DNA from: a virus | Taxonomy: Duplodnaviria; Caudoviricetes | DNA length: 40,827 nucleotides | Direction: 5' to 3' (one strand) | IMG/VR virus record: IMGVR_UViG_3300030059_002417 | Location: 1 to 40,827 of that record | Shown: positions 1 through 40,827 of the stretch, piece after piece | How the letters are laid out: each line of letters opens with the position of its first letter | Numbering within the stretch: position 1 is the first letter of the stretch | Notes under the pieces: model-generated | The model's input: the letters and a program-made list of their open reading frames with translations, nothing else | What the model was told of the DNA's origin: nothing | The model's database searches: none | Position numbers and translations under genes: made by a program

Positions 1-58
1 ATGTTTTGCAAAGTCTACAACATCCATTATAGTATTACTTTGTTTTTTTTCTCAAGCA

Positions 59-331
59 TTAATGAGTGCCTCTGTACTTCGTACCAGAAACAGCTATACC
101 GCCGCCTCTACTGAAACCTTTTACTCCACGGCCTCTTAGGATATCTTTCTTCGTAACCATACCATCTCCGGTAAGATCTGGAAACACATCTCCACCCACT
201 GTAAAGTTTTGAATGTCATCAGAATCTAATGGCTCCATTGTAGAAAGTATAGACTCTAATTCTTGAACTTTGTCCGTATCTCCTTCGGATCTAGCTTTTT
301 CCAACATCTCCATCACATATTTATAGTCCAT
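59..331 (-). CDS. Small late protein with EF-hand-like loop and C-terminal GG motif
   Basis: 90-aa ORF with GGAG RBS; DLTGDGMVTKKD fits an EF-hand-like loop; ends GFSRGGGIAVSGTKYRGTH. Confidence 0.7.
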   Translation of the reverse strand: MDYKYVMEMLEKARSEGDTDKVQELESILSTMEPLDSDDIQNFTVGGDVFPDLTGDGMVTKKDILRGRGVKGFSRGGGIAVSGTKYRGTH

Positions 332-339
332 TTCAACTC

Positions 340-741
340 CTATTTAGTTAGTCCAGATTTTTTCTCGTATGTTCTAAGGCCACCAATTCCAAGTAATCCT
401 CCCAAAGTCGTGAGAAGTGTAGACATATCAAACTTAGGTAAATCAGGAATATTTACATTAAATACAATTAGTACAAAAATTAACAACGGTTGTAAAACAA
501 AATGATATGCAAAAGCAATTCCGCACACCCAACCGACAAAAGGTCTCCACCCACCCTTAAACAAACTTCCAGAAGCTGCTTCGGCTTTGTTGATTTCCAA
601 CTGAGAGAGTAACACCTGCTGCGCGTGAGTATCGGACATCGTGGCTATCTCATGAGCAAGCTGTGCCTTTTGATCTTTATCTTGAATTACTTTATCTAAG
701 ATAGATGTTACTGGACCTATAAGACTAGTTATTAAGCTCAT
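340..741 (-). CDS. Holin, GTA 3TM family
   Basis: GWRPFVGWVCG, hydrophobic helices and GLRTYEK C-terminus typical of GTA_holin_3TM. Confidence 0.85.
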   Translation of the reverse strand: MSLITSLIGPVTSILDKVIQDKDQKAQLAHEIATMSDTHAQQVLLSQLEINKAEAASGSLFKGGWRPFVGWVCGIAFAYHFVLQPLLIFVLIVFNVNIPDLPKFDMSTLLTTLGGLLGIGGLRTYEKKSGLTK

Positions 742-1382
742 TCTGCTACTCCTATATCGACATTCCCTGATATGGATACACGCTCACCTTTACTCTCATA
801 AAACGGAAAAACTTCATGTTTCATTTCCGATGGGAACATAACCATGTAACCTTCAGCTTCTTTTTCCATGTTATAAATAAACTGAGATACCCGACCCAAT
901 GAATTTGTGTAGTGGAATGCAAAGTTAGATATAGCGCCACTGGCATTTGATTCAGCACATATCGGAAGTTTCTTTTGCTCTGCATAGGACGTAGGTATTT
1001 GCATCCATATAACAAAACTATAGATACCGCTGTGATCGTGAGGTGGGTTGAACTCATGCTTCTTTTGAAAGTTTACCCATAAGCTTTCTAAGTTAAATCC
1101 TTCACCTTCTTTTATTGTGGTTCTCCAAGGAGCACCATATGATTTAATATGACTATCAATAAAGCTAGGCAAAATATCTTTCATAAAATCTGCAAGAAGC
1201 GGAGAACTTCCGTCCAACCGAATAGATGAACTAATATTTCCTGCTAATTCACTTTTCATATCTTCTGGTTTTTTCTTTGCTTCTTTAATTAATTTCCAAA
1301 TATTCTTAATTATATCTTCTGGTAGTTTTCCTTCCACTACTCCAATATTTGGGAAGTTTCTTTGTATAAGTTTTATCTGCAT
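738..1382 (-). CDS. 2OG-Fe(II) oxygenase superfamily protein
   Basis: WVN...NPPHDH, FPS..HEV.PF, RVSISGN: the HxH...H...RxS pattern of phage 2OG-Fe(II) oxygenases. Confidence 0.85.
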   Translation of the reverse strand: MQIKLIQRNFPNIGVVEGKLPEDIIKNIWKLIKEAKKKPEDMKSELAGNISSSIRLDGSSPLLADFMKDILPSFIDSHIKSYGAPWRTTIKEGEGFNLESLWVNFQKKHEFNPPHDHSGIYSFVIWMQIPTSYAEQKKLPICAESNASGAISNFAFHYTNSLGRVSQFIYNMEKEAEGYMVMFPSEMKHEVFPFYESKGERVSISGNVDIGVAE

Positions 1383-1400
1383 ACTTATCTCTCTAAAAGG

Positions 1401-1520
1401 TTATTTACTTTTTACTTTCTTAGTTTTTAACATTGACTTCAATGTTTTTGCTTGCCCTGCATGGAGCTTAGACGCTTTGTTTAAACCCTTTATAACTTTT
1501 TTAATTTTCTTATCTGCCAT
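1401..1520 (-). CDS. Small basic protein (39 aa), not in ORF track
   Basis: Manual translation MADKKIKKVIKGLNKASKLHAGQAKTLKSMLKTKKVKSK; GGGAG RBS; TAATG overlap with the upstream gene. Confidence 0.6.
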   Translation of the reverse strand: MADKKIKKVIKGLNKASKLHAGQAKTLKSMLKTKKVKSK

Positions 1521-1882
1521 TAGGTACTCCCTGCTTGTTTTTCATAAGAACTTTCTTTTATTTTTGTGTAGGCGTTGGCCCCTAAAAAGGTAGCGATAAT
1601 ACCCATGTTAGCAATTACCCATGTTGACCCAATGGGCTGCAATACCGTAATTCTGTCTACAGAAATCAAAGGAGTCAACATGATTGCTATAAATGTTGTT
1701 ACACTAAATAAACTAAACAAGATCATAAATCGGGACTGATCCTCTTTTCGATTTGCATTGTCAATCTTTATAAACCGCTCGTGAGTATCCAACTCTTCCT
1801 TCGTGACTATACCATCGCCATCCAAATCGGCGGCGTTGAGCGGGTTGTCTTTGCTTAATTTTTTCATTTCACTATCATCCAA
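1520..1882 (-). CDS. Membrane protein with N-terminal EF-hand-like loop
   Basis: DLDGDGIVTKEE followed by two hydrophobic segments. Confidence 0.7.
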   Translation of the reverse strand: MDDSEMKKLSKDNPLNAADLDGDGIVTKEELDTHERFIKIDNANRKEDQSRFMILFSLFSVTTFIAIMLTPLISVDRITVLQPIGSTWVIANMGIIATFLGANAYTKIKESSYEKQAGST

Positions 1883-1951
1883 CTCGGCTCAAACATTATG
1901 GTGTTTCTGTAAGCTAGCAATAATAACACAATTGTAAAAATAATCAATTGA

Positions 1952-2374
1952 CTACGGCTTAAATTCAAAGGCAGCCCAAATCAAGAGTCCGCCACCACCA
2001 AGCGTGATACTCACACCTAAGAAAATTGAGAGGATATCTAATATTTTATTTTTTCGTGCTATTGCTGCGTAACGAGAATCCCTATCTCTTTCAACAGATT
2101 GCGCCCTCATTTTTTTAAACATTGCCACACCTTTGGAACCACGGGTTTCCCAAATGATTCGCTCAAGGTCTTTCTCCATGTCCATAGCTTTTTCGTAAGC
2201 AATGTATTGCGATAGAGGGTCATTTTTATTGCCAGACTTCTTTGCTTCTTTCGCGCCATCTATAAATGAAAAGACTTTATTCAAATCCTTCCCCATCGAC
2301 GAAAGATCTTTACCTAAAGAAATTCCTTTCTTTAAGGCAGAAAATGAAAGAAGAGCAAGGCTTATCGGGTCCAT
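1952..2374 (-). CDS. Hypothetical protein with C-terminal TM helix
   Basis: 140-aa ORF directly after the portal; MDPIS start; hydrophobic C-terminus. Confidence 0.7.
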   Translation of the reverse strand: MDPISLALLSFSALKKGISLGKDLSSMGKDLNKVFSFIDGAKEAKKSGNKNDPLSQYIAYEKAMDMEKDLERIIWETRGSKGVAMFKKMRAQSVERDRDSRYAAIARKNKILDILSIFLGVSITLGGGGLLIWAAFEFKP

Positions 2375-2378
2375 CTGC

Positions 2379-4874
2379 TTACTTTCTTCTTAGGGAGCTC
2401 TGTCTTTGAACGTCAATACGCTCACGGTTTACATCCGCACGGTCATCAGCAATTTGCTCCTGCAACTCTAACTTTGCTGCATCGGTCATAGCCTGTTGAC
2501 TAAGTTTCTCTTGGTCCAAAGTAAGTTTCATTTGATCCGTCATCGCTCGTCTATCGGACTCTTCCGCTTTAATCTGAAGCTCCTGTTGTCGAATTGCAAC
2601 AAGTGGATCCTGCTGCTGACCTGGCGGTGGTCCAATCATTGTCGTAAGTTCCTGTACAAGCTGTGCTTCTATCTGAGCAATACGAGATTCTACTTGATCT
2701 GGATTAACCTGTTGTGCTTGCTGCATCTGTTGTTGCGCCAACATAGGATCCATTGCTCCTGCCTGTGCCATCATCATCGCCTGTTGTGCTTCAGCTTGCA
2801 TCTGTTGCATTTCTTGATCTGCCATATTACGGGATTTCAATGAAATATGCTCCAGCAAGTGAGCGAAAAAAGTTCCCACCACAGGAGGAGATGTCTGCAC
2901 AATCGGGAGTTGCATAAACGCGACATGAGTGGCGATGTGAGCATCATGATCCTGTTGTGGAAAAGATTGAAGAATCTCGCCCATTAATGCACGGGCGTTT
3001 TCTATACTTGGAGCCATAGGCTCTGGTTGCGGAGGATTCGGGAGAATCTCATCAATGTTCTGGACCTCTAAAGCCTGATACATGCGCCGATACGCGGCTT
3101 GCAGATTGTGTAGTTGAGGATTGGACTGCGCCAACTGCAACTGCGTCTGAGCCAAGGTTACTCTTTGGGCCATAGAAAAGATATTAGGATCAGAGACAGG
3201 GAGGATATCTACCCTAGAATCAAAATCTTCGGCCTTAACCTCCGATGGCGCACCAGCAACTTCATAAGGATACGATGGCGGTAAGTTCTCCGCAAAAATC
3301 CTTGCTAGTAATCGAAACTCTGTTTTTTGGGCGTAATGAAGCCTCTTGTGAATAGCCGACATAACCTTCATGCCACGCTCCAAAAGCGCAACAGTTGTAC
3401 CAACAGGCATATCTTGACTCATATTGCTCATCTGTTGATCCGCAATAGATATAAAACGACGACCTCCTTCAATCAAGGAACCAAGCAATTGAGCAAGCGT
3501 TGCGGATGGTTCTTTAAACGGAAGCGGAATAATAGACCCTCTTATGTCTCCACCAGGAGCATCAATGTCTCTAAACTCGCCAGGAGACAAAGGCTCATCC
3601 GCATTACGAATACGAATACCACGAGCCTTAAAGCCAGACGGTAAGTTCGCCAACGTACCAGCATCAATTAACTGACGTAAAATACTCGTTGCCGCTCGTC
3701 CTAACCCACCAATCATATGAATCAAACCAAAACCATAAAAGCCTAGTCCTGGGAGAAACTTATAATGAACAAAGTACTGTCTCTTACGCTTAAAGGGATC
3801 GTCAGCATCATAGTTTCTGCGAATGGCAAGAATGTCTCCAGATCCGTGGTCCAAGGTCACAATATAAGGAAGCTTAATACCTGTTGGCTCTCCCTCTTGA
3901 TCCATGTCCTCAAAACCCTCAACATCAAGATTAACGTGCATTTCCAAAACACTATACACATCATCCGAATAACTCTTTGAAACACCCTCAATCTTATCTA
4001 TTTTATCTTTTACTGGATCGTCTTCCAAATCACTTGTGCGGAGTTCCACATCACGAAAAACCTGTGCAACCTGCATCTTGCGAAGCTCGTTTTCATCCAT
4101 TCGTAAAACATGCGTAACACGAGGAGCCGTTGTTAGGTCCGTCGCTGTGTACGGTATAATTAAATCTTCCGCACCAATAAACTTCGAAACAGCCCTGTCT
4201 CGCGGTCCATCGAAGTAAACCTTCTTAAACGTGGATCCAGACAAAGGTAGATAAAACAGCATCTGATCCATGTCAGGATCAAACTCTTCCATAATTTCCG
4301 TAATCTGGTAATTCATAAAGTTCTTTACACGGATTGCCTGGGCCTCACGTTCAGGAGTCTGAGCACCCATAACCTGCGTTCGAACAGGTCCACCAGAAGG
4401 AAGTAACTCCTTATACGCCTGTGCCTGAAACTGTGTAACCGATTCCGATATCAAAGGATGCGTAACGCCAGAAGCTCCTTGAAACGGCTGTGTTCGTTCT
4501 TGATAGTTTATACCAAGCAAATCCAAACCCTTGGTGTACGCTTCTCGCCACTGGGAACTTGATTCTAAATCGTCCTCATACTTCTCTCTCAAGTCAGAAG
4601 AAATCTCGCCCAAAATACCCTCTGGCAAAACTTCGGCCAAGTTCGCATCATGGTCGTACTCTTCCGTCACAACTTCAGTATCTTCACCATCAAGCATACC
4701 TTCGAGAGCTTGAACAATCGCACCGCCCATGCCGTCTTCTATAACTTCTGCACCCCCTGCAAAGTCTTCAACTTGAGGTATATCTACATCTACAGAGGGA
4801 AGGTCTTCCATTGCTCCACCTTGCATAAGGCCAGAATCAATTAAAGATGTGGGGGGTCTAGGGGGAAGTGCCAT
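2379..4874 (-). CDS. Portal protein
   Basis: 831 aa downstream of terL; GVTHPLISESVTQFQAQAYKEL, LPLSGSTFKKVY, PGLGFYGFG motifs; Q-rich coiled-coil tail as in P22-like portals. Confidence 0.85.
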   Translation of the reverse strand: MALPPRPPTSLIDSGLMQGGAMEDLPSVDVDIPQVEDFAGGAEVIEDGMGGAIVQALEGMLDGEDTEVVTEEYDHDANLAEVLPEGILGEISSDLREKYEDDLESSSQWREAYTKGLDLLGINYQERTQPFQGASGVTHPLISESVTQFQAQAYKELLPSGGPVRTQVMGAQTPEREAQAIRVKNFMNYQITEIMEEFDPDMDQMLFYLPLSGSTFKKVYFDGPRDRAVSKFIGAEDLIIPYTATDLTTAPRVTHVLRMDENELRKMQVAQVFRDVELRTSDLEDDPVKDKIDKIEGVSKSYSDDVYSVLEMHVNLDVEGFEDMDQEGEPTGIKLPYIVTLDHGSGDILAIRRNYDADDPFKRKRQYFVHYKFLPGLGFYGFGLIHMIGGLGRAATSILRQLIDAGTLANLPSGFKARGIRIRNADEPLSPGEFRDIDAPGGDIRGSIIPLPFKEPSATLAQLLGSLIEGGRRFISIADQQMSNMSQDMPVGTTVALLERGMKVMSAIHKRLHYAQKTEFRLLARIFAENLPPSYPYEVAGAPSEVKAEDFDSRVDILPVSDPNIFSMAQRVTLAQTQLQLAQSNPQLHNLQAAYRRMYQALEVQNIDEILPNPPQPEPMAPSIENARALMGEILQSFPQQDHDAHIATHVAFMQLPIVQTSPPVVGTFFAHLLEHISLKSRNMADQEMQQMQAEAQQAMMMAQAGAMDPMLAQQQMQQAQQVNPDQVESRIAQIEAQLVQELTTMIGPPPGQQQDPLVAIRQQELQIKAEESDRRAMTDQMKLTLDQEKLSQQAMTDAAKLELQEQIADDRADVNRERIDVQRQSSLRRK

Positions 4875-5110
4875 TAGAATGTTCCTTTGAATTTAGCAGC
4901 ACTAACCGTACCACCGTCTTTCCATCCATATTGAGATGTTCCATCAGGTAAATCAATAAGAATTGTGCTTGCGTTATCGCTAGGTCCAAGTCTATTATTA
5001 ACGACTTTTCCACCAAGAGACATGACTTCTTTTCTAAACTGAGAATTAGTTAATTTACCTCTGGTCCAAGCATCAACCGTGTTATCTATGTCCTCATACT
5101 TGTAAGACAT
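4874..5110 (-). CDS. Small hypothetical protein with C-terminal GG motif
   Basis: Likely start MSYKYED (AAGGAG RBS, TGATG overlap with terL stop); ends GWKDGGTVSAAKFKGTF. Confidence 0.65.
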   Translation of the reverse strand: MSYKYEDIDNTVDAWTRGKLTNSQFRKEVMSLGGKVVNNRLGPSDNASTILIDLPDGTSQYGWKDGGTVSAAKFKGTF

Positions 5111-6573
5111 CAGTAATACTCCTTTTCTTTTGGATACCAACTCTCGGTCATGTCGTCTTCTCCTTCTAGCGTAATAAAACCGCCTTGTCGAAACCTTATC
5201 AGAGCCATAGTCATGCTGTCTACAAAATCATCATGGTCTCCATTAGGGAACGCAGCGCATTCCTCCACAACTTCCTCGGCGAAACTCTTCTCAGGAGCCC
5301 ACACCATGCCAGCTTCAAACAGAGGTGCAACCGTGTGCATTCGCGTCACCTTATCACGACCTTTGCCTGGTGTATAGTTCATAACTGGAATTCCTGCTCT
5401 TCGCATTTCATCCGTTAAAGGCATTCCAGACGCTTTCGCCTCCACAATCACCATGTCAGGCTCCCAATACTCATACTCTTCTCCTGCCGCTTCTTTAAGT
5501 TCAGGGAAGTTCCAACGCCCACGCCGAGCGTCCATAAGTATAATATGATCAGGGCCACCGTCCTCTGGATTAAACACACCCCACGTTGTTATCGCACTGT
5601 AGTCCGCCGTTTCCTTTTTGCTGAACGCCGTGTCGTAACTCTGTATAATGTACTTCACAGGAGGTATTTTCTCCTTTTCCCACACATTCCACCACTCTTT
5701 TTTAACAATTGCACCCTCCGCAGCGGTGGGTTGCTGCTGCCATTGGGCGTTCCATTTGCCCACTGGAAGGGACGCTTTGACCGCTAAAAGGTCATCTTTC
5801 CCCCAGAATTCAGGCCATAATGGGTCATTTGACGGCATAATAGCCGGAAATTCCACAACTTCCCACTTATCAGATAACACATCAGATCCTTGCGATTTTA
5901 TCAACCGACCTGTTAAATCTTTCATTCCCCAGCGGGTCATAACAACAATAATAGCCCCTCCAGGCTGCAAACGCTGTCGAGGACCAGATGTGTACCATTC
6001 AAATGCGTTATCAAACGCTGTTTCGCTTAAAGCATCTTGTTCCGAGTGCGGATCATCAATAATAAACAAATCCGCACCACGACCCGTGACCGCCGCACCC
6101 ACACCTGCAGCGAAATACTCGCCTCCAGCGGCGGTTTCCCAACGTCCTGCCGCTTTACTGTCCGATTTTAACTCTGAATGAGGGAAAATATCCTTATATG
6201 CAGGGTCTTCGAGCAAATCTCGCACCTTACGACCAAACCGAACAGCCAATTCCGTGTTGTGTGTGGCCTGTATGATCTTTAATTTAGGATTTCGACCCAA
6301 AAACCACGCCGGCATAAGATATGATGCAAACTCAGACTTGGAATGACGGGGCGGCATGTTCACAATCAACCGCTTTAACTTGCCTTGGGCGATTAATTCA
6401 AGCTTTTCAGCTATAACCCTATGATGTCGGCCCTCAATAAAGCCGTCATACACATGATGAACAAACGGCATGAACTTATCTTTGGCTTCTTCTCGTATGG
6501 AGAGCTTAACTTGTGCCTGTTTTAAAGACAATATCTCCCGTAGGGCTTCTTCAGGTACACTATCTAGGTTCAT
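5110..6573 (-). CDS. terL: Terminase large subunit
   Basis: Walker A NMPPRHSKS, Walker B FIIDDPH, VMTRW, nuclease SYDTA and HDDFVDS. Confidence 0.95.
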   Translation of the reverse strand: MNLDSVPEEALREILSLKQAQVKLSIREEAKDKFMPFVHHVYDGFIEGRHHRVIAEKLELIAQGKLKRLIVNMPPRHSKSEFASYLMPAWFLGRNPKLKIIQATHNTELAVRFGRKVRDLLEDPAYKDIFPHSELKSDSKAAGRWETAAGGEYFAAGVGAAVTGRGADLFIIDDPHSEQDALSETAFDNAFEWYTSGPRQRLQPGGAIIVVMTRWGMKDLTGRLIKSQGSDVLSDKWEVVEFPAIMPSNDPLWPEFWGKDDLLAVKASLPVGKWNAQWQQQPTAAEGAIVKKEWWNVWEKEKIPPVKYIIQSYDTAFSKKETADYSAITTWGVFNPEDGGPDHIILMDARRGRWNFPELKEAAGEEYEYWEPDMVIVEAKASGMPLTDEMRRAGIPVMNYTPGKGRDKVTRMHTVAPLFEAGMVWAPEKSFAEEVVEECAAFPNGDHDDFVDSMTMALIRFRQGGFITLEGEDDMTESWYPKEKEYY

Positions 6574-8624
6574 CTAAGTGAAACTATCCCACCGTTTCTC
6601 GCTACAAAGATATTCGCATAAGGATCGGCAAACGGATTAACCTGATTCGCTCGAAGGAAATCCATATTCGGAGACGCATACTGATTGCCCAAATAAGGAA
6701 CCAAACCTGGCTGTAGAAACGAAGGAACAGCAATGTTCGAAGGGACAAACGGTGCAATCGGATCGTAAGCAAAAGGATCATCTGGATCAGAAACAACAGG
6801 GTCGGGATCCACAGGATCTGGGTCTACTGGATCAGGAACAACTACTTCTGGAGCTACTACTTCAGGAACAACTACTTCTGGAGCTACTACTTCTGGAGCT
6901 ACTACTTCTATGTCTACTGGATCAGGAACAACTACTTCTCCACCACTGTCATCTCCTCCTGATTGATCTCCACCTTGACCGCCGCCACCGCCTAAATCAT
7001 CGTAAGTCGATCCACCGCCCGTGTAACCAGGCTGTCCTAACGTGGGCAACATGCCACCTAAATCATCGTAAGTCGATCCACCACCTAATTGTCCAGGCTG
7101 TCCGAGAGTCGTGAGCATACCATCCAAATCATCATACGAACCCGGTGTCTTCACTTCATTCAAATTAAGACTAGATAACCCTCCGTCCAAATCATCATAC
7201 GAACCCGAAGGAGTTTCACCGCCAACAGTGACCGTTGGTCCACGACCCCCTCGTTCCCCCGTTAAGAACGTGTCAAATCGACCTTGAAGCTCATCCATAA
7301 ACTGGAGATTCGCATCGCCATCAAGACCACCGCCTGCGTATACCGCAGTCATACGACGACGATTCCAATCCTCAAACCACTCTGAGTCATTCTCTTGAAG
7401 AAACTTTCCTGCTCCAAAACCGTAATTCGGACTGAATGGGTTGTCTCCAAGATCTGCACTAACAACCTCGCCCAGCACCGAAGACGGTAAAACTCCGCTC
7501 GTGAAACCACTGTCATCGGTTCCCTGTGCAGGGCCAGAGGCTCCCGTGCCACCACGCAAAATAGCATCTTGGTAAACATCGTCGCTAGAAGAACCACCGC
7601 CTGTATCAAACCTTTGCTCAAAACCAGTTAGATCTAAAGGACCACCGCCTTGACCAGGAAGTACAGCACCGCCAAATATAGGTTGCGGTCCGGTCAAATA
7701 AGAAGGAGGAGTATATCCAGTTTCTGGCGCTTCTGGAGAAGGCGTTCCTCCAAAAAATTCCTTGCCCTTATCAACCAACGTACCAAGACCACCAAGAATA
7801 TTACCTCCAAGATCCATCAAAGATCCACCAGCACCAGCCAGATCAGTTAAAAAACCATCGCCTTGCTGTTTCTTATTGTTGGCCTCATAACGGTTGAGGT
7901 TTTCCTGTTGAAACACCGCTTGTCGATCATCAGATCTATCGTCCGCAATCTTTTGTAACCGTGCAGCCTCCTCTTGTTTTGCCCTGAAAGCAATAACACC
8001 CGGATTATCTTCGCCCAGTTCTTCTATCTTTTTGTTTTGTAAAGCCTTCGTTAAAGAGTTAATGCTTGTCCCAGCCCTAACACCCTTTCCAAAATCCTGA
8101 CCGTACTCAAGCCCTAAATCTTTCGAGGCACTAACCTTTGTCCCGTCCGCAAGAGTAATCCCGTAGCTGTTTCCATTTTTTGTAAATGTCGTTCCGTCCC
8201 CATAGTTATACTCATAACTGGAGTTATCCGTCTGATCTCTTGTTTCCTTCGTCTTTCCCACCTTAGTCGTCATAGATTCTAGCATCTCTACAATTGAATC
8301 TACAGATGAAGGAGTAGAAGGAGTAGAAGGATTTACCGTGGCTTTAGGCGACCCACCAGAAAAAACAGGAGGAGGAGAAACCGTCTCTTGTTGCGGAGGA
8401 GCAACAGGAACCGTGCTTACAGGATCTATACCCGCAGTTATAGGATCAGCAGCAACAACAACAGGAGCCGTTGGAGTTGTAGGAGCCGTTGGAGCCGTGT
8501 ACTTGACCGTTTGACCCGCTTCGTTTTCCGTGTAACCATTTGGAGAAACAACCGTGCCGTCAGGCTGGGCTACAAAACCATACTTCTCAACCAAGTACTT
8601 CGCAACTTTTGGGGAATAGGACAT
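6570..8624 (-). CDS. Large low-complexity acidic/Gly/Pro-rich protein, putative virion internal protein
   Basis: Likely start MSYSPKV after GGAGG; ATGA overlap with terL; internal repeats; ends ARNGGIVSLR. Confidence 0.65.
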   Translation of the reverse strand: MSYSPKVAKYLVEKYGFVAQPDGTVVSPNGYTENEAGQTVKYTAPTAPTTPTAPVVVAADPITAGIDPVSTVPVAPPQQETVSPPPVFSGGSPKATVNPSTPSTPSSVDSIVEMLESMTTKVGKTKETRDQTDNSSYEYNYGDGTTFTKNGNSYGITLADGTKVSASKDLGLEYGQDFGKGVRAGTSINSLTKALQNKKIEELGEDNPGVIAFRAKQEEAARLQKIADDRSDDRQAVFQQENLNRYEANNKKQQGDGFLTDLAGAGGSLMDLGGNILGGLGTLVDKGKEFFGGTPSPEAPETGYTPPSYLTGPQPIFGGAVLPGQGGGPLDLTGFEQRFDTGGGSSSDDVYQDAILRGGTGASGPAQGTDDSGFTSGVLPSSVLGEVVSADLGDNPFSPNYGFGAGKFLQENDSEWFEDWNRRRMTAVYAGGGLDGDANLQFMDELQGRFDTFLTGERGGRGPTVTVGGETPSGSYDDLDGGLSSLNLNEVKTPGSYDDLDGMLTTLGQPGQLGGGSTYDDLGGMLPTLGQPGYTGGGSTYDDLGGGGGQGGDQSGGDDSGGEVVVPDPVDIEVVAPEVVAPEVVVPEVVAPEVVVPDPVDPDPVDPDPVVSDPDDPFAYDPIAPFVPSNIAVPSFLQPGLVPYLGNQYASPNMDFLRANQVNPFADPYANIFVARNGGIVSLR
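6833..7206. repeat. Coding tandem repeats (PEVV[A/V] 15-bp units; four [S/T]YDDL[D/G]G units)
   Basis: ACTACTTC-based 15-bp units ~6833-6940; AAATCATCGTAAGTCGATCCACC twice and TCCAAATCATCATACGAACCC twice. Confidence 0.85.
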
Positions 8625-8676
8625 CGAACCTCCAATATTATGTTGACAGCATCCTAACCCAAAAAAATATAAGAGG

Positions 8677-8795
8677 CAAATGAAAATAGATTTGAAATAA
8701 TTTGACAGGCCCAAATGAAAATAGATTTGAAATAAATTTAGGGGCTAGAGACTCCAAAGGGCGGCCAAACGAGAATTCTCCACCAAATGAAAATA
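8677..8795. repeat. 24-bp direct repeat x2 plus a partial third copy
   Basis: CAAATGAAAATAGATTTGAAATAA at 8677-8700 and 8712-8735; CAAATGAAAATA at 8784-8795. Confidence 0.9.
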
Positions 8796-8819
8796 TCGCC
8801 CATTGAAACTATTCATCTT

Positions 8820-8834
8820 GGGCGGGAGGGTGGG
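8820..8834 (+). other. Canonical G-quadruplex motif
   Basis: GGGCGGGAGGGTGGG: four G3 tracts with 1-nt loops. Confidence 0.7.
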
Positions 8835-9061
8835 AAGTGCCGGACGGCCCCAAATTTAGGGGGTGAGGGGGGTCACGGTTTTCCGTGTACCCGACCGACT
8901 GCCCCAAGTAACCCCTTGTGTGTGGCGCTTAGAAGCTTGTGATGGGCTGTTATAAGGTCACAAGTAAACGTTGCATTATTGTCACTGTCAAGCATTAAAT
9001 TACATGTGTGTGTTATTTGCCACAAGACTATAAGAATATTTATATATCGCTCGGTTACTTG

Positions 9062-9090
9062 TTGACTATCACAAGTAAAAATATTAATAT
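9062..9090 (+). promoter_or_regulatory. sigma70-like early promoter P1
   Basis: TTGACT-17bp-TAATAT upstream of the first plus-strand gene. Confidence 0.65.
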
Positions 9091-9124
9091 CGTAGATATT
9101 AACTAAGTCTTGAAAGGACACACT

Positions 9125-9367
9125 ATGAAAAAAGCAACTAGCCTAGACGTTTATAACATCGCATTATTTAACAGTAATCAAAAAGCTCAGATGATGTCGG
9201 ACCTTGAAACTCTAAAAGGTTTTGAGAAAGCTATTAAGAACCAGATCAAGAACGTAAAAGACAATGCACTTAGACTAAATAAAGCACACTACATTGTTAC
9301 TACGCAGAATATCTCTGCGAAAGAAGCATACACTCGGACTTCAAATACTTTCGCTTTTAAAGACTGA
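9125..9367 (+). CDS. Early hypothetical protein
   Basis: ATG at 9125 after GAAAGGA RBS; MKKATSLDVY... Confidence 0.7.
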   Translation: MKKATSLDVYNIALFNSNQKAQMMSDLETLKGFEKAIKNQIKNVKDNALRLNKAHYIVTTQNISAKEAYTRTSNTFAFKD

Positions 9368-9370
9368 GAA

Positions 9371-9412
9371 TGTTCTGGTGCGAGGCTTGGCAACAAGCCT
9401 CCATCCAGAGCA
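9371..9412 (+). other. Intergenic bulged stem-loop (possible RNase III site or stabiliser)
   Basis: TGTTCTGG/CCAGAGCA outer stem, GAGGCTTG/CAAGCCTC inner stem, GCAA tetraloop, no U-tract. Confidence 0.55.
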
Positions 9413-9424
9413 ATTTCGCTCTAA

Positions 9425-9703
9425 ATGGAGGACTACAATATGTTTGATCATAAATTAAAAGTAACGTATGCGATCGATACGTTGGATCCAAACCCTACAA
9501 TAAAATACTTTGACCTCTTTTACGAGGTTGAAGACTATTTAACTGAAGAGGTTGAGCGTCGAGTTCAATGGGCTGTTGACCATTCTCAAACTTCTATATC
9601 AGAGGAAGAGCGACAAGAGCTTCAAGAGATCGAGTATTCTTTAATCACTATCGAAGAGATCAAAGAAGTTCCTTTGGAGTTTGTTTTCGGTCAAGCTTCA
9701 TGA
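9425..9703 (+). CDS. Early acidic hypothetical protein
   Basis: Very acidic ORF; true start may be the second Met (MFDHK) after GGAGG. Confidence 0.7.
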   Translation: MEDYNMFDHKLKVTYAIDTLDPNPTIKYFDLFYEVEDYLTEEVERRVQWAVDHSQTSISEEERQELQEIEYSLITIEEIKEVPLEFVFGQAS

Positions 9704-9795
9704 AAGAATTCATTCAAGACTTAATAGGAGCCACTATTGTAGTGGCTCTTCCATTCGCTTTATTATGGGGAGCTTACATATGGGAAGCAATATAA
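9700..9795 (+). CDS. Small membrane peptide (31 aa), not in ORF track
   Basis: MKEFIQDLIGATIVVALPFALLWGAYIWEAI; ATGA overlap with the previous stop. Confidence 0.5.
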   Translation: MKEFIQDLIGATIVVALPFALLWGAYIWEAI

Positions 9796-9974
9796 CTAAT
9801 AAAGAACTTTCTAAGATAACCGACGTTCAAATATCTCAAGAGATAAAGAGGTTTCAAGAAGAATTAAACAATAGGAATAAAGATCGAAACGCAGAACAAG
9901 GTCTTTTCGAAAATGAGATTTGCTTAACCTACAGTTCTTATCTTTACAAACTCAAGTATAAGTTAGCAAAGTAA
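9780..9974 (+). CDS. Early hypothetical protein
   Basis: Start MGSNITNK after GGGGAG RBS, within track ORF 9681..9974. Confidence 0.55.
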   Translation: MGSNITNKELSKITDVQISQEIKRFQEELNNRNKDRNAEQGLFENEICLTYSSYLYKLKYKLAK

Positions 9975-9982
9975 CGATCAAA

Positions 9983-10007
9983 GCCTCTTCGGAGGCCTTT
10001 TTCTTTT
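9983..10007 (+). terminator. Rho-independent terminator
   Basis: GCCTC-TTCG-GAGGC followed by CTTTTTCTTTT. Confidence 0.8.
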
Positions 10008-10081
10008 CAGGCAAAAACCTGGGGCTAATCAAACCATTTATATATTATTAATAGTTCTTGTTAGTACCAGTAAAAGGGAAG

Positions 10082-10171
10082 CCCGATCCCGAACTATAAA
10101 TCCCCGAACCCCGAAGCCCGAAGCCCGAACTGATAACCATTGGTGCAAAAATCCGACCAGCAGCAACCCGA
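10082..10171. repeat. CCCGA repeat cluster 1
   Basis: 7 CCCGA copies; four at 7-bp period (10103, 10110, 10117, 10124). Confidence 0.85.
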
Positions 10172-10200
10172 CCGAATATAAAAATATTTATATAAAGGGC

Positions 10201-10228
10201 TTGTTTAATGTATAAAAATCTTTATACT
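10201..10228 (+). promoter_or_regulatory. sigma70-like early promoter P2
   Basis: (C)TTGTTT-16bp-TATACT with AT-rich upstream tract. Confidence 0.55.
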
Positions 10229-10265
10229 AAAGTTATTGTTAATGTAATTGAAAGGACTGAAAACA

Positions 10266-10406
10266 ATGACACAAAATCAATTTTTATGGTTATGTAATAG
10301 AAACACAGTCGATCCAGACGTTGCTTTGGAAAACGACGATTTGAGAAACGCATTGCAAGCAAGGGACGATGCAAAAGTAGAAAAAATCTTTATGGAGGAA
10401 TTTTAA
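10266..10406 (+). CDS. Small early protein (46 aa), not in ORF track
   Basis: MTQNQFLWLCNRNTVDPDVALENDDLRNALQARDDAKVEKIFMEEF; GAAAGGA RBS. Confidence 0.7.
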   Translation: MTQNQFLWLCNRNTVDPDVALENDDLRNALQARDDAKVEKIFMEEF

Positions 10407-10408
10407 AA

Positions 10409-10579
10409 ATGGTTATCGAAGAAATCAAAAATGAGGGTTACGCACCCGTTTATCATGTCGAAGACGACGGCTGTATTCAAGAGTTTGACACGCTTAAAGG
10501 TGCTCAAGAATTTGTAAATTATGTGCAAGGTTCAAAAGAGTACAAAACAGCAATTCATAAAATGTTGGAGGTTCTTTAA
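10409..10579 (+). CDS. Small early protein (56 aa), not in ORF track
   Basis: MVIEEIKNEGYAPVYHVEDD...; GGAGG RBS; TAATG coupling to the next gene. Confidence 0.65.
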   Translation: MVIEEIKNEGYAPVYHVEDDGCIQEFDTLKGAQEFVNYVQGSKEYKTAIHKMLEVL

Positions 10580-10785
10580 TGTGGACACATATGGAGGATC
10601 TTAAAACAAATTCGGATGCTTTAACGCTAGCTTTAACGCTAGCTTTAACAGCACCTACCGAAATTAAGGCGAAAGAATGCATCAAATATGCTGAAATGAT
10701 TGCATCTAAAATGACAGAAAAAGAAGTGGCTATTTGTCAAAAGGCCGCAAAATGCGTAACTGAATATATGGAGGTTTACAAATGA
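10579..10785 (+). CDS. Early hypothetical protein, paralog of 14605..14802
   Basis: LTLALTLALT...IASKMTEKEV matches the second copy. Confidence 0.75.
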   Translation: MWTHMEDLKTNSDALTLALTLALTAPTEIKAKECIKYAEMIASKMTEKEVAICQKAAKCVTEYMEVYK

Positions 10786-11057
10786 ACGTATCAAATATGA
10801 CATCTAACAGAGGGAATAAAGTTCCAAATCAATTCTCAATAATGGACGGAAACAAATCCTACTTCCAAAGTTATCAAACAATTATCGCCATGAAGGACAC
10901 TTCTGGCGACGATTGCCAAACCTATTTGGATTTTGATAGATGGGATTATTCAGTTACTACGTCGAAGTATCGCAATAAATGGCTTGGTATGAATACAGGC
11001 CAGATCAAAAAAGCAATTGATACAGGCGAAATTATCCTAAGAGATTTAAACAAATGA
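10782..11057 (+). CDS. Early hypothetical protein
   Basis: GGAGG RBS; FQSY.TIIA...WDYSVTTSKYRN. Confidence 0.75.
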   Translation: MNVSNMTSNRGNKVPNQFSIMDGNKSYFQSYQTIIAMKDTSGDDCQTYLDFDRWDYSVTTSKYRNKWLGMNTGQIKKAIDTGEIILRDLNK

Positions 11058-11224
11058 TCCCTTTGAAAAAAGAAATCGCAACCCTAGTTCGAACTCGGAT
11101 TAGGGAAGCACTCAAAGCAACCAACAACAACAAGGTTCAGGCCTCGAAGCTGTTAGGTTTAAAGAACTATCAAACCCTTAACAATTGGATCAAGAAATCT
11201 TGGAACCTGGAGGATAACAGATGA
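11054..11224 (+). CDS. Fis-family (HTH_8) helix-turn-helix protein, 56 aa, not in ORF track
   Basis: IREALKATNNNKVQASKLLGLKNYQTLNNW matches the Fis/NtrC C-terminal HTH; ATGA overlaps at both ends. Confidence 0.7.
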   Translation: MIPLKKEIATLVRTRIREALKATNNNKVQASKLLGLKNYQTLNNWIKKSWNLEDNR

Positions 11225-11433
11225 CTAGACAAGAACTGATTAAAGCTATGGATGATGGTCTAGAAGTGCGTTGGAAAAATGACGGTTACGAGTGTTACAA
11301 AGATACGTTTCCTAGTGGCAATAGTGAATACCGAACAACGTTTATACATAACGGTTACACAATAGGTATCTTTCACAGAGATAACATTGGAATGAATTTA
11401 GATCCAAGAGATTGTTATCTTAAGACTAAATAA
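11221..11433 (+). CDS. Early hypothetical protein
   Basis: GGAGG RBS; 70 aa; last gene of the P2 operon. Confidence 0.7.
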   Translation: MTRQELIKAMDDGLEVRWKNDGYECYKDTFPSGNSEYRTTFIHNGYTIGIFHRDNIGMNLDPRDCYLKTK

Positions 11434-11441
11434 TCAAGAAC

Positions 11442-11551
11442 CTTGCATCCGGCAGCAGTCGGGTGTAAGATTATCGGACTTGTTAGTTCTCCAATTCTAT
11501 CAAGGGGGCAAGTACTAACAGTCCTTTCATAATTGTAATAGTACTTGTCCC
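11442..11551 (+). ncRNA. Candidate three-hairpin small RNA with anti-Shine-Dalgarno loops
   Basis: Hairpins at 11442-11469, 11479-11504 and 11505-11551; G-U pairs favour the + strand; loops TTCTCCAATT and CCTTTCATA. Confidence 0.5.
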
Positions 11552-11630
11552 GATTACCCCGAACCCCGAATCACCCGAAAAATATCCCCGAAGCCCGAAG
11601 CCCGAACCAATGGTTCAAGGTCAAGCCCGA
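11549..11630. repeat. CCCGA repeat cluster 2
   Basis: 8 CCCGA copies; shares CCCCGAAGCCCGAAGCCCGAAC (11586-11607) with 10109-10130. Confidence 0.85.
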
Positions 11631-11937
11631 CCTCGGATAAGGGACCAGCCGAGCCACCGTCAAATAAAAATAGACCACGCTCCCCGACCCCCTTTACCAA
11701 GATAAAATTTACTCCCCCCTTGTGAGAGTACGAAGTATTCCACGCAATCTGGTGAGGAGACAACGAAACCTTGTTATTTTTTGTTACTTTAAGTTCCAAC
11801 CAAAAAGCCAAACCATCCCATATAATATGAACATCGGGAACTCCACCCCCATGACGGTTTTCTATACGAGTTGAGAATGAATTAGGTGGGAGGTTCTTGC
11901 GTACTGTGTTCCAAAAGTTTCCCTCTGGTGTTCCCAT
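11554..11937 (-). CDS. VRR-NUC / Holliday junction resolvase-like PD-(D/E)xK nuclease
   Basis: RIEN...GVPD...FWLELK...LSPHQIAW. Confidence 0.85.
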   Translation of the reverse strand: MGTPEGNFWNTVRKNLPPNSFSTRIENRHGGGVPDVHIIWDGLAFWLELKVTKNNKVSLSPHQIAWNTSYSHKGGVNFILVKGVGERGLFLFDGGSAGPLSEVGLDLEPLVRASGFGDIFRVIRGSG

Positions 11938-12439
11938 TTTTTACCTCTGTAAACTCCCCTTCGATAAACGCTTGAGGATATTGTTTTCTTAATTGAACAA
12001 GCCGAGCGGTTATGTCCTCTCTAGACAGATCATCAAGAGAATGAATGTTTTCCCTTCGATCCACAGTGAGTCCCCCCAAGGCACTGCGGATTTTCTCCGC
12101 ATTTATAGCACTGGAGAATTGTCCAGCATCTTCTGCTCCTTCGGATAATTCCTGCAAACGTTTAAGTTGTCCAATAACTGAGACTCCATAACGACGTTCA
12201 CGTTCCTGCCGCAGTTCGGTAATATACTCAACAACGTGAGGATACGACTTTCCATTTAACAATGTGCTTGCTGAGATACGAGCCACTTTTGGAGAATAAC
12301 CAGCTTTTCTGGCACACTCGGCATTGGAATATATTCCCTCGACATAATGTCGTGCGAACTCACGCTGACGATTAGTCAGCTTGCGATCTTGATTTTCTTC
12401 GACATCCCTTGCGATGGTATTTGCAGTGCGAGTAACCAT
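11882..12439 (-). CDS. terS: Terminase small subunit
   Basis: LTNRQREFARHYV...NAECARKAGYS HTH typical of Terminase_2; start probably MVTRTA rather than the track start. Confidence 0.8.
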   Translation of the reverse strand: MVTRTANTIARDVEENQDRKLTNRQREFARHYVEGIYSNAECARKAGYSPKVARISASTLLNGKSYPHVVEYITELRQERERRYGVSVIGQLKRLQELSEGAEDAGQFSSAINAEKIRSALGGLTVDRRENIHSLDDLSREDITARLVQLRKQYPQAFIEGEFTEVKNGNTRGKLLEHSTQEPPT

Positions 12440-12518
12440 GAGTTTTATATACAGTCTTCTGAAAAGAAATACAAAAAGAAATTTATCAAAAACGTAAAAC
12501 ACGACTGATCGGTCGTAG

Positions 12519-12689
12519 AAGTGTTACAAACGGGACAAAAGAGAAGATAATTGGGACAAACTTTTTTCAACTATATAACGCTGTAATAGACACTTGTCCC
12601 GTTTGTAACACTTGTCCCACTATAATTAAGTAAAAAAAATAAAAAAATCATTTCTTTCTACACCTCCTATAGTGCAACTCGTGGGACAA
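12519..12689. other. Origin-like element: 20-bp inverted repeat, GGGACAA iterons, AT-rich tract
   Basis: AAGTGTTACAAACGGGACAA (12519-12538) and its perfect complement (12594-12613); GGGACAA x3 and TTGTCCC x2; AT-rich 12621-12660. Confidence 0.55.
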
Positions 12690-12723
12690 ATCGGTGTATA
12701 AAAAATATTCTGAGACAAAAGGC

Positions 12724-12752
12724 TTGATCTTTCGTTAAATGTAGCCTAAACT
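12724..12752 (+). promoter_or_regulatory. sigma70-like early promoter P3
   Basis: (C)TTGATC-17bp-TAAACT. Confidence 0.6.
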
Positions 12753-12784
12753 AGTCGGATAAGCATTTTAATTGGAGAACGAAA

Positions 12785-13249
12785 ATGAACTTAGAACTAA
12801 AGAATATTAAATACAGCGACTTTGCTTCCGAGGAGACCAATTGTTATAGAGGTCATTTATATATTGATGGCAAGAAGATTGCTATTGTTTCAAATGACGG
12901 TCGTGGTGGTTGTGATTACTTCCACGCTGAAGAGGGTGTTTCCCCTACGATTGAACGAGAAATCCTTGCGTATTTCAAAACACTTCCAAACGTCCCTTGT
13001 GAGTATATTAAAGGTGGTCTTTCCCATGACCTAGAGTCGTGGTGCGGTGAGCAAGTTACAAAGTTTTTGGCATCGAAGGATTTGAAGCGTCGTTTAAAAA
13101 AGGGGTCGATGATCAAGGACGGTGATTCCTTACATTCGTGGAAAGGTTTTCTTGCTTCGGATGATATCAAGAAGCATTATCCCAAAGCAATTATTTTTAA
13201 TGATCTGTCTTTTGACGAGGCACTAACACTTTACATGGGAGAAGCGTAA
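12785..13249 (+). CDS. Early hypothetical protein
   Basis: GGAGAA RBS; SEETNCY...NDGRGG. Confidence 0.8.
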   Translation: MNLELKNIKYSDFASEETNCYRGHLYIDGKKIAIVSNDGRGGCDYFHAEEGVSPTIEREILAYFKTLPNVPCEYIKGGLSHDLESWCGEQVTKFLASKDLKRRLKKGSMIKDGDSLHSWKGFLASDDIKKHYPKAIIFNDLSFDEALTLYMGEA

Positions 13250-13626
13250 TGGATTTTAATAAATCAACATTGCAAGTTATTCGGGAGAAGATGCAAGAAG
13301 CGTTGAACGACGTAAGCTGTTTCCATTCTCTTGCAGATTTAAACTTTGTCGTAGGGAATTGTTCTTATGATGAACACAGTGCAACGTTCAAGGTCACTAT
13401 TAGTAATGAGGGTGGAGTGTCGAAAGAGGAGCGAGATTTGGAGCAGATGGCTCGTCTTCATGAGTTAGATGTGAACAAGGTTTCCACGATTAGTGGAAAT
13501 ATCAAGGTTACACTTTCTGGATTTCGTTCTCGTGCGAGGAGCAAACCTTACATGGTTCGATCTGTTGATGATCCGAGCAAGCAGTTTATTATTACGACGA
13601 AACAAGCGAAGGAGATGTTTTCATGA
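13249..13626 (+). CDS. Early hypothetical protein
   Basis: TAATG coupling; 125 aa. Confidence 0.75.
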   Translation: MDFNKSTLQVIREKMQEALNDVSCFHSLADLNFVVGNCSYDEHSATFKVTISNEGGVSKEERDLEQMARLHELDVNKVSTISGNIKVTLSGFRSRARSKPYMVRSVDDPSKQFIITTKQAKEMFS

Positions 13627-13928
13627 AGGGCGTTAATATTACAACAACAGATGATCGACCATTGTTCTTATGTGAATGGGACGGTGGTTCATTGACCGAG
13701 GTTCATACTCGTGAGAGTTTAAAATCTCAGTATGGCGATACAAATTTATATGACCCACTAGACATTGAGGATGGTGGGCATTTGTGGATCAAATGGACAA
13801 ATGGCAAATCTGTTTATCCTTCGATGGCGACGTTTGATGAGGTTATTGATGACATGTGTTTATCGATGCTTGCCGATCGCACGACAGATTATAGTTGCGA
13901 TAACATGAAGATTGCGAGGATCCGATGA
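13623..13928 (+). CDS. Early hypothetical protein
   Basis: AAGGAG RBS; ATGA overlap. Confidence 0.7.
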   Translation: MKGVNITTTDDRPLFLCEWDGGSLTEVHTRESLKSQYGDTNLYDPLDIEDGGHLWIKWTNGKSVYPSMATFDEVIDDMCLSMLADRTTDYSCDNMKIARIR

Positions 13929-14203
13929 CCTTTGAGCAATTTCAAAAAACCAGAGAGGTTTTGACATTAGATCATCCTCATCATGGGGAGGTCGATGTTT
14001 ATGCGTACAATGTTGATCTTTCACTGATGGCGAGGGATTTTCCAGAGACAACAGATGATGTTTTACACATTGTTATTAATGAGGATGTGAGACCCACGCT
14101 TTATGAATTGACCTTGGATCGCTCTGATTTTGAGAGTGATGATTTGGGTCAGTTGGAGAAGTGGCTCTATGACTTTTCGATTGTTGAGGGGTTTGTACAA
14201 TGA
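13925..14203 (+). CDS. Early acidic hypothetical protein
   Basis: GAGGA RBS; ATGA overlap. Confidence 0.7.
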   Translation: MTFEQFQKTREVLTLDHPHHGEVDVYAYNVDLSLMARDFPETTDDVLHIVINEDVRPTLYELTLDRSDFESDDLGQLEKWLYDFSIVEGFVQ

Positions 14204-14529
14204 TGATAAATCGTTTTATTGATGCAAGAATGATGGCGAGGGATTTTCCAGAGACGTTTCAAGTTCCGAGTTCCGAGGAGATTGCGACATTGAACGTTGG
14301 AGATTTCGTGAAGGTTGCGTGTGAATTCAAGGTTGGTGGAGAGAGGTTTTGGGTTCAGATATTTGAGGTTGGCGAGAAGCGACGATGGTTCAAGGGCGAT
14401 ATATCGAATGTTCTTGGCACTGATCTTTTGGAGTCTTGGAAAGAGGGGCTTGTTGGAAACGAGGTTTTGGTTTTTGCTGACAACATTTACGATTACACCT
14501 ACGCAGAAGCAAACGAAGAAACGGCATAG
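14200..14529 (+). CDS. Early hypothetical protein
   Basis: FPETFQVPS...VGDFVKV...ERFWVQI; possibly SH3-like barrel. Confidence 0.7.
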   Translation: MMINRFIDARMMARDFPETFQVPSSEEIATLNVGDFVKVACEFKVGGERFWVQIFEVGEKRRWFKGDISNVLGTDLLESWKEGLVGNEVLVFADNIYDYTYAEANEETA

Positions 14530-14538
14530 CAGTGAATA

Positions 14539-14568
14539 GGCGACCTTGGTTATGGGGTCGCCCTTTTT
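14539..14568 (+). terminator. Rho-independent terminator
   Basis: GGCGACCTT...GGGGTCGCC followed by CTTTTT. Confidence 0.75.
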
Positions 14569-14604
14569 GTGCAATGACGCACGAATCCAGAGTAGGAGAA
14601 CAAC

Positions 14605-14802
14605 ATGGATATTAAAACAACTTCAGAAGCATTTACACTTGCGTTGACGTTAGCCGTAACGGGGACTGACGAAGCGAAGGTAAAAAAGTGCAAAGAAATG
14701 GCAGAATATTTGGCATCTCAAATGACAGATAAGGAAGTGGAGTTATGTTTCGCTTCGGCAGAGCGAGCCATTCAGTATGCAGAGGAGTATTCACATGGGT
14801 AA
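14605..14802 (+). CDS. Hypothetical protein, paralog of 10579..10785
   Basis: AGGAG RBS; FTLALTLAVT...LASQMTDKEV. Confidence 0.75.
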   Translation: MDIKTTSEAFTLALTLAVTGTDEAKVKKCKEMAEYLASQMTDKEVELCFASAERAIQYAEEYSHG

Positions 14803-14989
14803 AGTTAAGAATTGGTTATTCGGCATAGAAGAAGATGCCATGACAATGGGTCGTGATGCGTGGATTGAGGAGCATGGCGACAGCAACATTGATGTTTATG
14901 AACGTGTGAATGACGAGATATCCAGAGAGATGGCGATGCACATGTTGAATGGCTTAAACGATCTTTTGTATGGTCGTGAAGCCTCATGA
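14795..14989 (+). CDS. Hypothetical protein
   Basis: Start MGKVKNWL after GAGGAG. Confidence 0.7.
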   Translation: MGKVKNWLFGIEEDAMTMGRDAWIEEHGDSNIDVYERVNDEISREMAMHMLNGLNDLLYGREAS

Positions 14990-15153
14990 TAACCGAGGTT
15001 CAATGTTCAAGCTGCGATGGGGAAGGTCAGGTTTACTATGACTTTCCTGTCGTGGATTATGAAAATGGTGGATGGCTAGAGCAACGATTGGACGCTTGCG
15101 AAGATTGCGACGGCTCTGGTTTTATAGAAATGGAGATCGAAGATGACGAGTGA
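14986..15153 (+). CDS. Small DnaJ-type zinc-finger protein (55 aa), not in ORF track
   Basis: CSSCDGEG...CEDCDGSG, two CxxCxGxG motifs. Confidence 0.7.
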   Translation: MITEVQCSSCDGEGQVYYDFPVVDYENGGWLEQRLDACEDCDGSGFIEMEIEDDE

Positions 15154-15210
15154 AGATATAGAAAAGGCGATAGCTGGAGCTTTTAAAAAATATTTTAAGG
15201 GAGAATTATA

Positions 15211-15669
15211 ATGCCGAATCATTGTACGAATGAGGTTACGATAAACTTTAAGGATTTGGAACAGAAGGAAGCGTTTCGAAAGTGGGTGGATAATGGAGAT
15301 GATAATCCCCTCGATTTTGAAAGAATACTTCCTTATCCAAAGGGAATAGAAACTGTGACTGATATCTTATCTGGCAAGAAAAAGAAAGTTGTGGTCGGTG
15401 GCGAGTGGAATCATGCGTGGTGTTCCGAAAACTGGGGAACAAAATGGAATTCCTACAGTTGGGAAGATTTTAACGATCCCTGGGAAGATGAGGATGACGA
15501 GGAATACGTTGATTTGAAATTCGAAACGGCATGGGGACCACCGACAGGAATTCTGGAAAAAATCCATGAGAAGTTTCCAGACTTGCCATACATCCGATGG
15601 TTTTATCGTGACGAAGCTGACATGTTTTGTGGATATCTGGATGCAGATGTGGGGATTTCAAATGCCTAA
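15211..15669 (+). CDS. DUF1281/YubB ferredoxin-like family protein
   Basis: MPNHCTN start; WCSENWGTKWN and FETAWGPP motifs. Confidence 0.75.
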   Translation: MPNHCTNEVTINFKDLEQKEAFRKWVDNGDDNPLDFERILPYPKGIETVTDILSGKKKKVVVGGEWNHAWCSENWGTKWNSYSWEDFNDPWEDEDDEEYVDLKFETAWGPPTGILEKIHEKFPDLPYIRWFYRDEADMFCGYLDADVGISNA

Positions 15670-15841
15670 AATAAAAGAACTAGTCCCACGATGCGATGAG
15701 TGCAATTCAAAAGATGTGTACAGAAAGCAAGACGCATCTTGGAGCAAGAAAACACAAGGTTGGACACAAGTTGAAAGTATCGAATACTACTGCCTCCAGT
15801 GTGGAAATTCTAGAGTGGATGTTGGGGAGGAGTTTTATTAA
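15662..15841 (+). CDS. Small zinc-ribbon protein
   Basis: CDEC...CLQC; TAATG coupling to the MTase. Confidence 0.65.
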   Translation: MPKIKELVPRCDECNSKDVYRKQDASWSKKTQGWTQVESIEYYCLQCGNSRVDVGEEFY

Positions 15842-17037
15842 TGCTTAGACACGTTGATTTGTGTTCGGGGATCGGGGGCTTTGCTCTCGGTTTCCAATGG
15901 GCAGAGTTGTCCAAAACAATAATGTTTTGCGACACTGAGAAGTGGTGTCGTGAAATCCTAGCGAAGAATTTTCCAAACGTACCAATAACTAACGATGTAA
16001 AGGAGTTAGCAAATGACCCAGAGAGACTTGTTCCCGACCACGATATCCTCACAGCAGGATATCCATGTCAGCCGTTCTCAGTTGCGGGACGGCAAAAAGG
16101 CGAGAAAGATGACCGCCACATCTGGCCGTACATCTTTAGAATTATTGCATGCAAAAGACCCACTTGGTGCGTTTTCGAAAACGTTTATGGTCACGTTGCC
16201 TTGGGTCTCGACAAAGTGCTCGCTGACTTGGAAAGTGAAGGCTACTCCACAAGGACGTTTATTGTACCAGCTTGTGCCAAAGACGCACCCCATCGAAGAG
16301 ACCGACTCTGGATTATCGCCAGAGTTATGGCCGACTCCGAGAGTGGGGGGCGAGGAAGGAATGGAGACCTTGACGAAACGCAAGGGAGTTCGCAAAGCGA
16401 TGCAACACAATCTGACAGCTTCGGTGGAATATCATCAAGACCCGACATTGTGGCCGACACCACTTTCCTCGGATTACAAGAACATGGATACAGCAAATCA
16501 GGAAAGTTTGTCGAAGGCAGTCAAGATGTGGCCGACTCCGAGAGTGAGCGACACCGAGGGAGCAGTAGTGAAGAACGTGGAGATGAACAACGGATCGTTT
16601 TCTCGCACGAACAAGGACGGAGTTCGGTGGGGAGTGAAGTTGAAGGACGCAGTTCATCATGTGGAGAAGATGTGGCCGACTCCGACAGCGACGACGAACG
16701 GAGCAGGGAAAAATCCAGACAATCCGAGGGGGATACATCAAGGGAACGCACTGGCGACGGCAGTTTCGATGTGGCCGACTCCGACGACGAGGGATCACAA
16801 GGGGGGATACATCGGGGGGAGAATTCGGAACGGCAAAGTTTCGATGGACACTCTGGACGTAGCCGTTCAACACACCGACAACCAGAACAAGACTTCTGGG
16901 CAGTTGAACCCGACGTGGGTCGAGTGGCTCATGGGATACCCAGAAGGGTGGACAGACTTAAAGGATTAGGAAATGCAATCGTGCCACAAATTTCCATGCA
17001 GATTGGTCTGGCGATAAAAGAGGAGATTGAGAGGTAA
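15841..17037 (+). CDS. DNA (cytosine-5) methyltransferase, catalytic (alpha) polypeptide lacking a clear motif IX
   Basis: Motif I DLCSGIGG, IV GYPCQPFS, VI FENV, VIII PHRRDRLW, X LGNAIVPQ; middle is S/G/E/R-rich with VAD[S/T] repeats. Confidence 0.92.
   Translation: MLRHVDLCSGIGGFALGFQWAELSKTIMFCDTEKWCREILAKNFPNVPITNDVKELANDPERLVPDHDILTAGYPCQPFSVAGRQKGEKDDRHIWPYIFRIIACKRPTWCVFENVYGHVALGLDKVLADLESEGYSTRTFIVPACAKDAPHRRDRLWIIARVMADSESGGRGRNGDLDETQGSSQSDATQSDSFGGISSRPDIVADTTFLGLQEHGYSKSGKFVEGSQDVADSESERHRGSSSEERGDEQRIVFSHEQGRSSVGSEVEGRSSSCGEDVADSDSDDERSREKSRQSEGDTSRERTGDGSFDVADSDDEGSQGGIHRGENSERQSFDGHSGRSRSTHRQPEQDFWAVEPDVGRVAHGIPRRVDRLKGLGNAIVPQISMQIGLAIKEEIER
16013..16969 (+). CDS. Nested +1-frame MTase beta polypeptide with five WPTP modules and motif IX
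   Basis: AAGGAG at 16000-16005, 7 nt before ATG; 318 aa open inside the MTase gene; C-terminal GQLNPTWVEWLMGYPEGWT is motif IX-like. Confidence 0.8.
   Translation: MTQRDLFPTTISSQQDIHVSRSQLRDGKKARKMTATSGRTSLELLHAKDPLGAFSKTFMVTLPWVSTKCSLTWKVKATPQGRLLYQLVPKTHPIEETDSGLSPELWPTPRVGGEEGMETLTKRKGVRKAMQHNLTASVEYHQDPTLWPTPLSSDYKNMDTANQESLSKAVKMWPTPRVSDTEGAVVKNVEMNNGSFSRTNKDGVRWGVKLKDAVHHVEKMWPTPTATTNGAGKNPDNPRGIHQGNALATAVSMWPTPTTRDHKGGYIGGRIRNGKVSMDTLDVAVQHTDNQNKTSGQLNPTWVEWLMGYPEGWTDLKD
16325..16790 (+). repeat. Five dispersed direct repeats TGGCCGAC(T/A)CC bounding variable modules
   Basis: TGG starts at 16328, 16451, 16529, 16673 and 16772; GATGTGGCCGACTCCGA is identical in copies 3-5. Confidence 0.9.
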
Positions 17038-17585
17038 TGCCACTTAGGGATAAAGAAAAAATAAGGGAGCGACAGAGAAAATGGTATCAAGAAAATAAAG
17101 AAAAAATTAAAGAGCGACAGAAAAAATTGTACGAAGCAAACAAAGAAAAAATAAGGGAGCGAAATAAAAAATATAGGGAGGAAAACAAAGAAAAAATTAA
17201 AGAGCGAAAGAAAAAATATAAGGAGAAAAACAAAGAAAAATATAACGAGTATCACAAAAAATATAAAGAAGAAAACAAAGAAAAATATAACGAGTATCAC
17301 AAAAAATATAAAGAAGCAAACAAAGAAAAAGTAAGCGAGAGAGGTAAAAAATATAGAGAAGCAAACAAAGAAAAAATTAAAATGTTAGATAAAAAATATA
17401 GAGAGAAAAACAGAGAAAAAATATTAGAGCGACAGACGAAATCTAGAGAAAATTTGACGGATTATTATGTTAAACGTATTTTAATCGACAGAACTGATTT
17501 AACTCATAAAGATATACCTCAAGGATTGATTGAGGCAAAGAGAGAATTAATTAAAATCAAACGGTTTATAAGAGAGGAGACGTAA
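17037..17585 (+). CDS. K/E/R/Y-rich 15-aa repeat protein, paralog A
   Basis: Nine 45-bp units at 17052-17456 (KEKxxExxKKYxExN), then LTDYYVK...LTHKDIPQGLIE domain. Confidence 0.8.
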   Translation: MPLRDKEKIRERQRKWYQENKEKIKERQKKLYEANKEKIRERNKKYREENKEKIKERKKKYKEKNKEKYNEYHKKYKEENKEKYNEYHKKYKEANKEKVSERGKKYREANKEKIKMLDKKYREKNREKILERQTKSRENLTDYYVKRILIDRTDLTHKDIPQGLIEAKRELIKIKRFIREET

Positions 17586-18346
17586 TGCCTCATGCGTGTC
17601 CAATAATAAGGAAAGAATATAAAGAAGAAAACAGAGAAAGGATATCAGAATACCAGAAAAAATATTACCAAGATAACAAAGAGCGTATAGCCAAGCGTGA
17701 TAAAGAGTATCGGGAAAACAATAAAGGACGTAAGTGTTCAATAAGAGAGAAGGAGTATAATAAAAAATATCATCAAGAAAACAGAGAAAGGATATCAGAG
17801 CGACAGAGAAAATATAGAGAAGAAAACAGAGAAAAATATTTAAAGAGTCAAAGAGAATGGTACGAAGCAAACAAAGAAATAATATCAGAGCGTTGGAGAA
17901 CACGATACAAAGAAAAAGCAACAGAGCAAAGGAGAAAACATAGAGAAGAAAACAGAGAAATAATATTAGAGCGTGAGAGAAAATGGAGAAAAGATAATAA
18001 AGAAAAAGAAAGCGAGCGAAAGAAAAAATGGAGAAAAGAAAACAGAGAAAAACACTTAGCTCAACAAAAAAAATATAGAGAGGATAATAGAGAAAGAAAC
18101 AGTAAGTGGTCTAAAAAATATTACAAAGAAACATTAAAGGAGAAGTTGAATAAATGTAAAGAAGATCTGAGTGATAGTTATGTTAAAAGTCTTTTAACTG
18201 TCGATAGCAGTTTAACTCATAAAGACATACCTCAAGGATTGATTGAGGTTAAGAGAGAATTAATGAAAATCAAACGGTTTAAAAAAGGGAGAACCAGAAA
18301 TGAAAAATGTAGTAGAACTAAGAACCCAACTTGCAATCGCTTTTGA
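17585..18346 (+). CDS. K/E/R/Y-rich 15-aa repeat protein, paralog B
   Basis: About ten ExNRExxxxxxxKY-type units, then LSDSYVK...LTHKDIPQGLIE. Confidence 0.8.
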   Translation: MPHACPIIRKEYKEENRERISEYQKKYYQDNKERIAKRDKEYRENNKGRKCSIREKEYNKKYHQENRERISERQRKYREENREKYLKSQREWYEANKEIISERWRTRYKEKATEQRRKHREENREIILERERKWRKDNKEKESERKKKWRKENREKHLAQQKKYREDNRERNSKWSKKYYKETLKEKLNKCKEDLSDSYVKSLLTVDSSLTHKDIPQGLIEVKRELMKIKRFKKGRTRNEKCSRTKNPTCNRF

Positions 18347-18509
18347 AGGATTGTCCAATGGTGAACTAAACTCCAAGGACGCAAGCGAGATGGCAAACCT
18401 AGCAGGGAAAATGATTAATTCTGCCAAGGTGCAGCTTGAATACCATGCGTTGCGTAAGGACACCCCAAGCATAAAGTTTTTACACGTTGAAGAAGATGTA
18501 AAAGATTGA
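18300..18509 (+). CDS. Small helical phage protein
   Basis: GGGAG RBS; ANLAGKMINSAKVQLEY. Confidence 0.75.
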   Translation: MKNVVELRTQLAIAFEGLSNGELNSKDASEMANLAGKMINSAKVQLEYHALRKDTPSIKFLHVEEDVKD

Positions 18510-18691
18510 TTTGGAAAGCAATGGCACTGATGTGCATATTGGAGGGGGGAGAGAAATCTTGCCCCACCGTTTACTTTGAGGAGACTTTCGATAGTAAACA
18601 AGAATGTGAGGTCTGGCTTGTAAGAACTCGGTTCTATACATTGCCAAGTAACAAGAAAATAGTATTGGACGATTGTTACTTGAAACGTTAA
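18506..18691 (+). CDS. Small Cys-containing hypothetical protein
   Basis: TTG start overlapping the previous stop; four Cys. Confidence 0.5.
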   Translation: MIWKAMALMCILEGGEKSCPTVYFEETFDSKQECEVWLVRTRFYTLPSNKKIVLDDCYLKR

Positions 18692-18726
18692 GGTGTCTTA
18701 TTGTTAATTTATACAAGGATATGATA

Positions 18727-18888
18727 ATGGCGAGTAAGGAAACACGACAAGAGTTTCGAAATGTGGCTTTAATGCTTGATACTCATGGTCGTATAAAAGA
18801 AATTGCCGAAGCTGAACAACGAACAATAGCTCGGCAGCTAAAAATCATAATTGAACGAGAACACGCTAAGTATTTTAATGAGGAATAA
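18727..18888 (+). CDS. Ribbon-helix-helix-type transcriptional regulator
   Basis: FRNVALMLDTHGRIKEIAEAEQRTIARQLKIII fits the Arc/CopG RHH pattern. Confidence 0.6.
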   Translation: MASKETRQEFRNVALMLDTHGRIKEIAEAEQRTIARQLKIIIEREHAKYFNEE

Positions 18889-19012
18889 TTTTATAGTCCT
18901 CGGCATATTTCTCACGAACAAAATCAAACCAAGGATGGTTCTCCACATCGGAGACCGTCCAACGTTTGACGCTTTCGTTTCGAGTTGCCATGTTTTTGGA
19001 AAGCATATACAT

Positions 19013-19507
19013 TTAAACCCCCTTTTCGTATTGTATACATGTATCCATTGCATAAACGTACTTTGGGTTTTGTTCACAAATAATTTTATCTGGCCGTGAC
19101 AAGGGAGACTTTTTTTTCTTTTCGTAAAAAATATGTTTTCCAATTTGTTTTGATTCAACAAAATCCCCGATCCAATAAGGCGATACCGATTGACTGTGAT
19201 AGTGCATAACTTGATCCCCGACGACAGATATATATTCCCCGTCGTTAAGCATAAGTTTCGCCAAGGCTTTTGATTTTTGAAAAGCATGATGCTCTGTTGG
19301 TAAGTCCGACCGACCATCGCACCACCATGAAAACTGACACCCTTGACTGTTGTCTTGAAGTACAACCTCACAAATCGTATTTGGATAGTGTGGCGAGGAT
19401 ACTCTGTTAAGAGTAACCTCTGCTACAGCGAGTTGACCAGCTATAGACTCAGACCGAGATTCAAAGTACATGTTCAAAGAGAGGCAAAGCAACGCTGTCT
19501 CAATCAT
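19013..19507 (-). CDS. SleB-like cell wall hydrolase (Hydrolase_2)
   Basis: CLSLNMYFESRSE, VTLNRV, YPNTICEVV, QFSW, IGKHIFY. Confidence 0.9.
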   Translation of the reverse strand: MIETALLCLSLNMYFESRSESIAGQLAVAEVTLNRVSSPHYPNTICEVVLQDNSQGCQFSWWCDGRSDLPTEHHAFQKSKALAKLMLNDGEYISVVGDQVMHYHSQSVSPYWIGDFVESKQIGKHIFYEKKKKSPLSRPDKIICEQNPKYVYAMDTCIQYEKGV

Positions 19508-19679
19508 GTTTTTTTTCCTTTCTAAGTTTTTTGTTTATATCTTTGAGCCGTTTAGTTTGTTCCGCTCTTCTTCTTTTTTTCGCAACGTTAATTTTAGAGT
19601 TACTGACGCTTCCGCCGTACCGAGGTCGTAGTTCAATTTTCTTGAGTGCAAACTCTTCTGCTATAGTTTGTTTTGTCAT
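19500..19679 (-). CDS. Small basic protein (59 aa), not in ORF track
   Basis: MTKQTIAEEFALKK...KEKKHD; GAGGA RBS; fills the operon gap. Confidence 0.55.
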   Translation of the reverse strand: MTKQTIAEEFALKKIELRPRYGGSVSNSKINVAKKRRRAEQTKRLKDINKKLRKEKKHD

Positions 19680-19681
19680 TG

Positions 19682-19897
19682 TTAATCCTCATGTTTTTTT
19701 ATTGGAAACGGTATAACGTTATTCTCGTTATTAATTTCCTTTTTTTTAATGGTGCGAATAAAGCTCCGAGCAATGCCGATGCTTAATCCGGTGAGTTCTT
19801 GCAGTTTTCTAACAGCCTGTTCATTTGTTAGAAGACCTTTTTTATAGTCAACTAAGACATCAAGACTCTGAGCTATGTCTTTTTTATTTCTAGCCAT
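19682..19897 (-). CDS. Small hypothetical protein
   Basis: Overlaps the helicase 3' end; C-terminal NVIPFP. Confidence 0.65.
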   Translation of the reverse strand: MARNKKDIAQSLDVLVDYKKGLLTNEQAVRKLQELTGLSIGIARSFIRTIKKKEINNENNVIPFPIKKHED

Positions 19898-21336
19898 TCT
19901 CTTGCTTTTTCTCCTAAGACTTGAGCACTTATGTTAATCTTTCCCCGAAGAGCTTCAACGATTTTTTCATCGATGGTTTTCTCGCATATTAGATCAACAT
20001 AAGTAACTGGATTTAATTGACCAATTCTATGACACCGATCTTCTGATTGAGATCTTGTATCTAAATTAAAGTCGTTTGTGTAGTATACGACTGTACTGGC
20101 CTCGGTCAATGTCAGGCCACGACCTGCTGTTGCAGGATTCCCTACGAAGAACCGAAGGTCCGATGTCCGAGATTGGAAGTCTCGAATGACCTTTTGTCTT
20201 TCGTCATCTGTTGTATCTCCGAAGAAGGACGCTGCTGTTCTTTCCCCGAATGTTTTGTTTAATTGTTTGGTAATATTGATTATATCATATCGGAATCGGG
20301 ACCAGATAATTATCTTCCCCGAAGTTTCTCCACATATATCAAGGAGTGCGTCCAATCGTTGTGTTGGAAACTCTATGAGTTCGCCCTCATCGGTTTTTAA
20401 AAACCCCGAAAGAATCTGTTGCAGCCGAAGCATTTGAGTTATGACAGCTGGTGCTGTTACCAGTTCGCCGTTATCAAACATAATCATGGCTTGCTTTTGT
20501 ATTTTCTTATACATATCTGCCTGGTCCCTCGACATCTCTATACGTCGAGCGGTGAAGGTCTTTGCCGGTAGATCCAGGCAATCCTTTTTAAGAACCCGAT
20601 AGCTGAACTCGTCTAACTTATTGGTTAGCTCGTCAATGTACCGAAATCCAATGACCTTTTGAAACGATATCTTACCCATCTTAACACTATTTAAAATAGC
20701 GTATCGAGCCTGAAAAGCATAGAAGGAAGAGAACCCTAACATCTTTTCTCCGAGGAACTCACATTGAGAGTATAGATCCATAGGAGTGTTTGTAACTGGA
20801 GACCCCGTGAGGATTCTTTTGTACTTAAACAGTTTTGATATCTTAATAAGAGTCTTAGTGCGTTTTGCTTTGTGGTTTTTAATCGTTGTTGATTCGTCCA
20901 CAGCTATGAGTCCCTTGTTCCCGAACTTCTTTCCAAAGAACGCCCCGACATCTCGACCTTTGATTGAGGAGAACGCTTCGACGTTCATTACGAATATCTT
21001 CATTTTTCCAGTTGCTTTAATCATGCGATTGATTTCTTCTTTTCTCCCCGAAGACATAGGAGACTGCCAACTCGACATATACGTTGGTATGTCTTCCCAA
21101 AAATGAATCGGAATTTCCATCTCAACCCAATTTCGAAACACTCCCTTGGGAGCTATGATAATAGCAAAGTCTATTTGATCCTCAGTATAAAGTCGTGCAA
21201 TATCATCCAACAACACTTTTGATTTACCTGTACCCATTTCCATAAAGAACCCGTAAGCTGTTTTGCCCGTACAACGTTCTAAAGCAGTGATTTGATGCTT
21301 ATATGGTTTGGTTCGAAATTTGTAGTTGACTTTCAT
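19873..21336 (-). CDS. SNF2-family (SF2) helicase/ATPase
   Basis: PYKHQ, MEMGTGKS, VDES, LTGSP, GRGLTLT, QSEDRCHRIGQ. Confidence 0.93.
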   Translation of the reverse strand: MKVNYKFRTKPYKHQITALERCTGKTAYGFFMEMGTGKSKVLLDDIARLYTEDQIDFAIIIAPKGVFRNWVEMEIPIHFWEDIPTYMSSWQSPMSSGRKEEINRMIKATGKMKIFVMNVEAFSSIKGRDVGAFFGKKFGNKGLIAVDESTTIKNHKAKRTKTLIKISKLFKYKRILTGSPVTNTPMDLYSQCEFLGEKMLGFSSFYAFQARYAILNSVKMGKISFQKVIGFRYIDELTNKLDEFSYRVLKKDCLDLPAKTFTARRIEMSRDQADMYKKIQKQAMIMFDNGELVTAPAVITQMLRLQQILSGFLKTDEGELIEFPTQRLDALLDICGETSGKIIIWSRFRYDIINITKQLNKTFGERTAASFFGDTTDDERQKVIRDFQSRTSDLRFFVGNPATAGRGLTLTEASTVVYYTNDFNLDTRSQSEDRCHRIGQLNPVTYVDLICEKTIDEKIVEALRGKINISAQVLGEKAREWLEIKKT

Positions 21337-21355
21337 CTGTGTTCTCCCTTATGTT
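21326..21355 (+). promoter_or_regulatory. Possible sigma70-like promoter of the replication operon
   Basis: TTGACT-18bp-TATGTT, face-to-face with the minus-strand promoter. Confidence 0.45.
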
Positions 21356-21356
21356 A

Positions 21357-21385
21357 AATATACGGTAGTCATAAGATGCCGTCAA
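21357..21385 (-). promoter_or_regulatory. sigma70-like promoter of the SNF2 operon
   Basis: TTGACG-17bp-TATATT on the minus strand. Confidence 0.65.
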
Positions 21386-21418
21386 CTTTAATTTTAACCT
21401 GAAGAGGATGTACTTGTC

Positions 21419-22009
21419 ATGAAGACAGATATTTTTGATGAACAAATGTTTGTAGATCCCTCGACATTAAGTAGTGTCGATACGTCTACAACAAAACAGC
21501 TTTCGGTTTTAGTTTCTCAAGTCAACAAGGTAACTGAAGAGATTTCATCTACTGAGGAAAACTTGAAAAGACTGAAAGCAGAGAAGCAACGACTCGTCGT
21601 TGAAGTTATCCCTCAACTAATGGATGAAGGTTCTATAGTAGAGCTAAAGGTCAAAGATCCGATAACAGGAGAGCCTGTTGCAAAGATTGGATTGAGACCG
21701 TTTGTTTCTGCATCTATACCAAAAGACGAAGAAGGCAGAGAGAAAGCGTTTAGGTGGCTAAGAGACAATGATCTTGGTCACATAATCAAGAACGATCTCA
21801 CTCTAACATTTGGTTTGGGAGAAGACAATGTTGCAGGAACAGTGAAAGCTGATCTGGAAAACAAAGGCTTCGTTCCTGAGTTGAAGATGAACGTAAATCC
21901 AATGACACTGAAGAAAGAGTTAAGATTGCATACAGAAGCTGGAAAGGACATTCAGTCCATACCGTTCAACGCATATGTAGCTCGGACCGCAGTTATAACA
22001 GCAATTTAG
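21419..22009 (+). CDS. Replication-module hypothetical protein
   Basis: N-terminal coiled coil; AFRWLRDNDLGHIIKN; immediately before SSB. Confidence 0.8.
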   Translation: MKTDIFDEQMFVDPSTLSSVDTSTTKQLSVLVSQVNKVTEEISSTEENLKRLKAEKQRLVVEVIPQLMDEGSIVELKVKDPITGEPVAKIGLRPFVSASIPKDEEGREKAFRWLRDNDLGHIIKNDLTLTFGLGEDNVAGTVKADLENKGFVPELKMNVNPMTLKKELRLHTEAGKDIQSIPFNAYVARTAVITAI

Positions 22010-22024
22010 AGAAGGATAATTAAT

Positions 22025-22801
22025 ATGACGAATGATTTAGAAAAAGGTAAGTCAAACTTACCGGCGAACTTAATGGACGATATTTTTGCAACCGCAGGTC
22101 AGGGAGTTGATTACGAAACCTCTGAATTGCAAATTCCATTTGTTCGAGTAATACAAGCGTTATCTCCACAGATAAAAAAGAATGACCCAATGTTTATCAA
22201 AGGGGCATCGCAAGGAGATGCGTTTAACACTGTTACAGGTGACTACTGGGTAGGAGAAGAAGGGTTCGAAGTTGTGCCGTGTCTTCAACAAACCAAGTAC
22301 TTGGAGTTCATACCAAGAGATCAAAGCGGTGGGGGTTTTATAGGAGAACTCTCCGCAGATAGTCCAGAGGTTGCGAAGGCTGTAAGGACAGGGGGCAAAG
22401 AAATTCTTCCGAATGGAAACGAGTTGGTCAAGTCCGACCAGCATTATTGTTTGCTTTTGGGGAAGGACGGTATGTTTCAACCTGTAATCATCGATATGAA
22501 ATCGACACAGTTAAAAGTGTCTCGTCGATGGAAGACACAGATTGCTATGCAGAAGATTAAAGCTCCCGATGGGACGTTGAAAACTCCTGCACTTTTTGCA
22601 ACCGTATGGAAGTTTCATACGTTGGAAGAAAGCAATGACATGGGGAGTTGGTACAATTGGTCAATTGAAAAGGTCAAGACTGTCGATGACAAGTCTCTTT
22701 TTCTTGAGGCTATGAGTTTCCGTAAATCGATTGAAAAGGGCGAAACCAAAGCAGTTGCTGAAGCAGACACCGAAGCATCAAAGGATGACGTACCGTTTTA
22801 A
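22025..22801 (+). CDS. Putative single-stranded DNA-binding protein
   Basis: LQIPFVRVIQALSPQ, DMKSTQLKVSRRW, acidic tail DDVPF; position in the replication module. Confidence 0.7.
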   Translation: MTNDLEKGKSNLPANLMDDIFATAGQGVDYETSELQIPFVRVIQALSPQIKKNDPMFIKGASQGDAFNTVTGDYWVGEEGFEVVPCLQQTKYLEFIPRDQSGGGFIGELSADSPEVAKAVRTGGKEILPNGNELVKSDQHYCLLLGKDGMFQPVIIDMKSTQLKVSRRWKTQIAMQKIKAPDGTLKTPALFATVWKFHTLEESNDMGSWYNWSIEKVKTVDDKSLFLEAMSFRKSIEKGETKAVAEADTEASKDDVPF

Positions 22802-22808
22802 TTAACCA

Positions 22809-22834
22809 GGGGGAGTTTAACGCTCCCCCTTTTT
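22809..22834 (+). terminator. Rho-independent terminator
   Basis: GGGGGAG...CTCCCCC followed by TTTTT. Confidence 0.75.
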
Positions 22835-22846
22835 ATGGAGAAGTAT

Positions 22847-24379
22847 ATGTCTGTGATAGACCGTTTTATGACGGCATTTAAAGGGTCAGACCTTGCCCAC
22901 GGACAAACAACGATTGGTAATAAGAGGCGAAGCGGAAAGACAGATGCAAAGAGTTTCATTGTTAAGCAACCTTTAACAAGAGACTTGATTGAGGAACATT
23001 TAAAGGGAAGTAAGGGTGTTGGGGCTATTCCGATTAACGACAGGAATATGTGCAACTTCGGTGTCTTAGACATCGATACATACCCAATAGAACACTTAGA
23101 TATTCTCAAGAAATGTAGAAAGCTAAAGTTACCATTAATTGTTTGTAGATCAAAATCAGGAGGGGCTCATTTGTTTTTGTTTATGAAGACAGAAACAACT
23201 GCGTCAGAGCTTCGAGATTATTTGGGCGAGATGTCTGCGGCTTTAGGATATGCTGGATGCGAAATTTTCCCGAAGCAGGATCAAATTCTTGCGGATCGTG
23301 GAGACGTTGGTAATTTTATTAATCTGCCATACTTTGATGCTAAGAACACTGTTCGATACGCTATTAAAGATAATGGCGATGATATGACCTTGGAAGAGTT
23401 TTTAGATGAGGTGGACAAGAAACGAGCGACATTGTCCACTCTGGAGAAGATAGACTTTGGGATGCAAAGGGAACAGTACTCTGATGCTCCTCCTTGTTTG
23501 CAAATGTTTTTGTCGATGGGGATCCCCGAAGGCACGAGGAACAAGGTCATGTTTAATTGTGGTATTTATTTAAAACGCAAGTTCCCCGACTCTTGGAAGG
23601 GAAAAATGGAAGAAATGAACCAAAAACATTGTATTCCAGCCTTACCAGCTTCTGAGGTTGTGACACTACAGAATCAACTGGATAAGAAGGAGTACTTCTA
23701 CACATGTAAAGACGAACCTATGGCAAGCCATTGCAACAAATCATTGTGCAAGACAAAAGCGTTCGGGGTTGGTGCGTCGGAAACGGCTCCTCAAGTTGGG
23801 GGCATGACTATTTTACTTTCTGAACCCCGGCTGTACTTTCTTGATGTTAACGGAAAACGATTGGAGATCACAACAGAACAGTTGCAAATGCCTATTCAAT
23901 TCCAAAGGGCTTGCATGGAACAGATTAACTTCATGCCCCAATTGGTTAAGCCGAGTGATTGGCAACAGTTGGTAAACAGTCTTTACGATAACGCAACGAA
24001 GATAGCTGTTTCAGAAGAACTTACGAGTGTCGGACAATTTAAGGAACTTCTTGAGACCTTCTGTATGAGTCGGATTAGAGCCAAGTTCCCCGAAGAGTTA
24101 GCCGTAGGAAAGCCGTGGACCGAGGACAGTACAACATATTTTACAATGAAGGGTTTACAGGAATTCTTGAGGCAGAGAGGGTTTACTTTATATAACAGGC
24201 CGCAGATCCAAGAACGTTTAAAAGAATTGAACAACAATCAAACGTGTCATGGTCAGTACAAGGTGAAGACGGAAGAAGGGAAGTGGACAAACATAAGGGT
24301 TTGGTGGGTTCCTAAATTTGAAACAAGTGAGGTAGAAATACCTTCAAACGAAAAGGAGTTTGATGATGTCCCATTCTGA
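22847..24379 (+). CDS. AEP-superfamily primase with PriCT-like domain
   Basis: LDID, RSKSGGAHLFLF, EIFPKQ, GNFINLPY, PPC...EGTRN; start MSVID after GGAG. Confidence 0.85.
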   Translation: MSVIDRFMTAFKGSDLAHGQTTIGNKRRSGKTDAKSFIVKQPLTRDLIEEHLKGSKGVGAIPINDRNMCNFGVLDIDTYPIEHLDILKKCRKLKLPLIVCRSKSGGAHLFLFMKTETTASELRDYLGEMSAALGYAGCEIFPKQDQILADRGDVGNFINLPYFDAKNTVRYAIKDNGDDMTLEEFLDEVDKKRATLSTLEKIDFGMQREQYSDAPPCLQMFLSMGIPEGTRNKVMFNCGIYLKRKFPDSWKGKMEEMNQKHCIPALPASEVVTLQNQLDKKEYFYTCKDEPMASHCNKSLCKTKAFGVGASETAPQVGGMTILLSEPRLYFLDVNGKRLEITTEQLQMPIQFQRACMEQINFMPQLVKPSDWQQLVNSLYDNATKIAVSEELTSVGQFKELLETFCMSRIRAKFPEELAVGKPWTEDSTTYFTMKGLQEFLRQRGFTLYNRPQIQERLKELNNNQTCHGQYKVKTEEGKWTNIRVWWVPKFETSEVEIPSNEKEFDDVPF

Positions 24380-24587
24380 TTCATGGAAGGACAGAACGTA
24401 TATGAAGGTTGGAGAGATAACGAAAATGTTAAACGTTTCTCGACAGACCATTTATGTCTGGGTAGAGGAGAAGAACTTTCCTAAACCTTTTGTTTTTGGC
24501 GATGCAAAGAAGAATACAACTGTTCGTTGGTTAGAAACCGAGGTTAAAGAGTGGTTAGACAATCTTCCGAGGGAAAAGGACAGCTAG
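24363..24587 (+). CDS. AlpA/excisionase-like HTH protein
   Basis: LNVSRQTIYVWV...FPKP...RWLETEVKEWL; AAGGAG RBS; exact Met start uncertain. Confidence 0.85.
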   Translation: MMSHSDSWKDRTYMKVGEITKMLNVSRQTIYVWVEEKNFPKPFVFGDAKKNTTVRWLETEVKEWLDNLPREKDS

Positions 24588-24610
24588 GAACGGAATGTGT
24601 GGAGTTTAAC

Positions 24611-26128
24611 ATGACAGAAAAACTTATACTTGGTCCCCCTGGATGCGGTAAGACCTATACACTTATAAACATCGTAAAGCAAGAATTGCAAAACGGCACT
24701 GCTCCAGAGAGAATAGGGTTTGTTTCCTTCTCCAAGAAAGCTATCGAAGAAGCCAAATCTCGGACAACGGCGGCACTTGGATTGATCGACAGAGATGTGC
24801 CTTGGTTTCGAACGTTGCATTCGACAGGGTTTCAATGGATGGGAATGAAGGCAGAGGAAGTTGTTTCTCGTTACGATTTCAGAAAGATCGGACTGATGTT
24901 GGGAATGGCTTTTAACAACAACACAGCGGCAAGTCTTGCTGACGGTATTCTACCTGCTTCGGTGCAAGAGGGAAATAAGTACCTGGAGATGATTGGTCGA
25001 GCCACACTTCGAATGATTTCACTTGAGGAGCAGTACAACGATGCAGGTAATTACGACCTGAGTTGGCCTATGCTTAAAAAGGTTGATGAGATCTACACCT
25101 TGTACAAATCTGATAATAACAAATACGATTATACGGATATGATTCGATTGTTCGTGGAGCAAGGTACAGCCCCCACGCTTGAGGTTTTAATTGTAGATGA
25201 GGCACAGGATCTTACACCGTTGCAATGGAAGCAAGTTGAAGTCCTGAAGCAATCCGCAGATCGCGTCTGGTATGCTGGAGATGACGATCAAGCCATTCAT
25301 CGATGGATGGGTGTTCGGGTTGAGCAGTTTATGGAAGCATGCGACGAGGTTGAAATACTAAAACAAAGTCATAGAGTTCCCTCATCGATACATCTGCTTG
25401 CGAACAGAATTGTAAACAGAATAGAGACAAGGTTCGAGAAGCAATGGTCTCCAACCGACCGTGAGGGCAACATTGATTATTACTCCTCATGGTACGATGT
25501 AAATATTGACCACGGTTCGTGGACGATCATGGCAAGAACCAATAAAATTATCAGCACGGTTGCAGAAGAGTTAAGGGAAAATGGATACTTCTTTGAACGG
25601 TATGGAGTGCCAAGCATAAGTCCCGATTACATGAAGGGCATTGATACTTGGAATACATTGATCGATGGAGTTTCGATCTCGCTCAGTGATGCCCATGCTT
25701 TGTATCGCATTGTTCCAAAACAAGGAGACAACGCTGTTGTTAAGCGAGGTTCAGCAAAGACGTTGGAGTATGTCGATCCCGACTCTATGTTAAGCTACGA
25801 GGACTTGGTGGAGCATCATGGTTTGATCGCTTCCAAAGACAGACATGCAAACAGCATTGTAAACATGTCCCTTGATGATCAGAGCTACATGTTGGCATTA
25901 ATTAAACGAGGAGAGAATTTAAGCAAACCTAGAATTAAGCTATCAACCATTCATGCAATGAAGGGGGGAGAAGATGACAATATCATGTTGTTTACAGAGT
26001 CAGCTTATCCTTGCGTGAACAGTAAGTTCCCTGACGACGAGCACAGGATTTTCTATACAGGCATAACAAGAACCAAAGAAAATCTGCATATAATAGAAAC
26101 AGGCGCAAAGTATAGGTATGAAATATGA
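24611..26128 (+). CDS. UvrD/Rep-like SF1 helicase
   Basis: GPPGCGKT, VDEAQD, AGDDDQAI, QSHR, STIHAMKGGE, YTGITR. Confidence 0.92.
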   Translation: MTEKLILGPPGCGKTYTLINIVKQELQNGTAPERIGFVSFSKKAIEEAKSRTTAALGLIDRDVPWFRTLHSTGFQWMGMKAEEVVSRYDFRKIGLMLGMAFNNNTAASLADGILPASVQEGNKYLEMIGRATLRMISLEEQYNDAGNYDLSWPMLKKVDEIYTLYKSDNNKYDYTDMIRLFVEQGTAPTLEVLIVDEAQDLTPLQWKQVEVLKQSADRVWYAGDDDQAIHRWMGVRVEQFMEACDEVEILKQSHRVPSSIHLLANRIVNRIETRFEKQWSPTDREGNIDYYSSWYDVNIDHGSWTIMARTNKIISTVAEELRENGYFFERYGVPSISPDYMKGIDTWNTLIDGVSISLSDAHALYRIVPKQGDNAVVKRGSAKTLEYVDPDSMLSYEDLVEHHGLIASKDRHANSIVNMSLDDQSYMLALIKRGENLSKPRIKLSTIHAMKGGEDDNIMLFTESAYPCVNSKFPDDEHRIFYTGITRTKENLHIIETGAKYRYEI

Positions 26129-26394
26129 AACGAGAAGAAATACTCAGGGTAGCTGAGAATTTAATAAATGGTAAGAGAGCCAAGGACTACGGAGATGCGT
26201 ACACAAACCACGACCGTATTGCTAAGATGTGGACAGTATTGTTGGGGCATGACGTTACCGTTGAGCAAGTTTACATGTGCATGATTGCCATAAAGCTTTC
26301 TCGATTAATAGAAACACCAACGCACGAGGACAGTGCCATAGATATCTGCGGTTATGGTGCTTTGCTTGGGGAGGCATGTGATGGTAAAGGGTAA
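26125..26394 (+). CDS. DUF6378-like phage protein
   Basis: LINGKRAKDYG...RIAKMW...KLSR...HEDSAIDICGY. Confidence 0.8.
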   Translation: MKREEILRVAENLINGKRAKDYGDAYTNHDRIAKMWTVLLGHDVTVEQVYMCMIAIKLSRLIETPTHEDSAIDICGYGALLGEACDGKG

Positions 26395-28282
26395 CAGTAT
26401 GTTAGATTTCTGGGAGCGTGAGGAGCTCAATCTTATTGAGGTTGATTGGACAGCCCCTGACGAATTTCCTGATTTAACAAAGTGTAAGTATATGGCGATT
26501 GATTTGGAAACCTGCGATCCAAACCTTACGACCTTGGGGCCAGGGTGGACACGCAACGACGGCTTTATCGTCGGTATAGCCATTGCCGCAGGGGATTTTG
26601 AGGGATACTACCCGATTAAGCATGAGGGGGGTGGAAACCTTACACAGCGTCGTGTGATGGAATGGTTAAAGGTTCAATTAGCAACGCCTCACATACCTAA
26701 AATCATGCACAACGCTACTTACGATGCAGGGTGGTTACGGTGGGCAGGTGTTTGTGTTGAAGGTAGGCTTATAGACACAATGATTGCTGCTCCTTTGATT
26801 GATGAAAATCGGTTTAGTTATAGCCTAAACAACCTGGGGCGAGATTACATCGGTGTGGGCAAGAGTGAAGCAAGCTTACGAGCGGCGGCCAAAAGCTTTG
26901 GTCTGGATCCAAAAAAGGACATGTGGCGACTTCCAGCAAAGTATGTAGGAGCCTATGCAGAACAGGATGCCCGAATGACCTTGAAGCTGTGGAACAGGTT
27001 TGAACCTGAACTTGCCTCTCAAGATCTAAAGACAATCTTTGATCTGGAAACAAGCCTGATTCCGTTGATGATCGATATGCGAGAGCGTGGGGTCAAGGTT
27101 GATGTTGATGGAGCAGAACGAGCTAAAAAGAAACTCATGGGAATGAAGATAGAAATAAACGCTGACATCAAAAGAGACTTAGGGTTTAACGTTGAACCGT
27201 GGGTGGCAACGAGTGTGGCGAAAGCTTTTGATCACTACAGCATTCCTTACAACAAAACGGACACAACCAATAAGCCCTCGTTTACCAAAGCCTATCTGCA
27301 AGGATGCCCTCACCCAATTGCCGCTAAGATCCTACGACTACGGGAATTGGATAAAGCGCACAACACGTTTATCGACAGCATTCTACGTCACGAGCACAAA
27401 GGACGAATACACTGCGAATTCCATCAACTAAGGTCCGATGACGGTGGAACGGTGACAGGTCGGTTCTCTTCCTCAAATCCAAACCTACAGCAGATTCCTG
27501 CTAGAGAACCAGAGATTAAATCCTTGATCCGTGGTTTGTTTCTCCCAGAAGAAGGATGCAAGTGGGGATCCTTTGATTATTCGAGCCAAGAACCGAGGCT
27601 CTTGGTGCATTATTGTGCGTCTCTAACGGAATCGGAAAAGCATGCACAGATTGAGTCCGTGGTTGAGGAGTATCAAAAGGGAGATGCCGACTTTCACCAG
27701 ATGGTTGCTGACATGGCAGGAATTAGCCGGAAGCAAGCCAAGACGGTTAATCTTGGCATTATGTATGGCATGGGTCGGGCAAAGCTTGCTGCAACCTTGG
27801 ATATTACAGTGGAAGAAGCAAAGAACCTTCTTGAAACGTATCATGAGAAAGTTCCGTTTGTTAAAGGTCTTGCTGACAGAGTTTCAACCAAAGCTCAGAA
27901 GGACGGCAGAATACGAACGATCTTAGGGCGCAAGTGTCGGTTTGATATGTGGGAACCTCGAAGCTTTGAGTACAACAAACCCATGAAGCTTAAGGAAGCA
28001 CAAGCGGAGTATGGTCCTCAGAGAATACGAAGAGCGTTTACTTACAAGGCACTCAACAAACTTATTCAAGGTAGTGCAGCCGATCAAACCAAAAAGGCAA
28101 TGGCAGATTGCTATGCCGAGGGTCTGGTTCCGTTGATGACTGTTCACGATGAACTTTGCTTTAGTGTTGAGAGTGAACAGCAAGCAAGTAAGATCACAGA
28201 AATCATGGAAACAGGGCTACCTCTTAAAGTGCCGAGCAAAGTGGATCAGGAACTTGGAAACAATTGGGGCGAGGTTGGTTAA
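26381..28282 (+). CDS. polA: Family A DNA polymerase with 3'-5' exonuclease
   Basis: Exo I DLET, Exo II HNATYD, Exo III YAEQD; TGRFSSSNPNLQQIP, motif A DYSSQEPR, B KTVNLGIMYG, C VHDEL. Confidence 0.96.
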   Translation: MVKGNSMLDFWEREELNLIEVDWTAPDEFPDLTKCKYMAIDLETCDPNLTTLGPGWTRNDGFIVGIAIAAGDFEGYYPIKHEGGGNLTQRRVMEWLKVQLATPHIPKIMHNATYDAGWLRWAGVCVEGRLIDTMIAAPLIDENRFSYSLNNLGRDYIGVGKSEASLRAAAKSFGLDPKKDMWRLPAKYVGAYAEQDARMTLKLWNRFEPELASQDLKTIFDLETSLIPLMIDMRERGVKVDVDGAERAKKKLMGMKIEINADIKRDLGFNVEPWVATSVAKAFDHYSIPYNKTDTTNKPSFTKAYLQGCPHPIAAKILRLRELDKAHNTFIDSILRHEHKGRIHCEFHQLRSDDGGTVTGRFSSSNPNLQQIPAREPEIKSLIRGLFLPEEGCKWGSFDYSSQEPRLLVHYCASLTESEKHAQIESVVEEYQKGDADFHQMVADMAGISRKQAKTVNLGIMYGMGRAKLAATLDITVEEAKNLLETYHEKVPFVKGLADRVSTKAQKDGRIRTILGRKCRFDMWEPRSFEYNKPMKLKEAQAEYGPQRIRRAFTYKALNKLIQGSAADQTKKAMADCYAEGLVPLMTVHDELCFSVESEQQASKITEIMETGLPLKVPSKVDQELGNNWGEVG

Positions 28283-28794
28283 GCTTCAAGAAGCTCCAAG
28301 GCCGAGTCTTTTGTTTCCTTATTACGCCTGGTCCATCCTTTGCCAAAGGAATCAAAGGTCTTGAGTCCCTCGTAAAACCCTTGGCGTTTATCGTGCATCT
28401 TTTCGATAAGCTCCTTGGGTTCGTGTTCTTCAAGAAGTTTCAAGGTCATAGGACCGATGCCCCCATCTTGAGTGGCTCCGATAATTCCTTGCAAGGCCTT
28501 GGCACTGCGTCCTACTCCAGAATTCACAGCCCAATCCATGACTGCCCAATCGACTCCGCTTGGCAAGTCGTCACATTTGCAACGTTTCCAATAATTGTTG
28601 TAGTATATGGGTGCAACGTCCTTCACGGTTAGATCCCGCATTTGTTGTTCTGTTACTTTCTTACCGACCCATTTTTCATAGACCATACGAGTAACGCCGA
28701 GATTGGTCATTCCTCCCGGATCACGGGGGTGGTTTACAAAGCCGCCTTCATGATGAAGAAGCATCTCTAAACACTTATCAAAGTTTTCTTTCAT
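28279..28794 (-). CDS. GH108 endolysin with peptidoglycan-binding domain
   Basis: HEGGFVNHPRDPGGMTNLGVT, DGGIGPMT, FGKGWTRR. Confidence 0.92.
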   Translation of the reverse strand: MKENFDKCLEMLLHHEGGFVNHPRDPGGMTNLGVTRMVYEKWVGKKVTEQQMRDLTVKDVAPIYYNNYWKRCKCDDLPSGVDWAVMDWAVNSGVGRSAKALQGIIGATQDGGIGPMTLKLLEEHEPKELIEKMHDKRQGFYEGLKTFDSFGKGWTRRNKETKDSALELLEA

Positions 28795-28930
28795 GTTGTA
28801 TTTCCTTCTCTTTGCAAGTCAGACAAATCTGTTTTACCTTCTTAAACGTCTTTGCAATAGTATAGACTTCAAATACTTTTATGGGGGTGCTGCATACAGG
28901 GCAAAGATGCTCTTTCTCTTCTTCCATTCA

Positions 28931-31900
28931 TTATCGTGGCCTGTTCATCAACTGTTCAGCCAATGCTCGATCTCTCGGATCTGGAGTTACGATAGGATTT
29001 AAGCTCATAGGACTTACTGTTGAAGCGGAAGAAGCCGGTGAGGGTGGCAGTACATTGGGAAGCTGTTGCGTTGCTTGATTAATTATCGGAGGAATACTTC
29101 TAATCATAGGACCTATAGTTTTAGCTAAAGGATCAGTTGCTTCTGCAACAATTTCCTTTGCCTGTCTTGCAAAGGAAGATTCTCTGGGCTGCTCTTCCGT
29201 TGTCGCCATTCCAGCTTGAACTTGTCCAATGAGCTCATTAATTATTTCTATCGCTCGTCCTGTTTGATCGTAATCTCCTTGTCCTGGTCTTACTCCCGTT
29301 GGTTTAGTAAACAATTTTAAGAGAGCTTTAGAACGTAGCATTGAAGATGCAAGCTTTAACCCTCCTAAAGTTGTTAATGTAGTTATTGGAGCAAAATAAA
29401 ACGAAACTGCACCTAAAGAACTTACGATACTAGCAGGTGCTAATCCTCCTAATCCTTTAATTGGTTCTTGAGAAATAGCCCTCGAAACTTGAACTAATTT
29501 ATATAGTTGATCAGTTGTTTCTTTTCCAAACATTTCTTCTAACGTGTCTCTACCATATGAGTTCAAAGATGTTTCTAAAGCTTTTGCATTCTTACCAGAA
29601 AAAACAGCCTCAACAAATTCAGCACTGTTCATATCAGGACGACCAAGAGGAGCTAAGATTTTCTGCATGGATAAATCTTTTATGTTTTCCATTGTTGCAG
29701 TGTTTTCGCCGACTAAATTTTTAACACGACTAACAGCATTCGCTCCATTCTTTTTAAATACAGTACGCACAAGGAGATCAGGGTCTTGTTCTTTTATCGC
29801 TCTTTCTGCTGCTCGGAATAAACTAAGACCTTTTAAATCCTTAGATTGTTGAACTCTAGTATTTAAGATTTCTATTTGTTCTGTTATTGGTCGTCCCTTA
29901 ATCTGTTCAATTTCAGACGCACTTAAAGGCTTGCCCGACGACTGCATGTCTTGAAGAGTTTTTAACACTTTGCCGTACTCTCCTTTAAACAAGCCTTTAC
30001 CAGTAGTTCCTAAAGATTTTATTATCTCTCCAACTTTTATTGTATTAATATTACCAAGTAGATCTGTATTCTCAGAGATCGCCTTTGTTAAGAATTGAGA
30101 AGCCATTGACTTTCGAACAACTTCTCTTGTGTTCACGCCAGGAACAGATTCTCTTGTTTTTTGAATGATATCAGCAAATCTTTGTCTGGATAAAAACATT
30201 TCCTGATAATGTTTTCTTAACGGATCATCTTCGGGCAAACTAGAAACTAATTGTTTCATGTTTTGTGTTGAACCATCTGGAAGAGAGACAGAAGTATTTG
30301 GAACAACGTCTTCTAAACTTTTAGGGACATCAAACTCTAACCCAGAACGTATTCCAGCAACACTTCTTGGGCCAGATGGAACAACAGTATTTAAAAATCT
30401 TTTTAAAGTTTCTCCGTTTCCTGGAACAATTAAACCAAATTGTTCCTTTAACAAATCTTCTGGATCAAAGTTTACGCCCTCTTTAAACTGTTGAAAAAGT
30501 TTATTTGCATGTAGTTGTCTAAAACGACTTATTCCAGATTTGTAAAAATTACCTGCTTTTCTTAAATAATCAAATCCATCTTTTAAAGATTCAAATTCTT
30601 TTTTAGAAATAAATTTTCCATCTGCACCTTTTGGACTTTTCGAAGCTACGATACTACTAGCTGTAGCTTCAGCCTCGCTAAAAGCATCGTCTACAGATTT
30701 TTTAATTACTCCTAAAATGCCTTCTTCAGCAGAGCCGATTAAATTAGGATCAAAATCTGCATGTCTTATAGCTGTTCGAATACTTTGCATAAGTTCTACG
30801 TTTGCAAATTGTTTGTCTTTTAACCCTAATATAAGTTTTCCTAAAGATTTTTGATCTAGCTCTAATGCTCTGTTTTTAGCCACTAACTTTTCAAAGGACG
30901 ACACTAAGTTTTGAGTTGGAATTACTTCTTTACCTTGCAACAACTCGTTTGCCTTTGAGTACAAGGAGTTTGCATCTTCATCGAACGTTCTTTTTGCTAT
31001 CTCTATAGATTTAGCCACGGATCGTGAACCGCTCTTATCTGATTTGCCAAAGATATCAATCATTTTATCAATTTCTTTTTGCAAAACCTGTTCAGCGTTT
31101 TTATTAGCTTCTCTAACTAAATCATCTGGAGTTCCGTAGATTCTATTAATATCTTTTTGAAGACCACTAATTATTTCATCAATATCTACTTTACCTTTGG
31201 TATCAACGTTTCGTATAAGATCACCAATAACTTTAGCGTTTTGTCGAGCAACTCCTCTATTTGGAAAAACACCTTCATAAATGGCTTGCATTCTTCCTAT
31301 AATCGGAGACATGTTGGCTCCTTTCACCGTTGGTCTTGCTCCTTCTTTAACAACCAAGTCTCTAACTAAAGCTCTTGCCTCGTTAGCCTCTGGTCCCCCT
31401 GGACCTTTAAGTATTCTTCCAAAGGCAGCCGTTATAGCCCTTCCTGCTCCTTCACCAATAGTACCAGCAAGAAACTCAAAAAGAGCCGTGTTAGTAACGC
31501 TTCTTGAATCTTGCGCTTGAACTTTATCTGCGTATTCAATTCCTTCATCAATTAAGTAACCTAAAGCTGATCCTCCTCCGGCCATTAAAGCTGCTACTGG
31601 TAATCCAAAGCCAGATGCAGCCATAGACGCGGCAACTCCTCCTACGATTGGACCTCTTGCAGAAGAAAAGAATTCAACAAAATCTTGTTTAGTAAATTTC
31701 TCTTCATCCTCAATAGCAAGATTTCCAGACTTAGGTAAGTTGTATCGTTTTTTAACGTCATCTGATACAGTGTCTAGCTTTAATACATATCCAGCATCTG
31801 GATCTTTAAAAAAGTTGTCTTCTGTAAACCCTGCTCGTTTAAGACGAAGGCCATACTCTGTGTCGTTTTCAGCTTGAGCCAGATCTGAACGAAGCCCAAA

Positions 31901-32182
31901 GTTTTTAACACCACTTAGATCTATCTCTACTTTAGGTATTTCAGGAGTTTCAACTGCGTCTGTTGATAAAGGTTCAAAAGTCTCTCCTTTTTGAGCGGCA
32001 AAGAGTCTCCTATAATAATTAGAAATATCTTCTTTTTCTGGAGCAATATTTGCCACAGGATTGTTTTCAATAAGTTTATCAATATTGCTTACAATATATT
32101 TTTTTTCTTCTTCAGTAGGTAAATCACCTGCTATATTTACCAGTATAGGACCACTTTTTGTGTTTACTTGCATCTGTCCCAT
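28931..32182 (-). CDS. Large internal virion / DNA ejection protein
   Basis: 1083 aa, helical, with Gly/Ala hydrophobic segments; last of three large genes after the tail genes, as in podoviruses. Confidence 0.6.
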   Translation of the reverse strand: MGQMQVNTKSGPILVNIAGDLPTEEEKKYIVSNIDKLIENNPVANIAPEKEDISNYYRRLFAAQKGETFEPLSTDAVETPEIPKVEIDLSGVKNFGLRSDLAQAENDTEYGLRLKRAGFTEDNFFKDPDAGYVLKLDTVSDDVKKRYNLPKSGNLAIEDEEKFTKQDFVEFFSSARGPIVGGVAASMAASGFGLPVAALMAGGGSALGYLIDEGIEYADKVQAQDSRSVTNTALFEFLAGTIGEGAGRAITAAFGRILKGPGGPEANEARALVRDLVVKEGARPTVKGANMSPIIGRMQAIYEGVFPNRGVARQNAKVIGDLIRNVDTKGKVDIDEIISGLQKDINRIYGTPDDLVREANKNAEQVLQKEIDKMIDIFGKSDKSGSRSVAKSIEIAKRTFDEDANSLYSKANELLQGKEVIPTQNLVSSFEKLVAKNRALELDQKSLGKLILGLKDKQFANVELMQSIRTAIRHADFDPNLIGSAEEGILGVIKKSVDDAFSEAEATASSIVASKSPKGADGKFISKKEFESLKDGFDYLRKAGNFYKSGISRFRQLHANKLFQQFKEGVNFDPEDLLKEQFGLIVPGNGETLKRFLNTVVPSGPRSVAGIRSGLEFDVPKSLEDVVPNTSVSLPDGSTQNMKQLVSSLPEDDPLRKHYQEMFLSRQRFADIIQKTRESVPGVNTREVVRKSMASQFLTKAISENTDLLGNINTIKVGEIIKSLGTTGKGLFKGEYGKVLKTLQDMQSSGKPLSASEIEQIKGRPITEQIEILNTRVQQSKDLKGLSLFRAAERAIKEQDPDLLVRTVFKKNGANAVSRVKNLVGENTATMENIKDLSMQKILAPLGRPDMNSAEFVEAVFSGKNAKALETSLNSYGRDTLEEMFGKETTDQLYKLVQVSRAISQEPIKGLGGLAPASIVSSLGAVSFYFAPITTLTTLGGLKLASSMLRSKALLKLFTKPTGVRPGQGDYDQTGRAIEIINELIGQVQAGMATTEEQPRESSFARQAKEIVAEATDPLAKTIGPMIRSIPPIINQATQQLPNVLPPSPASSASTVSPMSLNPIVTPDPRDRALAEQLMNRPR

Positions 32183-32183
32183 A

Positions 32184-34610
32184 TTACGTTTTCTTCTTTT
32201 TAGAGAGTGTCATGCTAGTTACTATACCTTCGTCGTCGTATCCAAGATCAAATACTGGCATATTACTCTGTGTAAACCCACCGGGACCAACATCAAAAAC
32301 AGATCTTCTTTCTTGTGAATCAAGTAGAAAATCAGAACCAGTACCTTTGTATCCTGCTACTCTGGGTACTCTAGCTAAGTTACCTGATATTTCGTCAAAT
32401 CCTTGTACTGCTTGTCTTTGTCTCGCTAATAACAAGCTTATAGCTGTATCTATTTGACTATTAACTATTTCTTTATTGTTTAAATTTATAGAAAATTTAC
32501 CATCAGAATCTTTTTCTACTAAACCACCAAAGAAAGGTACTATAATTTGATTTAAAACATCTTTGTCAGAAATAGAGTTTGCAGACTGCGTATTACCAAT
32601 AGCAACACTAACAATATCTCCTAAAGCTGCTAATGCTGTTACTTCTATTTCCTTTTGAGTTGAATATTTTTTATCTACTTCTACGCCAAAAAACACTGCT
32701 GCTTTGTCTGCTGTTTTAGCAACAAATCCCTTAACGCCTCTTGCAAAAGGAGCCGTTTCAGGGTCATTAACAAGTTTTTTAACTTGATCAAAAATACCTA
32801 TAGCTCTAGTTGCATCTTCAGCTTGATTTATAAATCCTCTTGCCAATGTCTGTTGTCCTTCAACTCCTGCTGCTTTAGCAGGATCTATTTTTGAAGCGAA
32901 AATAGCCGCATAATCTTTCAAAGATTTTACAGACGCTAAAGACTCCATTTTGTCTCCATATTTCATTCTATCGGCCATACTTAATTCAACGTGTCCACCT
33001 TTAGGAATAAATCTGTTATTTTTCCCTGGTCTTGGATCGGTAAAACCACCCTCTCCAACAACGTACAAATCGAAGTTTCTCATGTCGGATCTTAACTGAG
33101 CTTCTTCAGTTGCTTGCTTTGACATTCCATACTTCAACGCAGCTAAACCAACTTGCCTGTTAAACGCATCTTTACTTGCTTTGTCTTTAATAAACATATC
33201 CGCACCACTTGAAAGAGCTTTAGATATGTTTACTAAGGCGTAAGGGCTTGTTCCACTTGACATAGCTGCCCCAATTTTCATCAACGCCAATCCTTTATCA
33301 AGACCCTCGTACTTAGGTGCGTTCGATGTAAACTGAGCCATAAGATCTTTTAACTGAGAAGTTAAAGCGTCTTTGTTTCCTGTTTCAACACTATTTGCAA
33401 TGTTTTCGCCAGATCTTGTTGCATCTGACACTTGATTTTTATCAACATCAGCTGTTGGTTCTTCTCGACCCAAACCCTCTGTCATGAGTCCGTCTGGACC
33501 AATAGAGGATTCTTCTCCCGTTGTTGCGGCATCCTCGTTTATTCTTCTTGCTTCCGCTGCCGACATACCTTGACGAGCATCTTCAAAAGAAGCTTCTCTA
33601 GCGGTTTCAAGTTCCGTTTTATCCTCTTGATTACGAATTTCACTAGCAATTCTAGCGGCTTCGAGTTCGGCGTTCATCTCTTCGCTTTGACCCTCTAACA
33701 ACGCTGTTTGATTTTCTGCCGCAAGGTTTTGTAGTTGTCCTGTTTGACCCTCACTTAATGCTCCCATTCCTTCTGGATCGTCATACAAAGGTCCCATTGA
33801 TCTAACTTTTACTCCTGGTCTAAATGAAAGTCCTTGCTCTAATCCTCCAATGCCAGATTCATTCGCCATCTCTCTGTTGTACTCTAAAAGTGCTTGTGCG
33901 TTCTTATCTTTTGAAATGTCGATAACAGGAGTTTGATACTCACTTCCTGATCGTTGTCCTGTAATGTTTCCTGTAATGTTTAATTTTTGTCTTATAGTCG
34001 CTGGATCTTTGTATCTGTCTGAAGGATATTTTGAAGGGAAAAAATCAAAATCGTATGTGGGGCCGCCAAAAGCATCGCTTTCAGTCGGGAAGTTTTCACC
34101 TAAAGCCATACCACGAGTTTTTTGGTTTTCAGTAGGTTTTAACTCAGTATATCCTTTAAGCTCACCATTATCAAAAATAGGATATCCAATACGAGTTCCA
34201 TCTGGTGCTATTGCTGGGAACCTTCCAACAGCTTGACTTCCAGTTATTATAGACTCTTGTTTTGCTTGTTCGGCTCCTTTCTCTGCATTTTCTCTGACAC
34301 TTGGGTCAAACCCCAGCCCAAGTGTATCATAAAAACTAGGGTAAATACTAGGTTCCATCAAACGTTCTTGTTGTTCAAACTCTCCCCCTGGAATCCGTAT
34401 TTGATTGTTTTGCCTACGAGATTGATCTTTAAGTATGTTTCTTTGTGCCAAGCTTGGAATAGCTTTTTTAATACCTCCACCATTTGAAAACATCTGGACC
34501 GTGTCCATAAGTTCGGGGGACGAGGACATAATGCCACCAGCCTTATTAAGTGCATCCCGTGCCGGACGAGATCTTGCCTTTTGAAACATTTTTCGATTTA
34601 AAACATTCAC
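32184..34610 (-). CDS. Putative internal virion / ejection protein
   Basis: 808 aa; MNVLNRKMF start; MFSNGG motif; position. Confidence 0.55.
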   Translation of the reverse strand: MNVLNRKMFQKARSRPARDALNKAGGIMSSSPELMDTVQMFSNGGGIKKAIPSLAQRNILKDQSRRQNNQIRIPGGEFEQQERLMEPSIYPSFYDTLGLGFDPSVRENAEKGAEQAKQESIITGSQAVGRFPAIAPDGTRIGYPIFDNGELKGYTELKPTENQKTRGMALGENFPTESDAFGGPTYDFDFFPSKYPSDRYKDPATIRQKLNITGNITGQRSGSEYQTPVIDISKDKNAQALLEYNREMANESGIGGLEQGLSFRPGVKVRSMGPLYDDPEGMGALSEGQTGQLQNLAAENQTALLEGQSEEMNAELEAARIASEIRNQEDKTELETAREASFEDARQGMSAAEARRINEDAATTGEESSIGPDGLMTEGLGREEPTADVDKNQVSDATRSGENIANSVETGNKDALTSQLKDLMAQFTSNAPKYEGLDKGLALMKIGAAMSSGTSPYALVNISKALSSGADMFIKDKASKDAFNRQVGLAALKYGMSKQATEEAQLRSDMRNFDLYVVGEGGFTDPRPGKNNRFIPKGGHVELSMADRMKYGDKMESLASVKSLKDYAAIFASKIDPAKAAGVEGQQTLARGFINQAEDATRAIGIFDQVKKLVNDPETAPFARGVKGFVAKTADKAAVFFGVEVDKKYSTQKEIEVTALAALGDIVSVAIGNTQSANSISDKDVLNQIIVPFFGGLVEKDSDGKFSINLNNKEIVNSQIDTAISLLLARQRQAVQGFDEISGNLARVPRVAGYKGTGSDFLLDSQERRSVFDVGPGGFTQSNMPVFDLGYDDEGIVTSMTLSKKKKT

Positions 34611-34621
34611 GATCTAATCCT

Positions 34622-35677
34622 TTAGTTAAACAAGTTTGTTCGATTCAACCCTGCAAGCTGTACTCCTGCTCCTGCTAGTCCTGACATTGCGCTCGGAGGA
34701 GCTTGATACGTTCCACCGTATGTACTTTGAGTTGATGGCACACCTCTAAATATGTCACCCATGAAGGCCAAGTTCTGATAAGGCTGTCGGTTTCGATCCA
34801 TAATATCCTGACGATACGCATCCAAACCAGTTTGATTGTATTGCTGTTCCATACCGCCAAGACCCAATAGCATGTTAACATCTCTGCCTTGTGCTCCCTG
34901 AAAACCTTCTCCTAAACTAGCCTGATTCATTCCTGCTGACGTTAGTCCTCCTGCCAAAGATCCAAGTCCTTGTCCCGTTTGACCATACGCACTTCCTAAA
35001 GAACCAAACAACGACGCTGCATTCTGCTGACGATTAGCCTGATTTCCAAACGCAGACTGTGCTCCCTGCAACGCTTGCTGATATCCTTGAGATCGAAGTC
35101 CAGAAGACGTTCGTGCCATTTGATCCGCTGTATCTCTGTTTAATTGTCCTTGTGCGACAGCCCCTCGACTTCCACCAAACGCTCCTTGACCAACAGTATT
35201 TGCACTTAGTTTATTCCCAAACATTTTATTCTGACGCATTAAGTCCGCTTCTGACTGTTTAATAACTGCATCTGTATATGGATCCATGAATTTGCTTACA
35301 GCGGTATTGCCTTCCGCGTCCATCGCGCCTGGATCAAACTGACCCATTGAACCTCGAAGAGCTTGTGCTCCTGCCTGATAAAGAGGAATACCAGAACTTC
35401 CGATACCCATAGCTTGCTTGTAGCCTCCAATACCTTCGCTAATAGTATCAGCACCTGCTTGCATCATAGGTTGGTACGAGCCAATGCCACCATATCCAAG
35501 TTGAAACGCAGATTGTTGTCCAGGCGCAAACCCTGCAACTTGTCGTTGCGGTATATTCATGGACGTTCCGGATAAAGACTGAGCGTTGGAAAGTAAATCT
35601 TTGAGGTATTCTTCTTGATACGCAGGAAGAAGGGTTATTTGTTCGTTACGGGTAGTATAATCCTGTGGTGAAGCCAT
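34622..35677 (-). CDS. Q/G/A-rich putative ejection (pilot) protein
   Basis: FMDPY...GAFGGSR motif; Q/G-rich; position. Confidence 0.6.
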   Translation of the reverse strand: MASPQDYTTRNEQITLLPAYQEEYLKDLLSNAQSLSGTSMNIPQRQVAGFAPGQQSAFQLGYGGIGSYQPMMQAGADTISEGIGGYKQAMGIGSSGIPLYQAGAQALRGSMGQFDPGAMDAEGNTAVSKFMDPYTDAVIKQSEADLMRQNKMFGNKLSANTVGQGAFGGSRGAVAQGQLNRDTADQMARTSSGLRSQGYQQALQGAQSAFGNQANRQQNAASLFGSLGSAYGQTGQGLGSLAGGLTSAGMNQASLGEGFQGAQGRDVNMLLGLGGMEQQYNQTGLDAYRQDIMDRNRQPYQNLAFMGDIFRGVPSTQSTYGGTYQAPPSAMSGLAGAGVQLAGLNRTNLFN

Positions 35678-36417
35678 TATGCTCTCCTCTCAAGCTTATT
35701 CATCATTTGATACATCTTGGCTGCTCCTGTTGCACGATTTCCATCACCTGCCCCCTTAACAGCATTGGCTGTCATAACAAACTCACCGTCCGAGAGCCGA
35801 GCTTCTTGGACCGGACCCCCATTTTGATATATCATCGCTGGTATTGAATCACTTCTACCTGTCCCTGGTCCTTGGATAAAACCGCCGTTAGCAGCCATCA
35901 TAATACCTTGCATTGATCGTTGAGCTTCTTCAGGAGTTTTAAAAAACTCTCCTGTATACGGGTTTGGAAACTGAGCAAACTGTGTGGGAACATAATCTGG
36001 GCTTGATTCCAACCGTCGAGGATCAGGTGAAGCATTGCTAATTAGTTTTGGTTTTTCAAATGCTGATCCGACTAGACTTGCTGTAATTAAGTTCTTAGGA
36101 GTCATTAAACTTCCTAATCCACCCAAAGCCCCTGCTCCTGCCGTAGTTGCTCCTGTTGCGGCCGCTGTACCTGCTGCTGTATTCGCTAAACTTGCTGCCG
36201 CTGTACCTGTCTTTGCCGCTCCCATGAGTCCACCAAGACCTTTAGATGCGTCAGCAATCATTGGACCTGCTGCATATCCAAGAGCCCCAGCAGTAAGTGC
36301 GTCCTTCACAGATCCACCGCCAAGAAGTGTTCCTATGCCAGAACCCAACCATATTGGAATTCCCAATGTGGTTGCAAATATTGCTCCAGCTGCTCCTAAT
36401 AATTTTTTTAAACTCAC
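35677..36417 (-). CDS. Virion protein with tape-measure-type xxGG...SDSIPA...LSDGEFV motif
   Basis: GTG start after AGGAG; AANGGFIQGPGTGRSDSIPA...LSDGEFV; hydrophobic N-terminus. Confidence 0.65.
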   Translation of the reverse strand: MSLKKLLGAAGAIFATTLGIPIWLGSGIGTLLGGGSVKDALTAGALGYAAGPMIADASKGLGGLMGAAKTGTAAASLANTAAGTAAATGATTAGAGALGGLGSLMTPKNLITASLVGSAFEKPKLISNASPDPRRLESSPDYVPTQFAQFPNPYTGEFFKTPEEAQRSMQGIMMAANGGFIQGPGTGRSDSIPAMIYQNGGPVQEARLSDGEFVMTANAVKGAGDGNRATGAAKMYQMMNKLERRA

Positions 36418-36479
36418 AGCTTTGTTCTCCTGTATTTTTGCTATAGTATCAGACTTATTTTGTTTTTACTAGATTCAAA

Positions 36480-36794
36480 TTAACCAATAGTAACAGATAC
36501 TGTTCCTACTCCGCCACTCGCCGTTATGCCCCTCAAATTCGTTTGATCAACAAGAGTAATCTTAATAAATCCCATCATTCCAGACGCATCTCTATATTGG
36601 TACAACTCTCCTGGGGCTAGTCCTTGGTCGTCCGTCTGCAAGTTTGTAAGATTTAATCCCGTGTTTCGACCTTCTCCTGGGTTTTGCATTTGAATCAAAT
36701 AAGTAGAAAAAGACCGCATGATCTCTGCCATGTACTGTTGATTGTACTCCTCTGGAGGAGTAGGAAAAAACGGAAGGACTAAATTTCTTGACAT
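36480..36794 (-). CDS. Hypothetical tail-associated protein
   Basis: TAATG-coupled to the tail protein; 104 aa. Confidence 0.7.
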   Translation of the reverse strand: MSRNLVLPFFPTPPEEYNQQYMAEIMRSFSTYLIQMQNPGEGRNTGLNLTNLQTDDQGLAPGELYQYRDASGMMGFIKITLVDQTNLRGITASGGVGTVSVTIG

Positions 36795-38719
36795 TATCTT
36801 CTTCCATCGGGCTTAAGATCTATTCGAGGAGACCCCAATCTCCACGTGACTCCTGTATCGGTCGAAGCAACTCTTAATGCAAGAGACCTTCCTCTAAGAC
36901 GGAGATTAACTTGGTTTGTAAATTGTTCTATAACGGTCGATGTTCCCGATGTGGTTTGATTAACAGCGTTAGCGTCTGTTTGTAAGTAAGCTCCTCCAGG
37001 GTAGTTCCTTGCTTTAAGAGTTAATGTTGCAGAAGGAGAGGTAGCAGTAGAATCTCTAAAAGCTATATCGGGTATTATTCTATTAACAAAGGAAAATTGA
37101 TTGCCATCACCAATATCAACTTGACTTGATTCAATATGCGCCGCTATAGCCGAGGCTGGTTCAGTACTTCCATCATCAAAACCATTTTCGTGTTCATACA
37201 AGTAATGATCTGTTCCTGCTGCGACAGGATTGGCTTGAATACCTCTGTCTAACCAAACAGTTCGAGCCAAATTACCGTAATACCAAATTTTTTGTTGATA
37301 GTTGTAAATAACATACTTATCATTATCAACACTATTTGCACTTGGGTAAAACCACCACACTTCAGAAAAAGAATTGTTTGTTGATGCCGTTACTTTCTCG
37401 GCTTGTAATAAATTAAAATCAGAAAAAACATAATCTCTGACGGTACAGGGTAGTCTTTGAACACCACCACCATAGACATAAAACTCTTGTTTTCCCATCC
37501 AAAACACCAAATCTTCAACAGCAATAGCAGCAAGAGGGCCAGCAACCGTGATGTTTTCAGATATAACTGAAATACCAAAAGTAAACGGTGGCCCTAAGAA
37601 TTGCATGGCGTGAAGAGACTCATCTGTAAACACAAGAACTTGTTGCCGTGTTTCAATAGCTGTTATAATTTCAGACCCAGAACCAATTTTTAACTCACCA
37701 GCTGTATTCGTTGCCAACGTTTGCCAATCTGTAGGACTTTCTTGAGAACTAAAACGTATTAAAAGTGGATCTTGTGTGCCTATTGCAGATTCAGGATCAC
37801 ACCCAAAAGCTATAATGTGCCTGTCTGCATCAGAAACAAGGACCTTCTTAGCAATGGTTGGTGCTAATGTTGATCCAGATAAAGACGAAAGCTTCACGGC
37901 TCTTGCTCCTATACCACTAGATTTATCCCAGTAGAATATTCCACCATCTCTAGCATTAAGTATAAGATCCTCACCAAAATTATCGTGGCTCCATATTCTT
38001 AACGTCAAACCACTAACGCTAAGATCTGCGTTACTATTCCAAGTACCACGACCATAAGATCCTGCATTCCAACCGTTACCTCCAACTTGAGTATCTAGAC
38101 CAACAGTCACTTGATAGGCTGCGTCGGCTGCTGAACCACCATTACCACTATCACTTGCATTCGCCACAACAGGAACTGGGTTTAGTCCTGCCGTTGTGGT
38201 AATACTTCCTATGGAGGTATCCGCAACCCTAGCTACAAATGTAAAAGTATTAGAAGTAGGAACAGATACCACTTGATATTCTTGATTTAAAACTCCTGCG
38301 GTGATAACACCACCAAGAGTAGCTGCATCTGTTATAGTTACAAAATCACCTATTCCTGCTCCATGAGCATCATCCGTAGCTGTAATAGTAGAGGAACCAT
38401 TAGTTGCTGCAAAGACAATACCGTTTGTAGTTGTCGCTCGAAGAGGAGTTATATCATTATACCCTCCCCCTTCTTTTATATAGTATTTAAGATGAGTTCC
38501 TACGCCAAGAAATTGTGTACCATCGGACGCTAACCAAGGATGTAAAGCCCTACAGCTTCCTAAGAAAGCAACATTGCTTTCTTTTGTCCAACCTCCTATT
38601 TTCTCTGGAAAACCAAACCGAAAACGAGTTTTGTCGATATCAAACCAACCGCCCTCATTCGTATAGGATGTTGTTTCTCTGTTTACGCCCGGTCGAAACT
38701 GTAATTTCGTTAATGGCAT
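36794..38719 (-). CDS. Tail hub / packaged DNA stabilization protein (P22 gp10 / tubular B-like)
   Basis: 641 aa, beta-rich; LLIRFSSQE..DW...AGEL, VWWFYPS; position before the ejection genes. Confidence 0.7.
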   Translation of the reverse strand: MPLTKLQFRPGVNRETTSYTNEGGWFDIDKTRFRFGFPEKIGGWTKESNVAFLGSCRALHPWLASDGTQFLGVGTHLKYYIKEGGGYNDITPLRATTTNGIVFAATNGSSTITATDDAHGAGIGDFVTITDAATLGGVITAGVLNQEYQVVSVPTSNTFTFVARVADTSIGSITTTAGLNPVPVVANASDSGNGGSAADAAYQVTVGLDTQVGGNGWNAGSYGRGTWNSNADLSVSGLTLRIWSHDNFGEDLILNARDGGIFYWDKSSGIGARAVKLSSLSGSTLAPTIAKKVLVSDADRHIIAFGCDPESAIGTQDPLLIRFSSQESPTDWQTLATNTAGELKIGSGSEIITAIETRQQVLVFTDESLHAMQFLGPPFTFGISVISENITVAGPLAAIAVEDLVFWMGKQEFYVYGGGVQRLPCTVRDYVFSDFNLLQAEKVTASTNNSFSEVWWFYPSANSVDNDKYVIYNYQQKIWYYGNLARTVWLDRGIQANPVAAGTDHYLYEHENGFDDGSTEPASAIAAHIESSQVDIGDGNQFSFVNRIIPDIAFRDSTATSPSATLTLKARNYPGGAYLQTDANAVNQTTSGTSTVIEQFTNQVNLRLRGRSLALRVASTDTGVTWRLGSPRIDLKPDGRR

Positions 38720-38733
38720 TCAAGATATTCCTT

Positions 38734-38925
38734 TTACATCCGATACAGTATTGCTAACAACAGAAGAATAATTGAAGTAGCAGACCCAACTGCCCAAGCT
38801 TCAATCCGCTTAACACGATTATACAAGTCTTTAAATTGAATACTGATTTCAGTCTCCAAAGCAACGACCCTTTTGTCGATCTCTGCAACCTCAGTTGAAA
38901 TACCTGTATTTTTGTTTTTCATCAT
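38734..38925 (-). CDS. Small coiled-coil plus TM protein (XhlA-like)
   Basis: Heptad N-terminus, hydrophobic C-terminus. Confidence 0.55.
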   Translation of the reverse strand: MMKNKNTGISTEVAEIDKRVVALETEISIQFKDLYNRVKRIEAWAVGSATSIILLLLAILYRM

Positions 38926-39197
38926 CCTACAAAAGTCGTTCCTGCTGATATCGCTGCGTTGATTGCGGTCATGTCCTCACTGCCCCAATCATCTCTAGCC
39001 ATCATGGTTACAAGGTATCCCATGCTGCGTGACACTCTTTCTTTCTTTTCATCATGGCTCATGTCATGCCCAAAGTCTCTATCTGTTGCAGCACTGCCTT
39101 TGTCATGCGTAGCTATAACGATTGTAATAGTACTTGCACCACCTAAACACGCTGCGTGATTTTGTGCTTTTAGTTCGTCTGTCCTTGCTTCAGCCAT
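38922..39197 (-). CDS. Hypothetical protein downstream of the tail fibre
   Basis: AAGGAG RBS; 91 aa. Confidence 0.7.
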   Translation of the reverse strand: MAEARTDELKAQNHAACLGGASTITIVIATHDKGSAATDRDFGHDMSHDEKKERVSRSMGYLVTMMARDDWGSEDMTAINAAISAGTTFVG

Positions 39198-39209
39198 TGA
39201 TTATCTCCT

Positions 39210-40826
39210 TTATCCGTCTTCTAATGTTTTTACCCGTGCTATGAGTGCTGTGTTTGCTGCTGATAATTCTTGTAATGCTTTAACAAGAATTGGGATTAAC
39301 GCAGCCTCTGCTACCTCTTGTGAACCATCATCTCTGTCGTCCCACAAAGTAAAGCCATCTTTAATTTCAGAGTGAGCATCCATTGCAACTTTAACTTCTT
39401 GAGCTATAAACCCATGATTAGTTTTTGCGTTCTTATATACTTCTGTAGAGTCTTCTTCATAGGAACTAAAAGCTTTTGGTAAATCACCTTTATTTTTATA
39501 CTTAAACGTTCTAGGTTTAAGGTCATTTATAAAAGATAATCCTGCTGTAGCATCTGCTATATCTTTTTTGTATCGTTCATCTGAAACAGTTGCCCATGTT
39601 ACATTTCCATGAGCAGCCCTTATATCATCTCCTTCTTTACCTAAAGTAGTATACCCTGCTGCACCTGCAACTGTGAATCCAATAACATTGGCATAGTCTG
39701 CATCAACAGCAGTTGCAGATGCTTTATATCCTACAAAAACATTACCATCACCTGTTGTAAAGTTACCAGCGGTTACTCCACTGTTACCTGCATTATTTCC
39801 AAGAAACGTATTTTGCTTGCCTGTCGTGAGTGTAGCTCCACACGCCCTTCCCACAGCAACATTTTCCATAGCAGTTGCAGTAGAACCTCCCACATTTTGA
39901 ACTACTAAAGCAGCAATTCCTATTGCAGTAGAAAAATTACCTACTGTATCTCCACCTAATGCATCTTGTCCAATAGCAGTATTAAAACCACCTATCGTTA
40001 ATGCGTCGCCAGTATTCGCCCCAACAAGACTGTTAAGTGTCCCTGAAGTCAAACCATGTCCAGATCTAAAACCAACCGCTGTATTGAAAGTATCAGCGTT
40101 CGCCACCGTATGAACTAATAAGGATTGATACCCCAGAGCTACGTTACCACCTGCGCCAACATTACCCCCTAGCGACTCATAACCAACCGCAACGTTGTTT
40201 GGTGCTATTGTAGCAGTATCACCTGATAAAGAACCAATGAACGTATTTCTTGTTCCTGTTAGAATTGATGCACCTGCATTATAACCAACCGCAACATTTA
40301 AACTGTCAGCAGCTGTAGTGAGGTTTTGAGCCCCTAAAGCATCATATCCAATAGCAGTAGATTTACTGCCTAGTGTATCTGCACCTAAAGATCCTGTTCC
40401 TATAGCGGTATTAAAATCTGCATCCGTTAACGCATCTCCTGCTGCTGCACCAACAATAGTGTTTTGTACTCCTGTAGTGATTTCTGAACCTGCCGAAGAA
40501 CCAATTGCGGTATTAAAAGTATTAGCAGCAGTAGCAGAAGTCATGTTAGCTAATGCTGCTGTACCAACAGCAGTATTTTTAGCTCCTGCTACATTGGTGG
40601 TAAAAGCGTCTTTACCGACAGCAGTGTTACCTGATGCCGTAGTGTTTGCATCTCCTGTTCGATAGCCCATAAAAACATTGTCGTCTCCATCTGTGATTGC
40701 CGTTCCTGCCTCATCGCCCACGACAGTGTTGTTGTTACCGCCACTCGCTATAGAGTTACCTGCGTTGACACCGAATCTTACATTTGATGTACCCAGTGTT
40801 GGCGTTGATAAAGAACCGTCTGAGGC
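39210..40826 (-). CDS. Tail fibre/spike with NTAxG beta-roll repeats and C-terminal intramolecular chaperone (peptidase S74); 5'-truncated
   Basis: Repeated NTA[IV]G/NVA[VL]G units; SDERYKKDI autocleavage motif; GFIAQEV; frame is open to the window edge. Confidence 0.88.
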   Translation of the reverse strand, partial: ASDGSLSTPTLGTSNVRFGVNAGNSIASGGNNNTVVGDEAGTAITDGDDNVFMGYRTGDANTTASGNTAVGKDAFTTNVAGAKNTAVGTAALANMTSATAANTFNTAIGSSAGSEITTGVQNTIVGAAAGDALTDADFNTAIGTGSLGADTLGSKSTAIGYDALGAQNLTTAADSLNVAVGYNAGASILTGTRNTFIGSLSGDTATIAPNNVAVGYESLGGNVGAGGNVALGYQSLLVHTVANADTFNTAVGFRSGHGLTSGTLNSLVGANTGDALTIGGFNTAIGQDALGGDTVGNFSTAIGIAALVVQNVGGSTATAMENVAVGRACGATLTTGKQNTFLGNNAGNSGVTAGNFTTGDGNVFVGYKASATAVDADYANVIGFTVAGAAGYTTLGKEGDDIRAAHGNVTWATVSDERYKKDIADATAGLSFINDLKPRTFKYKNKGDLPKAFSSYEEDSTEVYKNAKTNHGFIAQEVKVAMDAHSEIKDGFTLWDDRDDGSQEVAEAALIPILVKALQELSAANTALIARVKTLEDG

Positions 40827-40827
40827 T

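What the first reader, a model, noticed from the sequence alone, without database searches (positions are those of the whole stretch)
11442..11551. Three-hairpin RNA whose loops are antisense to the RBS of the first gene of each early operon
Seen: this 110-nt gap after the P2 operon folds into three adjacent hairpins, with G-U pairs favouring the + strand. Hairpin 2 carries GTTCTCCAATT (11486-11496), the exact complement of AATTGGAGAAC (12770-12780), the RBS of the first P3 gene. Hairpin 3 carries CAGTCCTTTCA (11519-11529), the exact complement of TGAAAGGACTG (10249-10259, RBS of the first P2 gene), with a 9-nt match to TGAAAGGAC (9111-9119, RBS of the first P1 gene). Known: alphaproteobacterial AbcR and cuckoo sRNAs use anti-SD loops in multi-hairpin scaffolds. 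Inference: a 3'-end-derived phage sRNA that shuts off all three early operons as negative feedback, or silences host mRNAs with similar RBSs.
Basis: partly seen in the sequence, partly recalled or inferred. Interest (0 to 1): 0.8.

Follow-up and report, generated by a model that had tools for sequence, protein, structure and literature searches.

The report
Phage RNA mirroring early ribosome sites
An ocean phage and dozens of its relatives carry a short folded DNA element whose exposed loops are the exact mirror image of the ribosome-landing sequence on that same phage's own early genes, and the two change together between lineages, so it likely makes a small RNA that would switch those genes off as a group, although the RNA itself has not been seen.

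Summary
Observation confirmed. The + strand folds into three hairpins (z -6.8). The two longest exact complements of the element on the window's + strand (11 nt) are the RBSs at 10249 and 12770, and the 9-nt match at 9111 is real (1 of 2000 shuffles as good). The phage is HTVC023P-like. In 59 of 86 related loci, early-region non-coding DNA holds the complement of that phage's own shared early RBS, against 6% for phages with different RBS motifs and about 6 of 86 in shuffles. Seed and RBS change together across clades and scaffolds. Cultured pelagiphage HTVC027P has a candidate behind genes measured as early; the lone inverted SAS of mycobacteriophage Adephagia sits in a hairpin loop where late transcription starts. 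Corrections: hairpin 1 overlaps a promoter-like site, so a 3'-end origin is open; it is not cuckoo or AbcR; own genes, not host genes, are the supported targets. No transcript evidence. This scan noted the same kind of element in other genomes. New variant of c4-like phage antisense RNA.

The parts
11442..11469 (+). Hairpin 1 (12 bp, three G-U pairs), no seed; may be the 3' end or processing hairpin of the P2 message
   Evidence: loop varies and stem is kept in 14 close relatives
11443..11471 (+). Promoter-like site inside hairpin 1: TTGCAT (11443-11448), 17 nt, TAAGAT (11466-11471); predicted start near 11477-11478
   Evidence: read from sequence; same layout in 5 other loci of 31 examined; not reported by the consensus scan; function inferred
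11479..11504 (+). Hairpin 2 with seed 11486-11496 in its loop; resembles the CTTG(T)TAGT-seed-CAAG hairpin of relatives L103, L110, L124, L125, L126
11505..11551 (+). Hairpin 3 with seed 11519-11529; no U-run follows
   Evidence: loop region identical in 14 of 14 close relatives while the stem varies
11548..11610 (+). C-rich CCCGAA repeats directly behind the element (also at 10100-10130); possible Rho loading site, inferred
   Evidence: D1, D6; similar repeats follow the element in many relatives
9111..9119 (+). Target: RBS of first P1 gene (9125-9367); 9-nt complement to hairpin 3, 11 nt in several relatives
10249..10259 (+). Target: RBS of first P2 gene (10266-10406); 11-nt complement to hairpin 3; best predicted target of 57
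12770..12780 (+). Target: RBS of first P3 gene (12785-13249); 11-nt complement to hairpin 2
14589..14605 (+). Further predicted target: RBS of the gene at 14605, first gene behind the terminator at 14539-14562 (hairpin 2, with bulges)
9426..9438 (+). Further predicted target: RBS of the gene at 9440, paired by hairpin 2 through U-G wobbles
9062..9090 (+). P1 promoter-like site TTGACT-17-TAATAT
10201..10228 (+). P2 promoter-like site TTGTTT-16-TATACT
   Evidence: read from sequence; not listed
12724..12752 (+). P3 promoter-like site TTGATC-17-TAAACT
   Evidence: read from sequence, regex flag
11554..12439 (-). Convergent small operon: terminase small subunit (11882-12439) and a resolvase-like nuclease (11554-11937; my label, PHROG hits weak or differently named) whose stop lies 2 nt behind the element

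Best explanation
The element is a folded non-coding stretch with loops complementary to the ribosome-binding sites of the phage's own early genes, and it likely encodes a small trans-acting RNA that would pair with those sites and block translation of the early genes as a group. Shown: fold, complementarity, conservation, and lineage-wise co-variation of seed and RBS. Inferred: the early genes carry a private extension of the Shine-Dalgarno sequence (an address tag); the RNA (about 75 nt from its own promoter in hairpin 1, or about 110 nt cut from the P2 message end) accumulates as early transcription proceeds, its loops start pairing at the tag, the weak stems open, ribosomes are excluded, and untranslated messages are degraded or terminated by Rho. 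This gives a delayed negative feedback that ends the early phase without a phage sigma factor or repressor. Here two loops cover two tags (GGAGAAC/GGAGGAC type and GAAAGGAC type).
For: Window. Close relatives: in 14 loci the element stays while the early genes behind the tags are swapped, and the RBSs of the new genes still match (up to 13 nt in L020, L171). Family: 59 of 86 loci hold the complement of their own shared RBS 8-mer in + strand non-coding DNA; controls 15 of 86 (other strand), mean 2.0 (coding), mean 5.7, max 9 (shuffled), 346 of 5486 cross pairs with disjoint motifs. Seed is less paired than its surroundings in 22 of 26 elements, a + strand U-run follows in 18 of 26. In a scaffold picked by structure alone (43 loci), GCTCCTT seeds match AAGGAGC-type RBS sets at 7.3-10.0 nt and AAAGGAA-type sets at 5.0-6.3; the reverse holds for TCCTTT seeds (6.7-10.3 against 5.3-6.9). 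Seeds follow clades on a TerS+nuclease tree (quick tree). HTVC027P: seed 6 nt behind the gp39 stop matches the RBSs of gp36 and gp38, genes classed early, gp36 falling from 164,962 to 4,912 TPM between 3 and 15 h (PMC12753301 Table S3). DSL-LC04 has a seed plus terminator matching two annotated RBSs. Adephagia: 16 forward SAS and 1 inverted copy, the latter in a hairpin loop in the gap where late transcription starts (PMC11373665).
Against: No transcript seen: three RNA runs gave no contig over the element. 27 of 86 loci gave no hit (some because spurious ORFs masked a seed seen, e.g. L104, L044). HTVC023P itself showed no multi-target seed in the 16 kb examined and 023Pt_psg01 only ambiguous ones. 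TM4 and Pixie have no inverted exact SAS 9-mer (0 of 2). Fine-scale specificity is weak: own RBS set is best or tied for 10 of 13 hand-picked seeds, not for L103, L110, L028. Over wide windows the + strand folds better in only 11 of 26 elements; over tight spans in 8 of 11. The window's element has no intrinsic terminator. The loci are kin, so the counts amount to roughly a dozen independent lineages. 'Early' for the window's genes is inferred from layout and from HTVC027P.
Confidence: 0.7

Rival explanations
1. Same pairing, different main purpose: the RNA chiefly silences the early genes of a later-arriving related phage (superinfection exclusion), and seed and tag diverge to escape exclusion by kin, as with c4 of P1 and P7.
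For: Seed and tag turn over fast between sister clades, with scaffold replacement; c4 underlies P1/P7 heteroimmunity (PMC12197685 passage); HTVC027P has an 18-h latent period (PMC12753301).
Against: Several distant clades share cross-reactive seeds; self-shut-off explains the match without it. The two roles are not exclusive.
Confidence: 0.1
2. The tag is a protein-binding motif, and the element is an inverted copy that acts as DNA site (stoperator-like, in sense for the convergent late operon) or as a - strand RNA decoy showing GGA loops to a translational repressor, as CsrB does (recalled).
For: In the window and its sister clade the element lies at the 3' end of the convergent - strand operon and has no + strand U-run; + strand folds better in only 11 of 26 wide windows.
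Against: G-U pairs favour + in the window (-43.7 against -24.7) and in 8 of 11 tight spans; in most clades the element sits inside the early region with a + strand terminator; U-G wobble-compatible differences between seed and tag suit base pairing; no consistent - strand mini-ORF.
Confidence: 0.08
3. The RNA is aimed at host mRNAs with similar RBSs (host takeover), and the match to phage genes is incidental.
For: Seeds contain general anti-SD cores; cuckoo RNAs use anti-SD loops (PMC4615179). The host is unknown, so this was not testable.
Against: Bases outside the SD core match the phage's own RBS and switch with it; a host-directed RNA should avoid the phage's own genes.
Confidence: 0.06
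4. The element is only a terminator or stability structure between convergent operons, and the complementarity is chance or a by-product of RBS cassette shuffling.
For: Position between convergent operons; pyrimidine-rich loops match purine-rich RBSs easily (56 of 2000 shuffles give one 11-mer).
Against:: own-versus-other specificity, invariant loops, open seeds, recurrence in unrelated scaffolds.
Confidence: 0.03
5. The RNA pairs with the tags but stabilises or stores the messages, or tunes rather than shuts off translation.
For: Direction of effect is untested; duplexes are short (predicted net -9.6 to -13.3 kcal/mol).
Against: The duplex covers the SD core itself, which by established knowledge blocks 30S binding.
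Confidence: 0.03

Closest known systems
c4 antisense RNA of phages P1 and P7 (PMC12197685 passage; PMC8546580 passage); P4 CI RNA (recalled)
   Same: Phage-encoded, trans-acting, complementary stretches in loops, pairs around an RBS of the phage's own mRNA, specificity differs between related phages.
   Different: c4 controls one antirepressor operon in temperate phages. This element addresses many early genes in several operons through a shared RBS tag, in a group whose cultured member HTVC027P is described as obligately lytic; no Rfam match, C4 included; several unrelated scaffolds.
OppZ and CarZ of Vibrio cholerae (PMC7398697, abstract and outline)
   Same: RNA at an operon's 3' end that pairs with RBSs of its own transcript: negative feedback, Rho involvement for OppZ.
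   Different: Bacterial, single operon, RNase E-derived. Here targets lie in three or four operons and the RNA may have its own promoter.
Start-associated sequences (SAS) of cluster K mycobacteriophages (PMC3203893 passages; PMC11373665 section 19 and passages)
   Same: Conserved extension of the RBS on non-structural genes, function unknown; K1 phages carry one inverted copy not tied to a start, which in Adephagia lies in a hairpin loop.
   Different: Unrelated phages and sequence; the papers propose no antisense partner for the inverted copy in the passages read; TM4 and Pixie lack an exact inverted 9-mer.
Cuckoo (RSs0680, alpha-r14) sRNAs; AbcR (recalled) (PMC4615179 abstract and section 6)
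   Same: Adjacent hairpins with anti-SD-like loops; L071, L075 and L086 even repeat one loop twice.
   Different: Cuckoo loops all carry CCUCCUCCC and act on host genes; here loops are lineage-specific and match the phage's own RBSs.

Membership tests
C4 antisense RNA (Rfam) | Match to the family covariance model | tested here: not met
   No hit at gathering score in the window or 10 relatives; only a chance miRNA hit at E 1 in 11380-11620
C4 antisense RNA (Rfam) | Targets the icd-ant antirepressor operon of a temperate phage | tested here: not met
   No antirepressor, repressor or integrase among 42 proteins scanned; window is about 69% complete, so absence from the genome is not shown; predicted targets are hypothetical early genes
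C4 antisense RNA (Rfam) | Trans pairing of loop sequences with the RBS region of own mRNA (works-like criterion) | tested here: met
   Computationally only:
Cuckoo / alpha-r14 | 2-4 adjacent hairpins | tested here: met
Cuckoo / alpha-r14 | CCUCCUCCC in every loop | tested here: not met
   Loops are AGCA, UUCUCCAAUU and CCUUUCAUA (definition)
3'UTR-derived autoregulatory sRNA (OppZ/CarZ type) | Released from the operon's 3' end by RNase E | not testable with these tools
   No RNA reads; promoter-like site in hairpin 1 offers another origin; in HTVC027P the seed starts 6 nt behind a stop codon
3'UTR-derived autoregulatory sRNA (OppZ/CarZ type) | Pairs with an RBS of the parent operon | tested here: met
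   Hairpin 3 against 10249-10259, first gene of the P2 operon; prediction only
Trans-acting base-pairing sRNA (general) | A discrete expressed transcript that represses targets | tested here: inconclusive
   Three low-share RNA runs do not cover the element
Trans-acting base-pairing sRNA (general) | Exposed conserved seed that co-varies with targets | tested here: met

The most novel reading that the evidence does not exclude
Phages tag whole early regulons with a private RBS barcode and keep a matching antisense RNA: a protein-free repressor-operator system at the level of translation, reinvented on several RNA scaffolds, which times the early-to-late switch and doubles as an immunity code against related phages. 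It would also explain the start-associated sequences of cluster K mycobacteriophages, unexplained since 2011.
Probability: 0.4. Interest if true: 0.9.

Novelty: new variant of a known kind. Interest (0 to 1): 0.78.

Why it matters
How lytic phages without their own polymerase or sigma factor turn off early genes is poorly known. [quoted passage not shown] The rule is predictive: given a phage's shared early RBS, one can locate the RNA. It supplies a testable answer to what SAS motifs do, in a cultured, genetically tractable phage, and offers natural orthogonal RBS/repressor pairs for synthetic biology.

Tried and rejected
Rfam: no family in the window, the element or 10 relatives. BLASTn of 9000-13300 against phage records: no match. 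RNA evidence: runs X1-X3 held 5% of the words; their contigs covered 11227-11424 and 11542-11692, not the element; uninformative. Host: two short contigs in genome contigs, of no use for host assignment; host unknown. Pair counting on alignment A3 used a misregistered structure (33% paired; slid by +1, 63%); loop lengths differ between rows, so I draw no covariation statistic for the stems from it. Pair counting on A4 was not obtained; a pseudoknot pattern search gave 58 of 104 loci against 16-23 in shuffles. The window-wide 110-nt sliding control is dominated by windows that overlap RBSs on the other strand and was not used. Careful tree did not finish; the quick tree is cited. An Hfq-like chaperone among early genes: Pfam on 18 proteins and an atlas search of the 70-aa gene before the element gave none. 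A - strand mini-gene behind the mirrored RBS: no consistent ORF. Anti-SAS in TM4 and Pixie: none exact. Literature: searches listed no paper that, by title and abstract start, describes a phage RNA antisense to a shared early RBS; the library lacks most subscription papers, and I read only listings for these. PMC9599517 (passages) and PMC12753301 (passages, two supplement look-ups) have no occurrence of 'small RNA' or 'noncoding' in the main text.

Full report
Setting. The window is a linear virus record, about 69% complete. Its DNA polymerase is 48-55% identical to those of 023Pt_psg01, DSL-LC04, HTVC023P and HTVC027P, so it is an HTVC023P-like marine phage; the host is unknown. Between the large terminase side and the replication genes lie three + strand clusters of small hypothetical genes behind promoter-like sites (P1 9062, P2 10201, P3 12724), with a convergent two-gene operon (small terminase, resolvase-like nuclease) between P2 and P3. 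Calling these clusters early is inferred from layout and from the cultured relative below.

Observation. Confirmed in every coordinate. The + strand folds into three hairpins (z -6.82; - strand z -2.27). Of 2000 shuffles, 2 give two 11-nt complements to gene starts and 1 gives 11+11+9. With accessibility counted, the top four of 57 gene starts for the 77-nt form are 10266, 12785, 14605 and 9125; 14605 is the first gene behind a terminator. Hairpin 2 also reads GGAGGAC-type RBSs (gene 9440) through U-G wobbles.

Anatomy. Hairpin 1 has no seed but holds TTGCAT-17-TAAGAT; the same promoter-in-a-hairpin occurs with other sequences in L003, L021, L022, L023 and L152, while most of the 31 elements examined lack such a match. 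Its G-U pairs favour a + strand RNA. So the RNA may be a 75-nt primary transcript, a 110-nt product of the P2 message, or both. No U-run follows hairpin 3; C-rich repeats do, which could load Rho (inference).

Close relatives. Fourteen loci carry nearly the same element (2, 12, the latter found by the hairpin-2 sequence). The hairpin-3 loop region is identical in 14 of 14, stems and the hairpin-1 loop vary, and most stem changes keep pairing. The genes behind the tags are exchanged between strains, yet their RBSs keep matching one loop or the other; P2's first RBS matches hairpin 3 in the window and hairpin 2 (13 nt) in L020.

Distant relatives. 161 loci came from three scans of viral contigs; with the window, 104 remained after merging duplicates and dropping short ones, 92 had enough early region, and 86 had an RBS 8-mer shared by two or more early genes. 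In 59 of 86 the complement lies in + strand non-coding DNA of the same early region. Controls: 15 of 86 on the other strand, 2.0 in coding DNA of equal length, 5.7 (max 9) in shuffles, 346 of 5486 cross pairs with disjoint motifs. The sister clade (L003, L021-L023, L008, L009) has a different long hairpin at the same place, with a loop complementary to TAGAAAGGATAG-type RBSs on up to 6 of 6 genes. Others carry seed hairpin plus terminator (L103, L110, L112, L121, L124-L126), a pseudoknot-compatible 5' part plus open seed plus terminator, or two identical loops (L071, L075, L086). In 43 loci picked by the pseudoknot pattern alone, seeds fall into two blocks that match their own RBS type and not the other. 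Within a block specificity is poor, and 3 of 13 hand-picked seeds fit another phage better than their own. Seed classes follow clades on a quick tree; kinship reduces the evidence to about a dozen lineages. Seeds are open in 22 of 26 elements and a + strand U-run follows in 18 of 26; whole-window folding energy prefers + in only 11 of 26, tight spans in 8 of 11.

Cultured phages. HTVC027P has a seed right behind the gp39 stop, between two hairpins, complementary to the RBSs of gp36 and gp38; Table S3 of PMC12753301 classes gp36-gp39 as early, peaking at 3 h and falling 16- to 34-fold by 15 h (mRNA shares, compatible with but no proof of the model). DSL-LC04 has a seed plus terminator matching two annotated RBSs; 023Pt_psg01 is ambiguous; HTVC023P gave no multi-target seed. 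Outside the group, Pope et al. 2011 describe SAS tags of unknown role and one inverted copy in four K1 phages. In Adephagia that copy lies in the loop of a long hairpin between genes 92 and 93 (region z -5.25), where PMC11373665 places the start of late transcription, and that paper's table lists gp39 as Hfq-like. TM4 and Pixie have no exact inverted 9-mer.

Mechanism. Most likely (0.7) a trans-acting RNA that pairs over the Shine-Dalgarno tag and shuts early translation down with a delay. Shown: structure prediction, complementarity, conservation, co-variation. Inferred: transcription, ends, pairing in vivo, repression, timing. RNA runs gave nothing either way. Rivals: kin exclusion as main role (0.10), protein-binding motif or - strand decoy (0.08), host targets (0.06), by-product (0.03), non-repressive pairing (0.03).

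Comparison. It works like c4 of P1/P7 and OppZ/CarZ but fails membership of C4 and cuckoo. What differs is the regulon-wide tag, the lytic setting and the turnover of scaffolds. I found no paper describing this (searches; listings only; subscription papers and bioRxiv supplements not visible). Earlier notes of this scan report the same kind of element in many other genomes, pelagiphages among them (95 notes); they are unchecked AI notes and are not counted as evidence. Papers seen: PMC3203893 passages; PMC11373665 passages and section 19; PMC12753301 passages and supplement rows; PMC9599517, PMC8546580, PMC12197685 passages; PMC4615179 abstract and section 6; PMC7398697 abstract and outline. 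P4 CI, AbcR, CsrB and stoperators as RNA or DNA mechanisms are recalled.

Verdict. Real feature, new variant of a known kind, interest 0.78.

Noticed in passing
window 9361-9438 (+): Cis switch between the first two P1 genes: a long hairpin (-35.6) hides a CCUCCAU stretch that can otherwise pair with the RBS of gene 9440 (-21.8). Kept in relatives; L180 changes both sides together. Possibly translational coupling or a processing site.
   Followed up: partly
L147, L128, L054, L134, L040, L131 and about 37 more, early region: A compact H-type pseudoknot-compatible motif (CCC ... stem ... GGG ... stem) directly 5' of the seed, with compensatory changes in the second stem; may protect the RNA's 5' end.
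   Followed up: partly
L166:48560-48720 (Adephagia, genes 92-93 gap): The single inverted SAS lies in the loop of a long hairpin at the reported start of late transcription; candidate anti-SAS RNA.
   Followed up: partly
L162 - strand about 3500-3440 (HTVC027P, behind gp39); L164:10630-10680 (DSL-LC04): Candidate elements of the same kind in cultured or deposited phages.
   Followed up: partly
window 10100-10130 and 11548-11610; GCGCAAG and GCCGCAG runs in relatives: Strand-biased short repeats follow each early unit's terminator or element across the family; partly translated into the nuclease C-terminus. Role unknown.
   Followed up: no
window 12512-12620: 27-nt inverted repeat with GGGACAA repeats between small terminase start and P3; origin- or packaging-site-like, near the GC-skew turn.
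   Followed up: no
window 15841-17037 and 16013-16969 (+): DNA methyltransferase gene with a second long ORF nested in another frame, both with PHROG methyltransferase hits.
   Followed up: no
window 17037-18346: Two tandem lysine/arginine-rich repeat proteins with similar C-termini, homing-element-like.
   Followed up: no
window 11054-11224 (+): 56-aa early gene with a Fis-family HTH_8 hit (E 6.6e-5); possible transcription regulator.
   Followed up: no
window 10579-10785 and 14605-14802: Two similar small early proteins (ALTLALT motif) in different operons.
   Followed up: no
window 8677-8795: Three CAAATGAAAATA repeats upstream of P1; possible regulator sites.
   Followed up: no

What the first reader, a model, noticed from the sequence alone, without database searches (positions are those of the whole stretch)
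16013..16969. Modular, dual-frame C5-methyltransferase: nested +1-frame subunit with a cassette array of five candidate target-recognition modules
Seen: the MTase ORF has motifs I, IV, VI, VIII and X, but its variable region reads as low-complexity linker and motif IX is not evident. A 318-aa +1-frame ORF lies wholly inside it and has its own AAGGAG RBS 7 nt before the ATG. It encodes five modules, each starting WPTP and ending Lxx[A/S]V (41, 26, 48, 33 and ~42 codons), with unrelated cores, and ends in motif IX-like LNPTWVEWLMGYPEGWT. Known: M.EcoHK31I is a heterodimer whose motif-IX beta chain is encoded in an alternative frame of the alpha gene; Bacillus phage multispecific MTases (M.SPR, M.phi3TI) carry tandem TRDs; C5 TRDs contain a conserved T-L-type dipeptide. 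Inference: this locus combines both principles. Each WPTP module would be a mini-TRD, giving one enzyme up to five specificities for broad anti-restriction protection, while the alpha frame merely reads through the array.
Basis: partly seen in the sequence, partly recalled or inferred. Interest (0 to 1): 0.92.

Follow-up and report, generated by a model that had tools for sequence, protein, structure and literature searches.

The report
Overprinted methylase subunit with shuffled modules
A marine phage DNA-methylase gene carries a second, conserved gene in a shifted reading frame, whose product is predicted to complete the enzyme and holds five short modules from a library that related phages reshuffle; each module likely gives the enzyme one more DNA target to shield from host restriction enzymes.

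Summary
Observation confirmed. Alpha (15841-17037) has C5-methyltransferase motifs I-VIII and X. Beta (16013-16969, +1 frame, AAGGAG 7 nt before ATG) has five W.TP modules and motif IX. The layout is conserved: 475 of 602 viral loci parsed (redundant set). Over the array only the beta frame is under protein selection, while alpha avoids stops; over motifs IV-VIII both frames are constrained. Arrays hold 1-7 modules from 138 families of near-fixed length, reshuffled between close relatives and shared across phyla. In other relatives modules lie in-frame between motifs VIII and IX, the canonical target-recognition slot. An alpha-beta complex is predicted (0.90, best control 0.01; possibly from likeness to solved methylases). 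That each module adds a target is inferred (about 0.68): modules match no known target-recognition domain (TRD) by sequence or fold, and a word-depletion test gave only leads (GATC, GGCC, GCSGC). Both principles are known separately (M.EcoHK31I; Bacillus multispecific methylases); ten literature searches did not find the combination. This scan already noted the family in four earlier findings on other genomes. New variant of a known kind.

The parts
15841..17037 (+). Alpha chain, 398 aa: C5-methyltransferase motifs I (15856-15879), IV PCQ (16063-16071), VI ENV (16177-16185), VIII (16291-16305), X (about 16957-16989); no motif IX
16000..16015 (+). AAGGAG ribosome-binding site and ATG of beta, embedded in alpha motif III (DVKE)
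   Evidence: start ATG in 89 and GTG in 4 of 97 loci; alpha Lys codon AAG in 60 of 60 against 226 of 378 elsewhere; the Asn/Asp codon before the start ends in T in 86 of 86 (related loci, not independent)
16013..16969 (+). Beta chain, 318 aa, +1 frame: N-region, five modules, motif IX
   Evidence: (6335 hits of 7966 candidates)
16157..16279 (+). Beta residues 49-89: conserved helix and hairpin overprinted on alpha motifs IV-VIII, predicted to pack on alpha 136-153
16328..16450 (+). Module 1 (41 aa), family G14/F12
16451..16528 (+). Module 2 (26 aa), family G21/F15
16529..16672 (+). Module 3 (48 aa), family G5/F8; weak association of this family with GCSGC depletion, not seen in the window itself
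16673..16771 (+). Module 4 (33 aa), rare family (also in L020 and P0003)
16772..16903 (+). Module 5 (44 aa), family G1/F1, also in a Salmonella plasmid (L162); its WPTP head (251-262) is the only module part in the predicted interface
16904..16954 (+). Motif IX (LNPTWVEWLMGYPEGWT) in the beta frame, predicted to pack on alpha motif X and the N-terminal helices
16330..16875 (+). Alpha-frame filler (residues 164-345) over the array: kept open, weakly conserved as protein

Best explanation
This phage locus encodes two conserved overlapping reading frames whose products are predicted to form one heterodimeric DNA cytosine-C5 methyltransferase, and the five modules of the nested chain are likely interchangeable target-recognition units that make the enzyme multispecific. 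Shown by sequence: alpha holds the SAM-binding and catalytic motifs and motif X; beta has its own start signals, a constrained N-region, the modules and motif IX; modules are gained, lost and reordered in whole codons among relatives. Predicted: beta docks on alpha through residues 49-89 and motif IX. Inferred: one W.TP head at a time sits at the DNA-facing small-domain position and its basic, glycine-rich core reads one short target; alpha's filler loops out; recombination at the shared module-head DNA edits the array; methylation of phage DNA protects it against several host restriction enzymes.
For: Architecture: 475 of 602 viral loci nested +1 (the set repeats contigs), 62 of 88 genome, plasmid and phage loci. 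Selection over the array is on beta: amino-acid identity within module families 0.80 in beta against 0.52 in alpha, beta higher in 34 of 34 families. Over motifs IV-VIII four-fold-site heterozygosity of alpha falls from 0.65 to 0.37 and 0.26 (90 loci). Library: 742 unique cores, 138 families, 1-7 modules in 408 complete arrays; near-fixed family lengths, e.g. 34 aa in 13 of 13 and 43 aa in 8 of 8; 85% of 249 modules net positive; 35 of 56 families recur outside the marine viral set, 12 in the alpha-frame set. Shuffling: identical arrays in only 11 of 32 pairs with >=95% identical catalytic domains and 2 of 77 at 90-95%; order reversals for F0/F8, F7/F9, F15/F20; identity of L020 to the window begins at a module head. 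Position: 72 of the 120 best homologues of L219 carry 1-4 modules in-frame between motifs VIII and IX; a model of one such chain aligns to M.HhaI (Z 23.2, rmsd 2.8, 237 residues; motif IX region pLDDT about 97). Complex: score 0.90, best of 3 controls 0.01; that mark was reached by 116 of 157 solved and 2 of 215 mismatched pairs (only roughly applicable: own alignments, SAM riding along); runs share at least 56% of contacts, partner pLDDT at least 50; as halves of a split enzyme the pass may come from likeness to solved methylases. Several families never occur last (F0 0 of 34, F2 0 of 25, F6 0 of 13) yet are conserved, so upstream modules are in use. Precedent: Bacillus phage methylases array several TRDs in one chain (PMC12707154, PMC8936443, passages). 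Weak support: the top depleted words for three well-sampled families are palindromes, GATC (G4, t -4.6, passes Bonferroni 4.52), GGCC (G0, t -4.0 to -4.4) and GCSGC (G5, t -3.5 to -4.3).
Against: No activity, translation or methylome data. No module family hit SPbeta MtbP or the EcoHK31I-like chains; MtbP's T-L/T-V dipeptides lie late in each stretch of its variable region, whereas TP opens each module here (by eye). Modules are low-confidence in both folds (blocks of pLDDT 47-66; whole beta 59, pTM 0.24). Only the last module's head is in the predicted interface. The word test is not robust: matched pairs gave 2 of 5 (G4-GATC), 12 of 20 (G0-GGCC) and 4 of 7 (G5-GCSGC); the well-sampled families G1, G2 and G3 gave no passing depletion; several passing words come from families in 3-5 lineages; GATC loss shows no C-to-T signature; the window carries G5 but has GCSGC O/E 1.15; the CCAG signal did not replicate. 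Two papers place the predicted TRD of M.EcoHK31I in alpha.
Confidence: 0.68

Rival explanations
1. Heterodimer as above, but only the module next to motif IX reads DNA; upstream modules are reserve cassettes brought into place by deletion or recombination.
For: Only module 5's head is in the predicted interface; an in-frame 75-nt deletion between 10-nt repeats occurs in L020; some families are mostly or always last (F14 8 of 8, F18 5 of 5).
Against: Families that are never last (F0, F2, F6) are as conserved in the beta frame as the others; 1-7 modules are kept with alpha stop avoidance throughout.
Confidence: 0.12
2. The modules are general DNA-binding or tuning peptides; together they give a relaxed-specificity methylase (broad C or CC methylation), not one target each.
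For: Modules are short, basic and predicted poorly ordered; other prophage C5 methylases have relaxed specificity (PMC3925955, PMC5537653, passages; about 700 aa, a different family); most module families show no word signal.
Against: Family-specific cores and lengths are kept across phyla and across frames, and an array almost never repeats a family (the 4 cases among 97 are parsing splits of one module).
Confidence: 0.12
3. The array serves a non-DNA role (for example contacts with host defence proteins), and specificity resides elsewhere, such as in the alpha chain as proposed for M.EcoHK31I.
For: No sequence or fold match of modules to known TRDs; EcoHK31I's TRD is predicted in alpha (PMC2836561, PMC3404938).
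Against: Alpha between motifs VIII and X is unconserved filler here, leaving no other candidate TRD; in-frame forms place the modules in the VIII-IX slot.
Confidence: 0.05
4. One polypeptide made by two programmed frameshifts (alpha I-VIII, then beta modules and IX, then alpha X), not a heterodimer.
For: Natural forms exist with the frame switch at other places.
Against: Beta has conserved start signals upstream of motif IV and is constrained where alpha's catalytic motifs are also needed, so both frames of the same bases must be read; alpha avoids stops over the whole array.
Confidence: 0.03

Closest known systems
M.EcoHK31I (YGGCCR), natural alpha/beta C5 methyltransferase
   Same: Beta encoded wholly inside alpha in another frame; alpha has motifs I-VIII and X, beta motif IX (PMC2836561, PMC3404938, passages). 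An E. coli locus found with a primer from that paper (L247; 309 + 176 aa; both N-termini match the paper's primers) has the same +1 shift. Motif IX aligns weakly (E 0.002, probability 14%); the beta N-region links through a second subtype (95.5% probability between subtypes; 10.7 bits to L247 beta, 0 of 500 shuffles, subtype picked by a motif I chose, so partly circular).
   Different: L247 beta has no W.TP module; its TRD is predicted in alpha; it lies beside a restriction endonuclease and has one target. Beta starts at alpha codon 104 there and 58 here. Here the selected variable sequence is in beta and is a tandem, shuffled array.
Bacillus phage multispecific C5 methyltransferases (M.SPRI, M.phi3TI, M.rho11sI, M.H2I, SPbeta MtbP)
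   Same: Orphan phage enzymes with several short recognition units in tandem before motif IX (PMC12707154, PMC8936443, passages). Unit sizes of about 38-54 aa, equal size for equal specificity and tolerance of rearrangement are recalled from Trautner 1996, which was not held.
   Different: Single chain in one frame; a handful of TRDs against 138 module families here; no detected sequence similarity of the modules to MtbP.
M.AquI (two-chain C5 methyltransferase, CYCGRG)
   Same: Alpha I-VIII plus a second chain with part of the variable region, IX and X (PMC3404938, passage); 25 of 602 viral loci of this family have that split.
   Different: The window keeps motif X in alpha; in the family's AquI-like forms that I inspected (L149, L151) beta still begins inside alpha's catalytic motifs and carries modules.
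PHROG 363 and PHROG 1008; Paenibacillus phage gene pairs such as BLOOM_56/57
   Same: Both frames are already deposited as 'DNA cytosine methyltransferase' in some Paenibacillus phage records.
   Different: Annotation only; PMC6070908 (passages) lists the genes without discussing nesting or modules; beta is unannotated in C72C1, Lc-Nu, yong1, WillSterrel, SchottB and two plasmids.

Membership tests
DNA cytosine-C5 methyltransferases (PF00145) | Motifs I, IV (PC), VI (ENV), VIII and X intact | tested here: met
DNA cytosine-C5 methyltransferases (PF00145) | Motif IX present | tested here: met
   In beta: Pfam spans it in in-frame homologue L219; confident in the model that aligns to M.HhaI; weak match to EcoHK31I-like motif IX
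DNA cytosine-C5 methyltransferases (PF00145) | SAM-dependent 5mC formation in DNA | not testable with these tools
   needs an assay
M.EcoHK31I-type nested heterodimer | Beta wholly nested in an alternative frame, with own start; IX in beta, I-VIII and X in alpha | tested here: met
M.EcoHK31I-type nested heterodimer | Both chains made and required for activity | not testable with these tools
   selection on both frames and a predicted complex are indirect
M.EcoHK31I-type nested heterodimer | Target-recognition region in alpha (as predicted in the two papers read) | tested here: not met
   alpha 164-345 is unconserved filler; selection there is on beta
M.EcoHK31I-type nested heterodimer | Paired restriction endonuclease | tested here: inconclusive
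   none among 26 window proteins scanned with Pfam; small ORFs were not scanned; L247 has one
Bacillus phage multispecific C5 methyltransferases | Tandem short units between motifs VIII and IX | tested here: met
   before motif IX in beta; between VIII and IX in 72 of 120 homologues
Bacillus phage multispecific C5 methyltransferases | Units of fixed size that can be lost or rearranged (recalled) | tested here: met
Bacillus phage multispecific C5 methyltransferases | Each unit specifies one DNA target | tested here: inconclusive
   word-depletion association
Bacillus phage multispecific C5 methyltransferases | Single polypeptide in one frame | tested here: not met
Bacillus phage multispecific C5 methyltransferases | Sequence homology of units to their TRDs | tested here: inconclusive
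   0 of 56 module profiles hit SPbeta MtbP at E 1e-3; one enzyme tested, short cores

The most novel reading that the evidence does not exclude
Phages across many bacterial phyla share a library of well over 100 plug-in DNA-recognition peptides of 25-55 residues, stored in an overprinted frame that gene callers often miss and swapped at a common W.TP head. Each adds one methylation target (leads: G4 GATC, G0 GGCC, G5 GCSGC), so a phage's array records the restriction systems of its hosts, and the library is a natural kit for programming C5-methylase specificity.
Probability: 0.55. Interest if true: 0.88.

Novelty: new variant of a known kind. Interest (0 to 1): 0.72.

Why it matters
If the modules are specificity units, multispecific anti-restriction methylation is not a Bacillus curiosity but a common phage strategy hidden by annotation, and M.EcoHK31I's two-frame layout is one member of a very large family. 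The array offers a direct test of how a peptide of 25-55 residues sets C5-methylase specificity, one module at a time, and a source of new 5mC specificities. It is also a clear natural case of hundreds of bases under two-frame constraint that still tolerate cassette exchange. Without a methylation assay the specificity claim remains an inference.

Tried and rejected
AlphaFold of beta alone: pLDDT 59, pTM 0.24; Foldseek of it found nothing at E 0.001. Beta profile A1 and last-module-plus-IX profile A3 against PDB sequences: no meaningful hit. Fragment alignment A4 was misaligned and not used. A tree of the catalytic domain did not finish, so shuffling rests on pairwise identity bins. Word test: the first-pass signals (77 loci, no lineage control) for CCAG/CCWGG (F5, F8), CGNCG and CAGG did not hold across lineages; the within-lineage permutation is inflated by substructure and was not relied on; matched pairs were null. 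The word test used 221 of 602 loci: 408 had complete arrays, 355 had at least 3.5 kb of flank, 221 remained after removing duplicates. Joints in laid contigs were not read as module deletions, because their sides were mostly short and may come from other organisms. The Radlinska/Dziewit prophage methylases (PMC5537653, PMC6536676, PMC3925955) were considered and set aside as a different family of about 700 aa. A recalled claim on Lc-Nu methylation could not be traced (listing only). Module parsing is by regular expression and has some splits (e.g. KTGG tails); family numbers depend on thresholds (56, 138).

Full report
Setting. The window is a 41-kb phage genome segment with terminase, portal, PolA, UvrD, SNF2 and primase genes. 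Its large terminase is 58.5% identical to that of Pelagibacter phage HTVC027P and 62% to phage 023Pt_psg01; the stretch is held by marine metagenomes. The host is not determined.

Observation. Alpha (15841-17037) has motifs I, IV, VI, VIII and X and matches PF00145 (E 8.8e-37, residues 3-242) and M.HhaI (E 7e-18, residues 2-159). Beta (16013-16969) lies in the +1 frame with AAGGAG 7 nt upstream and holds five WPTP modules (41, 26, 48, 33, 44 aa) and LNPTWVEWLMGYPEGWT. The module heads are a DNA repeat.

Beta is a gene. It has 6335 homologues among 7966 scored candidates. Of 159 first records, 144 had both diagnostic motifs; 143 were nested in +1 and one (L093) had a broken alpha. In the larger set of 602 viral loci (redundant), 475 were nested +1, 25 had motif X on beta, 1 was in-frame, 1 shifted by +2, 42 lacked alpha within the locus and 58 had no motif IX match. 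Among 88 genome, plasmid and cultured-phage loci, 62 were nested +1. The start is ATG in 89 and GTG in 4 of 97 distinct loci, and synonymous alpha codons are fixed to keep the RBS and ATG (AAG 60 of 60; NAT 86 of 86; loci are related). Over motifs IV-VIII alpha's four-fold sites are constrained (heterozygosity 0.65 before the overlap, 0.37 and 0.26 within). Over the array, beta is the selected frame (identity 0.80 against 0.52; 34 of 34 families; differences per beta codon position 0.18, 0.13, 0.41), and alpha only avoids stops (0 of 2932 at-risk codons; about 697 expected). Alpha must stay open to reach motif X.

The array is a shuffled library. 408 complete arrays hold 1-7 modules (20, 100, 182, 77, 20, 2, 7) from 742 unique cores in 138 families, 73 with more than one member. 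Lengths are near-fixed per family, and 35 of 56 first-defined families recur outside marine viruses, for example in Paenibacillus phage Bloom, a Paenibacillus plasmid and a Salmonella plasmid. Pairs with nearly identical catalytic domains mostly differ in array (11 of 32 identical at >=95%, 2 of 77 at 90-95%). L020 becomes near-identical to the window exactly at the head of module 3 and has a 75-nt in-frame deletion between 10-nt repeats. Recombination at the head repeat is inferred from this.

Three layouts place the modules. In A (the window) beta carries modules and IX. In B beta also carries X. In C alpha carries IX and X, often with modules in-frame between VIII and IX (72 of the 120 best homologues of L219), yet all 5 C loci examined still have an open +1 frame across motifs IV-VIII that ends in one or more modules. 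Twelve module families were found in both the beta-frame and the alpha-frame sets. A model of a C chain (P0171) has pTM 0.79 and aligns to M.HhaI at Z 23.2 (rmsd 2.8, 237 residues); motif IX is confident, the modules are not. So the modules occupy the slot that sets specificity in C5 methylases (PMC3404938, passage), but their fold is untested.

Complex. Alpha plus beta scored 0.90 against a best control of 0.01; this mark was reached by 116 of 157 solved and 2 of 215 mismatched pairs (roughly applicable only); runs share at least 56% of contacts and partner pLDDT is at least 50. Halves of a split enzyme can pass by likeness to solved methylases. The interface uses beta 49-89, 251-262 (head of the last module) and 285-318. 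In M.EcoHK31I, N-terminal deletions of 42 or more beta residues were reported to abolish activity by weakening association (PMC2836561, passage), which fits a docking N-region.

Do modules set targets? I tested whether module families track word depletion in flanking phage DNA (221 of 602 loci after filters, median flank 9 kb, 248 words, 19 families). In a mixed model with all families, GC and kinship, G4-GATC passed Bonferroni (t -4.6 under both kinships; O/E 0.27 with, 0.90 without; lower in 5 of 7 mixed lineages); G0-GGCC (t -4.0 to -4.4; lower in 8 of 11) and G5-GCSGC (t -3.5 to -4.3; lower in 4 of 4) were top-ranked but below the line. Against: matched pairs 2 of 5, 12 of 20 and 4 of 7; nothing for G1, G2, G3; other passing words (CASTG, ACGG, CGGC, CAGC) come from families in 3-5 lineages; GATC loss lacks a C-to-T signature and may reflect host; the window has G5 but no GCSGC depletion. 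These are leads, not assignments. The window itself is short of CCGG (42 against 118 expected), CGCG (20/82) and GCGC (42/95).

Comparison. An E. coli locus found with a primer from PMC2836561 (L247) has alpha 309 aa, beta 176 aa in +1 and an adjacent endonuclease, but no W.TP module. Both papers read place its predicted TRD in alpha. The window shares the layout and probably the beta N-region and motif IX, so it works like M.EcoHK31I but differs in where the variable sequence lies. It resembles Bacillus multispecific methylases in logic (PMC12707154, PMC8936443, passages), but no module profile hit SPbeta MtbP and it is not a single chain, so I do not file it as a member.

Literature. Ten searches found no description of the nested module array. 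Seen: passages of PMC2836561 (plus supplement 1 in full), PMC3404938, PMC8936443, PMC12707154, PMC11954522, PMC5537653, PMC6536676, PMC3925955 and PMC6070908; the rest as listings. Trautner 1996 was not held; Lee 1995, REBASE and subscription journals were not seen. Four earlier notes of this scan describe the same family on other genomes; they are not independent evidence.

Verdict. The nested subunit and the shuffled library are well supported (about 0.95). One target per module is the most likely mechanism (about 0.68) and is untested. New variant of a known kind; interest 0.72.

Noticed in passing
window 17037-17585 and 17585-18346 (+): Two tandem K/E/R/Y-rich repeat proteins directly after the methylase, paralogous at their C-termini (both end in a similar LTHKDIPQGLIE motif); no Pfam hit, only weak PHROG hits.
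   Followed up: partly
L244 1988-2386, L246, L243, L245, L160: Unannotated nested +1 ORFs with W/L-P-T-P modules in cultured phages WillSterrel, SchottB, Lc-Nu, yong1 and C72C1; usable for virion methylome tests.
   Followed up: partly
L219, L242, L174: Layout C: the array is split between frames, with the first module(s) on a short beta and the rest plus motif IX on alpha; the frame-switch point migrates along the gene.
   Followed up: yes
L196, L215-L217, L220-L229, L233, L239: A second subtype of beta N-region (W-P-x-S-G-x-M-x-x-G), homologous to the window's type (probability 95.5%) and closer to EcoHK31I-like beta.
   Followed up: yes
P0047: A four-module beta in the genome named by NCBI as Candidatus Puniceispirillum marinum IMCC1322, with families G0, G4 and G1 by eye.
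   Followed up: no
P0065, P0102: Betas with an unusually long (about 150 aa) insert in place of a module, possibly a helical DNA-binding domain.
   Followed up: no
family F13/G7 (e.g. L001, L010): A short module starting LHTP that is always first (8 of 8) and lacks the terminal L..V helix; may be a linker or a degenerate unit.
   Followed up: no
L003, L066, L067, L119, L093: Variants at or near the catalytic motif (PCT, PCP, PCQS) and one frameshifted alpha among relatives.
   Followed up: no
window overall: Depletion of CCGG, CGCG, GCGC, ACGT, GGCC and of several 6-bp palindromes (CCATGG 0/13.5, GTCGAC 0/10, CTGCAG 2/17.5), typical of restriction avoidance.
   Followed up: partly
window 16875-16968: Many unrelated contigs in marine runs match the motif IX stretch, far more than the rest of the gene, hinting that the family is common there (depth is not a copy number).
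   Followed up: no
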